53,743 nt of DNA from an uncultured Myxococcales bacterium (GTDB lineage: Bacteria > Myxococcota > B64-G9). Each line of letters begins with the position of its first letter. The stretch's first letter is position 1. The DNA lies in assembly GCA_964431605.1 (NCBI GenBank), contig CAYSLH010000004.1, positions 1 to 53,743 on the forward strand, given 5' to 3'. The notes under the pieces are model-generated. The model was not told the origin of the DNA. It was given only the letters and a program-made list of their open reading frames with translations, and did no database searches. The position numbers and the translations under genes are program-made. Below, one piece after another: positions 1-53,743 of the stretch.

Positions 1-60
1 TAGACATCGCGATTTTCAAGTATCTCCAAGACATCATCCACAATAGGTGGGTCGATTTCC

Positions 61-96
61 TTAAACCAAGAAACCGACCACTTTCGTGATCGGTTT
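61..96 (-). terminator. putative intrinsic terminator downstream of tRNA-Asp
   Basis: Inverted repeat 71-80 / 87-96 (9 of 10 bp, loop ctttcg). On the minus strand it is followed by a moderately U-rich run (cuugguuu). Confidence 0.35.
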
Positions 97-110
97 CCCT
101 GATTCGGTTA

Positions 111-184
<74 letters not shown>

Positions 185-310
185 ACGTATCCGTATCTAC
201 TCCGTATCTTCCAAAGAACACACCTGCAAACTTCTACTGCCATAATTCCATAATTCCATCAAAAACATTTTCAAGGCCCAAAATTCCCATGGGCTGTGAA
301 AATCTGATAA

Positions 311-383
311 TGGGCGGGACAGGGCTCGAACCTGCGACCTCCGGCGTGTAAAGCCGATGCTCTCCCAGCTGAGCTACCCGCCC
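311..383 (-). tRNA. tRNA-Val (anticodon TAC)
   Basis: Reverse complement is GGGCGGG TA GCTC AGCTGGGA GAGC A TCGGC TTTACAC GCCGG AGGTC GCAGG TTCGAGC CCTGT CCCGCCC A, a canonical 73-nt cloverleaf. Confidence 0.9.
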
Positions 384-441
384 ATATCCCACGGCCACAT
401 CAGCAAAGTTTTCAATGAACAGCATCAAACACGGACGCCAT

Positions 442-470
442 GAATTAGCAAACCCGCATGGGGTTGTCAA
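442..470 (-). promoter_or_regulatory. sigma-70-like promoter for the tRNA-Val/tRNA-Asp pair
   Basis: On the minus strand: TTGACA (465-470), a 17-nt spacer, then TAATTC (442-447). It lies between the lon stop and tRNA-Val. Confidence 0.3.
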
Positions 471-479
471 ACATTTTTT

Positions 480-2948
480 CTAGTTTACCGTTGCCGACTC
501 ATCCAAGGGCGGCTCCTCGGAAGAAGACTGCTGCAAATGTTCATCTTCCGTACTAACAGGATCCGTGAAAAACGAATCCGGATCATCCAACCTGAGGGCC
601 AATCTAAGGACCTGATCCACGTGAGACACGGGATGAAAAGTCATGGCGTTGGCTATTACCTTGGGGATATCCTTCAGATCTTTCTGGTTTTCCTCTGGAA
701 TGATTACCTCTGTCACCATTCCTCGATGTGCGGCCAAGACCTTTTCCTTCAGACCACCAATGGGAAGCACTCTTCCCCTCAGTGTTATTTCTCCAGTCAT
801 GGCGATATCACGTCTTACCGGAATTCCCAACAGGGCTGAGACCAAACACGTTGCCATGGTTATACCTGCGGACGGGCCATCCTTTGGGGTTGCTCCTTCG
901 GGGACATGGACATGGATATCATATTTTTCGTAAAACTTCTCATCCAAACCAAGTCTCTTGGCCCTAGATCGCACATAGGACAAAGCAGCCTGGGCGCTTT
1001 CCTGCATCACGTCACCAAGTTTTCCCGTAAGAATGAGTTTTCCCTTTCCCGGCATCACTGTAACCTCTGTCTGAAGGAGTTCCCCTCCAAACTGAGTCCA
1101 CGCAAGTCCGGTGGTCAACCCCACCCTGTCCTCTTCTTCTATTTGACCGATTCGATAACGATGAACACCAAGGTATTTCTGTACGGACTTAGCCCCTACC
1201 CTAATCTTTATATCCTTACCTTCCTTTATGACCTTTTTGGCCACCTTGCGGCAAATACTGGCGATCTCTCGCTCCAGGTTTCTGACTCCGGCCTCTCTCG
1301 TGTATCGATCTATGATTGTTCCAAGGGCACTGTCTGCAAACTTGACATCCACGCCACTAAGCCCGTTCTCCTCGATTTGCTTACCCACCAGGAACTGCTT
1401 GGCGATATTGAGCTTATCGTATCTCGTGTAGCCTGGAAGCCTTATTATCTCCATGCGGTCCTGCAAGGGCGCGGGAATCCCAGGCAGAGTATTGGCTGTC
1501 GTGATGAACATCACCCTGCTAAGATCATAGTCCACATCCAAATAGTGATCATTAAAGGCATTGTTTTGCTCAGGATCGAGAACCTCCAATAGTGCCGCGG
1601 AAGGATCTCCTCTGAAGTCGGCGGACATCTTGTCTACTTCGTCCAGCAAAAATACCGGATTTCCCGCCCCTGCCTTTTTCATATGCTGAATAATCTTGCC
1701 AGGGAGCGCTCCGATGTATGTCCTGCGATGACCACGAATCTCCGCCTCATCCCTTACTCCACCAAGAGAAAGCCTTACGAATTTTCTACCAGTAGCCCTC
1801 GCTATGGAACGTCCGAGAGAGGTCTTACCAACCCCTGGAGGCCCCACGAAGCACAGGATTGGACCCTTGATCTTCTGGACCAAAGCCTGAACGCTGAGGT
1901 ACTCCAAAATCCTTTCCTTGGCTTTCTTGAGTCCGTAATGATCCTCGTCAAGGATTCTCTCCGCTTCGTCGATGTCCAGCTTGTCATCGGTATACTCGTA
2001 CCAGGGAAGAGACAACATCCAATCCACATAATTACGAACAACCGTTGCCTCTGCGCTCATGGGCGACATCATCTTGAGTTTACGGAGTTCTTTCTGTGTT
2101 TTTTCTACAGCCTCTTTAGACATCTTCTTTTTCTTCAGTCGTTCGTCGAGCTCCTGCAACTCTGCCCTGTATTCATCCTTCTCACCCAGTTCCTTCTGAA
2201 TGGCTTGCATCTGCTCATTGAGGTAATATTCTTTCTGGGTTCGCTCCATCTGTTTTTTCACTCTGGTGCGGATTTTCTTTTCGATCTGGAGAATCTCTAT
2301 CTCCGCCTGGAGCAACTCGTAGAGCTTCTTGAGACGCACCTGGGCATCTTCAGTCTCGAGCAATGTCTGCTTGTCCTTGAGCTTCAGGTTCAGGTTTGCA
2401 GCCACCGTATCTGCAAGACGATTTGGCTCGTCTATGGCGGAAGTAGAGTGAACCATCTCAGGGGGAATCTTCTTGTTTAGCTTGACGTACTGCTCAAAGG
2501 AGGCATTGATCGATCGCATCAAAGCTTCGACTTCCCGATTGACATCCACCTTTTCTGAAACCTCTTCCACCTCCACCTTGAAAAACGGATCGGAGGTAAC
2601 AAACTTCTTGATCCTGGCTCTTCTCTTTCCTTCCACCAAGACCTTGACCGTTCCATCCGGTAACCTTAGAAGCTGGATAATGGATGAAAGAGACCCAACC
2701 GTGTAGATATCATCTGCGGTAGGATCGTTCGTTTTTGCCTTCATCTGAGCACAAAGCAGGATCTCCTTCTCCCTGCGCATGGAATCCTCGAGTGCTTTTA
2801 TTGATTTTTCCCTTCCTACAAAGAGAGGCACCACCATGTGAGGAAACACGATGATATCCCTCAACGGCAATAATGGAAGAACACGAGCCGAAGGAATGGG
2901 AGGAGGATTTTCTGATCTTTCATCTTTGTCTTTGTCGAACATGAACAC
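480..2948 (-). CDS. lon: ATP-dependent Lon protease
   Basis: 822 aa. N-terminal LON substrate domain ([23 protein letters not shown]), Walker [10 protein letters not shown], and the protease serine motif [11 protein letters not shown]. Follows clpX as in the classical cluster. Confidence 0.97.
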
Positions 2949-2980
2949 CTCTTGTAACGAAAAATCGTCGATAACCGGGA

Positions 2981-4234
2981 CTAAGCACTTTCCGACTGCT
3001 GGTCAAAAAGCAAAAGCGGTTTTTCCTTGTGGTCGATCACTTCACCGTTTACGACGACTTCCCTAATAGTTCGCCTTGACGGAATCTCATACATGAGATC
3101 CAGCATTGCGTTTTCCAGGATCGAACGAAGCCCTCTTGCGCCGGTTTTTCGTTCCAGCGCCTGTCGGGCAACAGCACGCAGGGCGTCATCCGTAAATCTC
3201 AACACCACATCATCCATTTCGAACAATCTAAGGTACTGCTTGACCAAGGCATCCTTTGGTTCCACTAAAATACGCAGTAACATGTCCTCATCTAATTCGT
3301 GCAGAGTTGTCTTGACCGGCAAGCGACCAATAAACTCGGGGATCAGGCCGAACTTCATCAAATCTTCACTCTCAACCTGGGCCAAGATCTCTCCCAAAGA
3401 TCTCTCTACCTTTTTCAGTTCGCCACCTGTAAACCCGATGGCATTCTCGCCAAGCCTGCGTTCGATAATCTGGCTCAACCCGTCGAATGCCCCACCACAA
3501 ATGAACAGGATGTTTGTAGTATCCACAGGTAAAAAATCCTGCTGTGGATGTTTCCTCCCACCCTTTGGCGGAACATTTGCGACTGTTCCTTCGATTATCT
3601 TCAAAAGTGCCTGCTGCACGCCTTCGCCTGACACGTCCCGCGTAATGGACGGGTTCTCACTCTTGCGGGAGATCTTGTCGATCTCGTCGATGTAAACGAT
3701 TCCATGGGACGCTCTTTCCACATCCTGGTCAGCGGCATGCAACAAATTGACTATGATGTTCTCCACGTCCTCGCCCACATAACCAGCCTCGGTAAAAGTA
3801 GTGGCATCCACTATGGTAAAAGGCACGTTGAGAAATCTAGCCAGGGTTCTTGCCAACAAGGTCTTTCCGGTACCGGTGGGTCCGATAAGTAAAATGTTGG
3901 ATTTCTGTAGTTCCACATCATCCACCACACCTGCAGTGGCAACCCTCTGGTAATGATTATGTACAGCAACGCTGAGAACTTTTTTTGCCTGCTGCTGTCC
4001 GATTACAAAATTATCCAGCTCTGCCTTGATCTCAGCAGGCTTGGGAACGACCATGGAATTTTGACCGGAATCTCGCTCAAGCTCCTCTTCTATTATATCG
4101 TTGCAAAGGGCGATACACTCGTCACAAATATAGACAGTCGGTCCAGCAATGAGCTTGCGGACCTCTCTCTGGCCCTTGCCACAAAATGAACAAGAAAGAA
4201 AATCAGGAGGCCCGTTGTTGCTTTCGTCGGACAC
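2981..4234 (-). CDS. clpX: ATP-dependent Clp protease ATP-binding subunit ClpX
   Basis: 417 aa. N-terminal zinc-binding C4 motif (CSFCGK...CDEC), Walker A GPTGTGKT, and a pore/IGF-type region. Confidence 0.97.
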
Positions 4235-4237
4235 CTT

Positions 4238-4846
4238 CTATTTCTCCTTATCCCCGCCACTCGTAGCTTTTCTGGTTACGACCTCGTCTACGAGCCCGTA
4301 TTCAACGGCGGCCTGGGCATCCATAAAGAAATCCCGGTCCGTATCCCTGGAGATGGTCTTCAAGTCCTTTCCTGTGTGCGAAGAGAGAATCTCGTTCAGA
4401 ATCTCTTTGATTCGCAAGATTTCTTTCGTCTGGATTTCTATATCAGAAGCTTGGCCCGAGACCCCGCCAAGAGGTTGATGGATCATGACGCGGGCATGGG
4501 GCAGGCAATAACGTTTTTCTTTTTTCCCGGCGGCCAGCAACACCGCACCCATACTGGCGGCTTGTCCCATGCAAATAGTCGACACGTCGCATCTTACATA
4601 TTGCATTGTGTCATATATGGCCAGGCCGGCCGACACTGAACCACCGGGAGAATTGATATACAGGTTGATATCCTTATCAGGATCCTCGCTTTCCAAAAAT
4701 AGCATCTGCGCAATGGCGAGATTAGCCACATCGTCATCGATGGCTGTACCCAGAAAAATAATCCTGTCCTTGAGCAGACGGGAATATATATCATATGCTC
4801 TTTCGCCTCGATGGGATTGCTCTACTACAATCGGAACCAAAGTCAT
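4238..4846 (-). CDS. clpP: ATP-dependent Clp protease proteolytic subunit ClpP
   Basis: 202 aa. The catalytic Ser context GQAASMGA and the His context MIHQP are present. Its ATG overlaps the tig stop (ATGA). Confidence 0.97.
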
Positions 4847-6189
4847 TGTGAATCTCCCGATGGTTTATTGTCACCTTCGCCTTTGGTGACTTTCTCCTGT
4901 TCACCTTTTCCAATGTTAGACAGATTCATCAAATGGTCAACAACCTTGTCCCTGCGCAAGTTGGCTTTTAATTCAGCGGTTCGGGCGGAATCCGCGTAAA
5001 GGGCCTTGAGTCGGGCGATATTCTCTCCACTCTTGGCAGCCACATCGTTCAGGTGGGTCTCTACGTCGTCATCGCTTACTTCAATCCCCTCTTTATCTGC
5101 GATTGCACCGAGTAAAATAGCCGAAGCCACTTCTTTCTCTGCTCGTGGCGTCAGGTCTTCGAGCATCTTGTCCGTATTTTCTGAGATCTGGTCCGGGGTA
5201 AGCCCCTGGAACTGAAGCATGCTCTGAAGCTCGTGGAGCATAGAAGCCTTCTGCCGTTCGACCAAGGCGGGCGGCACAGGAACTGGATTGGCCTCGAGTA
5301 ACTTGTCTATGAGCTCGGTCTTCGCATCCCTTTCCGCTTTGGACTCCAGTCCCTCTCGAAGCCTTCGCTCCACCATGGCACGAACGTCGTCTGCCGTCTC
5401 GACTCCCTCTTCACCCAGGTCCTTTGCGAACTCGTCATCCAACTCCGGCAGTTCCCTCTGTTTCAACGCTTTGAGCACGACTAAAAAATGCATGGTCTTT
5501 CCAGCCAGATCCTCCGGGAACCCCTCCTTGGGAAACTCCAAGTCGAACTCCTTCTCGTCTCCCACCTTCATGCCGATGATTTCTTCTTCGAATCCAGGCA
5601 CGGTGGAACCGGAACCCAACTCCACCTGGTGGTCGCTCCTCTTTCCTCCTTCCTGCAACTGACCATCCCTGCTCGCTTCATAGTCAATGATTACCGTGTC
5701 CCCTTTTTGGGCCACATCACGACCTTCGACAGGCACCAGAACAGATCGGGCAAGACGCAACCTCTCGATCTCCTCCGAGAGCATCTCCTGGGTTACCTTT
5801 GGCTCCTCGATCTTGATATCAAACCCGGAGATGGTTTTGATCTCGACCTCCGGCTGTACCTCGACCTTGGCGACGAACTTATATGGCTCACCCTCCTTCA
5901 ACTCCCCTTGCTCCAACTCGGGTACTGCAACAGGCTGGATATTGTTCTGTATTAGCACGGCCTCATAGGCTTCCTGGATAAGTCTACCGAGAACGTCGGC
6001 GTTTACCCTCTCGGAATATCTCTGGCGAAGCATGGTCCTTGGGACCTTGCCCTTTCTGAAACCTTTTATGGTGACCTTTTTGGCTAAATCTCTATACTCG
6101 CGATCGAGTTCTTCCGCCAACATGGGCCAGGGCAACTCTACTGAAATCGTTCGGTGGATGGGATCAGGCGTTTCAATGGTAGTCTTCAT
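4843..6189 (-). CDS. tig: trigger factor (peptidyl-prolyl isomerase chaperone)
   Basis: Ribosome-binding N-domain signature (GFRKGKVP), a central FKBP domain and a C-terminal arm domain. I chose the ATG at 6189, which is preceded by GAGGA; the ORF stays open to a GTG at 6201. Confidence 0.93.
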
Positions 6190-6214
6190 TTCATTCCTCA
6201 CTCAGGTTGCAATC

Positions 6215-7186
6215 CTAAAAAGCAAAGCCAACGCCGCCTCTTGCAACGGCAGAAAATTCAAATTTCCCGGTCAATGGGTCCTGCATCAATTTCGCACTAC
6301 CACCTATGAGTATCAGCAACCACCGGGTCAAGGCAAAGTCCAAATCAGCTCCCAGTCCAAAACCAAGTCCCAAAGAAGGGGAAATATTCCCTGACGAACC
6401 CTGGTTGGTTATGAACATTTTTCGAACATCAAACTCCAGCATTGCACGCAAGCTCACGGGACCCAACGGGATGCGCCCCATGAATCCAGCGCCTGTATCC
6501 ATCATCAAATACCCGGCGCCCAGCGGACTATCACCAATGAATATATCCACGCGAGCCGCAAGGTAAAGACCCGGCCAGCCAAGTATTTTTCCCAGGTTCC
6601 ACCCCACGTCCAGGTCGGCCCCAGGATCTACACGGCCCCCTCGCTGCACCAGTATCCCACCCCGGACATCCAGCAAGAAATCTGCCTGTGCAATATCAGC
6701 CGAAACACCATCGTCTTTTTTTTCAGTTCTTGGCCCTAACTCCGATGAAGAAATTTCATTTTTGTTTTTCTTGACATCCGAAATAGACCCTCCTGACACG
6801 CCAGTTGATGCTTTGTCTCCAGGCTCTATGGAAGGCACGGTCTTTGCCGGTGGAGACGCTTGTCGATATTGCCAACCACTTTGCCCTGGATCATCTTTCA
6901 CCGAGGGCACATCTTCCAACTCGGGTTTATCCCCCATCACAGGTTGATCCCCTTGCGAGGTTTGTTCAATAGGGGGCAAGGATCTGAGCTTTTTCCTTTT
7001 ATTATTTCTTTTCTTCTTTTTTTTCCTGGATTTTCTCTCAGCCAGCAGTTGTTGTCCCGAACCTCTGCACACAGGCCGAGACACATTTGCGTTTGCCCCT
7101 GATGTTACAAGGAAAAGAGCAACGAATGCCATGATTGACCAAAAGTTACCACCCGGGCCTAGTGTACAAGGTCTCACCAAAATCAT
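6215..7186 (-). CDS. hypothetical secreted/outer-membrane-like protein with a poly-Lys/Arg tract
   Basis: Hydrophobic N-terminus. R/K tract RKSRKKKKKRNNKRKKLR at nt 6983-7036. The C-terminal third has alternating beta-strand-like segments and ends in ...GGVGFAF (terminal Phe, typical of OMP barrels). GGAGG lies upstream of the ATG at 7186; an alternative ATG is at 7132. Confidence 0.5.
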   Translation of the reverse strand: MILVRPCTLGPGGNFWSIMAFVALFLVTSGANANVSRPVCRGSGQQLLAERKSRKKKKKRNNKRKKLRSLPPIEQTSQGDQPVMGDKPELEDVPSVKDDPGQSGWQYRQASPPAKTVPSIEPGDKASTGVSGGSISDVKKNKNEISSSELGPRTEKKDDGVSADIAQADFLLDVRGGILVQRGGRVDPGADLDVGWNLGKILGWPGLYLAARVDIFIGDSPLGAGYLMMDTGAGFMGRIPLGPVSLRAMLEFDVRKMFITNQGSSGNISPSLGLGFGLGADLDFALTRWLLILIGGSAKLMQDPLTGKFEFSAVARGGVGFAF

Positions 7187-7249
7187 TGACCTCCACCATG
7201 GGCTTGACCGATGCCGCCATGGCCCTCAGGGGCAAAGGATAAATGGAAA

Positions 7250-7330
7250 TGCGAGAGGGGGGACTCGAACCCCCACGGCAAAGCCACAGGATCCTAAATC
7301 CTGCGCGTCTACCAGTTCCGCCACTCTCGC
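7250..7330 (-). tRNA. tRNA-Leu (anticodon TAG)
   Basis: Reverse complement has acceptor GCGAGAG/CTCTCGC, anticodon stem CAGGA/TCCTG with loop TTTAGGA, a long variable arm (type II tRNA) and T-arm GGGGG-TTCGAGT-CCCCC. Confidence 0.85.
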
Positions 7331-7395
7331 GCGGGCGAACTTTATGCCATGAAATCGGCCCGTTGTCCACCAAAACAAAAAAAAGAACATGGGGC

Positions 7396-7425
7396 TTGCA
7401 AATTCCCTTGCATTTGTCCTATTGT
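7396..7425 (+). promoter_or_regulatory. sigma-70-like promoter for tRNA-Pro
   Basis: TTGCAA (7396-7401), an 18-nt spacer, then TATTGT (7420-7425), about 13 nt upstream of the tRNA 5' end. Confidence 0.3.
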
Positions 7426-7438
7426 ACCTGCCCTGTAA

Positions 7439-7513
7439 CGGGGCGTAGCGCAGCCTGGTTAGCGCGCCTGCCTTGGGAGCAGGAAGTCGGCGGTTCAAAT
7501 CCGCCCGCCCCGA
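7439..7513 (+). tRNA. tRNA-Pro (anticodon TGG)
   Basis: Acceptor CGGGGCG/CGCCCCG (the C1:G72 pair is typical of bacterial tRNA-Pro). Anticodon stem CCTGC/GCAGG with loop CTTGGGA. T-arm GGCGG-TTCAAAT-CCGCC. Confidence 0.9.
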
Positions 7514-7579
7514 TTTTCTTTCGCATCCTGTAGCCTTGGTCCAACCCATGCCCGACCAGAGGGCAGGAGGGCAGAGAGC

Positions 7580-9229
7580 GTGAACAAGGTGCTCGAAAGC
7601 CCATCCGATTCCCCACAACGCCAGAAGCATCTCAACCCTCGACTGGTCAAATCATTGGTCCTTGCCACGGCTCTTTGCCTTGCGTTCTTGAGGGTGGCTC
7701 CAGCTTTCACGTTCCAGGCGGGAAACGACAGGGTGTTCCTTGGATTTCCATACTCCATAGAAGACACCCTGCAGTATGCGGACTTCGTGGCACAAGCAAA
7801 GGACCATGGAAGCCTGTTTCTTTCAAACCGTTTCACCCTTGACCATGAAAGCCCAAGATTGATCATTTTGCCCATTTATCTCATAGGGCAATTGGCAGCT
7901 ACGTTTGACATGCAAATCTCCACAGCATGGTCCATCTCACAGGCCTTGCTCATAATCTGTTTCGTCCTGCTGTGGTACTGGTTCGTGGGATTTTTTTTCA
8001 AGGACACCACCAGCAGGCTTCTAGCCTTTTCCTTCGTATTGATTGCGGGCGGACTGGACGGTTGGGTCGTGCTGTTTTCAGACATATGGCCCCAGGCCTG
8101 GGTCCATGTGTTGAAAAGAGATCTTTGGGTCGTTCTCGGATGGACTCCGTACATGACCATGTACAACCCCCTGTACCTGGCAGGATGGATCGCGCTTCTA
8201 GCCTGGCTTGGTCTCGTAAAAAAATCCTTTGATGCCGGCGGTACATGGCCTGCCTTGCTGGCCGCCATCGGACTGCCTTTGATATATCTGGTACATGCGT
8301 ATGACTCAGCTGTAGCGATCTTGACATTGACGTTTATACCCCTGCATGCGTTGTTGATACGATTCGATACAAAAGCTTTTTTTCGCGCCTTGCGGACTTC
8401 TGCCATCATTGGCATTGGTATCATACCGGTGGCGTGTATAGCATGGTGGCAATCGAAAGATCCTCTTTTTGCCAAAGTTGCCTCAGAGGGCCAGTCAGGA
8501 ATGTTCGTATCACCGGACATGTGGCTGCTGGGATTCGGCGGCATTTTCCTTACAGCCATGTATGGCATGAGCAACTTGGGGAATAGCACGACCCGTGCAA
8601 GCCTGCTATTCGGCTGGCTCACAGCCAGTGCGCTTTTGTCCTTTTCTCCACTTTTCGAAGGAAGGCATTTTCTATACTTTGTCTCTCTACCCCTTGGTCT
8701 CGTGGCAGTCGACGGGCTATTGCTGCTCAAAAACAAGATCGCCTGGACCAGAAAGAAAAAAGTCGTCTTCGCGGTTGTCATCGTGCTGATTTTCGGAAAC
8801 TCGTTCATCAGAACAACGCAAAGGGCTTTTACCCATCCATACAAAGACCCGCGCATGACCATAAGCAAATCCGAGTTGGCCATGGCGAAAAGACTTCGAG
8901 CCCTGCCTCCTGGAGGGGTGCTGGCTTCTCGCAAGACCTGTTTATGGCTACCGCACATCTGTGATCACAGGTGCGTCATGGGGCACTGGTTTCTAACATG
9001 GGACATGGCACAAAAGATGAGTATGTTCAAACGGCTGGTATCTGGCCGTATTTCACCGGAAGCTACGGACGTATTGCTGAAAAAATTCGGAGCCAAGTAT
9101 CTCTTCTGGAGCACGACCGAATCGACCATGGGAAGCATTCCCAGGCCCGCCCGAGTACAACTGTTGCCTTTGGCCAAAACGAACGATACGATTCTTTATG
9201 AAATTCGTACTAATCCAGCCATGGAATAA
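7580..9229 (+). CDS. polytopic integral membrane protein, GT-C-like (putative lipid-linked glycosyltransferase fold)
   Basis: 549 aa with about 11-12 hydrophobic helices. A long first extracytoplasmic loop carries acidic residues (YSIEDTLQY), and there is a C-terminal soluble domain of about 130 aa. This layout resembles ArnT/PMT-type GT-C enzymes. GTG start preceded by GGAGGG. The function is not established. Confidence 0.4.
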   Translation: MNKVLESPSDSPQRQKHLNPRLVKSLVLATALCLAFLRVAPAFTFQAGNDRVFLGFPYSIEDTLQYADFVAQAKDHGSLFLSNRFTLDHESPRLIILPIYLIGQLAATFDMQISTAWSISQALLIICFVLLWYWFVGFFFKDTTSRLLAFSFVLIAGGLDGWVVLFSDIWPQAWVHVLKRDLWVVLGWTPYMTMYNPLYLAGWIALLAWLGLVKKSFDAGGTWPALLAAIGLPLIYLVHAYDSAVAILTLTFIPLHALLIRFDTKAFFRALRTSAIIGIGIIPVACIAWWQSKDPLFAKVASEGQSGMFVSPDMWLLGFGGIFLTAMYGMSNLGNSTTRASLLFGWLTASALLSFSPLFEGRHFLYFVSLPLGLVAVDGLLLLKNKIAWTRKKKVVFAVVIVLIFGNSFIRTTQRAFTHPYKDPRMTISKSELAMAKRLRALPPGGVLASRKTCLWLPHICDHRCVMGHWFLTWDMAQKMSMFKRLVSGRISPEATDVLLKKFGAKYLFWSTTESTMGSIPRPARVQLLPLAKTNDTILYEIRTNPAME

Positions 9230-9241
9230 ATGGAGAAAGCC

Positions 9242-10621
9242 ATGAGTGATGGTTTCGATTTCGAAGGAGACGGCGAGGCTGACGCAGAAGCAACATGCGT
9301 CAGGATAGATCCACTCGTAACATCAAGGACCGCACCGGTAGTTTCACAAAAAACTAAGCCGCGCACCGTGGAATTCAACCCATCCCAACCAAAAACATTG
9401 GCCGACACAGGTCTCAGTCCCTCCTATGTAGAAGAGCTTTGCCTCAAGCACCTCTTCCAGGCAGGAGACTTGCAAGGCTCCGAAATTGTCAGGCGCCTGT
9501 GCCTTCCAAGCGCACTGGTGGAAAAGGTCATGTCCAGGCTTCATAAGTCCAAGTACGTGGAGATAAAGGGTACATCCGGAGGCGGACTGGGCCGCAGCGG
9601 AATGATCTTTGCAATCACGAACCAAGGCCTTACCTACGTGGAACACTCCATGGAACGTGACCGATACGTGGGCCCGGCGCCTGTGCCTTACCATCAGTAC
9701 CTGGATGCCGTGGCCGCCCAATCCATAAGGGGCAACGACCTGCAGCGTGAAAATCTGCTTCCTCACTTCGAGGACCTGGTACTTGGCGAGGAGGTTTTCG
9801 ATGCCATCGGACCCGCCATGAACAGCGGCCAGGCACTGTTTTTCTATGGTCCACCGGGCAACGGTAAGACAGCCATCTGCCAAAGGATGACCGATTGCTT
9901 TGGGGGTTCGGTGTTTATACCATACAGCGTCATCGTGGATGACTTTATCATCAAGATTTTCGATGAGACCATCCACAAACCCACAGAAGACGATCTGCCA
10001 TCTTTCGATGGCAGATGGGTTCGCTGCCACAGGCCCATGGTGGTGGTGGGTGGAGAGCTGATGCTCCATGACCTGGACTTATCCTATTCATCCGAGGTGA
10101 AATACTACGAAGCGCCATTCCAGATGAAAGCGAATAACGGAATGCTCCTCATAGATGACTTCGGCCGGCAAAAGGTCTCACCTAAAGATTTGCTCAATCG
10201 ATGGATAGTTCCCCTCGAAAGCGAGATGGATTTTTTATCCATGCATACAGGCAAAAAACTTCAGGTACCGTTCGACGTGTTCGTAACCTTCTCCACCAAC
10301 CTAAACCCCAAAGAACTGGTGGATTCTGCGTTCATGCGAAGAGTGCCGTACAAACTCGAGGTTCAACGACCTGACCTGGATGTTTTCAAAAAAATATTTG
10401 TGCAGGAATGTAATAAGCGACGCATACCATTCGATGAAGATGTTTTCGACTACCTAGTTCAGACCCATTACACTCCAAACCAACGTCCCTTTAACGCCTG
10501 TGAGCCCAGGGATCTCCTCAAGCAAGTGGTAAGCCTGTGTTCGTACATGGGCGTAGAACCTCACATGGACACCGGCATCATCGATCGAGTCGTTGATAAC
10601 TATTTTGTACAATTTGAATAA
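9242..10621 (+). CDS. AAA+ ATPase with an N-terminal winged-helix-like region (MoxR/Mg-chelatase-like core pattern)
   Basis: Walker A FFYGPPGNGKT (nt about 9848-9871). Walker B MLLIDDFGRQ (about 10142-10159). Sensor-1 FSTNLNP. Arg pair SAFMRRV. The segment DLLNRWIVPLE...FLSMHTGKKLQVPFDVFV resembles the substrate-engaging segment of MoxR/BchI/EBP-type AAA+. I prefer the ATG at 9242 (GGAG 6 nt upstream); the ORF also has an ATG at 9230, abutting the upstream stop. Confidence 0.7.
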   Translation: MSDGFDFEGDGEADAEATCVRIDPLVTSRTAPVVSQKTKPRTVEFNPSQPKTLADTGLSPSYVEELCLKHLFQAGDLQGSEIVRRLCLPSALVEKVMSRLHKSKYVEIKGTSGGGLGRSGMIFAITNQGLTYVEHSMERDRYVGPAPVPYHQYLDAVAAQSIRGNDLQRENLLPHFEDLVLGEEVFDAIGPAMNSGQALFFYGPPGNGKTAICQRMTDCFGGSVFIPYSVIVDDFIIKIFDETIHKPTEDDLPSFDGRWVRCHRPMVVVGGELMLHDLDLSYSSEVKYYEAPFQMKANNGMLLIDDFGRQKVSPKDLLNRWIVPLESEMDFLSMHTGKKLQVPFDVFVTFSTNLNPKELVDSAFMRRVPYKLEVQRPDLDVFKKIFVQECNKRRIPFDEDVFDYLVQTHYTPNQRPFNACEPRDLLKQVVSLCSYMGVEPHMDTGIIDRVVDNYFVQFE

Positions 10622-10631
10622 AGTTACCAAC

Positions 10632-11864
10632 ATGGAATTTGAAAACCTTAGACACGCTCTCGAATCGGGCGACACGGAAAAAGCAATCGGCATCTACAGG
10701 CTGGCCGACACCACGGGGAAGCTACAAAAGTTACCCCCGTCATTACTGGCGGACTTGGCCATGGTGCTGGAAAATGCACAGATGGAACTCGAGTCTGCAC
10801 ACTTGTTTCGCCTTGCGGCCGAAAAAACTACAGATGCCGGGCAATCATCCGTCTGGCGATTTCATGCTGCATGTCTTCTATTAGGTCCTGCTTTCAGGCC
10901 CGAGATGGCATTGGGGATACTCAGGAGCCTGGCAGAAGACCAACACGATGCACAGGTCACCCAAAAGGCTCAGCAATTAGTCGCTTTATATGAAAACGGA
11001 GATATGAAGGCGCTGGGTGATTTTCTAAAAGCACAGGGGGTCCGCCCTCCTGAAGCTTGGAGCGAGCAGGTTCTCTCAAACAATAAACCTTCCAGGCTCG
11101 AAGGGCCAAGTAGAAGTTTTAAAACCCCTAAGTTTCTTTCTCTTGTTTTTTTCATCTCACTTTTCACTTGGCTAGCGGGCGGTTTCATGAAAGACAGGTT
11201 GGCGGGCGTGGACCGTACTTATCCGCAACTCAATTCAGCACCCAGGCAGGTAAAACTATCGGATCCCAAGCCCGAAAGATTGCGACGTGGTGACCTGAAC
11301 ATCACCCTTCATCCACTGTTCGCCTACCACATCTGTGGAATGGTAGTGAGTGTAAACACTTATTCTACTCTCGGGATGCGTTACCAGGACCTTTTTGAAC
11401 GAGATTTCTGCATGATCTGGGGTTCGAATATCTCGTCAGGTGTCTACAAAGCGCCTGGCAGTGCCTTCGAACATCATGGCAACGTTTGCTATTTCAAGTA
11501 TGGATGCAACTCAGTCTTCAACGGCAACGAACTTTCCAACAACCACATCTTTTCTCTTGATGACGAATTGATGGACGAACTGCGGTCCATCAACAAAGGC
11601 GACCAGATCTGCATGGATGGAAAACTCGTGGATGTCGCAGCAGTCCCGGCAAAAGCAACCGCAGGCATGCTGCCGGGAATAACCCGTATTCACACGAGCA
11701 CCGTTCGGACTGACAAAGGAATGGGTGCCTGCGAGATTTTGTTGGTGGAGAATCTGGACATCCTAGCCCGTGCGAACCCCCTGTGGCACATTCTTTCCAC
11801 AATGGGATTCTGGCTGTCCGTCGCATCGCTGCTGGCCATCGTAATACTTTTCATCAAACGCTAG
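10632..11864 (+). CDS. hypothetical membrane protein (helical/TPR-like N-domain, 2 TM, unknown Cys/His-containing domain)
   Basis: First ATG after the AAA+ stop. Alpha-helical N-terminal region of about 170 aa. TM at FLSLVFFISLFTWLAGGF. A domain of about 190 aa follows (HICGMVV, FCMIWGSN, HHGNVCYFKYGC), then a C-terminal TM WLSVASLLAIVILFI. I recognise no family. Confidence 0.5.
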   Translation: MEFENLRHALESGDTEKAIGIYRLADTTGKLQKLPPSLLADLAMVLENAQMELESAHLFRLAAEKTTDAGQSSVWRFHAACLLLGPAFRPEMALGILRSLAEDQHDAQVTQKAQQLVALYENGDMKALGDFLKAQGVRPPEAWSEQVLSNNKPSRLEGPSRSFKTPKFLSLVFFISLFTWLAGGFMKDRLAGVDRTYPQLNSAPRQVKLSDPKPERLRRGDLNITLHPLFAYHICGMVVSVNTYSTLGMRYQDLFERDFCMIWGSNISSGVYKAPGSAFEHHGNVCYFKYGCNSVFNGNELSNNHIFSLDDELMDELRSINKGDQICMDGKLVDVAAVPAKATAGMLPGITRIHTSTVRTDKGMGACEILLVENLDILARANPLWHILSTMGFWLSVASLLAIVILFIKR

Positions 11865-11900
11865 GGACAGAGTATTTCATCCCTCCCCGAAAGATCACAC

Positions 11901-12404
11901 TCAATGATGGTGCTCACACCCATCACACTGATCGTCAGTGCAGCCGGCATGGACAGTGGCCTGGAGTTCTTCCGGCGTGGCATTGCGAACCTCCACCACG
12001 GCAATATCAAAATGCAATTTTTTGCCGGCAAGTGGATGATTGAAATCCGCCATCACATGGTCGTCTTCCACGCTGGCTATTCGGACAGCTACCGGGCCGT
12101 GGGGACCTTGCCCCTGAAAGACCATACCAGGCTGTAAAGCCACATCGTCTGGAAAATTAGTCTTGGCAATGGGTTTGACGAGTTGCGGATCGTGCTCTCC
12201 ATATGCCTCGTGTGCTTCCACTTCGAACTTGGCCTTGTCTCCGACCTTCATGCCCATCATCTGCTTTTCAAGGCCTGGTATCAACATGCCGGAACCATAG
12301 ATGAAGCCCAAGGGGCTTCCTTTCTCCGACCTGTCCACTTCCTCACCCGAGTCGATGGTCAAGACATAATCGATGGCAACAAAAGCATTTTCAACTATAT
12401 TCAC
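11901..12404 (-). CDS. slyD: FKBP-type peptidyl-prolyl cis-trans isomerase, SlyD-like
   Basis: FKBP core (VAIDYVLTIDSGEEVDRS...GFIYGSGMLIPGLEKQMMGMKVGDKAKFEV) with an IF-insert. Cys/His-rich metal-binding tail HAGCTDDQCDGCEHHH. I chose the GTG at 12404 (GGAG 5 nt upstream); the ORF track extends to a TTG at 12452. Confidence 0.85.
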   Translation of the reverse strand: MNIVENAFVAIDYVLTIDSGEEVDRSEKGSPLGFIYGSGMLIPGLEKQMMGMKVGDKAKFEVEAHEAYGEHDPQLVKPIAKTNFPDDVALQPGMVFQGQGPHGPVAVRIASVEDDHVMADFNHPLAGKKLHFDIAVVEVRNATPEELQATVHAGCTDDQCDGCEHHH

Positions 12405-12552
12405 GCCAACTCCAATCCATGTAGGTGCTGTCGAAAGATTCGCACCGTGCAAAACTTATCTACAGCATATTAAAATTTCCTCACTTTATCCCACGACGAT
12501 ACTCGAGGGCAAGCCTTGACCAAACAGCATCTATGATGCTATCGGTTTGCCT

Positions 12553-13530
12553 ATGAAAAACGGACATTCAAAACAACTCTCGATGCTGTTGGATAAAACC
12601 CTTTCTCGCTCCCATCTTCCTTCATTGGGAGAACCCAACAGAGGCAAGGTCAGGGACGTGTACGATCTTGGGGACAAACTCCTGATCGTAACCACAGATC
12701 GCATATCAGCCTTCGACGTGGTGCTGGGCACTGTGCCGTGCAAAGGACAAGTGCTAAACTCCATAGCGGCTCATTGGTTTGAAATCACCAAAGAGATCGT
12801 TCCAAACCATGTGATATCAGTACCCGACCCCAACGCCATGCTGGTAAAAAAGCTTAGACCTTTGCCTGTAGAAGTGGTTCTAAGGCGTCATATCACCGGT
12901 TCTCTATGGAGAGACTACCAGGCTGGAAAAAGAGATTCGTATGGATTTACGTTGCCGGACGGACTAAGGGCTGATCAAAAATTCGACGAAGTAATCATCA
13001 CTCCCACTACCAAGGCCGAGTTGGGAGAACACGACGAGCCTATTTCCGAGCAAGAAATCCTCGAAAGAGGCCTGGTGAGCGACTCGATTTGGCAACAGGT
13101 AAAAAAAGCCGCCCTGAATCTCTTTGCTATGGGAGAAAAGGAAGCTGCAGACAGGGGACTAATCCTGGTGGACACCAAGTACGAATTCGGCATGGACAAA
13201 GGTAAACTTTTTGTAATGGACGAGATCCATACGCCTGATTCCAGTCGCTACTGGGAAGCCGATGAATACGAACAACGATTCGAATCAGGCAAGCCTCAGA
13301 AGATGCTGGACAAAGAAAACATCCGTCAGTGGCTCATCCAGCGTGGATTTTCCGGCCAAGGAACTCCTCCCAAGTTGACGGACGAGGTCCGGGTCGAGTT
13401 GGCTTCAACTTACCTGAACCTGCAGGAAAGGTTGACAGGCAAGCCAGCACTTTTGCCCACCCAGGATCCAGGAGCAAGGCTTTCTGACAATCTCTCCAGG
13501 GCGAATATCTCCATGGGAGAATCGAAATGA
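12553..13530 (+). CDS. purC: phosphoribosylaminoimidazole-succinocarboxamide (SAICAR) synthase
   Basis: GKVRDVYDLGDKLLIVTTDRISAFD and LILVDTKYEFG motifs; long-form PurC. ATG at 12553 (a TTG at 12547 is also in frame). Confidence 0.92.
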   Translation: MKNGHSKQLSMLLDKTLSRSHLPSLGEPNRGKVRDVYDLGDKLLIVTTDRISAFDVVLGTVPCKGQVLNSIAAHWFEITKEIVPNHVISVPDPNAMLVKKLRPLPVEVVLRRHITGSLWRDYQAGKRDSYGFTLPDGLRADQKFDEVIITPTTKAELGEHDEPISEQEILERGLVSDSIWQQVKKAALNLFAMGEKEAADRGLILVDTKYEFGMDKGKLFVMDEIHTPDSSRYWEADEYEQRFESGKPQKMLDKENIRQWLIQRGFSGQGTPPKLTDEVRVELASTYLNLQERLTGKPALLPTQDPGARLSDNLSRANISMGESK

Positions 13531-14042
13531 GATTGTTTTGCCTACTTTGTGTGCTTCCTTTTGTGATGGCAGCCACCCCTGATTTATCTGGAATCAGCCC
13601 TGATGAAAAAGACAAGGTGCCTGCCGGGGTGATCCCGGAAGGCCTGACCCCAAAGACAGAACAAGAAGCAGCACAGAGGGTTGCCGAAGTATTCATGGAC
13701 ACTTTTCTAAAAGGAGATTCCAAACCACTAGTGAGCCTTGGAACCGATCCTTTCTCATTTGCAGGTCGTAAGGTTTCAGGACCAGCCGACATCGAGAAGG
13801 AATGGGAGCAGGTTTACAAAAGGTTAGGCAAAAAGCTCCCTGACTCGGAACAGATGGAGATGGAGGTGGTGGACTATAAGGCGGCAATGGAAAAATTCGG
13901 CAAGGCTCCAGCCAAATACAAGGATCTGAAACTAAAAAAATGCTTTTTTGCACTTGTTCAATTTGCAAAAAGAAGGGGTCTTATGCTCATCTTGAACAAA
14001 GACAAAAAAGCAGGTTGGGTAGTGACTGCCGTTACTGACTAA
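13527..14042 (+). CDS. hypothetical secreted protein
   Basis: 171 aa. Signal peptide MRLFCLLCVLPFVMAA. ATGA overlap with the purC stop. No recognisable domain. Confidence 0.5.
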   Translation: MRLFCLLCVLPFVMAATPDLSGISPDEKDKVPAGVIPEGLTPKTEQEAAQRVAEVFMDTFLKGDSKPLVSLGTDPFSFAGRKVSGPADIEKEWEQVYKRLGKKLPDSEQMEMEVVDYKAAMEKFGKAPAKYKDLKLKKCFFALVQFAKRRGLMLILNKDKKAGWVVTAVTD

Positions 14043-14047
14043 ACGTA

Positions 14048-14809
14048 TCAGGGAAGCTCCACATCCGCATTTTCACCGTCTTCAGATAAACTGACCTCGG
14101 CAAAGGGTGAGTAGAATCGTCCATCAGAAAGAGGATCCAATTCCACCGCCATGGTATGCAACGTGGGAACCCCTTGAAGCACAGCAACAGGCTGTTGGGA
14201 TGAATCCACCAGGGCATGAGGAAAACGAATGTTCGCCCCCACATCCCTTACAGCAAGCCACGAACCGTCCGGTGGAGATTGTTGCCCCTTGTTGCAGGTC
14301 ACAGTGCCTGTTCCGGTCTGAACGATACTAAATTGAGGAATTTCAACAACCTCTTGGGAAGATACAGCCGAAAACTCTTCACTTTCTCCATCAAAGACAC
14401 TGACCTGGTCGCTGTCGGGATTCTCCTTCCAAAAAAGGGTAACAAAAAACTTGCAGTCCTTACATTCGGATATTTTCAAATCAACTATCAAGGTGTCGGT
14501 TCCGTCCTGCCGGTCCATAAACACCGAGGTCCCTGAAAACCCTTCGAACAATCCCGTCTCCAGGTTCAAAAGCTGCAGATCCAGGGCAAAGTCGTTACCA
14601 TAAACTCCCATGTCGAATGGTTCACCATCAAACCCTCCACCAGCCCAGGAAAGCCAACGTTGGACGGTCTGTGTATCAGTCTCTATACCCAAATCCGATA
14701 GGGATAATCTCATGGAACTCTTTTGAACGGTATGATCATACTGGGCGTCCGGGTAGCACCCTGTGGCAACGAGCACAAGCACGCTCAAAATTCCGATTGC
14801 AAAACGCAT
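14048..14809 (-). CDS. hypothetical lipoprotein
   Basis: ATG at 14809 is preceded by AAGGAGG (6-nt spacer). Lipobox LVATGC. No recognisable domain. The ORF track extends it to 14848. Confidence 0.55.
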   Translation of the reverse strand: MRFAIGILSVLVLVATGCYPDAQYDHTVQKSSMRLSLSDLGIETDTQTVQRWLSWAGGGFDGEPFDMGVYGNDFALDLQLLNLETGLFEGFSGTSVFMDRQDGTDTLIVDLKISECKDCKFFVTLFWKENPDSDQVSVFDGESEEFSAVSSQEVVEIPQFSIVQTGTGTVTCNKGQQSPPDGSWLAVRDVGANIRFPHALVDSSQQPVAVLQGVPTLHTMAVELDPLSDGRFYSPFAEVSLSEDGENADVELP

Positions 14810-14828
14810 ACCTTGCCTCCTTACCTGA

Positions 14829-15809
14829 TCATCTTCTTTCCAGCACAATCTTTAGCTGCACGTCAATGTTGTAGAACGTATTCGTATCCCCAAATATCCC
14901 AGTGTTCCAGTCCCCCTCTAACTCTGAAAATCCATTTTCTCCGTCTAACGCTGGCCCCTGTCCTGTGAAAGAAGCACCACCAGAAAGACCCAATCCACCA
15001 TCCGGCCTGCCGTTACCGATATTTATGTCATTATCTTTGCCCTGGCGACCAGTGAATCCACCATAGAGTTGGCCAGGAGTTTCACCAGTTGAATCCGATG
15101 GAGATAGCGGGTCTAAAACGACATTATTTTTCACCGTTGGCGTGCCCATCAATGCTTTCTGGTCAGGACTGAGATTCATGGCCAAAGCGCTTGGGGATTG
15201 AACAACGTCTGTGGCTGAGCGCAATGCGCTCAGGTCGGCAGCAGCCAAGGCGTTTGGGGAAGATGGGCCACCTTGCTCCACCACACTTCCTTGTCCTGCT
15301 GTCACTAGTACAGGTCGTCCACCATCTTTCGAAAAAGCTACAGTACCAGACAAGGTAGCCAATTTCACACCATTGCCAGTGGTGTACATGGCAAACTCAG
15401 TTCCCCTTACCCCTGCCACGGCATTGGAGTGTCTTATCTCGAAATCCGCTTCGGAATCAGCCACCATGTGCTTGACCAGGGCACGAACGAGCCCCTTGAC
15501 CAGATCGAATCTCGATATGCGTTTGTGCTTGGACGGCTCGAACAGGTGCTTGGTTAGACGCAGGTTGGTGTTGGCACCGAGAGAGATTATGGCATCATCG
15601 GTCAATAATACCTTGAGTCGTGCTTTCTTGCCTGTAATCAACTCATCGCCTACAAAAATCTCTTGTCCAATCCGTGCCTCCACCACATCTTTGCCCCGCA
15701 CTATCCTGGCATCTCCCCTGAAGGCCGCGACAAATCCAGCAGGAGCCGATTCGGCCAGAGCCAGGGAAGGAAATAAAAACAACACTATGGCAATTGAGCG
15801 AACATTCAT
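14829..15809 (-). CDS. FecR-domain secreted protein
   Basis: Signal peptide MNVRSIAIVLFLFPSLALA. FecR-type beta-sandwich segment (GDARIVRGKDVVEARIGQEIFVGDELITGKKARLKVLLTDDAIISLGANTNLRL). Gly-rich C-terminal region. Confidence 0.7.
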   Translation of the reverse strand: MNVRSIAIVLFLFPSLALAESAPAGFVAAFRGDARIVRGKDVVEARIGQEIFVGDELITGKKARLKVLLTDDAIISLGANTNLRLTKHLFEPSKHKRISRFDLVKGLVRALVKHMVADSEADFEIRHSNAVAGVRGTEFAMYTTGNGVKLATLSGTVAFSKDGGRPVLVTAGQGSVVEQGGPSSPNALAAADLSALRSATDVVQSPSALAMNLSPDQKALMGTPTVKNNVVLDPLSPSDSTGETPGQLYGGFTGRQGKDNDINIGNGRPDGGLGLSGGASFTGQGPALDGENGFSELEGDWNTGIFGDTNTFYNIDVQLKIVLERR

Positions 15810-15836
15810 GGTTTTCTCCCGTCTCGCTCTCAAAAA

Positions 15837-15853
15837 CTGCAGTTACTGTGCCA
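15837..15853 (-). promoter_or_regulatory. sigma-54-type (-24/-12) promoter candidate upstream of the FecR-domain gene
   Basis: The minus strand reads TGGCACAGTAACTGCAG (GG-N10-GC spacing as in TGGCAC-N5-TTGC), about 30 nt upstream of the ATG at 15809. Confidence 0.35.
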
Positions 15854-16041
15854 ACAATACAATTTCGTTTGCTAGCTCATAACCACCTAATTTCAAAAGA
15901 TCTTCTCACAATGATAAATTTCTTCGCACCAACGTCAAATCTCAGAAAACTGATAAAACCACAGATTGCTTGGGTGCAAGACCCTACTACATTCACTTAC
16001 ATTTCGTGTCAAAATACCGCATGCTACCACATATGACTCCT

Positions 16042-17631
16042 TCATAATCGCCCTGACACAGAAAACTGAAAAACGTTACGCTGGTATCGAAAAGGTGAAT
16101 TCATCAACCCGTTGGAATCGTTGTACCAAAACGACCAGGATGCAGCCACCGACAGCCACGAACTCAGACGCCAGTAAAGGCCCGCCCCTGCTGAGAAGAG
16201 ATCATCCACCCTATGGCCATTGTAGGTGGAATTCTCCGAAGAAAAATGGTCAGACCTCTGCCACCCTATCTTTGTCCAGGCTGTCAGTGGTCCAATAATC
16301 TCCACACCTGCTTTCGCCCAAGCATTCAGGCCCCAGATGTTCCATGCAGTGCCTTTTGCATCCTCGAAAACAGCACCCAATGCCAACTCCAGTTTGAGCC
16401 TTTCGGAAAAAGCATCCATCTGCTGCCTGAGCAAGACCTCGTGGCCGAAATTATCCCTATCCTGGTCTGCAAAAATCGGTTCATAGAAAAGACGCCAGTG
16501 AAAACGATATTCGATACTGCTGGCCCAGTGTCCCCCCTGAGAAAGCCTGTACCGAGCACGAGCCGTATTGCCGAGCATGAATATACCGAATCCCTTGTCC
16601 GCAGATACTCCTGTGACCCTACCAAGATCGTCCAGCATATCCAGGTCCAATAGGTACGCCAGGTCCCACCGGTCTCCACCTCGAAGCATGTGTTTGTATC
16701 CGAGCACGAATGCCACATCCGTAAGGTCCAAGTATGACGGCTTGGGCGCAGAACCAGACTGCCGATCCATGTCGAAATTGAAAGAACGATAAATACTCAA
16801 GGCTAAATCGAGTTCGTGCTTTTGCGTGGCCACGGGTGCACCCCAGGCTGCGAAGGCCACAAAGGTAGTGGGGGCGGCAGAACCCTTGGACGAATCCGTC
16901 TCCAGGGTAACATTTGTGTCGTAACCAGCCCCGGCCGATACCATCATCCCCCAACGTCCTGTTTTTACCGAACCGGGTTGCGACAAAGTCCTGAGATTTT
17001 CCCTGGCCATGATTCCCACAGTTCCAGCATCAGCTTCCGCTATTTGCCTGAATGCCATTAGCGCTTGCTTGCGTTTACCCAACTCCAGGTTCGCCATGCC
17101 CAGGTAGTAACCCGCAGATACGGAAAAACCCCCTCCAAGTTCCTGAGCCTTGCGTAAAAAAACAATAGCATCCTGATGCTTGCCCTGTTTGTACTTACAG
17201 TATCCAAGGTAATACAGTACTGAGGCGCGTTTAGCGAACTTGCCACGAATGGATTGGAGTTCTTTTTCGGCGCTGTTGAATTTTTTCTGTTTTATCAAGG
17301 CCAGGGCCAAATCGAGCCGAACCGAGGAGTTGGAAGGATCCAACTTCAGCACCTTGCGAAACAACTCCACTGCACGATTATATCTTCCGGAACTCAAAGC
17401 CACCTGACCCAAATAATAATTGGCCTGAACGTTGGATGGGTCTTGTGCAACCACAGCCTCAAAATGCTTACGGGCCTCCAACATGTCGCCTTTACTGAAA
17501 GCGATCACTCCTTTTGAGTATTCGAACTCCGATGATGCAAATACGATTGACGGAATGAACAATGTGAGAAAAACAGCCAACGTGACACCAGGACGAATGC
17601 CCATGCCATCTCTACGATCCAGTAAGCTCAT
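16042..17631 (-). CDS. TPR-repeat protein with a C-terminal beta-barrel-like domain (outer membrane)
   Basis: Signal peptide (GIRPGVTLAVFLTLFIPSIVFASS). At least 5 TPR units (AQDPSNVQANYYLGQVAL..., LDPSNSSVRLDLALALI...). The C-terminal half has alternating amphipathic strands and ends FQFSVSGRL. The start is either ATG 17631 or ATG 17604; the track extension to 17733 would overlap the aminotransferase gene. Confidence 0.6.
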   Translation of the reverse strand: MSLLDRRDGMGIRPGVTLAVFLTLFIPSIVFASSEFEYSKGVIAFSKGDMLEARKHFEAVVAQDPSNVQANYYLGQVALSSGRYNRAVELFRKVLKLDPSNSSVRLDLALALIKQKKFNSAEKELQSIRGKFAKRASVLYYLGYCKYKQGKHQDAIVFLRKAQELGGGFSVSAGYYLGMANLELGKRKQALMAFRQIAEADAGTVGIMARENLRTLSQPGSVKTGRWGMMVSAGAGYDTNVTLETDSSKGSAAPTTFVAFAAWGAPVATQKHELDLALSIYRSFNFDMDRQSGSAPKPSYLDLTDVAFVLGYKHMLRGGDRWDLAYLLDLDMLDDLGRVTGVSADKGFGIFMLGNTARARYRLSQGGHWASSIEYRFHWRLFYEPIFADQDRDNFGHEVLLRQQMDAFSERLKLELALGAVFEDAKGTAWNIWGLNAWAKAGVEIIGPLTAWTKIGWQRSDHFSSENSTYNGHRVDDLFSAGAGLYWRLSSWLSVAASWSFWYNDSNGLMNSPFRYQRNVFQFSVSGRL

Positions 17632-17666
17632 GGGAAATAATCCTAGCACCAATGGACATGTCTTCT

Positions 17667-18854
17667 CTAGGATATTTTGGACAAGAAATTTTTCAGGTGC
17701 TCCATTGCTTCTTCGATAGTATCGAGGGAACACGCAAATGAAAACCTCAGGTAGCCCGAAGCTCCGAATGCCTCTCCTGGAACAACGGCAATACGTTCAT
17801 GCTCCAGCATCAACTCGGCCAATTTCAGGGTTGATCCAATCTCGACTCCATCGAAACGTTTGTGCAAAACTCCCTCAAAAGAGGCAAAAGCATAGAACGC
17901 ACCATCAGGCTTATGGCAACTGACTCCATCCAACTCGTTCAGTCGCTGAACCATCACATCCCGGCGCCTTGCAAATTCATCCCTCATGGCCACGACCACC
18001 TCGGTCGGTCCCTCCAAGGCAGCTATGGCTGCATGCTGTACAAACGTAACCGCGTTGGATGTGGACTGGTCCTGGATCTTGCGCATGGCCATGATTATTT
18101 CGGTTGGTCCCAACGCCCATCCCAATCTCCAACCGGTCATGGAGTAAGTCTTGCTCAGTCCATTGACGATCACCGTACGATCGGCAAGCTCAGGATGCCG
18201 GACAAGAATATGCTCGGGCTTGTGCTCATAGACGAGTTTGTCATAGATATCATCGGACACTACCACCATGTCCTGCTCAACCGCGATCCGAGCCAACTCA
18301 TCCAAATCCTCACCGGATAACACCGCCCCTGAGGGGTTGGATGGACTGTTGAGAATCATCATGCGAAGGTTGTTTTGAGTAGCATTTGCCAAAGCTTGGT
18401 GGTTCAGACCAAACTCCGTACCAGGCATCGGCAACACCACCGGATTTGCATCAGCCAACAACGCCTGTGCAGGATAAGAGACCCAATAGGGAGCCTGTAA
18501 CAACAATCCATCCCCTGGTTCCAGCACGGCCTGCATGCAGTTATATAAACAATGTTTAGCCCCCAGCCCTACGATCACCTGGTCGTCTGAATACTCGACT
18601 CCAAGTTCATCACGTGCCTTATCCCTCAACACCTGGCGCAACCGAGCGATACCTGCAGAAGGAGCATAACCTGTGTGGCCATCCTCCATGGCCTGGAAAC
18701 AAGCTCTGCGAATGTGCTCCGGGGTAGGAAAATCCGGCTCACCCGCTGCCATGGGAAAGACCCTGTGGCCATCGGCCTTGAGTTCCTTGGCCTTTGCCGA
18801 AATGGCCAGAGTTGCCGATGGTTTGATCTTATCGACCCGGTTAGCAAGCCTCAT
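17667..18854 (-). CDS. pyridoxal-phosphate-dependent aminotransferase, class I (aspartate aminotransferase-like)
   Basis: 395 aa. PLP-lysine motif SKTYSMTGWRLGW. N-terminal KAKELKADGHRVFPMAAGEPDFPTP. Confidence 0.88.
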   Translation of the reverse strand: MRLANRVDKIKPSATLAISAKAKELKADGHRVFPMAAGEPDFPTPEHIRRACFQAMEDGHTGYAPSAGIARLRQVLRDKARDELGVEYSDDQVIVGLGAKHCLYNCMQAVLEPGDGLLLQAPYWVSYPAQALLADANPVVLPMPGTEFGLNHQALANATQNNLRMMILNSPSNPSGAVLSGEDLDELARIAVEQDMVVVSDDIYDKLVYEHKPEHILVRHPELADRTVIVNGLSKTYSMTGWRLGWALGPTEIIMAMRKIQDQSTSNAVTFVQHAAIAALEGPTEVVVAMRDEFARRRDVMVQRLNELDGVSCHKPDGAFYAFASFEGVLHKRFDGVEIGSTLKLAELMLEHERIAVVPGEAFGASGYLRFSFACSLDTIEEAMEHLKNFLSKIS

Positions 18855-18863
18855 ATCTTCTTC

Positions 18864-19364
18864 TCACTCTGCACATTCTGAATTTTCAGAATTCTTTTCC
18901 CTAAGTCGGTCTATTACCACCTCTGGAACCAGCCCGGAGACATCTCCGTTGAAATGAGCGACTTCCTTGACCGTCTGGGAACTGACGTAGAAATGCTCCT
19001 GGCTCGTCATCATGAAAAATGTCTCGAGGTTGGGGGCGAGCCTTCGGTTCATATGAGCCATCTGAAACTCATTCTCAAAATCACTCAATGCGCGAAGACC
19101 TCGAATGATGATGGTCGCGCCCCTTTTCTGGGCATAATCCACCAGCAGGCCCGAGAACGAATCCACTTCGACTCCGTCCATGCCCCTCATGGCTTCACTG
19201 AGCATCTCGATTCTTTCCTGTACCGTGAACATGGAGTGTTTTCTAATGTTCATGGCCACCGCGACCACCAGTCGTGGAAAAATTTTCCTCGCACGATGCA
19301 CCAAGTCCATATGTCCACAGGTAACAGGATCGAAAGAACCGGGATAAATAGCAAGGGAACTCAA
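18864..19364 (-). CDS. coaD: phosphopantetheine adenylyltransferase
   Basis: YPGSFDPVTCGHMDLV (T/HxGH nucleotidyltransferase motif). I chose the TTG at 19364, which has a perfect AGGAGG 6 nt upstream. This gives about 166 aa, the usual CoaD size. The ORF track's ATG at 19439 adds an atypical 25-aa extension. Confidence 0.9.
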   Translation of the reverse strand: MSSLAIYPGSFDPVTCGHMDLVHRARKIFPRLVVAVAMNIRKHSMFTVQERIEMLSEAMRGMDGVEVDSFSGLLVDYAQKRGATIIIRGLRALSDFENEFQMAHMNRRLAPNLETFFMMTSQEHFYVSSQTVKEVAHFNGDVSGLVPEVVIDRLREKNSENSECAE

Positions 19365-19435
19365 AGTATTCCTCCTGTCAGCTGGCTCAGGGACACGCCG
19401 AATGTTGCGGAAGGTAGCCCATGCAACCAGTGTTG

Positions 19436-19987
19436 TCAATCATCGCGGAAAAACTCATGAACCAGGGTTTGACCATAAGTCTTTACCCGGCCCAGCACCA
19501 AGCACCCTATTCGTTCCGGAAAAGAAACCCCCTTCTCAGTCTCGCAAAATACCATGGCCCGCTCAGAAAGCCATCCGGGCTCCCCGATAAGTTCCAGGCA
19601 CTTTCGTACGAGTCCGAATCCGTATGGAGGGTCCATCAAGACCAGGTCGAAGGGCTGCCTGAAGGAAGCATTTTTCAGATAACGAAGCACATCTGTTTTT
19701 ACAACTCGGGCCTTGTCCGAAAATCCACAAGACGCCAGGTTCTGCCCTATGAGCCTTGCGATCCTGGGTTCTTTGTCCACCAAAACCGCACCTGTTGCAC
19801 CACGGCTCAATGCTTCTATTGCCAGGGCTCCGGTTCCGGCAAAAAGATCAAGCACCAGTTCGCCGGGCCCCTGCGGCCCCACCAGGTCAAAAATAGCCTC
19901 CCGAACCCTATCGGAACTAGGACGCAGTATTCTTCCCTTTGGGGCCTTCAACCTTCGTCCCCGTGCTGTTCCACCGACCACCCTCAC
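19436..19987 (-). CDS. rsmD: 16S rRNA (guanine966-N2)-methyltransferase RsmD
   Basis: MRVVGGTARGRRL...RPSSDRVREAIFD, SAM motif DLFAGTGALAIEALSRGA, and the DPPY motif. Confidence 0.88.
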   Translation of the reverse strand: MRVVGGTARGRRLKAPKGRILRPSSDRVREAIFDLVGPQGPGELVLDLFAGTGALAIEALSRGATGAVLVDKEPRIARLIGQNLASCGFSDKARVVKTDVLRYLKNASFRQPFDLVLMDPPYGFGLVRKCLELIGEPGWLSERAMVFCETEKGVSFPERIGCLVLGRVKTYGQTLVHEFFRDD

Positions 19988-20907
19988 CGAGCAACCAACC
20001 TGGAGGCGATATGTTCCACGGTCCCCTTGAGACCAAGACGTTTGAAACGAATCAAGGCCCTGGTATAAGTCTTGGCCTCCCTGCGAAAAACATCGGTTTT
20101 TGGTTGGTGTTCCTGTGCCGGCTCATCCGCCAGGAGCCATTCCCCCAAGCTGGCAGTGAAAAAGCCTCGGGGAAGCGAGATGGAATCTCCCATCCAACCA
20201 GGCTTGAGCCCGGGATTGTCTGCGAAAAACTCCACTAGTGCCTCCGAACCCACCAACCCCTCTGACTCACCGGTGATCAGCACCATGTCAGGGTAGACAC
20301 CCGCGGAGCGTAATCCTTCCACAACACCCTGCGGATTTCCCTCCTGGGAAAAATCCAGGATCACCACTTGTGATAACTCCAGCTCCACGACCGGAGTCAA
20401 CACACGAAAGGCCCAGGAAAAATCATCGTCATGGCTACAGCCACGCAAGTCTAGGCCAAAAGATGTAAATCCAGCATCGACACATGCCATCATCAAGGTG
20501 CAGGCGGAATCCACCTCTGAATCCACTCTATGGTCTATGAGCGGCATTTGGACATGAAAACAAAGGGGCGGGCAAACCGACATGGTTTTTGCCAACTGGG
20601 ATGTCTTCCAAACAAGGGATCCTACGGGATGCTCATGCTGGAACCTGCTGAGGTCCCCGTTTACAAACATGCTCAGCCCCAAAGGCGCCTTGGAATGGGA
20701 TGCCGCTCTGAGCAACCCCTCTATTTCTGCATCGCTTTTAGCTGTAGGCATCCATAGCGCCGCGTCGGTGTCATCCAAACCGACGAGCAGATCCCTGGCA
20801 TTGAGAACCGGAACACGGCTTTCAATCCCAAGTTGATGCATAACGTTCGTAGGCCTCAATTCCAACAAGAGGTCTGTCCACATTCCTTGCCTCCCAAAAA
20901 ACCACAT
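19984..20907 (-). CDS. class II aldolase-like TIM-barrel protein, probably divergent/non-catalytic
   Basis: By-eye similarity to class II fructose/tagatose-bisphosphate aldolases: LLRAASHSKAPLGLSM vs ILQAAEEEKSPVILGV; DAGFTSFGLD vs HAGFTSVMID; VVELE. The HLDHG and later His ligand motifs are not conserved. 4-nt overlap with rsmD. Confidence 0.35.
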   Translation of the reverse strand: MWFFGRQGMWTDLLLELRPTNVMHQLGIESRVPVLNARDLLVGLDDTDAALWMPTAKSDAEIEGLLRAASHSKAPLGLSMFVNGDLSRFQHEHPVGSLVWKTSQLAKTMSVCPPLCFHVQMPLIDHRVDSEVDSACTLMMACVDAGFTSFGLDLRGCSHDDDFSWAFRVLTPVVELELSQVVILDFSQEGNPQGVVEGLRSAGVYPDMVLITGESEGLVGSEALVEFFADNPGLKPGWMGDSISLPRGFFTASLGEWLLADEPAQEHQPKTDVFRREAKTYTRALIRFKRLGLKGTVEHIASRLVAR

Positions 20908-21108
20908 CTAAAAAGAACAGCACCTTGTGGAGCAAATAATATCACCAGCCATCGTTGACAGGTATGAATTATTTCCGCGCCTCAAGAGGGTGTTACAAAC
21001 CGCCTCGCCGATCAACTTCGAGAAAAGACTTTACATGACGGAAAATTTCTCACCCAACATGCGGTATCTTGTAGAGAAAAAGGGCTCTAAGCGGAAGGTC
21101 GACTAAAT

Positions 21109-22473
21109 CTATTCGCAGTCATCACCTATACCATTGTTGTTATCATCTGTCTGAGCACTGTTGCGGACCCCAGGACAGTTGTCGTCACACTGACGACGTT
21201 TGCCGCCTCGACAGGGGTTATCACCGGCGACCCCGCTACCATCGCCATCTTCTCTAACCCCGTCTCCATCTGCATCAGAGTCGCACTCATCACCTTTTCC
21301 GTCATGGTCCATGTCATGCTGACTGGAATTCCAGATATCAGGGCAGTTGTCACTTCCGTGGCAATCATCTGCCTCAATGCCGGGATCACACACTCCATCT
21401 CCGTCATCGTCATTATCGCAAGGATTTCCGATTCCATCATTGTCAAGATCGCCATTATCATTGGACGACAGGTCAGGACAAAGGTCACAGGCATCACCAT
21501 ACCTGTCTCCATCAGAGTTGACCTGCTCGCCCAACATGAGTTCAGCCGGTGTTATGAGGCCATCCTGGTTTACATCGCAATGAAGCTGAAAGATGGGATT
21601 GGAACACTCCATGCCATTGGGAACCTGTGGACAATTGTCACATTCATCACCAAGCCCATCCCAATCGCTGTCGAGTTGCCAAAGCTGAGAATAACCATCA
21701 CTATCTTCCATCTCCACCAGGTTGGGGAAAAACTTGCAAAATCCGGTTTTGGGTCCATCGGCTTTATTTATGGTGCATTGCCATTTTCCTGAACAGGCAG
21801 GCCGAGGAAGGGTTCCGTCCGAGATGGCATTGTTGCAATCATTGGTCGTGGCACAAGGTGTTTTGTGAGCAAGAGACCGACAATGGACGCAACCTCGCGA
21901 ATCCAAATCATATCCATCTGGCACACCGAGATAGCAGGTTTTAGGTGTTGGATTGTCACCACTGAAACACTCGGTGCAAGTGTCGGCCTGATCAGTGATA
22001 TCCGAACATCGATCGAACCTGGTTGCTTTTTCTTTTTTACTCTGGCCGGCAGGGCAGCATTCGTCCTTTGCCATACAAACGAACTGCCTGGAAAACCTCG
22101 CGTTGGATACATCCGGGCAGTTGTCGTCACAATCGCCTATGACCTTTTCGAAAACCGTCTGCTCACCTGTCTCCTGATCGGTCACGACCCTGACTCCGCA
22201 GCGACGATCGAATGAACTACCGCTGAGATCGCCGTCATTAGGTACCGAGTCCTCATCGTCATCCTCGTGGCATACCCCCCACAACTCCTCATACCGTTCA
22301 CCTTCGATGACCTGCGTTCGTCTGAGACACAGATCCCCCAGTTCGCAGTCCGAGTCAGCCACGCAATCAGAACCAGCCCCTCCCCTGCAACCTGTGGCAA
22401 AAATCCCCAACAAACCCACAAGGGCGAGCGCAAACACGGGCGGTAAATTTTGGATGCGCATATATGCGTTCAC
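21109..22473 (-). CDS. Cys-rich lipoprotein with thrombospondin type-3 (calcium-binding) repeats
   Basis: GTG at 22473 is preceded by AAGGAGG (5-nt spacer). Lipobox FATGC. The C-terminal half has reiterated DxDxDGxxDxCDxCP / DNDGIGNPCDNDDDGDGVCD motifs. Confidence 0.75.
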   Translation of the reverse strand: MNAYMRIQNLPPVFALALVGLLGIFATGCRGGAGSDCVADSDCELGDLCLRRTQVIEGERYEELWGVCHEDDDEDSVPNDGDLSGSSFDRRCGVRVVTDQETGEQTVFEKVIGDCDDNCPDVSNARFSRQFVCMAKDECCPAGQSKKEKATRFDRCSDITDQADTCTECFSGDNPTPKTCYLGVPDGYDLDSRGCVHCRSLAHKTPCATTNDCNNAISDGTLPRPACSGKWQCTINKADGPKTGFCKFFPNLVEMEDSDGYSQLWQLDSDWDGLGDECDNCPQVPNGMECSNPIFQLHCDVNQDGLITPAELMLGEQVNSDGDRYGDACDLCPDLSSNDNGDLDNDGIGNPCDNDDDGDGVCDPGIEADDCHGSDNCPDIWNSSQHDMDHDGKGDECDSDADGDGVREDGDGSGVAGDNPCRGGKRRQCDDNCPGVRNSAQTDDNNNGIGDDCE

Positions 22474-22605
22474 AAAAACCTCCTTGAACCAACCAACACA
22501 AACAGCGAAAAGAACGAGGTTCAGGTGGGTCAGCATATAAACCAAACCTGTGGTACTGTCAAGGCCATTCTCCTTCCAACCCCAAAAGAACACGCCAGTT
22601 TTTGC

Positions 22606-22634
22606 TTGACTTGACAGCCACCCTGACATATTTA
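22606..22634 (+). promoter_or_regulatory. sigma-70-like promoter for the 22698 gene
   Basis: TTGACT (22606-22611), a 17-nt spacer, then TATTTA (22629-22634), in the divergent intergenic region. Confidence 0.3.
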
Positions 22635-22697
22635 CGGAGCCGCGGTAGGAGCCTGCCTGAACCGTGTGATGGCAATGGCCTGAGACCGGGAGGAAAG

Positions 22698-23744
22698 ATG
22701 ATCGAGCGCACCACAACAGTTAGAATTTCGACGATCCTGGCTCTGCTGGGGTGCCTTTTCGCAGCGCCTGCAACTCAGGCCAATATAGTGAACGAAGAAA
22801 AAGAGATATATGTTGTTCGACCCGTAATCACTGAACCAGCATGGACTCAAACCGGATTCTATTTCAACAGCATGGGATTTGACCTACCCAATGCGGTATC
22901 ACGTCCCAGTGCCCAGGTGGGTTTTGTCTTCACCCCAGGCATTACATGGTCCATCATGGATTTCATTGAACTCAACATTGCCTTCCCGCTCGTCGTGAAT
23001 CCGGATGCAACTGGAGATAGGGAGCTAAACGCCGCAGACAACGCCAGGAGACTGGATCCATCTTACCAAGATCCCCCATACTGGGATTCAACACCTGATT
23101 TTGACCTTCCGGGTCTTACCCTCGGAATGAAGGCCGCCCTGGTGGGCAATAAAAAAACAGACCGTTTTTTCCTTGCGGTCGGAGTTACCAGCAGCATCCC
23201 GGTAGTCAGCTCCGACAAGTGGTCCACCAACCTGATGGGCTCTAAGACCATGCCGGGACATTCCAATTCACTGCGCTTGGCGCCATACGTTTCTTTGGCA
23301 TATTCCCTGGGACGGTTTTCACCCCAACTTCAGTTAGGAGCTTTCTTCCGTTTCAACGAAGAGTTCTATGACATTGACAACCCACCATCTGTGGGCGAGC
23401 CCCTGGCCAAGTCAGACTATGCCGATTTCTTTTTCAACCTGGCATTACCATTCGCATTTCTCTATGAACACACTGCACCGGTATTGGAGATCAACGGAGT
23501 ATTTGGTACTGAAAGCATCCAGCTTTTCATCACTCCTGCTGTAACCTTTCTACCCAGCCACAGCCCGGCACTGATCTCCTTCGCATGCCAGATTCCAGTT
23601 CTGGATAGTGAATTCAGGGGTATAGAAGGGGTCCGGTTCATGGTAAACTTCAGCTATAGACTGGATGCACTGAGTATACCGGCCCTTGCTTCTGATGAAG
23701 ATGATGACAATGAATCTGCAGAGCAGCCTCCATCGGGATGGTAG
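22698..23744 (+). CDS. putative outer-membrane beta-barrel protein
   Basis: ATG at 22698 is preceded by GGGAGGAAAG. Signal peptide ISTILALLGCLFAAPATQA. Alternating beta-strand pattern through most of the protein and an acidic C-terminal tail. The track's upstream extension (22602) lacks an RBS. Confidence 0.5.
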   Translation: MIERTTTVRISTILALLGCLFAAPATQANIVNEEKEIYVVRPVITEPAWTQTGFYFNSMGFDLPNAVSRPSAQVGFVFTPGITWSIMDFIELNIAFPLVVNPDATGDRELNAADNARRLDPSYQDPPYWDSTPDFDLPGLTLGMKAALVGNKKTDRFFLAVGVTSSIPVVSSDKWSTNLMGSKTMPGHSNSLRLAPYVSLAYSLGRFSPQLQLGAFFRFNEEFYDIDNPPSVGEPLAKSDYADFFFNLALPFAFLYEHTAPVLEINGVFGTESIQLFITPAVTFLPSHSPALISFACQIPVLDSEFRGIEGVRFMVNFSYRLDALSIPALASDEDDDNESAEQPPSGW

Positions 23745-23816
23745 TTCGCACAATGTGCATCAGGCCTGGTTGTTTGGCCACGGGGTTATCTGGCTTTTCA
23801 GTGGGAAAGGTATCCA

Positions 23817-24941
23817 TTGGCAGGTAAAACTTTTATTTCAGATATACGAAAGCGCCTGGAAAAAGAATCCCGTTCTTTTCCAATGAAGGGATCCTTTCTG
23901 GTTGACGACAAGCAGGTTCCACTGAACAAGAATGGCAACCCATATCTATCGCTGGTTCTCAAAGACCGGGACGGGACGATCTCCGCGAAGATGTGGGACA
24001 ACGTAACAGACACCCAGAACAAACATCCGTTTTCAGCGGGTGATTTCGTAATGGTCGAATGCGAAGCGCAGCTCTATCGAAATCAACCTCAGCTCAAAAT
24101 AAAAAAGCTAAAAAAAATTGCTCCTCCCGATCCGGATGAACTGGCGGACTTTCTCGGCAGTGTGAGCATAGACATTCAGAAGATGATGGACGACCTCCAA
24201 CGGCTCATAGAAAGCCTTCATACGGCTCCACTTCGAGATCTACTGATGACCAGATTGGCGGATGAATCATTCCGACAGGAATTCTCCCGCTGTCCCGCGG
24301 CTAAGACAAACCACCATGCTCACATTGGAGGCCTTTTACAGCACACCCTGTCTGTGATGAGATTGGCCGACGCCATATGTGGAAATTATCCGGAGTTGGA
24401 CAGGGATCTACTGGTTGCCGGGGCATTTTTGCACGATGTGGGCAAAATGCGGGAAATACGTACTGACAGTTCTTTTTCCTATTCCGACGAAGGCAATCTC
24501 ATCGGACACTTGGTAATAGGTGCCCAGATGTTCGAGCAGTGGTGTGGCGGCCATGAGTTGGATGCCACGTACAAGCTCAAGCTCGTACACATGATCCTTT
24601 CTCATCATGGAAAGCGGGAATTTGGTTCACCTGTGGTCCCAAAATTCCCAGAAGCCTTGGCTCTGCACTTTTTGGACAACTTAGACTCCAAGCTCCAGAG
24701 CATGTTCGAGGTCGCCAGGCAGCAATCGGGTCAAAAATGGTCTTCTTTCCAGCCTCAATTCGAAGGATATTTGTTTCTGGACTCTGAGGCGACAAAGGTT
24801 CACAATCCCGATAGGAATAAAAACAACGAACAAACTCTTAGGCACAGGCCACTGGCAGGCCTCGCAGACGAATTAGCAAAAGGAGACACGGTGGATCTCT
24901 TCCAGCCAGACAACAACCCGGCAAAAGGAGAACCTCATTGA
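23817..24941 (+). CDS. OB-fold + HD-domain 3'-5' exoribonuclease, YhaM/CBF-like
   Basis: N-terminal OB-fold (NGNPYLSLVLKDRDGTISAKMWDNV...GDFVMVECEAQLY). HD domain (HHAHIGGLLQHTLSVMRLA...FLHDVGK...ILSHHG). TTG start with a GGGAAAGG region upstream. Confidence 0.75.
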   Translation: MAGKTFISDIRKRLEKESRSFPMKGSFLVDDKQVPLNKNGNPYLSLVLKDRDGTISAKMWDNVTDTQNKHPFSAGDFVMVECEAQLYRNQPQLKIKKLKKIAPPDPDELADFLGSVSIDIQKMMDDLQRLIESLHTAPLRDLLMTRLADESFRQEFSRCPAAKTNHHAHIGGLLQHTLSVMRLADAICGNYPELDRDLLVAGAFLHDVGKMREIRTDSSFSYSDEGNLIGHLVIGAQMFEQWCGGHELDATYKLKLVHMILSHHGKREFGSPVVPKFPEALALHFLDNLDSKLQSMFEVARQQSGQKWSSFQPQFEGYLFLDSEATKVHNPDRNKNNEQTLRHRPLAGLADELAKGDTVDLFQPDNNPAKGEPH

Positions 24942-25513
24942 AGTTTGGAGAGAAGCTCATCAAGGCCGGACTCATCGACAAGGCTCAGCTAAACGCCGGG
25001 CTGAGTCACCAGAAAGAAACCGGGCAAAAAATCGGTGAAGCGCTTCTAGAGCTCGGTTACATAAGCGAAGAGAACCTTCTTAAGTTTCTTGCAAAACAAT
25101 TCAACACTCAGTTCGTGTCCACGAAAAAGCTCTCTCGTGTTTCTATCTCCGACAAAATCCTGGCATTGGTTCCTCAGCAGGTGGCAGAGGTCAACAACCT
25201 ATTTCCGATTCTGTACAAAGAAGCCAATTCCACTCTCGGAATCGTCACGGCAGAACCTCAAAACACTGCCATCGTTGAAGACCTTCGAATCATTAGCGGT
25301 TTGGAACATGTACAAGTTTTCGTCGCCTCACGGGAAGGAATCAAGGCAGCCATAAAAAAACACTACAAAAGCGATATACATGCTTTTGCAGCTCTGGACA
25401 AAGCTCGTGAGGAAAAGATGGAACAGGTAATGGAGCTTTATTCAGACAGGCTCCTGAAGGATGAAGAGATAAGGAAGAGCCCAAGGCCGTCAAAAAAGGA
25501 CCTGCCGTCATGA
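24938..25513 (+). CDS. stand-alone MshEN / T2SSE_N-domain protein (predicted c-di-GMP receptor)
   Basis: TTG start with AAGGAG 7 nt upstream, overlapping the upstream stop (TTGA). Residues 2-25 (KFGEKLIKAGLIDKAQLNAGLSHQ) and 31-54 (KIGEALLELGYISEENLLKFLAKQ) both fit the 24-residue MshEN motif and are separated by a 5-residue spacer. Confidence 0.8.
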   Translation: MKFGEKLIKAGLIDKAQLNAGLSHQKETGQKIGEALLELGYISEENLLKFLAKQFNTQFVSTKKLSRVSISDKILALVPQQVAEVNNLFPILYKEANSTLGIVTAEPQNTAIVEDLRIISGLEHVQVFVASREGIKAAIKKHYKSDIHAFAALDKAREEKMEQVMELYSDRLLKDEEIRKSPRPSKKDLPS

Positions 25514-27165
25514 GGGCGGAGCCTGAAATCGGGTTCGAATCCGAAGGAACATCTTCCTGGACCAGGCAGATCGAAGCTGTCAGAACAAACTCTCTCGTCT
25601 CCGATAACGACTTCATAGAGACCCTGAACATTCTCGTAGGACTTCTGGAGATGCAGCGCGAGAACATGCAGGGGCACTCTGCCAACGTGGTCAAGTGGAC
25701 CAAGGCCGTATCTGAGCGAATGGGTCTCAAGGAAAGAGAGATCAACCACAACATCATAGCCGCCTACCTTCACGACCTGGGCAAAAGAGCCTCCGTACAC
25801 CTCACGCTCCTTAGCATTTCGAAGAGTGATGATCACAGGAAACGAGCAAAGAGGTACAACCTGACGCCCGCAAGACTATTTGACAGTGTTCACCTCCCAC
25901 CTCAGGTCAACAGGATCATTGGACACCTGTACGAATGTTATGACGGAACAGGGATTCCAGAGCAGCTCATGGCAGAAGGAATACCAACAGGTTCCAGGAT
26001 CATTGCGGCCGTGGATGCATTCGAAGACCTGACCAACAACCCAACCAATCCCCTGGGCAAGGTCCTGGATAGCAACAGCGCCATGGACGAGATCAGGAAA
26101 TATTCCGACAGCCTCTTCGACCCTCAAGTCGTAGAGTTACTCGCTGAGGTACTGACAGGGGACGAAGCAAGAGCAAAACTTTCATCCACGAGTCCCCTCA
26201 TACTTCTGGCTGATCCGGACAATTCCGCCACATCCGTCCTGGAACTCAAGCTGGTCAAGAAAGGTTTCAAGGTCAGGGTAACGAGAGACAGCGACTCGAC
26301 CTTGGAGAGCCTTCAGGCTGAAAAAATTGCTGCCATGCTTTTAGAGATGCGACTGGAACCACAGGATGGGTTCCAAGTAATCAAACGGATGAAAGAGGCT
26401 GGAATGGATTTACCCGTGTTCATGGTATCTTCGGATCCTCCGCCTGAAGCCATAACCAGAGCTTTTAGCTCTGGAATAGTCGACTTCATCACAAAGCCGT
26501 TTGTCGCAGAAGTCATCATAGCCAAGCTCCAGAAAGAGCTCAGCACCTTTGGTTCTGCTAAACGAACGGACCAGTTGCGACCCGGCACGGATGAAACGGA
26601 TGAACAGGAGATTGGAAGCGTCGTGATCGAATTGGATGACGATCAGGCAGGAGGACTCGACGATGCCATGGCTGCGGCAGAACAAGCCATTTCCGTGATA
26701 GATGATGATGACATACCCCTGTTGAAGGAAGAAGAAAAAACGCCCACACCTCTTCTGACGCCTGTACCATCGTCCACCGACGAGCAAGCAACAACAGATA
26801 CACCAGACCCTACCATGCCTGGTCCCCCCACAGGGACCATGGCTGGAGTGGTAAATACCGACAGCCTGGTAATATCAGGCAGCCTGGATGGTAAAAAAGC
26901 CATTGCCCTGATAAAAGCCCTTTCCGGAAAACGAAAGACAGGTTTACTTTCCCTTCGCCTTGGCGAAAGCAAGGGGATGATTTATTTTGAAAAGGGTCAC
27001 GTCTTCCAGGCCTTGGTAGACGAAATTCAGTCAGAGGAGGCATTTTTGGAGTTGGCGACCTGGACCGACTGCGTCTACAAGTTCGATCCGGAAAAAGCTC
27101 CCAAAAAACGCGATATCCAGACATCCACCGGTAAACTCATTCGAATTGCAGAACTGCAAGACTGA
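25510..27165 (+). CDS. multidomain signalling protein: degenerate HD-GYP + pseudo-receiver (REC) + PATAN/DUF4388
   Basis: HD-GYP-type region has H56...HDLGK(88-92)...GHLYECYDGTGIP(138-150), i.e. HHE->HLYE and GYP->GIP. REC fold spans aa about 229-345, with E279 at the phospho-acceptor position (AAMLLEMRLEPQDG), S307 and K329. The C-terminal part GSLDGKKAIALIKALSGKRKTGLLSL...GMIYFEKGHVFQA...EEAFLELATW is PATAN-like. ATGA overlap with the upstream gene. Confidence 0.75.
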   Translation: MRAEPEIGFESEGTSSWTRQIEAVRTNSLVSDNDFIETLNILVGLLEMQRENMQGHSANVVKWTKAVSERMGLKEREINHNIIAAYLHDLGKRASVHLTLLSISKSDDHRKRAKRYNLTPARLFDSVHLPPQVNRIIGHLYECYDGTGIPEQLMAEGIPTGSRIIAAVDAFEDLTNNPTNPLGKVLDSNSAMDEIRKYSDSLFDPQVVELLAEVLTGDEARAKLSSTSPLILLADPDNSATSVLELKLVKKGFKVRVTRDSDSTLESLQAEKIAAMLLEMRLEPQDGFQVIKRMKEAGMDLPVFMVSSDPPPEAITRAFSSGIVDFITKPFVAEVIIAKLQKELSTFGSAKRTDQLRPGTDETDEQEIGSVVIELDDDQAGGLDDAMAAAEQAISVIDDDDIPLLKEEEKTPTPLLTPVPSSTDEQATTDTPDPTMPGPPTGTMAGVVNTDSLVISGSLDGKKAIALIKALSGKRKTGLLSLRLGESKGMIYFEKGHVFQALVDEIQSEEAFLELATWTDCVYKFDPEKAPKKRDIQTSTGKLIRIAELQD

Positions 27166-27227
27166 ACTTTACGAACCGCCTAATGCTGATTAGGTTGTGG
27201 TGCGGGAACACAACTTGGGAGGCAGTC

Positions 27228-27629
27228 ATGGCTTTCGAAATAGAAGTTACTCATGGTGGAGGAAAGAAGATAGATGCAAAAATAGGTAATTTTGTCATCC
27301 ACACCGATCAGGCAAAGGAGTCCGGGGGCGATGCATCAGCGCCGGAGCCCTACATGCTTTTCCTTGCATCCCTGGCAACCTGTGCCGGCATCTACGTCAT
27401 CGGCTTTTGCCAGGCGAGATCAATCCCTACGGAAAACATCCGTATCACGCAGGATCACGAGTTTGATACGAAGACAGGAAAAATGTCCAAGATCAAACTC
27501 CAGGTTCACGTACCAGACGATTTTCCCGAAAAGTACCTCAAAACCGTCCAACGGGCTGCAGCACTGTGCGCGGTAAAAAAGACCATCGAGGATCCCCCCA
27601 TCATGCAAGTCGAGACGGTCGTCGACTAG
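27228..27629 (+). CDS. OsmC/Ohr-family protein
   Basis: About 133 aa. ATG at 27228 is preceded by GGGAGG. OsmC-like segment SAPEPYMLFLASLATCAGIYV with conserved Cys, and a second Cys in AALCAV. Confidence 0.7.
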   Translation: MAFEIEVTHGGGKKIDAKIGNFVIHTDQAKESGGDASAPEPYMLFLASLATCAGIYVIGFCQARSIPTENIRITQDHEFDTKTGKMSKIKLQVHVPDDFPEKYLKTVQRAAALCAVKKTIEDPPIMQVETVVD

Positions 27630-29146
27630 TCAGGGTCCCAACAGCACCTGAAACCTAAATCCGTATTCTCCATCGTTGGACTATTGCACCACCACCCGTT
27701 CATGGGCCAGCCGCAGTGATACATGAAATCTATGGTCTCTTCCTGGTTTGGATCGTTCATGTCACATTCCTCACCCTCATAGGAGCAGTACCATGATCCT
27801 CCCTGAATTCCTTTATAGGAGCTGTTCCACTTGCAAACATCCGAGACCCATTCCCAGAGATTTCCGCTCATGTCGTACTCTCCTCCGACCGTCACACAAT
27901 CGGTCATGCTTCCCGTAGGAACCACGCCTCCGTTACCCGTAGCCCAGGTATTGCAAATATCCGGGATGAAAACCTCACCGTACGGATAATCCAGGTACAA
28001 TGGACCACCACAAGCCTGGGCATATTCTTCCTTTGTGCAAAGACGCTTTCCCTGCGCGGCACAAGCTACACTAGCCTGGTACCATGTAATATTACTCGAA
28101 GGTATGACACCTGGCAGAGAACAAGCGTAGTATGTTTTACCACCAGTTGCTGGATTGTCTGGAAAATCCGGTGGGTAGTCGTCCCAATAAGACTGTCCAA
28201 AAAAAGGCCCTGTACAGTCAGCACTGGCAGAGACTACATTTTCATATGCATCGACCCAGACATTGAAAAAGGGATGCTTGACCATGCATCCGCCAGGCTC
28301 ATCCACCAGTCCGTTGCAGTTGTTATCCAATCCGTCGGAACTCTCCGGCCCAACCTCGCACCGATCAATCGGTTGTACTCCTTCGTCCGTTTGTCCATCG
28401 CAATCGTTATCCAACAAATCGCACCTGGTCTCGTCACCTTCCTGGTAAGAACTTCCATAATCACATTCTGTCCAACCCTGTCCCCTGACACACTGCCTCT
28501 GTGTGCCGGCACATACTCCTTGCTGAAGAGGACAATCCTGGATATCGAGTTCCTCGTCTATCTGACCGTCACAGTCGTCATCGACGCCGTTGCAGTCCTC
28601 CTCCCTGGGCTCCAGGGCATCACAGGCCCACTTGCCATCCGTACACCTCTGATGTCCCTCACACGCACCAATCTGGTTTTGCCTGGTACATGCATCTCCC
28701 ACCAGGTCTTCGTCTGTCTGACCGTCACAGTCGTCATCTACACCGTTGCAGTCCTCCTCCTTGGGCTCCGGAGCATCACAGGCCCACTTGCCATCCGTAC
28801 ACCTCTGATGTCCCTCACACGCACCAATCTGGTTTTGCCTGGTACATGCATCTCCCACCAGCTCCTCGTCCGTGTCCCCGTCACAGTCGTTATCGACCCC
28901 ATCGCATTGTTCCACTCCCCCGGCCGTAGGGGTACACTCCCTGACACACTTTCCCCTCGTGGAACAAACATAACCATCTCTACACTGGGAGTCGAAAGTA
29001 CAATCGAAAATACATTCAGATGTGGCCACCAAGCAGTATCTTCCAGATGGACAATCCTCATCACCACTACAGCCTTTGTCAGGGTTAGAACACGATGAGA
29101 CCAACAGGAACAAAGAAACAAACGCACCGAGTAAAAATCTCACCAT
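27626..29146 (-). CDS. lipoprotein with MopE-like Cys-rich repeats and a C-terminal FGE-sulfatase (SUMF1-type) domain
   Basis: Lipobox LLVSSC. Repeated CDGVDNDCDGxTDE...C motifs. The C-terminal domain has GNLWEWVSD and GGSW... segments typical of formylglycine-generating-enzyme family proteins. Confidence 0.75.
   Translation of the reverse strand: MVRFLLGAFVSLFLLVSSCSNPDKGCSGDEDCPSGRYCLVATSECIFDCTFDSQCRDGYVCSTRGKCVRECTPTAGGVEQCDGVDNDCDGDTDEELVGDACTRQNQIGACEGHQRCTDGKWACDAPEPKEEDCNGVDDDCDGQTDEDLVGDACTRQNQIGACEGHQRCTDGKWACDALEPREEDCNGVDDDCDGQIDEELDIQDCPLQQGVCAGTQRQCVRGQGWTECDYGSSYQEGDETRCDLLDNDCDGQTDEGVQPIDRCEVGPESSDGLDNNCNGLVDEPGGCMVKHPFFNVWVDAYENVVSASADCTGPFFGQSYWDDYPPDFPDNPATGGKTYYACSLPGVIPSSNITWYQASVACAAQGKRLCTKEEYAQACGGPLYLDYPYGEVFIPDICNTWATGNGGVVPTGSMTDCVTVGGEYDMSGNLWEWVSDVCKWNSSYKGIQGGSWYCSYEGEECDMNDPNQEETIDFMYHCGWPMNGWWCNSPTMENTDLGFRCCWDPD
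28562..28873. repeat. 156-bp (52-codon) tandem duplication inside the Cys-rich lipoprotein gene
   Basis: Unit 1 starts at 28562 and unit 2 at 28718. The 89-nt cores are identical (28617-28705 = 28773-28861), and there are only 5 mismatches in the preceding 55 nt. A third diverged partial unit follows. Confidence 0.9.
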
Positions 29147-29197
29147 ATTTTCTCAGCCTCCAGGTTTTATCTTAGCACAGTTTTTTGCTTGTGAGGA

Positions 29198-30652
29198 TCA
29201 ACCACGGATCCTGAACTTTACACCTAACTCCTGCGCGATTTTTGCAGCCTTTCTGTCATCTACCCCTGTATCTGCGACAACGGTTGCAGTGACATCATCA
29301 TACAATTGCGAACATCTTCTAACGAAGTCCACAACCGCTGCAAATGCTTCCATTCCGTACCTGTTGGGACAAATGCCGTCATGGGTTTTAGCATCGTGGG
29401 CATTGAGGCTGATACTGAATGCGTCAACAGAATCTCTCAACTCGAAAGCCACATCCCTTCCATGCACCAAGTTGGCCAATCCGTCCGTGTTCACCCTCAC
29501 CCTCAAGCCCCTGGACCTTATAGCCCTGCCCACCTGTGCAACCAACCGGGGTCTAAGGAGTGGTTCTCCCAAACCGCAAAAGACGACTTCTGACGTGGGT
29601 TCTTTTGCCAGTTGCTTTTCAGCAGCGGCTAAAACCTGTTCAGCATCAGGTTCCACTTGCAATCCCAGTTTGTATCCTCCCAACTCATAGCCTGAATTCT
29701 TTATGCAGAACCTGCATCCCATGGTGCACCTGTTGGTAATGTTCAGATACAAAGAATTCTTGAACCTATAGGCGATGGCGCCTGGTCGCGCTTTCTCGCG
29801 ATCAGCCATTCCAAACAAACGCCTTGCGTTTTCGCTGGTCACATGCCCTACCTCATTTTCATCCACACCCTTGACCCTCGCAAGTTCCCTTGCCACCTCT
29901 ATTACAAAAGACGGTTCGTTGCGTTTTCCGCGGTGTGGTACAGGGGCCAGGTATGGGCTGTCTGTCTCCACCACAAGCCGATCGATGGGAATGTCCCTTA
30001 CGATTTCGCGAAGAGACGAAGCGCTTGGAAAAGTAAGTATTCCCGTCAGGCCGAAGTAAAACCCCATGTCGAGGGCTGCTTCAGCCAAAACAGGGTCCCC
30101 GGAAAAACAATGTATCACGCCTCCCACACGCTGTGCGTGTTCTTCTCGCAGAATCCGAGCCACCTCTTGCTCGGCAGAACGAGCATGAATCACCAGGGGC
30201 AGATTCAGCTTTACAGCCATTCGAACCGATTGCCTGAACAACTCCCGCTGCAACTCCCTGGCAGAGTGATCATAATAAAAATCAAGCCCCACCTCCCCGA
30301 TGGCCACCACCTTTGGATGCAAGGCCAGTGAACTCAACCGCGAAAAAACCTGTCTCCGCCTCGTCTCCCACTTCTGTTTTACAGATGGGCTTATGCTTTT
30401 TACAGGATCACCGGATCTATCAACGCCCAAATTGGCATCATGTGGATGAACACCAACTGCAGCCCAAATCCTCTCTTGTGCAGCTGCAATGGATACTGCG
30501 CTGAAATTGCCTTCGACCCCGTCGCCTGAACCAATGGTTACGATATTTCGAACTCCAACGTTCCAGGCCCTTTCGAGTACCTCGTTGCGATCCTCGTCGA
30601 ATTTACCGAAATCGAGGTGCGCATGGCTATCCACCAATTCCATCCGGTTCAT
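29198..30652 (-). CDS. fusion protein: TatD-family metal-dependent DNase/hydrolase + radical SAM domain
   Basis: The N-terminal about 280 aa is TatD (VDSHAHLDF..., GEVGLDFYY, VIHARSA, HCFSG, ETDSPYLAP). The C-terminal about 200 aa carries LYLNITNRCTMGCRFC (CX3CX2C, nt about 29705-29728) and GLGEPLL. ATG at 30652; the track extends to 30703. Confidence 0.8.
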   Translation of the reverse strand: MNRMELVDSHAHLDFGKFDEDRNEVLERAWNVGVRNIVTIGSGDGVEGNFSAVSIAAAQERIWAAVGVHPHDANLGVDRSGDPVKSISPSVKQKWETRRRQVFSRLSSLALHPKVVAIGEVGLDFYYDHSARELQRELFRQSVRMAVKLNLPLVIHARSAEQEVARILREEHAQRVGGVIHCFSGDPVLAEAALDMGFYFGLTGILTFPSASSLREIVRDIPIDRLVVETDSPYLAPVPHRGKRNEPSFVIEVARELARVKGVDENEVGHVTSENARRLFGMADREKARPGAIAYRFKNSLYLNITNRCTMGCRFCIKNSGYELGGYKLGLQVEPDAEQVLAAAEKQLAKEPTSEVVFCGLGEPLLRPRLVAQVGRAIRSRGLRVRVNTDGLANLVHGRDVAFELRDSVDAFSISLNAHDAKTHDGICPNRYGMEAFAAVVDFVRRCSQLYDDVTATVVADTGVDDRKAAKIAQELGVKFRIRG

Positions 30653-30722
30653 TTCACCATCACCTTCGTGTGCTATACATGACGCCAAAAGCACGCGCCA
30701 CAAGGGCTCTCAATTGCTAGCC

Positions 30723-31388
30723 CTATTTTTTTCGCCAAAGACTTAGTACGGACTGAGCCTCTTTTGCCAATTGTTCGTCTTCCTGCTCACTCGCCACCCT
30801 CTCCAGCAAAGGCTGTGCTTTGCGATCATCCAGTGCTGCAAGGCCCCGCAATGCATCCATCCTCTGAGGATCATCCGGGTTTGCCAACACCGCCTGTAGC
30901 CGGTCCAGAGCACCAGCCGCACTCAGCCGACCCAGCAGTTCCAGGGCCAATCCCCGCTCCTCCGGTTTGGAAGACAACGTTCTTTGCTCTATATACAAAA
31001 GCGAAGACTCATCCCCGGAGCTGAACATCGCCGCAGCTGCCTGCAATCGCTCCAGGGGATGCAAGAAACGTCTTTTTGAAAAGTTCCTTATGCCTTCGAG
31101 AGCAGCAGCAGAACCCAACTCGGTCAATGACTGTAACGCCATGAAACACAAATCCCTCTGTCTCAGTGCATCCAACAAGACTTCCACACCGGACTCATCA
31201 CCCAACCAGGCCAAGGCAGATGCCGCTTTGAATCTCACCACCCAGTCACGGTCTTCCAATAGTGGACGAAGCCTGTCGGCAAGTCCGCTGAGGCCCAACT
31301 CCATCAAAGTTTCTATGGCTCTGCCACGAACAACGGCATCATCACTGTCTAAGGCATCAATGGCCTGTTGAACATTTTCCGAAACCAT
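30723..31388 (-). CDS. HEAT-repeat (PBS-lyase-like) protein
   Basis: ATG at 31388 is preceded by AGAGAGG. Reiterated D..VR..A...L motifs (DSDDAVVRGRAIETL, DRDWVVRFKAASALAWL, ...). The track extension to 31493 would overlap metG. Confidence 0.65.
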   Translation of the reverse strand: MVSENVQQAIDALDSDDAVVRGRAIETLMELGLSGLADRLRPLLEDRDWVVRFKAASALAWLGDESGVEVLLDALRQRDLCFMALQSLTELGSAAALEGIRNFSKRRFLHPLERLQAAAAMFSSGDESSLLYIEQRTLSSKPEERGLALELLGRLSAAGALDRLQAVLANPDDPQRMDALRGLAALDDRKAQPLLERVASEQEDEQLAKEAQSVLSLWRKK

Positions 31389-31489
31389 CCTGACCTCTCT
31401 TTTTGTCCCATACCCTGACAGAAATGATGCCTGTGGACTGCAAGATACCTTGACTGATAAACGAAGGGAAAAAGCTCCAGCACCGAACC

Positions 31490-33430
31490 TCAATGAACCG
31501 ACTCACCACCAGGTAAATCTCCGTCAAATTGGGCAACCACCACGTTTTCACCACCAGGACCTGCTGCCATGACCATACCCTGGGATTCGACACCCATGAG
31601 CTTTACTGGCGCCAGGTTGGCCACTATCAGCAAACGTTTGCCAACCAACTCCTCCGGGGTATATGCCTGTCCGATTCCAGCGACTATCTGTCTGAGTTCA
31701 TCTTCTCCGAGATCTACCATTATTTTCAAGAGCTTCTTGCTCTTAGGGATTCTATCGACTTTCTTGACCAGGCCTACCCTCAAGTCCACTTTTTTCAAAT
31801 CATCTATATTTATCATCTTTTCCTCCTCCACCTGCGCAGTCTCCGTTTCATCCACAGTTTCAGTAAACTGAGAGATGAGTGCTTGTGCTCTGTCAGGTTC
31901 TATCCTGGGGAATAGAGCCGGGCCCTTTTTTACTATTGTTCCCACCGGCAAACCACCCCACTGCCGAATGCTTTTGCGTTTCGTATCCTTTTCATCCCCG
32001 TCCAGGCCCAGTTGCTCGCACATGGCGTGGGCGGTATCAGGCATGAAAGGATTGAGCATTACTGCAACCCACCTGATGGATTCCAGGATATGAAATATTA
32101 CTGTACCGAGCCTTTCGCTCTCGCCATTTTTGAACAGAGTCCATGGTGCTGCCTCATCGATGTACCTATTGGAAGCTCTCACCAAATCCCAAATGCTCAC
32201 AAGCGCCTTGTGGAATGAATAGTGTTCCAAGTGCTCGGCAGACTCTTTTGCAGAAGCAAGGGCCGTATCCACGAGTCTCTTATCCAGGTCGTTCTGGGCA
32301 CCGTGTTGTGGCACCACAGAATCCGTGTACTTCACTGCCATGGTAACAGAGCGCCTCAATAGATTCCCCAGGTCGTTTGCCAACTCTGCGTTTATTCGAC
32401 CGATGATGGCGCTGTGTGAAAAATCTCCATCCAGTCCGAAAGGGACTTCTCTCAACAGGAAATATCTCACCGGGTCTTTTCCATAAGCATCGATGAGAGA
32501 GTGGGGCTCAACCACGTTGCGAAGGCTTTTGGACATCTTTTCACCTTCGACTGTCCACCACCCGTGAGCATAGACTGTTTTGGGCAGAGGTAATCCGGCA
32601 CTCATGAGCAGAGTGGGCCAATAGACAGCATGAAACCTCAAGATATCCTTACCGATGAGGTGTACCGCAGGCCAAAACTGCTCGAACAACCGTCCTCCAC
32701 TCGAACTTCCATCCCAATCGAGTCCTGATATGTAGTTAGTTAAAGCATCGATCCAGACGTATATGACATGCTCAGGATCGCCGGGAACAGGAATGCCCCA
32801 ATCGAAAGAGGTCCTGGACACGCTCAAGTCCCGAAGGCCATCCCGTACAAAGGAGACTATCTCGTTCTTCCTGATCTGGGGCTGGATGAACTCAGGATGC
32901 TTTTCTATATGATCGAGCAAGGGCTGGGCGTATTTGGACATCCTGAAGAAGTAACTCTTCTCCTGGAGCCTCTCCAGAGGACTGTTGTGTATGGGACACA
33001 GGTTTCCCTCGGCCATGGTAGACTCGGTGTAATATTCCTCACATCCGGTGCAGTACCAGCCCTCATAACTGCCCAGATAGATATCGCCATTATCGACGAC
33101 CCTTTTCCAAATGCGCTGTACCACCTCGGCATGCCTTTGCTGTGTGGTACGTATGAAATCGTCAAAACCAATTCCAAGCCTGTCCCACAGGACACGAAAT
33201 CTTTCTACTACCTGGTCTGCCAACTCTATGGGTCTAAGCCCCTGGGCCCTAGATGCTTTGTAGATCTTCTGTCCATGCTCATCGGTACCGGTTAGAAACC
33301 TCGTTCGATGATCCTGTGACCTGTGATAGCGGGCCAGCACATCAGCAGCGATGGTGGTGTATGCATGGCCGATGTGCGGAACGTCATTGACATAGTAAAT
33401 GGGTGTTGTGACATAGAAAGAATCAGACAT
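31490..33430 (-). CDS. metG: methionine--tRNA ligase
   Basis: HIGH motif (PHIGHAYT), KMSKS motif (KMSKSLRN), a Cys knuckle region, and a C-terminal EMAP/Trbp111-like tRNA-binding domain. Confidence 0.96.
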   Translation of the reverse strand: MSDSFYVTTPIYYVNDVPHIGHAYTTIAADVLARYHRSQDHRTRFLTGTDEHGQKIYKASRAQGLRPIELADQVVERFRVLWDRLGIGFDDFIRTTQQRHAEVVQRIWKRVVDNGDIYLGSYEGWYCTGCEEYYTESTMAEGNLCPIHNSPLERLQEKSYFFRMSKYAQPLLDHIEKHPEFIQPQIRKNEIVSFVRDGLRDLSVSRTSFDWGIPVPGDPEHVIYVWIDALTNYISGLDWDGSSSGGRLFEQFWPAVHLIGKDILRFHAVYWPTLLMSAGLPLPKTVYAHGWWTVEGEKMSKSLRNVVEPHSLIDAYGKDPVRYFLLREVPFGLDGDFSHSAIIGRINAELANDLGNLLRRSVTMAVKYTDSVVPQHGAQNDLDKRLVDTALASAKESAEHLEHYSFHKALVSIWDLVRASNRYIDEAAPWTLFKNGESERLGTVIFHILESIRWVAVMLNPFMPDTAHAMCEQLGLDGDEKDTKRKSIRQWGGLPVGTIVKKGPALFPRIEPDRAQALISQFTETVDETETAQVEEEKMINIDDLKKVDLRVGLVKKVDRIPKSKKLLKIMVDLGEDELRQIVAGIGQAYTPEELVGKRLLIVANLAPVKLMGVESQGMVMAAGPGGENVVVAQFDGDLPGGESVH

Positions 33431-33475
33431 GCTTTTTCTCCGTATTCAATCTTTTTCCGACGTAAACGTTGTGTA

Positions 33476-34816
33476 TCAGTTACCCTTGTTCTCCGACTGG
33501 TTGCCGGATTCCGATCGCGTGCTCTTACGCCTTCGCTTACGACGAGAACGTCGCCTCGGACGCCGCTTCTTTGAAGAGGACACATCGCCTGATGCGGTTT
33601 TCTGTTTTCCCTCCCCGGATTTTTCACGATCCCCGGAAGGGGGCCTGGTAGCACTATTGGCAACAGAGTCGGAAGGCTTTTTCTTACGTCTGCGTTTCCT
33701 GGATGATGCCGATTTGCCCTGTTCGGATGACTTTCTGTCGTCGCCCATCGTTGCGCCGCGTCCTCGCGAAGACTTTTTGTGCTGGCGCCTGATTGGTCGG
33801 CTGCTCCTGTCCGCCTGCTCCTGGCGGGCAGCGGCCCTGGCCTCTTGCTGAACCGCTTTTTTTAATTTTTCATCTTCCTTTGCAGGCCCTTGTTCCAATT
33901 CCAATTTGGTAAATGTGTGTAACCCACTGTCGGTACTGACCCTGATTTTGGAAGCCAGCACGTCCGAATCCAGTACCTTGCCTGGGCCCACTGGTGTATC
34001 GATGGTTTTGCCTGGTCGTGGGAATTCCTTCCGCAGGCTGTTGTATGTGTCATCCTCGTATACCAGGCAACACATGAGCCTGCCGCATAGACCGGACACC
34101 TTCTGTGGGTTTAGAGCCAAGCCCTGGTTCTTTGCCATCTTGATAGACACTGGAATGAACTTTCTCAGATACCGCGAACAGCACAGAGGCTGCCCGCAAA
34201 TGCCCACGCCACCCAACAGGCGTGCTTCGTCTCTAACCCCTATTTGTCGCATCTCGATTCGTACGTGAAGTTGCTGGGCTAAGTCCCTCACCAATGCCCT
34301 GAAATCCACCCGCCCATCGGCGGTAAAGAAAAATATCGCCTTGTTGCCGCCATGTAAAAATGCAGCCCGAACCAGCTTCATGGGTAGTTTTCGTTCGGCT
34401 ATTCGCTTGTTGCAATATTCGAAAGCTTCTTCCTCTCGTTTGGCATTTCGCCTCATGAGTAGCACATCATGAGACCCTATCTTTCGAGCGACACGGCGGA
34501 GAGGTTCAGAAGAATCATTGGGAACCATATAGCAAATCTTACCGAGGTTTAGATCCCGATCATTATTCACAACCACCGTATCACCCACAGCCAAATCCAT
34601 GGAACCGGGATCGAAATCGACCACTTTACCATCTGCCATCTTCACACCAACACGGATTTTGGGAACGTAAGGTTCCGAGTCCTGGGGCGAATCGTCATTC
34701 TGGGGAGTTTCCACAACCACGGCCGAGACCATCTCTGCGTTTTTTTCCTTAGGGGTGTCGCTAACCGCTTGGTCCGGATCGCGTTGCTTATCACTCTGAG
34801 AATCGTTATTGTTCAC
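33476..34816 (-). CDS. ricT: PSP1-domain protein (YaaT/RicT-like) with a long basic C-terminal tail
   Basis: PSP1 core (GGNKAIFFFTADGRVDFRALVRDLAQQLHVRIEMRQIGVRDEARLLGGVGICGQPLCCSRYL). Sits immediately downstream of holB, as in Firmicutes. The final about 115 aa are K/R/S-rich. Confidence 0.8.
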   Translation of the reverse strand: MNNNDSQSDKQRDPDQAVSDTPKEKNAEMVSAVVVETPQNDDSPQDSEPYVPKIRVGVKMADGKVVDFDPGSMDLAVGDTVVVNNDRDLNLGKICYMVPNDSSEPLRRVARKIGSHDVLLMRRNAKREEEAFEYCNKRIAERKLPMKLVRAAFLHGGNKAIFFFTADGRVDFRALVRDLAQQLHVRIEMRQIGVRDEARLLGGVGICGQPLCCSRYLRKFIPVSIKMAKNQGLALNPQKVSGLCGRLMCCLVYEDDTYNSLRKEFPRPGKTIDTPVGPGKVLDSDVLASKIRVSTDSGLHTFTKLELEQGPAKEDEKLKKAVQQEARAAARQEQADRSSRPIRRQHKKSSRGRGATMGDDRKSSEQGKSASSRKRRRKKKPSDSVANSATRPPSGDREKSGEGKQKTASGDVSSSKKRRPRRRSRRKRRRKSTRSESGNQSENKGN

Positions 34817-34855
34817 GTCTAATTTCTCCTGACGTTATCATTCCAAGTTCACAGA

Positions 34856-35890
34856 TCACAGCCCTTTCATCTGCAAGAGCAAATGCTCTAAAGCCATGCC
34901 TGGATTGACATTGAAACGCATGCTTTTTCTGGTGTTGCGAACCCGGTCCAACCATGTCACGAGTTCGCTCGCTTGCGCTTTTGCCCAACATCCGGTAATT
35001 TTTTCCAGGATATCTGCATTTACCATGTATTGTCTGCCGAGACCTGCGCGAAAATAAAGGACGTCTCTTATCCAAAGTTCCATGGTGTCGAGGACCTGTT
35101 CCAACCTTTGGCGTGCCCCGGAGCCTCTTCCCAGTTCCTGTCCAGCCTTGATAACATCTGCAAGATCCCCGTCAACCGCCCGACCAATCATCGCCAGATA
35201 TTCATCCCTGCCATCCAAAACCGATTCATCCGACATCTGCAAAGCCCGTTTCATACTTCCCTGGGCCATGGCCGCCAGGACCTGGGCCCTGGACTCTTCT
35301 TGTCCACGGGCAACAAGAAAATCAGTGATGAGCTTTCTGGGCAAAGGGGCAAAGCTCAATGCCTGGCAACGGGAACGAATGGTTGAAAGCAAAGACTGGG
35401 GATACGCCGTTATCATGATTATAACAGTGTCGTCCGAAGGCTCCTCGAGGGTCTTGAGGAAACGATTCTGGGCAAAAGCATTCATGAGGTGAGCATCCAC
35501 CACCACTACCACCTTCACACCACCCATGTACGGCTTGTGCCGAAAAAGTCCCGAGAGTTCTTCCAACTGTTCGTTTTTTATCTGGTTCGAAGGATTACCC
35601 TTATCCCAGTCCAGCAAACCGGCATTTACCAGGTACTCCTCTGATGCAACAATCCTGACATCCGGATGATTGTAACGCGAGATCTTCATACAGGCTTCGC
35701 AAGTGCCGCAAGGCGCTCCATCACCGGCAGTACAGTTCAATGCCTGGGCAAATGCTAACGCCACCATGCGCTTTCCCACTCCATCGGGACCGTGAAAAAG
35801 GTAAGCATGGGCAACCCGGTCAGCCTTGCGTGCCCGCTCGAGTTGCTGTACCGTCTTCTGGTGGCCCATGATTTGATCGTAGGTGCTCAA
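34856..35890 (-). CDS. holB: DNA polymerase III subunit delta'
   Basis: HAYLFHGPDGVGK, zinc module CGTCEACMKI, and the clamp-loader SRC-type region STIRSRCQ. TTG start. Confidence 0.88.
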   Translation of the reverse strand: MSTYDQIMGHQKTVQQLERARKADRVAHAYLFHGPDGVGKRMVALAFAQALNCTAGDGAPCGTCEACMKISRYNHPDVRIVASEEYLVNAGLLDWDKGNPSNQIKNEQLEELSGLFRHKPYMGGVKVVVVVDAHLMNAFAQNRFLKTLEEPSDDTVIIMITAYPQSLLSTIRSRCQALSFAPLPRKLITDFLVARGQEESRAQVLAAMAQGSMKRALQMSDESVLDGRDEYLAMIGRAVDGDLADVIKAGQELGRGSGARQRLEQVLDTMELWIRDVLYFRAGLGRQYMVNADILEKITGCWAKAQASELVTWLDRVRNTRKSMRFNVNPGMALEHLLLQMKGL

Positions 35891-35903
35891 CTCTATTCAC
35901 ACT

Positions 35904-35965
35904 CCTTTGTCTGTTTTATTATCTTTGTCCTTATTATCTTTGTCTGTTTTATCATCTCTATCATA
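35904..35965. repeat. AT-rich imperfect tandem repeats (CTTTGTC-containing 15-18 bp units) in the holB / HEAT-gene divergent region
   Basis: CTTTGTC occurs at 35905, 35923 and 35938. CTGTTTTAT occurs at 35911 and 35944. TATCTTTGTC occurs at 35920 and 35935. Confidence 0.6.
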
Positions 35966-36036
35966 CATCCGGACGGGCCATTTTCTGCCAAGGGTCCCAT
36001 GAAGTCAAAGGAAACAAGGAAGTTTGCATGGACAGA

Positions 36037-36045
36037 TGGTATAAT
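36037..36045 (+). promoter_or_regulatory. extended -10 promoter (TGGTATAAT) for the HEAT / HD-GYP / ACT operon
   Basis: Perfect TATAAT at 36040-36045 with TG at 36037-36038, about 50 nt upstream of the ATG at 36095. There is no good -35 element. Confidence 0.4.
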
Positions 36046-36094
36046 AGTATGATTCGTCTTCAGGCGTATCATGGAGTTGGGCTGGAGGACCCGC

Positions 36095-37972
36095 ATGCAG
36101 AACAACAAACCCGGCAAGCCCCAACAGGCTCAGACCAAGATAGATCCCAAGAATGTCTATGTCTCCGGCACCACCAAGATGAACAAACGAGCAGGGGATA
36201 CCCAGAAGCGTTCAGCCAAAGATGTCGCCAAACAATTCGAAGACGAAGATATGGCCAAGCAGGTGGCGGCAGCACTGGCCTTTTTCAAAGCCCTGGAAAA
36301 GGGACTAAAGCAAATTTCCCTATACAGGCACAACGTAAACCAATACAAGGACTACTTGAAACAATCCTTTGATGCGCTTGTGTCTTTGCTGAGAAAATGG
36401 GAGACCTTGCCCCTGAGGGTTGACCAGTTGGGATTCAAACTCCACGACGCCTGGGTGTATCAACACGATGCAGACGAGCAGAATATTGCCCACAAATTCT
36501 ATAGGGATGGGATCCGCATCCTGGTGTTTAGAAACGGTATAGACGAGCAGCAACTTTTGGATTTCGTTCTCATCTGCCTGACCAATTTCCATTCAGCCGA
36601 GTTCATGTACGAAGATATGGTCAGCCTGTTATGGAAACAGGATTTCTCCCATATCGAGTATGTTGTGGTTGATACCGTCGCGGTGGGCACGGAGACAGAA
36701 GAAGAAGCTCGGGCGGAAGTGGACAAGATCGTAAATTACCTCTACCAGCGCCTTACTTCAAAATCCGACGATCATGTGGCATTCGCTCGTATATCACTGG
36801 AAGACCTGGAGATCGAACTAGATGACGTGGAGCAGGCTAAGGGCGTGGTCATAAAAGGGTCACCCGCCTCTGCCGAGGAGAAAGGAAGGGTACAGGACGA
36901 ACTGGACGAGGAAAAAGAAAACAGCATGTTGCCCAAGCTCGTGGTCATACTCTTCAAGCTACTCGAAGATGAGTTGGACCAGGACCTGGGCCAGGCACTG
37001 GAAGAGGTATTTATCCAACTCCTGGATTCGTTCCTTATCCACGAAGATTTTCGAGGCATAAACCAGATGTTGCGTAAGTTCAAAACCCTCAGGAGAAAAA
37101 ATCTTCCGGCAGCAAATCTCGCCCGGCTGGAGCAAATCGAGAGTTCTTTCATAGCCCGCATGGGAGAGACAGAGCGCCTTGACCAGGTAACCCAGATCAT
37201 AGACGCCATGGCCCAGATCAAAGAACCTCAGGAGGTATACAGATACCTGACACGCCTGGACGAACAATCCATCCTCCAGCTGCTCCAGGCGCTGGAAAAG
37301 ATGGAGCGAGTGGATGCCAGGCGATTAGTATGTGACGCTCTCGCCACCCTGGGCAAGGACCAGTTGGATGTGTTTGTTCGCCGATTGAGCAGCAAGAAAG
37401 CCAATTTGGTTCGAGACATGCTATACATCATAGACAAGTTGAATCCTCCAGAAAGATTGAAAATAATCTCCAGGCTTTTGGATCATCCCAATCTGGCCAT
37501 CCGACTGGAAGCACTCAGCACGTTGGGTTCCAGCGGCGAAGATTCATCCAGGGCCTATGTACTCAAGGCACTGGAAGACAGCGACATGCAAATGCGCATC
37601 ACCGCTGCTCGAATGTTGCCCAATTTCGATCTGAAGATGGCAACAAAGACTCTCATCGCCATTGTGGAACGACAAGACTTTCCCAAGCGTGACAACAAGG
37701 AACAGGCAGCCATATTCGCAGCCTTGGCCAGTACCAACACACCAGAGGCCATGGGCTGGTTCCGGGACCAAATAAGGGCTACCACCCTCATGGGTCGAAA
37801 AAAACTCGCGGAACACAAACGTACAGTGGTGACCGGGCTCGCCATGTCCGGTTCCATTTCTGCGTTCAAGCTCCTGAAGGCCGAACTGGAGGCTGGTATA
37901 AAAGAAGAAGAAGTCGTTGCTGCAGCACAGCGAGCCTGCAGCAAGCTGAAAAAACGATTACTGGGATCCTGA
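36095..37972 (+). CDS. hypothetical protein with C-terminal HEAT repeats
   Basis: ATG at 36095 is preceded by GGAGG (6-nt spacer). The C-terminal third has HEAT/PBS-lyase-like repeats (HPNLAIRLEALSTLG, DSDMQMRITAARML). The N-terminal about 180 aa resembles the N-terminus of the next gene by eye. Confidence 0.6.
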   Translation: MQNNKPGKPQQAQTKIDPKNVYVSGTTKMNKRAGDTQKRSAKDVAKQFEDEDMAKQVAAALAFFKALEKGLKQISLYRHNVNQYKDYLKQSFDALVSLLRKWETLPLRVDQLGFKLHDAWVYQHDADEQNIAHKFYRDGIRILVFRNGIDEQQLLDFVLICLTNFHSAEFMYEDMVSLLWKQDFSHIEYVVVDTVAVGTETEEEARAEVDKIVNYLYQRLTSKSDDHVAFARISLEDLEIELDDVEQAKGVVIKGSPASAEEKGRVQDELDEEKENSMLPKLVVILFKLLEDELDQDLGQALEEVFIQLLDSFLIHEDFRGINQMLRKFKTLRRKNLPAANLARLEQIESSFIARMGETERLDQVTQIIDAMAQIKEPQEVYRYLTRLDEQSILQLLQALEKMERVDARRLVCDALATLGKDQLDVFVRRLSSKKANLVRDMLYIIDKLNPPERLKIISRLLDHPNLAIRLEALSTLGSSGEDSSRAYVLKALEDSDMQMRITAARMLPNFDLKMATKTLIAIVERQDFPKRDNKEQAAIFAALASTNTPEAMGWFRDQIRATTLMGRKKLAEHKRTVVTGLAMSGSISAFKLLKAELEAGIKEEEVVAAAQRACSKLKKRLLGS

Positions 37973-37989
37973 ACCGGAGGTAGAGCCTG

Positions 37990-39306
37990 GTGGCCGAGAA
38001 GCTCAAATTCCAGAAAAAACTGGAGGCAGCTCCAGAGCGCCTGGACATGGCAAGGCAGTATGAAGAAAAGCTCCAGACCCTTGGACGAAGCCTGATTGCC
38101 GGCCTGTACATGCTCGTAAGAAACGTCAAACTTTATGAACCAGAAAACGATATCTTCGCCAAACCCATGGAGCAGATCAAGGACATCATCAACACCATAA
38201 TGGCCATGGATGAGGCCGTGAACCTCCAGGGAGCCGGTGAATCGTTTTACCTGAACAATATGCTGGTCAAAATCGACATCAACTCCCTGGACAACGTTCG
38301 TTACCTCCTGAAGGAGTTCGAACGCAGGGGTGTAGGTGGATTCATACTGACCTCGGCAATAACCATTCCGGAACTTCGCAACTTCATCTATATCTTCTCC
38401 AAGGAGAGTTCGGAGGAGGTGGGAGACAGGGGTGTTTCTGCACGTAAGCTCCAGGCGCTGAAATTGCGCCGCTGGGAAAAAATCCAGGAAATTCTGGAAA
38501 ATCAAGAACTGTCTGATCACGAAGACAGGCAGGTGGACCGCAAGCGTTACACTCTTACCGTCTATGCCAGGACCATTTACTACATGCGTAAGTACATCGC
38601 CGGCCTCAGGGGAGATGGACCCCAGATCGCCATCAGGAAAGGCGGCAGGTACATACAGGACCTGGTGGACATCTGTTTCGGCCACAGAACCCACTTCCTC
38701 GGCCTTACCACCCTGAAGTCCGATGATGAGTATCTCGCTTTCCACTCGGTAAACGTCGCTCTGATGTCAATCGTTTTCGGTGCCGAGTTGGGACTCAACA
38801 AGCCTCAGCTCAGGGACCTGGGAATGGCCGCATTGTTTCATGACATGGGAATGGTGGATGTGGACGAAGAACTTCTATTGAAACGAACCAAACTGGAACC
38901 GGACGAGATCAAGCAGGTCAGAAAAGCTCCCCTGTATTCAGTAAAGCGGATTCTCAGGTCCAGGCTTCTGAACAAGCTTACCATACATAGGATCATTACG
39001 GCTTATGAGCACAAAACGGAATTCGGAACCCCGGTCAAGGATTTGAAGGGAAACATATCGTTCATCGTTCCAAAATCGGACTTGAGTGTTTATTCCAAGA
39101 TCATAGCCATTTCCGATTGCTACGAAGCTCTCACGTCGAGGAGGCCGTTCAGGGAAGCCTACAGCCCTGACATAGCCTTGTCGTTGATGTGGACTGAAAT
39201 CAAACACAAATTCGATCCCGAGTACCTGAAGATATTCATGGAGGTAATGAGGCTTCCATCAGTTAGAGTTTTAAGCGATAAAGGCGAGAAAATCGTTATT
39301 TTCTGA
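37990..39306 (+). CDS. degenerate HD-GYP-family domain protein
   Basis: GTG start with GGAGG 9 nt upstream. Motifs: H252 (FHSVNVAL), HDMGM (284-288; Lys of HDxGK lost), AYEHKTEFGTP in place of HHExxDGxGYP, and a conserved distal ISDCYEALTSRRPFREAY. Confidence 0.7.
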   Translation: MAEKLKFQKKLEAAPERLDMARQYEEKLQTLGRSLIAGLYMLVRNVKLYEPENDIFAKPMEQIKDIINTIMAMDEAVNLQGAGESFYLNNMLVKIDINSLDNVRYLLKEFERRGVGGFILTSAITIPELRNFIYIFSKESSEEVGDRGVSARKLQALKLRRWEKIQEILENQELSDHEDRQVDRKRYTLTVYARTIYYMRKYIAGLRGDGPQIAIRKGGRYIQDLVDICFGHRTHFLGLTTLKSDDEYLAFHSVNVALMSIVFGAELGLNKPQLRDLGMAALFHDMGMVDVDEELLLKRTKLEPDEIKQVRKAPLYSVKRILRSRLLNKLTIHRIITAYEHKTEFGTPVKDLKGNISFIVPKSDLSVYSKIIAISDCYEALTSRRPFREAYSPDIALSLMWTEIKHKFDPEYLKIFMEVMRLPSVRVLSDKGEKIVIF

Positions 39307-39318
39307 GGGCAACAGACC

Positions 39319-39732
39319 ATGTTGAAAAAAAGAGTTCAGCTAAGCGTAGTTTTGGAAAACGTCCCGGGAAGGTTGGGCGAAATTTGCGATTTACTCTATG
39401 GCCTGGGTGTGGACATAGATGCCATGACAGCCATTCCCATCGGTGAATCAGGGATACTTCGTATGGTGGTAAGCGATCACCAAAAGGCCATACATACATT
39501 GAACGACCACCAGATTCCGTTTTTGCAAACGGATGTACTCGTGGCGCACGTACCCAACGAACCAGGCATGGCAGCGGGACTTGGAGCCAGGTTTTCACAG
39601 GCCGGCGTAAATATCGAGTACGCTTATTTCTCAGGTGGGCAGCCCAAATCCATGACCCTGCTCGTGTTCAAGGTCAAAGACGTCACAGAAGCCATGATGA
39701 AACTTGAAAAACAGGCGGGCGAGTACAACTAG
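39319..39732 (+). CDS. ACT-domain protein
   Basis: 137 aa with two beta-alpha-beta-beta-alpha-beta-like halves (VVLENVPGRLGEICDLL...; VAHVPNEPGMAAGLGARFSQAGVNIEY), typical of tandem ACT small-molecule-binding proteins. Confidence 0.6.
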   Translation: MLKKRVQLSVVLENVPGRLGEICDLLYGLGVDIDAMTAIPIGESGILRMVVSDHQKAIHTLNDHQIPFLQTDVLVAHVPNEPGMAAGLGARFSQAGVNIEYAYFSGGQPKSMTLLVFKVKDVTEAMMKLEKQAGEYN

Positions 39733-39791
39733 TTTTCACTCAATACACATGCCATGTCCCTCGAGTGGCTCCAAGTACTTTCTGGTTTCAG

Positions 39792-40640
39792 TTACGGGTG
39801 GCTGTGGTGACCAGCCAGTTCCTTGGCCACCAATCGGACCACTTCTCCAGACAGTATCAGCGTCAAGTGCCCCCTGTATTGCATGATGTAATTATCCCCT
39901 CTGGGAGACAATCCGCAATGCCACGGAAGCACCAGGTTGTCATGGGTGGAACATATCCCAAGCATGCGAACACCCTTTGCCTGGCTCGCCTGGTTGAGCT
40001 TCTCAAGAAAAAAACTACCCCGCCTCATCTGCCTCGCATTGCTGCCAGGAAGCAAGACCGAAAGAGCCGAGCCCTGATGGGGAGTGCCAATGGTCACCAC
40101 GCTCCTGACTCGTTTTTTCATGCCCCCCATCTCCACCAGGTACCTTGACAAGAGCCCTCCCTGGCTATGACCCACCAGGTCTACCAGGTCCGCATCCAAC
40201 TGCTCCATCCACTGAAGGATGTCAGATTTAAACTCCCTACCAATACGTTCGAGACCACCGTAATACCTCTTGGGAGAAAAGGCCCGGACTGGAACTCTGA
40301 GCTTTCGTGCCAAGCGGCGCTCGAGGAAAAACATCGTCAGGGCGTTTTCACTGTGACCAGGAAGTATGGCTACCGGAACCTGACCTTTTCCAAGGGAATG
40401 CCCCACACCCTCGTTACGCATGAACTTGTAGGGAAAGGTCAAAATAACCCAAATACTGGCCACCCACTCCAGTAAAATACTGGCTGCGCCACCTGCGATA
40501 CGCCCTGCCAATGTATCATCTGGTCCCCTGGAGCCGCCCCCTGGAAACACCAAATGAGCGAGGGTATAGGTAACACCGACCAATATGGCACCGAACCATA
40601 CGGGAAACAAAACTACAGCTAAGACCACAGTACCCATCAC
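39792..40640 (-). CDS. membrane-anchored alpha/beta-hydrolase (lipase/esterase-like)
   Basis: Two N-terminal TM helices. Nucleophile elbow GHSQGG, as in bacterial family I lipases. Downstream Asp/His candidates (THDNLV, YRGH). Confidence 0.65.
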   Translation of the reverse strand: MMGTVVLAVVLFPVWFGAILVGVTYTLAHLVFPGGGSRGPDDTLAGRIAGGAASILLEWVASIWVILTFPYKFMRNEGVGHSLGKGQVPVAILPGHSENALTMFFLERRLARKLRVPVRAFSPKRYYGGLERIGREFKSDILQWMEQLDADLVDLVGHSQGGLLSRYLVEMGGMKKRVRSVVTIGTPHQGSALSVLLPGSNARQMRRGSFFLEKLNQASQAKGVRMLGICSTHDNLVLPWHCGLSPRGDNYIMQYRGHLTLILSGEVVRLVAKELAGHHSHP

Positions 40641-40652
40641 AAAATCCGTACC

Positions 40653-42278
40653 TTACAAAATATCAAAAGTGAATCGAAGCAGTACCCTCTGTTCAAACTG
40701 GAGAAAATCCGAAAGTTGTTTATTGTAATCAAGCTTCACAACATACGCGATGGAAGCAAACGATACGAGTCTCAAACTGATGGTGTTCTTCCAGTTGATC
40801 ACAGGTTCCGAACTGCCTTCGGATGATACGAACGGGATCAGAGAATCGAGTTCCGTGTCTATGAGCACCCACCTGGTCAGCCTGGCGGAACCTATCAGGG
40901 TCGCCTCCGCCCCCAGCAGATTTGAAGACCTGGCTCTGACGAAACACATGGCATCAGAGCACATGTCCGCAGGTTGTTCAGATTCGCGTTCGATTAGCAA
41001 CGAACGAACCAGGTTGTGCCTGGCGCCTACTCCGATCCTGAGGTGGAGATCCAACAACAGAGAAGGGCTGAGATCAAACGACACACCCACGCCCTCTTTC
41101 AGTTCCAGCGGGTCGAAAGAGTCAGCCAGATCTATTTGTGTGGGTCTGACAAACCTGGATTCCTCATTGAGGTTTTCATCCAATATCACCACATCACGGT
41201 CGTTCGACCCAAAGGAGCGAACACCACGGAACAAGTTGGTATTCAATCCGAACCTTATGTACGGACCGAGCCATGACAAGAAGCGGTAAGTGTATATTGC
41301 ATCCAGGTCCACCTCGTCTATGGTCTTGCTCCATTCCAGGTCACTAAAATCAGTTCCTATATTCTGAAATGCCTGCCCTCCCTCATCAACTTGCAACCTG
41401 AAATAGGCGAGGTGATGAGGATCCAGGTATCGCAGGGAAAAATCCACGAATGCATTGAAGGTGGTGGAATTGCCGGGAGACCTTCCAGGAACGTGATCAT
41501 TTCTATTCCACAACAGGTCTCCGCCGACTATCAAGCCCAATCTCCAGTTTTTTATCTCGGTCCTGCCTTCCCACCTGTCCACCACGCCGCCACCTTTGAA
41601 GTTACCCTCCTCATCCTGCACCAGGGTGTAATGGACCAATTCACCTGCCCGTAATCTGACCGTTACAAAATCGGTCCGAGCACGTGGAGTCTCTCCGGCA
41701 CGCACGATCATGTAGCGCCCCGGCCTCAACAACCAAGTGCGCAAGGTCTCTCCCCTGGTCTCATCAGCACCCAGCCCCAATCCAAAATCCTCACCGGACG
41801 GCAAAGCAAACATTTCGTATGTGCCACGAATCTGTACACCATGTTCATCCACGACCCTGACGATGATTCCAGACCAATCGGCATCCACCAGTGAGACGTG
41901 TCCCTCGAACACCTCCACAGGATGAAGCATCATCTGCCCTTCGACACCGGAGCCTACACGAACGGTGTAGTTGCCTGGTGTTAGTATGGCTTTCTTGCCG
42001 GTGGGGGATCTCGCCACCAGTTCACCGTTGGAATCCAACACCACGTAAGGCGGTTCAGCCGCTGATTCACTCATGGCCGGGACAAAAACAGCGCCTTTGC
42101 CCACAGGTACCAACTCTGCATCCATGTCCATCTGGATCTTCGGTTCCGGCAGGAGCCACCCGGGAGGAGTAAATTGCTTCTTATCCTCATGATTGCCGCC
42201 ATTATTCCCAGCCCACGAAAAACCGCTTCCCAACAAGACGGCCACAGATAACAGCATAAACGGTTTTGATTTGCTCAA
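40653..42278 (-). CDS. hypothetical secreted protein with a C-terminal beta-barrel-like domain
   Basis: Signal peptide MSKSKPFMLLSVAVLLGSGFSWA. N-terminal beta-sandwich-like region (LTPGNYTVRVGSG). The C-terminal about 300 aa has amphipathic strands and ends LLRFTFDIL. 4-nt overlap with the upstream lipoprotein gene. Confidence 0.5.
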   Translation of the reverse strand: MSKSKPFMLLSVAVLLGSGFSWAGNNGGNHEDKKQFTPPGWLLPEPKIQMDMDAELVPVGKGAVFVPAMSESAAEPPYVVLDSNGELVARSPTGKKAILTPGNYTVRVGSGVEGQMMLHPVEVFEGHVSLVDADWSGIIVRVVDEHGVQIRGTYEMFALPSGEDFGLGLGADETRGETLRTWLLRPGRYMIVRAGETPRARTDFVTVRLRAGELVHYTLVQDEEGNFKGGGVVDRWEGRTEIKNWRLGLIVGGDLLWNRNDHVPGRSPGNSTTFNAFVDFSLRYLDPHHLAYFRLQVDEGGQAFQNIGTDFSDLEWSKTIDEVDLDAIYTYRFLSWLGPYIRFGLNTNLFRGVRSFGSNDRDVVILDENLNEESRFVRPTQIDLADSFDPLELKEGVGVSFDLSPSLLLDLHLRIGVGARHNLVRSLLIERESEQPADMCSDAMCFVRARSSNLLGAEATLIGSARLTRWVLIDTELDSLIPFVSSEGSSEPVINWKNTISLRLVSFASIAYVVKLDYNKQLSDFLQFEQRVLLRFTFDIL

Positions 42279-42928
42279 GGCGTATCCTCCCCTTTCGTCT
42301 CTGTTTTGAGTACAGATTGATTACGGGAAAGAAATCCGCGCAAATCTTCCACTACTTCGTTCATGCCTTGTTCCATCAGCTCACTGAGAGCCTTTACTAC
42401 GTAAACCGGCTCTTTGTTGTAGACCCTTTTTTTCTTATCGATCCTGTATGACCACACAACCGCATCGTTTCTGAACCTTGTCAAACGCAAGCTCAACGCG
42501 ATGTGAGCAAACCACTCATCACCACTATCCAATTCCTCGATGGCCTCCAGGACCCCGGACATTTCGTATTGAGGCCGTGTTTCACCATAGTCCCTGCTGA
42601 CCACTTCGAACAGGCCCGAGTGCTCCAGGTGCCTGACCACGAGCCCTGTAACCATCTTGTTGGGTTTTACAGCCCACAGCATGTAGTTGTAATACTGAAA
42701 CTGGTATGGAGAAAAACGGTACACGATCTTGTCTTTGTCGTACGCAGGGGTTATTTCCATATCGCTTACGCGAAGTGACTCGGCAAGGGCCCTGTGCTTG
42801 TGCCGCTGAGGCAACAAGGTGTATGCCATGGTGAAATACGTAAAATCAGGCACCGAAGCGCATCCCATGCCAAGGATCAACAACATCAGAAACGACCTGC
42901 TCAACCATGTTCTGGGCCCTGATATCAC
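42275..42928 (-). CDS. ABC-type transport auxiliary lipoprotein (DUF330/PqiC-like)
   Basis: Lipobox LGMGC, about 200 aa. Sits directly after the MCE-domain gene with a 4-nt overlap, which is the usual position of this family. Confidence 0.6.
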   Translation of the reverse strand: MISGPRTWLSRSFLMLLILGMGCASVPDFTYFTMAYTLLPQRHKHRALAESLRVSDMEITPAYDKDKIVYRFSPYQFQYYNYMLWAVKPNKMVTGLVVRHLEHSGLFEVVSRDYGETRPQYEMSGVLEAIEELDSGDEWFAHIALSLRLTRFRNDAVVWSYRIDKKKRVYNKEPVYVVKALSELMEQGMNEVVEDLRGFLSRNQSVLKTETKGEDTP

Positions 42929-43938
42929 GGCAATTCCCTCCCGCGTTTTTCCTGGGATCGCAGCAACAATGATGGATCATCGCGAATCAAACGACTGAAG
43001 TCGCGGGCATTTTCAGCAGTCTCGGCCAGATACCGCAAAGTGGCTCTAAAGTCCTGCCTCCCCCTTGCTACCAATAAATCCAGTTTCTCCACCAGGGCGT
43101 CCGTTCTTCCAGCCATCTTATTCAACGCTTTGGTAAACCTGCCAAGTTCATCTTCACCGAGACGCTTTTTAGCCTCCCCAAGCATGGTTCTCGTGTCGTT
43201 GAGCACATCGGCAACACGCTTTTCATCCAATACTCCTTCCGCATGCCTTCGAATGCTGGCAATTGCAGCTGAAGTCTCTTTTGCAACCGCTCGAAGCTCA
43301 TCGATGGCCATCACCAGCCTCGAAGATGCCTTGTTGATATTTTCAAGGGTTGATGTCACCAACCCGGAGTTCTTTGTAAGGGTTCGGTCTAGTGTATTCA
43401 TGAGGCTTCCGGATCGCTCCAGAACGTCCGCCACCAATGCCCTGTTCTCGTCACCTGTAAGTGCCACCATCTGGTTTACAAGCAGCTCCGCTTTGAGAGA
43501 AAGTGTCTCCGCTCGACCCGTCAGTTTGTCAACCACCGAGGTTCCCGCCTTGATCGTCGAGTCGGGAGGAAGGGTCATGGATGACGACGTACCTCCAACA
43601 AGTTCGATAAACCTGAGCCCGGTTATACCTTGGACATTAAGGATAGCCTTGGTGTTTTCCTTTATGGGAGTGCCTTTTTGCAGGCTGATGGCCACTCTGG
43701 TCTGACTGACTTTTTTAGGATTTATCCATATCCTGTCCACCCTACCAACCCTCACCCCGTTGTACTTCACCGGTGCACCAACCTCCAGACCCGAGACCGA
43801 AATATCATAGTCGATCTCGTAGATGTCACGGTCAGCGAACACGGTTGAGCCTAAAACAGCAGCAAGCAGGACAAACAACAATACCAACGATACCAACACG
43901 AACAAACCAAGACGTACTTTTTGGGAGCGAGTAATCAA
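42925..43938 (-). CDS. mlaD: MCE-domain protein (MlaD family)
   Basis: N-terminal TM, MCE fold (VSGLEVGAPVKYNGVRVGRVDRIWI), and a long helical C-terminus. Confidence 0.85.
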   Translation of the reverse strand: MITRSQKVRLGLFVLVSLVLLFVLLAAVLGSTVFADRDIYEIDYDISVSGLEVGAPVKYNGVRVGRVDRIWINPKKVSQTRVAISLQKGTPIKENTKAILNVQGITGLRFIELVGGTSSSMTLPPDSTIKAGTSVVDKLTGRAETLSLKAELLVNQMVALTGDENRALVADVLERSGSLMNTLDRTLTKNSGLVTSTLENINKASSRLVMAIDELRAVAKETSAAIASIRRHAEGVLDEKRVADVLNDTRTMLGEAKKRLGEDELGRFTKALNKMAGRTDALVEKLDLLVARGRQDFRATLRYLAETAENARDFSRLIRDDPSLLLRSQEKRGRELP

Positions 43939-44738
43939 CCGTCCACCTCCCCTCCTGCATCCAAGCGATCAAGGACCGAAAGCCCGGCACTTTCGGGCTT
44001 GGTGGCCGAACGTTCCAAAAATCCTCTGACTGAGGGATGCTCACTGGACTTTGCCTCGTTTAGTGTGCCGTCGAAAACCACGGCCCCGTCTGCCACCATT
44101 ATCATGCGATCAGCGATTACTTCAATGCTTGAAAGCTCATGAGTCACCACCACCAGGGTTACATTGAGACCACTGCGAAGATCCAACAACAGCCGGTCCA
44201 ACGCCGCCGCAGTTACCGGGTCCAGACCCGCAGAGGGTTCATCGCAAAAAAGTATATCCGGGTCCAACACCATGGCCCTGGCCAAGGCCACGCGTTTTCG
44301 CATACCACCGGAGAGCTCACTGGGGCTCATGGACCATGTGTGTTCCAAACCAACCATGGCGAGTTTCATTCGAACCAGCTTTTCCTTTGCCGGCGATGGC
44401 AGGTCAGAATGTAACTGCAAGGGCAACGCCACGTTTTCCGCCACGGTCATGGAATTCAGCAATGCCCCGCCCTGGAACAAAAGCCCCACTCTGGAGCGCA
44501 CTTGCATCAACCCGGTCTCGTCCAAACCATCCAGGTCCCTTCCCAGCAGCCGAATAGTTCCAGCAAGCGGTTTCAACAACCCGACGGCACCCTTTAGCAA
44601 CGTGGATTTTCCACACCCAGAAGTACCGGTAATCACCACGAGTTGGCCAGGTTCGATGGAAAAATTTACTCCAGAAAGCACCGGTTGGTGACCGTAGCCC
44701 AAGGACACGTCTTTCATCTGGAGTAAAGCTCTCACCAC
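43935..44738 (-). CDS. mlaF: ABC transporter ATP-binding protein (MlaF family)
   Basis: Walker A GTSGCGKST, signature LSGGMRKRVALARA, Walker B ILFCDEP. Confidence 0.9.
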   Translation of the reverse strand: MVRALLQMKDVSLGYGHQPVLSGVNFSIEPGQLVVITGTSGCGKSTLLKGAVGLLKPLAGTIRLLGRDLDGLDETGLMQVRSRVGLLFQGGALLNSMTVAENVALPLQLHSDLPSPAKEKLVRMKLAMVGLEHTWSMSPSELSGGMRKRVALARAMVLDPDILFCDEPSAGLDPVTAAALDRLLLDLRSGLNVTLVVVTHELSSIEVIADRMIMVADGAVVFDGTLNEAKSSEHPSVRGFLERSATKPESAGLSVLDRLDAGGEVDG

Positions 44739-44745
44739 CTAGTCC

Positions 44746-45903
44746 TCACAAGTAGAAGATAAGACTGAATATACAGTCTGCGATTATTACAGAAAAGATC
44801 GCAAGTACCACCGAACGAGTGGTGGAAATTCCCACCTCTCCGGCACCACCTCTTGTTCCGAGGCCACTGTGGGCAGCCACCACAAGTATGATCCATCCAA
44901 ACACCAGGCTCTTCGATAATCCCGTAACCAGGTCCTTGAATTTCAACACCTCGCCCGTTCTGTTCAGGTACGCTTCGGGCGGGACTCCCAGAGCAACGGT
45001 GGCGATGGCCATTCCACCCAGGATACCAAAACAAATGGAAGCTGCGGTAAGAAGCGGTTGGGTGATTGTAACGGCATAGACCTTGGGCACCACTAAAAAT
45101 CGAACAGGAGAAAAGCCCATGGCCCTCAGGGCATCCACTTCTTCTGTGACCTCCATGGTTGCCAACTCTGCCGCTATTGCCGAGCCGGATCTTCCAGCAA
45201 CGATGATGGCGGTCATCATTGGTCCCATCTCCCGAACCATCGCAACAGCAACGAGATCAGCGACATAAATATTTGCACCAAACTGCCTCAACTGATGCAT
45301 GCTCAGCAAAGCCATGGTCAATCCGATGAGGGCCGCCAACAGACCGACTATTCCGAAAGCCATGGAACCGAGAAGGATGGTCTGCCTGGTGAGTTCCCCG
45401 GAAGGGGCACCTCTGCCCGACACGAACGGACCCACCACTGACCAATACAGGATATCGGACAACAGCAGGAAAAACTCCTTGGTGTCTGTCCACTTTCCGA
45501 TTGCCCAGTCACCCAGGGATTCAAAAAACGGTTCGTGCCTGGATAAATCATCGTCCGATTTGTCATCCTGAAACCGAAACATTTCCAAGATTCTGCGTGC
45601 CGGCTTGCTTGCCCCCAAAAGCCTCGGATGACATTTTTTTTCCAGGGCCAGGTCCAGCCATCGGGCCACCGCAGCCACTCCGGCCGAATCCATGGCCTCT
45701 ACCCCGACCAGATCCAAACCGATTTTCCCACCCTTCTTGGGAGTCCAGGCACTGAGCCAATCGAGCACCGCGGATGCTGAATCCCTGTCCAGCCTTCCCC
45801 GAACTATGAGCCGGATGAAATCGTCCTCGGTCACACGCTCGACCTTTGCGTGTCGCGGTTGGTCCATGTATCCATTACTAACCCGTATCCACCTTTCGGT
45901 CAA
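44746..45903 (-). CDS. mlaE: MlaE-family ABC permease with an N-terminal STAS (MlaB-like) domain
   Basis: The N-terminal about 115 aa is STAS-like (RLIVRGRLDRDSASAVLDWL...IGLDLVGVEAMDSAGVAAVARWL). A MlaE/YrbE permease core follows, with 5 TM and the EVDALRAMG motif. Confidence 0.85.
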   Translation of the reverse strand: MTERWIRVSNGYMDQPRHAKVERVTEDDFIRLIVRGRLDRDSASAVLDWLSAWTPKKGGKIGLDLVGVEAMDSAGVAAVARWLDLALEKKCHPRLLGASKPARRILEMFRFQDDKSDDDLSRHEPFFESLGDWAIGKWTDTKEFFLLLSDILYWSVVGPFVSGRGAPSGELTRQTILLGSMAFGIVGLLAALIGLTMALLSMHQLRQFGANIYVADLVAVAMVREMGPMMTAIIVAGRSGSAIAAELATMEVTEEVDALRAMGFSPVRFLVVPKVYAVTITQPLLTAASICFGILGGMAIATVALGVPPEAYLNRTGEVLKFKDLVTGLSKSLVFGWIILVVAAHSGLGTRGGAGEVGISTTRSVVLAIFSVIIADCIFSLIFYL

Positions 45904-45960
45904 AATTAGATCACCATCTCGATCTTGTAGACACTCAGAGATTCGGCCAGCACAAACGAT

Positions 45961-48078
45961 TCATAGGACATATTCCGGCAGGCTGTCGCATAGATCATCC
46001 AGCCCCATGTCCAGTACTGGAATATCCGGCAAGCTATTGATGAAAATCCGCCCGTAGGATTTCGTAACAATCCTGTTATCCAGGACCACCACAGCCCCAC
46101 GATCCCTCACAGACCTTATCAATCTGCCAAATCCCTGTTTGAGGCGCAACACAGCCCTGGGCAAACTCAACTGTCTGAAAGCATTATCCAAGAGTTCCGC
46201 TCTCGCCTGCATGATAGGATCAGACGGAACATCGAAAGGGAGTTTGGTTACTATCACCAACCTCAATGAATCTCCAACTACATCTATGCCCTGCCAAAAG
46301 GAATGGGTCCCAAAAAGAACCGACGAACTATTATGTCTGAACCTGGAGAGCAACTTGTGCCTGGGCGCCAGGCCCTGGCACAATGCTTCCATGCCCATAG
46401 ATTGCAATTGTGATGAACTGCGATCGAAAGAACTCATCATGAGCTTCCATGAGGTAAACAACACCAACGCCCCACCTGAACTGGCGCCGACCAACCGAAC
46501 GATGGCATTTGGCAACCACTGTTCGAATCTCGCATCACGCGGTTCTGGAGAATCGAAAGGAATGGCCAGAACCGCTGAAGAGCTAAAGTCGAAAGGACTC
46601 TCCAATCTCAGAGTCCTGGTACTGTGCCCGTCGAGCAAATCCAGCCCCAGGCGTGACGCCTGGTATTCGAACGACCCCTTTACAGTCAGCGTCGCGGAAG
46701 TCAAAACAACCGTTCTCATATTGTTGAACAATATTTTTTTGAATTTATCCGCAAGGTCCAAAGGCGCAGATGCTATGGATACGAACCTACCTGATGGGTT
46801 TGATCCCAGTTCCACCCATTGAACCTTTTGTCCTTTCTCTTCCTCCTGGTACTCCGTCAATCTGCGAAAGGACTCGGCGAGCTTACCAAGTCGCTTTACG
46901 CCCAGGCGGCCCTCCACTGCTGCGCTCGTATCGTCACTCTGTGATTCCAACCTCCCAAGCATTTCTTCCATGAAACGCGAGAGTTTATCGAGTTGATTGG
47001 CAGCCGTTCGAAAGGCTTCACCCACAGCCACCCATCCACCTTGGATCATGAGATCTCTATTCAAGCGTAACTTGCCATATGGAGAATCACCGAGAAATGG
47101 TTCTGAAAACTGCACCAGCATATCGAAGGCGCCATCCACTGCCGCGCGTGTATACTTGGCCAGTTCAGCAAGGCTACGGTAAGAAAGTTGTCCTCCCAAC
47201 CTTTCATACTCCAGCGCCAGGTTGTTGAGTATTCCAGGCTTCGTTTTCTGATCCTTGACCGACTTGAACAACGATCCGAGCAAACCGAGCGCAGCCTTTC
47301 TAGACACCTTTGATCCAAAAAAGGCAGAAGCAGCATCCTCCAGCCCATGAGCTTCGTCGAGGACAAGCCTTTCAAAGGGAGGCAATACAGCGGTTCGTGT
47401 CCAGTCGTCCAGTTCCATCCTGAGAGCCAAATCGGCGAACAATAGATGGTGGTTTACAACGAGCACATCAGCCCGACCGGCAGCATCCCTTGCGCGTTGG
47501 ACGAAACAATCGTTTATCATCGGACACTTCCTACCCAGGCATGCGTCCGAATCAGCACAAACCAAAGACCACAAAGAATCAGGCACAGGTTCGTCAAGAT
47601 CCGACCTACTGCCGTCCGTGCTGTTGTCGGCCCACCTCATCATCATGGGCAACATGGCCAACTGCGGTCCCGGCTCAAAAAGACTCATCTGCTTGACCAG
47701 GTCGTCAAGCCTCCTGCGACAAAGATAGTTAGCACGTCCTTTCAACAGGACCACTTCCAGGTCTTCACCAAGAACCCGGGACACCAGTGGCAGGTCTTTT
47801 GCCACCAGTTGTTGCTGAAGGTTGATAGTACCGGTTGACAGGACGACCCTCTCGCCACTCTTCAGTGCCCAGGCCGCCATGGGCAGGCCATAAGCGAGGC
47901 TTTTACCGGTACCGGTACCAGCCTCAACCATCAGGACTCGCTCATTGACCAATGCATCCAAGACAGCTTCGGTCATCTGTTGTTGTTGTTTCCTGTATTC
48001 GAACGACGCCAGGTTTTCCGCAAGAGCGCCGCCGGGCGACAAGGCGGAAATAATCCAAGACAGGTCCACCGGTATCAC
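45961..48078 (-). CDS. dinG: ATP-dependent DNA helicase, DinG/XPD (Rad3) family
   Basis: Walker A EAGTGTGKSLAY, DEAH box VLDEAHGLED, a four-Cys Fe-S cluster region (VCADSDACLGRKCPMINDCF), and C-terminal helicase motifs. GTG at 48078 overlaps the upstream stop (GTGA); the track starts at a TTG at 48102. Confidence 0.85.
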   Translation of the reverse strand: MIPVDLSWIISALSPGGALAENLASFEYRKQQQQMTEAVLDALVNERVLMVEAGTGTGKSLAYGLPMAAWALKSGERVVLSTGTINLQQQLVAKDLPLVSRVLGEDLEVVLLKGRANYLCRRRLDDLVKQMSLFEPGPQLAMLPMMMRWADNSTDGSRSDLDEPVPDSLWSLVCADSDACLGRKCPMINDCFVQRARDAAGRADVLVVNHHLLFADLALRMELDDWTRTAVLPPFERLVLDEAHGLEDAASAFFGSKVSRKAALGLLGSLFKSVKDQKTKPGILNNLALEYERLGGQLSYRSLAELAKYTRAAVDGAFDMLVQFSEPFLGDSPYGKLRLNRDLMIQGGWVAVGEAFRTAANQLDKLSRFMEEMLGRLESQSDDTSAAVEGRLGVKRLGKLAESFRRLTEYQEEEKGQKVQWVELGSNPSGRFVSIASAPLDLADKFKKILFNNMRTVVLTSATLTVKGSFEYQASRLGLDLLDGHSTRTLRLESPFDFSSSAVLAIPFDSPEPRDARFEQWLPNAIVRLVGASSGGALVLFTSWKLMMSSFDRSSSQLQSMGMEALCQGLAPRHKLLSRFRHNSSSVLFGTHSFWQGIDVVGDSLRLVIVTKLPFDVPSDPIMQARAELLDNAFRQLSLPRAVLRLKQGFGRLIRSVRDRGAVVVLDNRIVTKSYGRIFINSLPDIPVLDMGLDDLCDSLPEYVL

Positions 48079-49742
48079 CTGCGAACCCAGCGACCCAACC
48101 AATATGCCAATCTGAAATCAGGACCCGCATACATACCGGAACCATCTCCTCCACCGTTTGGAATATGAGGATTGGAACGCCAAAAATAATTTGAAGGAGG
48201 CCTAAGGGACATGGGAAGAGGCTCTGCGACCAGCAAACTACCGTTTCGACCGACCTCCCCTAAAACTGTCAGCATGGTCTGCCCATCTTCTGCCACACAT
48301 TGGCCGGACTGAATTTCCTGCTCGTCACAGTTGGTCTTTTTGAAATCCCAAAATGGTGGAGCAGGAAACTGCCTGAGCGTATCTATGCCCCTTTGCCTGG
48401 CCGCTTCATCCAACTCAACTGAGCAGGACAAATCCACACTGGCGCCGCACATGCCGATGGAATATACGAAATCGTAAAATGACTGTCCCATGTCAACAGG
48501 TTGAAAATCCTCGCCAGGCGTATCATAGAGTTGCTCTTCAAGAGCAGTTTCGAGATGGGCTCTAGCCCCTGGAACGCGAACGTACCTCAACGCCAGCCAA
48601 GCTCCGTCAAAGGCCATATTGTAATTGGAAAAGCTCGAAATTTCACCTAAGTTCAACTCAACGCTGTGCTGTGCAGCGATGGATGGAAGATTTCTCTCGG
48701 CGATCAGATCATCTTCCAGGTATTGGACCACATCTTGTTCATCGGTTATGTATGCCAAGGTACCTATTATTCCCAAAGCCATCAGGGAGTAAAATCCGTT
48801 CCTTACTCCCGGTACCAACAACCTGTCGATATAATTCTCATTCATGTACGCATGAAAAGTCGGCCTTCCATCGGCGTCCGGAATCTCCAGGTCATATCCG
48901 CTGTCTCCCTCTTTCATGTATGCGTGGGCCAATTCAGAGGCATGAGTACGGAGCCTGGATTTGTAATATTCCGGTATGGATTCATCATGTTGCATGACTT
49001 CCCATGCAGCTCCGAACCCCAACACCCAGCCTATGAGCATGTCTCTGGAGCAAGAATCCTCCCAAACATAATCTGGAAGTTGGCCAGAGTTGTCATCACG
49101 CCAGGTGCCGTTGTTTTTTTCAGGAGGAAGAGGCTTTCCCTGTTCGTCAAACAAAGGAACCGTCTGTACGTTTTGCCCGGCTCCCTGGTAGGTTACGTTG
49201 GCAAAACCTCTTGCTATGACCCCATCCACACCCGTGATCCGTACAGCAACGGCCAACCCATCCAATGATCGAAGAAATTGTTCTCTCGCCAGGTCTACCT
49301 GATCTTCGGGATAGTGTTGATCTCTCAGGGTTCCATAACGATACGCGTCAGCAGCCAGGCCCGCGCCTGCATATGCTCCAGCGACCTTCCACCACGAATC
49401 CACCACCTGTTCGACCTTGTAGCCGCTAAAAGCCTCGAAATCCCAACCGTCATCTTCCCAAAGAAATTCCTCTATGGCTTGACGCTCTGCTGTCTTAGCC
49501 GAGGAAATGCTGATTTCGGCGTTCAGGCCCGTTGGCAAGGTATGAAAAACATGAAATTGCCTGTCTCTCATTCGTGCCAGATGTTCTAGTTGTGCATCGT
49601 ATCCTTGTTCTGCCGGCCCAGGAATGAATGACGAATAGTCATAAGAATACAAGCCATGGGATCCCGGTTCACCACATGCACAAGAGACGATGACCATCAA
49701 AGTCGACATAACCGCCATCGATAAACGATTCATGAAAACCAT
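48075..49742 (-). CDS. hypothetical lipoprotein/secreted protein
   Basis: 555 aa. Signal plus a Cys (LMVIVSCAC). Mostly helical, Trp/Tyr-rich sequence. I recognise no family. Confidence 0.5.
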   Translation of the reverse strand: MVFMNRLSMAVMSTLMVIVSCACGEPGSHGLYSYDYSSFIPGPAEQGYDAQLEHLARMRDRQFHVFHTLPTGLNAEISISSAKTAERQAIEEFLWEDDGWDFEAFSGYKVEQVVDSWWKVAGAYAGAGLAADAYRYGTLRDQHYPEDQVDLAREQFLRSLDGLAVAVRITGVDGVIARGFANVTYQGAGQNVQTVPLFDEQGKPLPPEKNNGTWRDDNSGQLPDYVWEDSCSRDMLIGWVLGFGAAWEVMQHDESIPEYYKSRLRTHASELAHAYMKEGDSGYDLEIPDADGRPTFHAYMNENYIDRLLVPGVRNGFYSLMALGIIGTLAYITDEQDVVQYLEDDLIAERNLPSIAAQHSVELNLGEISSFSNYNMAFDGAWLALRYVRVPGARAHLETALEEQLYDTPGEDFQPVDMGQSFYDFVYSIGMCGASVDLSCSVELDEAARQRGIDTLRQFPAPPFWDFKKTNCDEQEIQSGQCVAEDGQTMLTVLGEVGRNGSLLVAEPLPMSLRPPSNYFWRSNPHIPNGGGDGSGMYAGPDFRLAYWLGRWVRR

Positions 49743-49915
49743 CCTGTTTGACCATAGGACAATATGTACTCATACGACAAGGAGTCTGCCAGAAGGGCCG
49801 GATTCACACAAGCTTTGGCAAGATCACATAAAATTTTGAATAGACAGCGAATTGTGTTCTATCATGTAGCGTATGATTGGAACAAACGTTCACGAATGCC
49901 AGGAGGCGAAATCAA

Positions 49916-50971
49916 ATGGCGATAAGGCTATGTGTTACAAGTTCTATGATACTTGCATTTTGGGGTTTGCTGTCCTGTCAACCTTCGGCTCAGACTAAAC
50001 CAACCGCAAAAGGGGAACAAAAGCTACAATCCAAAACAGTTGAGCTAAAGGGTTCATGGGAACAGGACATCAAGCAAAAGCTTCAGGACCTCATCTCAGA
50101 AAAGGCAAAGGGCTCAAAAACATTTTCAGAAGCCAAGCCTCCCGTGGCTGTGTTTGATTTTGACAACACTAGTATTCATGGCGACATCGGCCGCGCATTT
50201 TTCGACTGGATGATCCTGCATCAAAAATTTCTCTTTACGGACGAATTGTTCAATGTTTTGCCGGAGGACAAAAGGGAAGAGATCAAGAAGGCTTGGCAAG
50301 AACTTCAAAAGCTTCCAAAGGACAAGAGAGCCAAGTCGGTGGAGTTGCAAAAATTTCGCAAATACATGCACCAGGCCTACTGGAGCCTCTGCCATGAGAC
50401 TTCGCCCGAGAAGTGTTACCCATGGCAGGTGAGGTTTTACGCGGGCTACAGTCCTGAACAGATCAGGACCATGGCCCAAAAAGTGTTCGAGTATGAGTTG
50501 AGCCGTCCCTTGGGTTCTGAACCAATAAAAGCAGGCAAAGACGATCCAGCACCAGCCATCACGTCGACTGGTATCAGAATCAACGAAGAAATACTCGACT
50601 TGATGGCAATCCTGCAGGACAGGGGATTCCAGGTTTGGATAGTCACAGCCGGGCCCCAATGGGTCGTTCAGGGCGCCGCAAAAAGGTTCAACCTGGATCC
50701 TAAAAGAATCATAGGTATGAGAACCGTGCTAAAAGACGGTAAACTGACAACGGAGATGGAACCACCGCCCACGTTCAGAAAAGGCAAAGTCCAGGCCATC
50801 GAAAAATTCATAGGCTATAAACCAGTCCTGGCGGTGGGTGACTCGTGGACCGATGCAGACATGCTGGAATATGCCGAACATGCTATTTTGATAGATAGGG
50901 GATATGAGGATCTGAAGAAAAAGGCTTTCGATTCCGGATGGTGGGTACAGCCGACATTCGCCACGAGGTGA
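49916..50971 (+). CDS. HAD-superfamily hydrolase lipoprotein
   Basis: ATG at 49916 is preceded by GGAGG. Lipobox GLLSC. HAD motif I FDFDNT. Motif IV-like VGDSWTDADML. Confidence 0.7.
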   Translation: MAIRLCVTSSMILAFWGLLSCQPSAQTKPTAKGEQKLQSKTVELKGSWEQDIKQKLQDLISEKAKGSKTFSEAKPPVAVFDFDNTSIHGDIGRAFFDWMILHQKFLFTDELFNVLPEDKREEIKKAWQELQKLPKDKRAKSVELQKFRKYMHQAYWSLCHETSPEKCYPWQVRFYAGYSPEQIRTMAQKVFEYELSRPLGSEPIKAGKDDPAPAITSTGIRINEEILDLMAILQDRGFQVWIVTAGPQWVVQGAAKRFNLDPKRIIGMRTVLKDGKLTTEMEPPPTFRKGKVQAIEKFIGYKPVLAVGDSWTDADMLEYAEHAILIDRGYEDLKKKAFDSGWWVQPTFATR

Positions 50972-50979
50972 GCCATTCC

Positions 50980-52590
50980 ATGCTCAGCCACACCAATACC
51001 CGCATAAGAATCCATCAATCAGCTATAGCCTTGCTCTTGCTGGTTGCCTTTTTCCCGGCAGGATCTTTCGCAACGAACACTTGCCTCGATCTGTACCACA
51101 AACAAAAATCTTTTCTTTCCAATCCGGATGAATCGATTCTCATCGCTGGTATCATCGGTTGGTGCAGAAACAACAAGCGACGTATTATTTGGGACGAAAG
51201 ATATGCAATGGTGGCCAGGAAGTGGAGCGGATTCTTGGTGGACATGGGAGGACCAGGAGCTAAATCCCTACCTCAGGACAGACTGAAATTCGAACTCCTT
51301 CGCGTGGGGGTCACGGACGCAGCCATACTCCCGTTTTCCACATTGGGCCCATCGGAAAAGATTCCTCCCAGCCTCTTGAAATTTTTAGACGAGCAGGTAA
51401 AGAGTGGAAGGTATACACACTTCGGGGTTGGCGTGACCAGGACCGCCAATCAAAAACAGATGCTCACCACATTGATCCTGGGTCGTAGACCCGCATTCAT
51501 AAAACCCCTGCCGGTATGTCCACCTCCCGGCAGCAGGCAAACCATCGAGTTGGCATTGCTCAGGGGATACAGCCATCCTACCTGGCTCATGACCACCCCC
51601 AATGGGGATGTAAAAAAAGGAGTGCTTGAATACGAAGAAGGCAAATGGACCAGCGAGATACCTTTTGACTCCGGAGCCGGTGAATACACCATGGAAGTGA
51701 CAGTCAACGGTCCGACAGGACCTGAAGTGACGGCCTTGTTTCCCCTGTATTGCGGCATGCAGCGACCCAAGATACCAAAGGTAAAGGCGAGGCCTGCTCC
51801 AAACCGCTACCATAACCCTGCAGAAGCGGAGCAGGCCTTGGTGGCGATGATAAACAAAGACCGCGAGTCTTTGAAGCTGCCCCCCCTTTCTAAGGATGAA
51901 GAACTTTGCAAAATTGCCCGCAGTCATGCCATGCAGTTGTTGTTCGACAGGCACGCTACTCACAGAACGAAAAAAACTGGCGCACTGGTGGATAGGCTCA
52001 GAAAAGCCGGTGTAACATTCGATCGTGCGCTGGAAAACGTCTCCCTGTCATCTAGTCCGGAAGCAGCCCATGAGCGCCTTATGTCCAGCCCGGGACACAG
52101 GATAAACATCCTGGACCCTGATGTTACCGTAGTCGGAGTCGGCATTGCCATGGAGAGGACCTCCTATGAAGATATCGTGGCTGTTTGCGAAGTTTTTCTC
52201 GAGTTGCCCGAGACGGGTCCAGAGGTAACCACGGTAAAAAGAATCCTGGAAATGGTCAACGACCGTCGCAAAAAGAGAGGAAGGTTCGCCTTGGGACTGG
52301 ACTCCGAACTATCGAGACTTGCCAGACAAAGCGCACGCAGGCTAATGGCGCTTGACTCCAAGGCAGACCCGGGCGAAGAAGGCGATTCTCTTATGCAGGA
52401 GTTGGAAGACGAGTGGGGTGTATCCGACGCTGCCATAAGATATTTTCACACTACCAATCCAGCAAGGATCCTTGCTTCCGCCGAAATACTGGAAGAAGGG
52501 TTCAACCGATTGGGAGTCGGTATTGCAAGATCATACGACAAGTCCAGGTCCGGACAAATGTGGATCGCGATTATTTTCGCAGGGCGTTAG
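50980..52590 (+). CDS. secreted protein with two CAP/SCP (YkwD-like) domains
   Basis: Signal peptide IALLLLVAFFPAGSFA. CAP-type segments (LMSSPGHRINILDPDVTVVGVGIA and FNRLGVGIA). ATG at 50980 follows the HAD stop; the track start at 50938 overlaps the HAD gene. Confidence 0.7.
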   Translation: MLSHTNTRIRIHQSAIALLLLVAFFPAGSFATNTCLDLYHKQKSFLSNPDESILIAGIIGWCRNNKRRIIWDERYAMVARKWSGFLVDMGGPGAKSLPQDRLKFELLRVGVTDAAILPFSTLGPSEKIPPSLLKFLDEQVKSGRYTHFGVGVTRTANQKQMLTTLILGRRPAFIKPLPVCPPPGSRQTIELALLRGYSHPTWLMTTPNGDVKKGVLEYEEGKWTSEIPFDSGAGEYTMEVTVNGPTGPEVTALFPLYCGMQRPKIPKVKARPAPNRYHNPAEAEQALVAMINKDRESLKLPPLSKDEELCKIARSHAMQLLFDRHATHRTKKTGALVDRLRKAGVTFDRALENVSLSSSPEAAHERLMSSPGHRINILDPDVTVVGVGIAMERTSYEDIVAVCEVFLELPETGPEVTTVKRILEMVNDRRKKRGRFALGLDSELSRLARQSARRLMALDSKADPGEEGDSLMQELEDEWGVSDAAIRYFHTTNPARILASAEILEEGFNRLGVGIARSYDKSRSGQMWIAIIFAGR

Positions 52591-52600
52591 AATATAAGGT

Positions 52601-53743
52601 ATGACACCCTGGATTGGAAAAACCTCTATTCGTCATCCCAGGCTACTTGCCTTCAAACAAATCCTGTCACAAATCTCGGATGGTCGGGATGTATGGAACG
52701 GTTTTTTTCAACGACTACCTCTGACACTCGGAGAATCATCGGTAGATAGGATAGTGCCTTTTTCCCTTTCAGATGAGTTCAACGATGTCATGACACTAGC
52801 TGTAGACTCTTTGCTCGATCTTCTCCATCGCAGGATGGACCCGGAATACGAGAAGGAAAAGCAAAGGATGCTACTTCCGGACCAGAGTAAAAAGGTAATA
52901 CTTTGGCCCAGAAGAATCTGCCCCAGGACCATACCAGAAGGAGATGCTGCCAGAAAAGTTGTTCAAATCGCCTTGCTGGAATCACCTTTTCTGGACAGCG
53001 GCCTGCTGGAGAGTTGGCTCGCTAAGGCTGCGGGAGGTAAAGATCTTTTTGACGCGCTCAATAAATCCATGGGCATGGCCTTTGCCTGGACCATGGGCCA
53101 GCCGTCTTTTTCAGGCGTAGGTGTCATGGTACAATTGGCACTACTAAACTCAATCCTCAACGCCAAGGAACGAATCAAGAAAGTCAAAATTCCGAACCTT
53201 ACCTACGGAAGATTGGAACAGGCAGTAGGTATGGCTTTACACGCCATGTTCCGACAGGCATTCGAATCAGCCCTGGCCCAATCAGGAAGACCACCAATTG
53301 GCTCTGACGAGCACACGGATATGATGGTAGGGCTAATCAGCCTGTGTCCTGTGACCTTTCTTTCCATCAGGTCAACTGAACTAACCACGGATATAAATCC
53401 CTACTCCATGCCACAAGAGGTGGCTCAGCTGCTACAACCCACCTACCAGGCGGCCCTCGAACATGACAACGACCCCTCTTTCCTACTCAAAACCATATTG
53501 TCCGAATTATCCAGGACCGGCCCCTTGAGGACCAGTTTACTGCAGCTTTCGGCCACTGAATCCCTTAGAAGACTCATTCTGGCTCACCTAGTTGCGCATG
53601 AAGATCCGTCATTGGAAACAGACCAGTTGCTGGCTTACTGCTTTCCTTCCAACGCAGGCATATTGGACCTGATGGACAACAATACCATCCTCGGCCAAAT
53701 CACATCTGAACTCACCGACAGGGTAAATGTTCTCAGGCATCAC
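52601..53743 (+). CDS. hypothetical protein, 3'-truncated by the window end (absent from the supplied ORF track)
   Basis: I read 381 codons from the ATG at 52601 to the last base with no in-frame stop. AAGGT lies 1 nt upstream of the ATG. The protein looks helical and I recognise no family. Confidence 0.6.
   Translation, partial: MTPWIGKTSIRHPRLLAFKQILSQISDGRDVWNGFFQRLPLTLGESSVDRIVPFSLSDEFNDVMTLAVDSLLDLLHRRMDPEYEKEKQRMLLPDQSKKVILWPRRICPRTIPEGDAARKVVQIALLESPFLDSGLLESWLAKAAGGKDLFDALNKSMGMAFAWTMGQPSFSGVGVMVQLALLNSILNAKERIKKVKIPNLTYGRLEQAVGMALHAMFRQAFESALAQSGRPPIGSDEHTDMMVGLISLCPVTFLSIRSTELTTDINPYSMPQEVAQLLQPTYQAALEHDNDPSFLLKTILSELSRTGPLRTSLLQLSATESLRRLILAHLVAHEDPSLETDQLLAYCFPSNAGILDLMDNNTILGQITSELTDRVNVLRHH

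Follow-up and report, generated by a model that had tools for sequence, protein, structure and literature searches.

The locus at positions 23817–27165 of the stretch of DNA analyzed here (53,743 nucleotides from an uncultured Myxococcales bacterium, hereafter "the window") raises the question of whether its three overlapping open reading frames (ORFs) represent a three-component system for c-di-GMP sensing and turnover. A preliminary description of the sequence had proposed three translationally coupled genes, and all of the ORFs and overlaps that it listed are present on the forward strand: gene 1 (23817–24941, 374 aa), "gene 2" (24938–25513, 191 aa), and "gene 3" (25510–27165, 551 aa, counted from an internal ATG with AAGGA 9 nt upstream), linked by a TTGA stop/start overlap at 24938–24941 and an ATGA stop/start overlap at 25510–25513. 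Its domain assignments were likewise all supported by profile searches. The number of genes was not. The locus is probably a two-gene operon that is conserved across Myxococcota and consists of a YhaM-like gene and a gene for a receptor of the MXAN_2807 type, here cut by one missing base, the latter product being a receptor rather than a phosphodiesterase.

In relatives, "gene 2" and "gene 3" form one ORF, corresponding to positions 24938–27165 of the window (forward strand), which encodes MshEN, degenerate HD-GYP, pseudo-receiver (REC), and PATAN domains in that order. Both halves were in a single frame at all 80 Myxococcota genome loci examined and in every fused homologue (640–790 aa), and 83 homologues of 598–836 aa contained PF05157, HD_5, and PatA_N, many of them together with Response_reg. 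When the proteins of the relatives were compared with the window, they matched frame +2 up to position 25498 and frame +1 from position 25471. Homology in the "gene 2" frame ended at 25465 and that in the "gene 3" frame (EEPKA) started at 25474, which places a single-base deletion in the eight nucleotides GAGATAAG (25466–25473); consistently, a DNA alignment with one related locus (L001) contained a single 1-nt gap, at approximately 25470. The last 15 codons of "gene 2" (25469–25513) are an out-of-frame read-through that ends at a TGA, and the 46 nt at 25465–25510 are open in both frames, such that a −1 shift anywhere within them restores the full-length protein. Restoring one base within 25466–25473 yielded a protein of approximately 742 aa, with 81–82% identity to its closest relative (P0002, 738 aa). 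As sequenced, the window therefore contains two ORFs rather than a single MXAN_2807-type polypeptide. A search with the 191-aa protein alone recovered only the protein itself, but as it overlooked P0002 in spite of 79% identity in that region, it is uninformative about stand-alone homologues. A homopolymer error or slippage at the A6 run (25492–25497) was considered as the origin of the frameshift and rejected, because EEPKA is already in the "gene 3" frame upstream of the run and the gap in the DNA alignment lies at approximately 25470.

The position of the missing base coincides with an assembly breakpoint at 25468–25469. Three contigs from other assemblies (L086, L087, which is the same as L090, and L088) had 0 mismatches to the window and all ended at position 25468; one of them is held in both NCBI and JGI, and the JGI contig has the same end. 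Exact look-ups of "gene 2" and of the OsmC-like, MetRS, and FGE-like genes returned no record of a contig to the right of the breakpoint, and a scan of JGI returned the left-hand contig only. Because these contigs end at 25468 in otherwise identical DNA, the missing base is most likely an error of assembly joining or a strain-level variant. The split itself reflects faulty assembly, variation among strains, or a mutation of recent origin, and not an evolved three-gene design. Taken at face value, the proposal of three genes with stoichiometric co-expression would place on record a three-component system and a free-standing MshEN receptor that are both spurious; the split is better read as a flag on sequence quality.

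It is less likely, and on balance we consider it unlikely, that the deletion is a genuine fixed mutation, which would have produced either a fresh pseudogene or a functional fission, with translation of the 551-aa part restarting at the ATG at 25510 and its product associating with the free MshEN fragment. The window contig does read through the site, and there is no further frame switch in approximately 10 neighbouring genes or in the surrounding 16 kb, suggesting that the assembly is not generally prone to indels. Moreover, the break falls in the linker between MshEN and HD-GYP, where a split would be structurally tolerable, and the ATG, its Shine-Dalgarno-like AAGGA, and the ATGA overlap are all in place. 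However, the exact coincidence of three contig ends in identical DNA points to an unresolved graph or a coverage problem, the other family members are all unsplit, and the internal Met is kept in the closest relative only. Programmed −1 ribosomal frameshifting of the dnaX type, which would generate an MshEN-only protein alongside the full-length fusion, has even less in its favour and is extremely improbable. A heptamer of the X_XXY_YYZ form, A_AAA_AAG (25492–25498), does lie within the two-frame stretch with zero-frame codons TCA AAA AAG, that is, in the right phase for a −1 slip, and such a slip would give ...SKKGPAVMRAEP..., in agreement with the conserved K(A)SGPAV linker. The heptamer is not the indel site, however, as homology puts the frame change upstream of it. 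In addition, the gene is in one frame at every reference locus; L001 lacks the heptamer (AGT AAA GGT at the site); the RNA downstream shows no stimulator (its minimum free energy of −26.3 kcal/mol compares with a mean of −24.4 for shuffled sequences, z = −0.64); and AAAAAAG is a common string, with 27 copies in the window. Should the loss of one base prove genuine, the heptamer, being in phase, could nevertheless let some ribosomes restore the full-length protein.

With "gene 2" and "gene 3" considered as one receptor gene, its relationship to gene 1 was consistent among the genomes. A gene 1-like ORF was located directly upstream of the receptor gene, on the same strand, at 72 of 73 loci, the distance between the two ranging from −4 to 170 nt, while the other neighbours of the receptor gene were much less conserved; the synteny predicted for Myxococcota thus holds, as a pair. 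In the window, the TTG start codon of the receptor gene is preceded, at a distance of 7 nt, by a Shine-Dalgarno sequence (AAGGAG, 24925–24930) that lies within the 3′ end of gene 1. The 4-nt overlap between the two genes recurs at seven loci of the closest clade. Judging from these sequence features, the TTGA coupling of gene 1 to the receptor gene is genuine. In contrast, the second coupling proposed, between "gene 2" and "gene 3", did not stand, as the ATGA overlap is a by-product of the frameshift.

The product of gene 1 contains an OB fold (PF01336, 29.7 bits; cut-off, 27) and an HD domain (PF01966, 53.9 bits). It matched the NCBIfam YhaM model NF010007 with an E-value of 2.6e−61 and 207 bits, which is under the 460-bit equivalog cut-off, and the YhaM structure PDB 9h3f with an E-value of 5e−53 over residues 34–299. 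The HD metal-ligand set is complete (HH..HD..H..HH..D; signature HHHHDKHHHDD). By these comparisons, the product is a YhaM homologue, rather than an established equivalent, with putative exonuclease activity. It resembles YhaM/Cbf1 of Bacillus and Staphylococcus (PDB 9h3f and 9o7t) in combining an OB fold with an HD domain that has the full ligand set, and differs from them in its C-terminal tail of approximately 70 aa, its operon with a predicted c-di-GMP receptor, and its score below the equivalog cut-off. YhaM has been described as a hexameric single-stranded DNA 3′-exonuclease that acts after type IV pilus-dependent DNA uptake, and an unknown regulatory partner has been postulated for it (PMC12107432). 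Of the 76 partner genes examined, 41 have lost the HD catalytic core by deletion and 5 carry it in mutated form (46 in total, including that of Myxococcus xanthus, in which HD is replaced by QQ), and the pairing with the receptor gene persists in these lineages. The partner in the window has an intact HD.

At the N terminus of the receptor, two tandem 24-residue motifs, KFGEKLIKAGLIDKAQLNAGLSHQ and KIGEALLELGYISEENLLKFLAKQ (24941–25099), both fit the relaxed MshEN consensus [RKPN]hGxxhhxx[GAS]hhxxxxhxxxhxx[QNKRYWST] (PMC5013675), and c-di-GMP binding is predicted. As the preliminary description had suggested, "gene 2" contains two such motifs: residues 2–54 matched NF053729 ("c-di-GMP motif, MshE-related") with 64.3 bits, above the curated cut-off of 38, and PF05157 (MshEN) was matched as well. 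The motif Gly and the Gln of the first motif are conserved across the receptor family. As in the MshEN domains of MshE, PilB, and PilF (PDB 5htl, 5tsg, and 6f8l), the tandem motifs are followed by a GSPII-type subdomain; unlike in those proteins, no secretion or pilus ATPase is attached, and the first motif position is Lys instead of Arg in both repeats, a substitution that the relaxed motif allows (PMC5013675).

The HD-GYP and receiver domains are degenerate, in agreement with the altered signatures reported at the outset. The divergent HD-GYP domain (25633–26130) has an HD_5-type fold (PF13487, 74 bits; cut-off, 27.2). In an alignment with PmGH, the equivalents of H189, H221, D222, H276, and D305 are kept in the window, whereas three of the eight ligand equivalents are lost (E185 to N, H250 to Y, and H277 to Y); HHE reads (H)LYE and GYP reads GIP. 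Across the 80 loci, the equivalents of H250 and H277 are essentially never His, and the GYP motif is G(L/V/I/F/T)P in all family members. Meanwhile, H247, H279, D280, K283, H288, E333, and D360 of the site are invariant across the same loci, so the divergent site is, on this pattern of conservation, under selection, and the seven residues would be compatible with retained catalysis of an altered type. The N-terminal pseudo-HD-GYP domain of V-cGAP3 (PDB 5z7c) is comparable in that it, too, has no GYP Tyr and has substitutions at the HHE histidines (domain 1 of V-cGAP3 reads LDE, the window LYE), but the distinct invariant subset (H247, HD, K283, H288, E333, and D360) sets the present family apart. 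The pseudo-receiver domain (26200–26529; PF00072, 60.4 bits, above the cut-off) has Glu in place of the acceptor Asp (LLEMRL) and keeps the Ser and Lys signature residues; among 74 family members, the acceptor position was Glu in 44, Gly in 13, Asp in 10, and Ser in 6. The PATAN domain (DUF4388/PatA_N, 26875–27141) matched PF14332 with 51.2 bits (cut-off, 25; E-value, 1.6e−13). The combination of PATAN with a receiver-type domain is shared with the PatA-type PATAN-REC regulators of cyanobacteria (PixE and PixG), in which PATAN is an output domain that binds PilB1 and PilC (bioRxiv 10.1101/2021.06.11.447907). Unlike in PixE and PixG, the order here is reversed (REC followed by PATAN), the receiver is non-phosphorylatable, and the input is presumably c-di-GMP via MshEN rather than a chemosensory kinase.

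The fused receptor appears to belong to the MXAN_2807 family of M. xanthus, an assignment based on MXAN_2807 being the sole M. xanthus HD-GYP protein with MshEN and on its similar length, rather than on direct comparison with the DK1622 sequence. MXAN_2807 has been reported as an HD-GYP protein that lacks catalytic residues and also contains MshEN (PMC4686200, PMC8844925; Skotnicka et al. 2015, Kuzmich et al. 2022), and MshEN/HD-GYP/REC fusions are included in the list of Wang et al. 2016 (PMC5013675). Accordingly, the earlier remark that no described system combines these parts no longer applies to the receptor. Like MXAN_2807, the window protein has MshEN, an HD-GYP domain that lacks several catalytic residues, a degenerate REC, and PATAN, with an OB-fold partner gene upstream and within the same phylum; the M. 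xanthus locus (L068) has the same Pfam domains. Identity is just ~31–35%, however, and the window copy is split by the frameshift. The two also differ in the receiver, where the window keeps Glu, Ser, and Lys and Myxococcus is less preserved (Ser at the acceptor position, Lys lost), and in the partner nuclease, which has an intact HD in the window and QQ in M. xanthus. The window locus thus adds a member to a known family, while the conserved pairing of a YhaM-like nuclease with the receptor is undescribed in the literature searched. That search also found no papers on MXAN_2806 or MXAN_2808, the neighbouring genes in M. xanthus.

These features bear on the mechanism originally proposed, in which three separate proteins act stoichiometrically: MshEN senses c-di-GMP, HD-GYP linearizes it, and the YhaM-like protein clears pGpG. 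The ORFs, overlaps, and domains on which it was built exist, gene 1 keeps all of its HD ligands in this lineage, and B. subtilis YhaM, according to work cited in PMC6256023, degrades a 5-mer RNA in vitro and gives partial rescue of an orn mutant of E. coli. Furthermore, among three sampled loci of YhaM-like genes outside Myxococcota, one in Syntrophaceae had a PilZ gene 557 nt downstream, and the other two had no c-di-GMP genes; the sample is small. Against this mechanism, "gene 2" and "gene 3" are one ORF elsewhere, and the HD-GYP domain, which would be needed as the source of pGpG, is missing three metal ligands as well as the Tyr of GYP. Clearance of pGpG by gene 1 itself has little support: YhaM of B. 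subtilis failed to complement an orn mutant of P. aeruginosa, and deletion of yhaM left the output of a c-di-GMP reporter unchanged, the authors concluding that YhaM is "not likely to be important in pGpG turnover" (PMC6256023). The persistence of the pairing where the HD core of the partner is lost or mutated also argues against it. We therefore regard the three-protein mechanism as very improbable.

For the two-gene operon, we propose the following mechanism from domain content and synteny. Gene 1 would supply a YhaM-family OB-fold/HD 3′–5′ exonuclease-like protein, and the receptor gene, starting 4 nt before the gene 1 stop codon behind a strong ribosome-binding site, would supply what is in relatives one cytoplasmic protein of approximately 740 aa, with an acidic, Pro-rich linker between the receiver and PATAN. 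The MshEN motifs may bind c-di-GMP, and the signal may pass through the non-canonical HD-GYP and pseudo-receiver domains to the PATAN output; together with its OB-fold partner, the protein would form a nucleic-acid-binding or nucleic-acid-processing complex. Its role would thus be that of a receptor or scaffold, not that of a c-di-GMP phosphodiesterase, because its MshEN motifs score above the curated cut-off and are conserved, whereas H250, H277, and the GYP Tyr are missing in essentially all members. The invariance of one HD-GYP subset alongside the constant absence of the canonical second-metal ligands, and the repeated loss of the partner HD core, both argue for binding or scaffolding, rather than c-di-GMP turnover, as the function that is conserved.

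The near-invariant and often translationally coupled pairing in Myxococcota provides a testable starting point for working out what both proteins do, and it points to phenotypes to consider, among them natural transformation and the handling of nucleic acids at the pilus. In a more specific and improbable version, the MXAN_2807-type protein would place its YhaM-like partner under the control of c-di-GMP, PATAN would tether the complex to the pilus motor (PilB/PilC), and the OB/HD partner would bind or trim single-stranded nucleic acid that is entering the cell or is associated with the pilus. An as yet unidentified regulator of YhaM in natural transformation was postulated by Hanssmann et al. 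(2025); if this version is true, the pilus-tethered complex would be the myxobacterial counterpart of that regulator, and lineages without the HD core would keep a nucleic-acid-binding role only. Deletion of MXAN2807 caused no phenotype in growth, motility, or development (PMC4686200, PMC4877007), and a pilus role is therefore not evident under laboratory conditions. An anti-phage defence system was also considered for the locus and rejected: the PADLOC match reflected generic HD similarity to Cas3 only, and the neighbourhood consists of housekeeping genes (metG, holB, and coaD).

The locus contains three ORFs on the forward strand, gene 1 (374 aa, positions 23817–24941), gene 2 (191 aa, 24938–25513), and gene 3 (551 aa, 25510–27165), linked by stop/start overlaps (TTGA at 24938–24941 and ATGA at 25510–25513). 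Profile searches detected an OB fold and an HD domain in gene 1, whose top NCBIfam match was the YhaM exoribonuclease model (E-value 2.6e−61; 207 bits, well under the equivalog cut-off of 460 bits). Gene 2 scored above the curated cut-off for the "c-di-GMP motif, MshE-related" model (residues 2–54) and above that for Pfam MshEN, and gene 3 contained HD_5 (HD-GYP type), Response_reg, and DUF4388/PATAN domains. Solved structures agreed: gene 1 matched YhaM (9h3f, E-value 5e−53) and Cbf1, gene 2 matched the N-terminal domains of PilF, PilB, and MshE, and the HD-GYP part of gene 3 matched V-cGAP3, PA4781, and PmGH. The ORF positions, overlaps, and domains proposed in the preliminary description were therefore all borne out, but its trio of separate genes was not. 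When the 551-aa protein was used as the query, about 80 homologues of 598–836 aa were found, and in nearly all of them an N-terminal MshEN domain was joined to HD_5, REC, and PATAN. The closest homologue (P0002, 81% identical) has 738 aa, roughly the sum of 191 and 551. The 191-aa query returned itself alone, missing even P0002, and was not counted as evidence. In a scan of GTDB representative genomes, the receptor family occurred in 137 genomes, all Myxococcota, and both halves lay in a single frame in all 80 of the 80 loci kept. Judged from these homologues and from a 1-nt shortfall at the junction, genes 2 and 3 form a single gene for a fused receptor, and the locus does not hold three genes.

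Proteins of relatives matched the window in frame +2 as far as 25498 and then in frame +1 from 25471. In an all-frame translation of the junction, the homology in the gene 2 frame (…YSDRLLKDE) stopped at 25465, and from 25474 the conserved linker (EEPKA…KGPAV) was read in the frame of gene 3; between these two positions, the window is 1 nt shorter than the closest-clade locus, L001. The stretch 25465–25510 is open in both frames, and the junction evidence, together with the missing nucleotide, indicates that the last 15 codons of gene 2 and the ATGA overlap are out-of-frame read-through. Within this two-frame overlap is an in-phase A_AAA_AAG heptamer, so that a dnaX-type −1 frameshift was considered. 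However, the change of frame sits upstream of the heptamer, the relatives have neither the two-frame arrangement nor the heptamer, the RNA downstream is no more stably folded than shuffled sequence (z = −0.64), and AAAAAAG is common, occurring 27 times in the window, so that such frameshifting is not supported. The count of 27, taken over both strands of the whole window, compares with 12.1 ± 3.7 expected from dinucleotide-preserving shuffles and was reached in 0 of 100 shuffles.

A search for exact copies of the protein encoded by gene 1 retrieved three other contigs, each 100% identical to the window (L086, L087, which is the same as L090, and L088): an ENA MEGAHIT contig (6,202 bp), an NCBI MAG contig equivalent to JGI Ga0256841_1047793 (2,054 bp), and a Logan contig (1,987 bp). 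Their left ends differ, and all three share a right end at 25468 (…GATGAAGAG, followed in the window by ATAAGG…), which falls within the 8-nt interval bound to hold the missing base. The window genes to the right of 25468 (OsmC-like, FGE-like, and MetRS) were not found in other contigs by exact look-up. The break could stem from branching of the assembly graph, from coverage running out, or from a faulty join, and the window contig might consist of two pieces joined at base 25468/25469. Because no frame switch was seen in about ten neighboring genes, the problem is specific to this site, and the assembly is not generally indel-rich. The split between genes 2 and 3 is probably an artefact or a variant that is not fixed; a real mutation, whether it left a pseudogene or produced a functional gene fission, seems rather unlikely.

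The preliminary description had called for a test of synteny in related genomes; with an iterated gene 1 profile, a homologous ORF was found immediately before the fused gene and in the same orientation in 72 of the 73 loci with enough flank. The gaps ranged from −4 nt to about 170 nt, and the 4-nt overlap recurred in seven loci of the window's clade. The sole locus without an upstream OB-fold partner, L017, probably holds an additional copy of the receptor gene (41–44% identical to the window); it belongs to the same MAG as L014 (Zod_Metabat.807; L017 on contig JAFGRB010000424), which thus carries two copies. Other neighbors were far less conserved, such as an upstream 380-aa gene (10 loci) and an OsmC-like gene (one locus), which, set against the partner's presence in 72 of 73 loci, indicates that the true unit is the gene pair. 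Among these other neighbors, a TatD-DNase/radical-SAM fusion gene (29198–30703, reverse strand), convergent to the operon and followed by HEAT-repeat, metG, PSP1, and holB genes, stayed close to the pair in 49 of 80 Myxococcota loci, placing the pair in a conserved housekeeping neighborhood.

The MshEN motifs are conserved across the family, with K or R at the first position and a nearly invariant Gly and first-motif Gln, and both motifs in the window conform to the relaxed motif definition given by Wang et al. 2016 (PMC5013675). When the HD-GYP domain was mapped onto PmGH, the reference for metal-ligand numbering, H189, H221, D222, and D305 were kept; the equivalent of H276 is kept in the window and is His or Gln across the family, other residues stand at the positions of E185, H250, and H277, and no member has the GYP tyrosine. 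Seven HD-GYP positions (H247, H279, D280, K283, H288, E333, and D360) are invariant in the 80 loci, indicating that the site is under selection and not decaying. Among 74 members, the receiver acceptor residue is Glu in 44, Gly in 13, Asp in 10, and Ser in 6. Thirty loci, the window among them, encode a partner with a complete HD ligand set, and partners with an intact HD occur in Corallococcus, Pyxidicoccus, and Myxococcus sp. RHSTA-1-4; the HD core is deleted in 41 Archangium-type loci (within L026–L076), where the ORFs have about 250–300 aa and Pfam detects the OB fold alone; and HD is mutated to QQ or RN in five (L068, L074, L054, L047, and L077), with QQ in L068, Myxococcus xanthus (L074 is Myxococcus sp. 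Y35). In all loci with a deleted or mutated HD, the partner still lies directly upstream of the receptor gene. Every locus classed as "HD absent" has Gly at the receiver acceptor position.

Because neither catalytic center is needed in much of the family, the turnover model proposed earlier, in which the HD-GYP protein makes pGpG and the YhaM-like protein clears it, is unlikely as the conserved role. Orr et al. 2018 reported that Bacillus subtilis YhaM did not complement a Pseudomonas aeruginosa orn mutant and that deleting yhaM left a c-di-GMP reporter unchanged, and judged YhaM "not likely to be important in pGpG turnover" (PMC6256023). The long protein is instead most likely a c-di-GMP receptor or scaffold, in which MshEN would bind c-di-GMP, the non-canonical HD-GYP and pseudo-receiver would act as internal relay or ligand-binding modules, and output would pass through PATAN, which could plausibly dock on the machinery of the pilus or of polarity. 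Nucleic-acid binding would come from the OB-fold partner, with exonuclease activity where HD is intact, as in the window. In cyanobacterial regulators, the PATAN domain binds PilB1 and PilC, two proteins of the pilus motor (bioRxiv 10.1101/2021.06.11.447907). YhaM has been described as a hexameric ssDNA 3′-exonuclease needed after type IV pilus-dependent DNA uptake, for which an unknown regulatory partner was postulated (Hanssmann et al. 2025, PMC12107432).

From its domain content and similar length, the fused receptor appears to be a member of the MXAN_2807 family. MXAN_2807 is the one HD-GYP protein of M. xanthus with an MshEN domain in addition (PMC8844925). Deleting it in frame changed neither growth nor gliding nor pilus-dependent motility (PMC4686200), and it was not counted among the proteins that matter for development (PMC4877007, PMC8844925). 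Fusions of MshEN with REC and HD-GYP appear in the list of Wang et al. 2016 (PMC5013675). The receptor thus belongs to a known, functionally uncharacterized family. Our literature search found no paper on the neighbor gene of MXAN_2807, and the papers searched do not describe a conserved pairing of the receptor with a YhaM-like nuclease gene. The domains and synteny of the preliminary interpretation therefore stand, whereas its trio, its turnover model, and its claim that no such system had been described do not.

YhaM-like genes are widespread beyond Myxococcota (>5,000 matches). At three sampled non-Myxococcota loci, such genes were not generally associated with c-di-GMP genes; the one exception was a gene encoding PilZ, another type of c-di-GMP receptor domain. 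In this Syntrophaceae contig (L091, also L092), the PilZ-domain gene (163 aa, 5532–6023) follows 557 nt downstream of the YhaM-like gene (4001–4975), an adjacency that may be coincidental or a second association of YhaM with a c-di-GMP receptor.

The OsmC-like gene (27228–27629, forward strand) begins 60 nt downstream of the receptor gene, its ATG at 27228 preceded by a GGGAGG Shine-Dalgarno sequence. It is common only to the window and its closest relative (L001/L006) and therefore lies outside the conserved module. On the reverse strand, 27626–29146 encodes a predicted lipoprotein of 506 aa that has an FGE-sulfatase domain, assigned by homology to neighbors in L001 and L003; within its Cys-rich "CDGVDNDCDG" repeat region, a segment of about 51 aa is duplicated in tandem almost perfectly, so that …LVGDACTRQNQIGACEGHQRCTDGKWACDA… is present twice. 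A 535-aa Cys- and Asp-rich protein (21109–22716, reverse strand), with many DxDxDGxxDxxD-like repeats (thrombospondin type 3-like, calcium-binding), is conserved in the closest clade only (nine loci).
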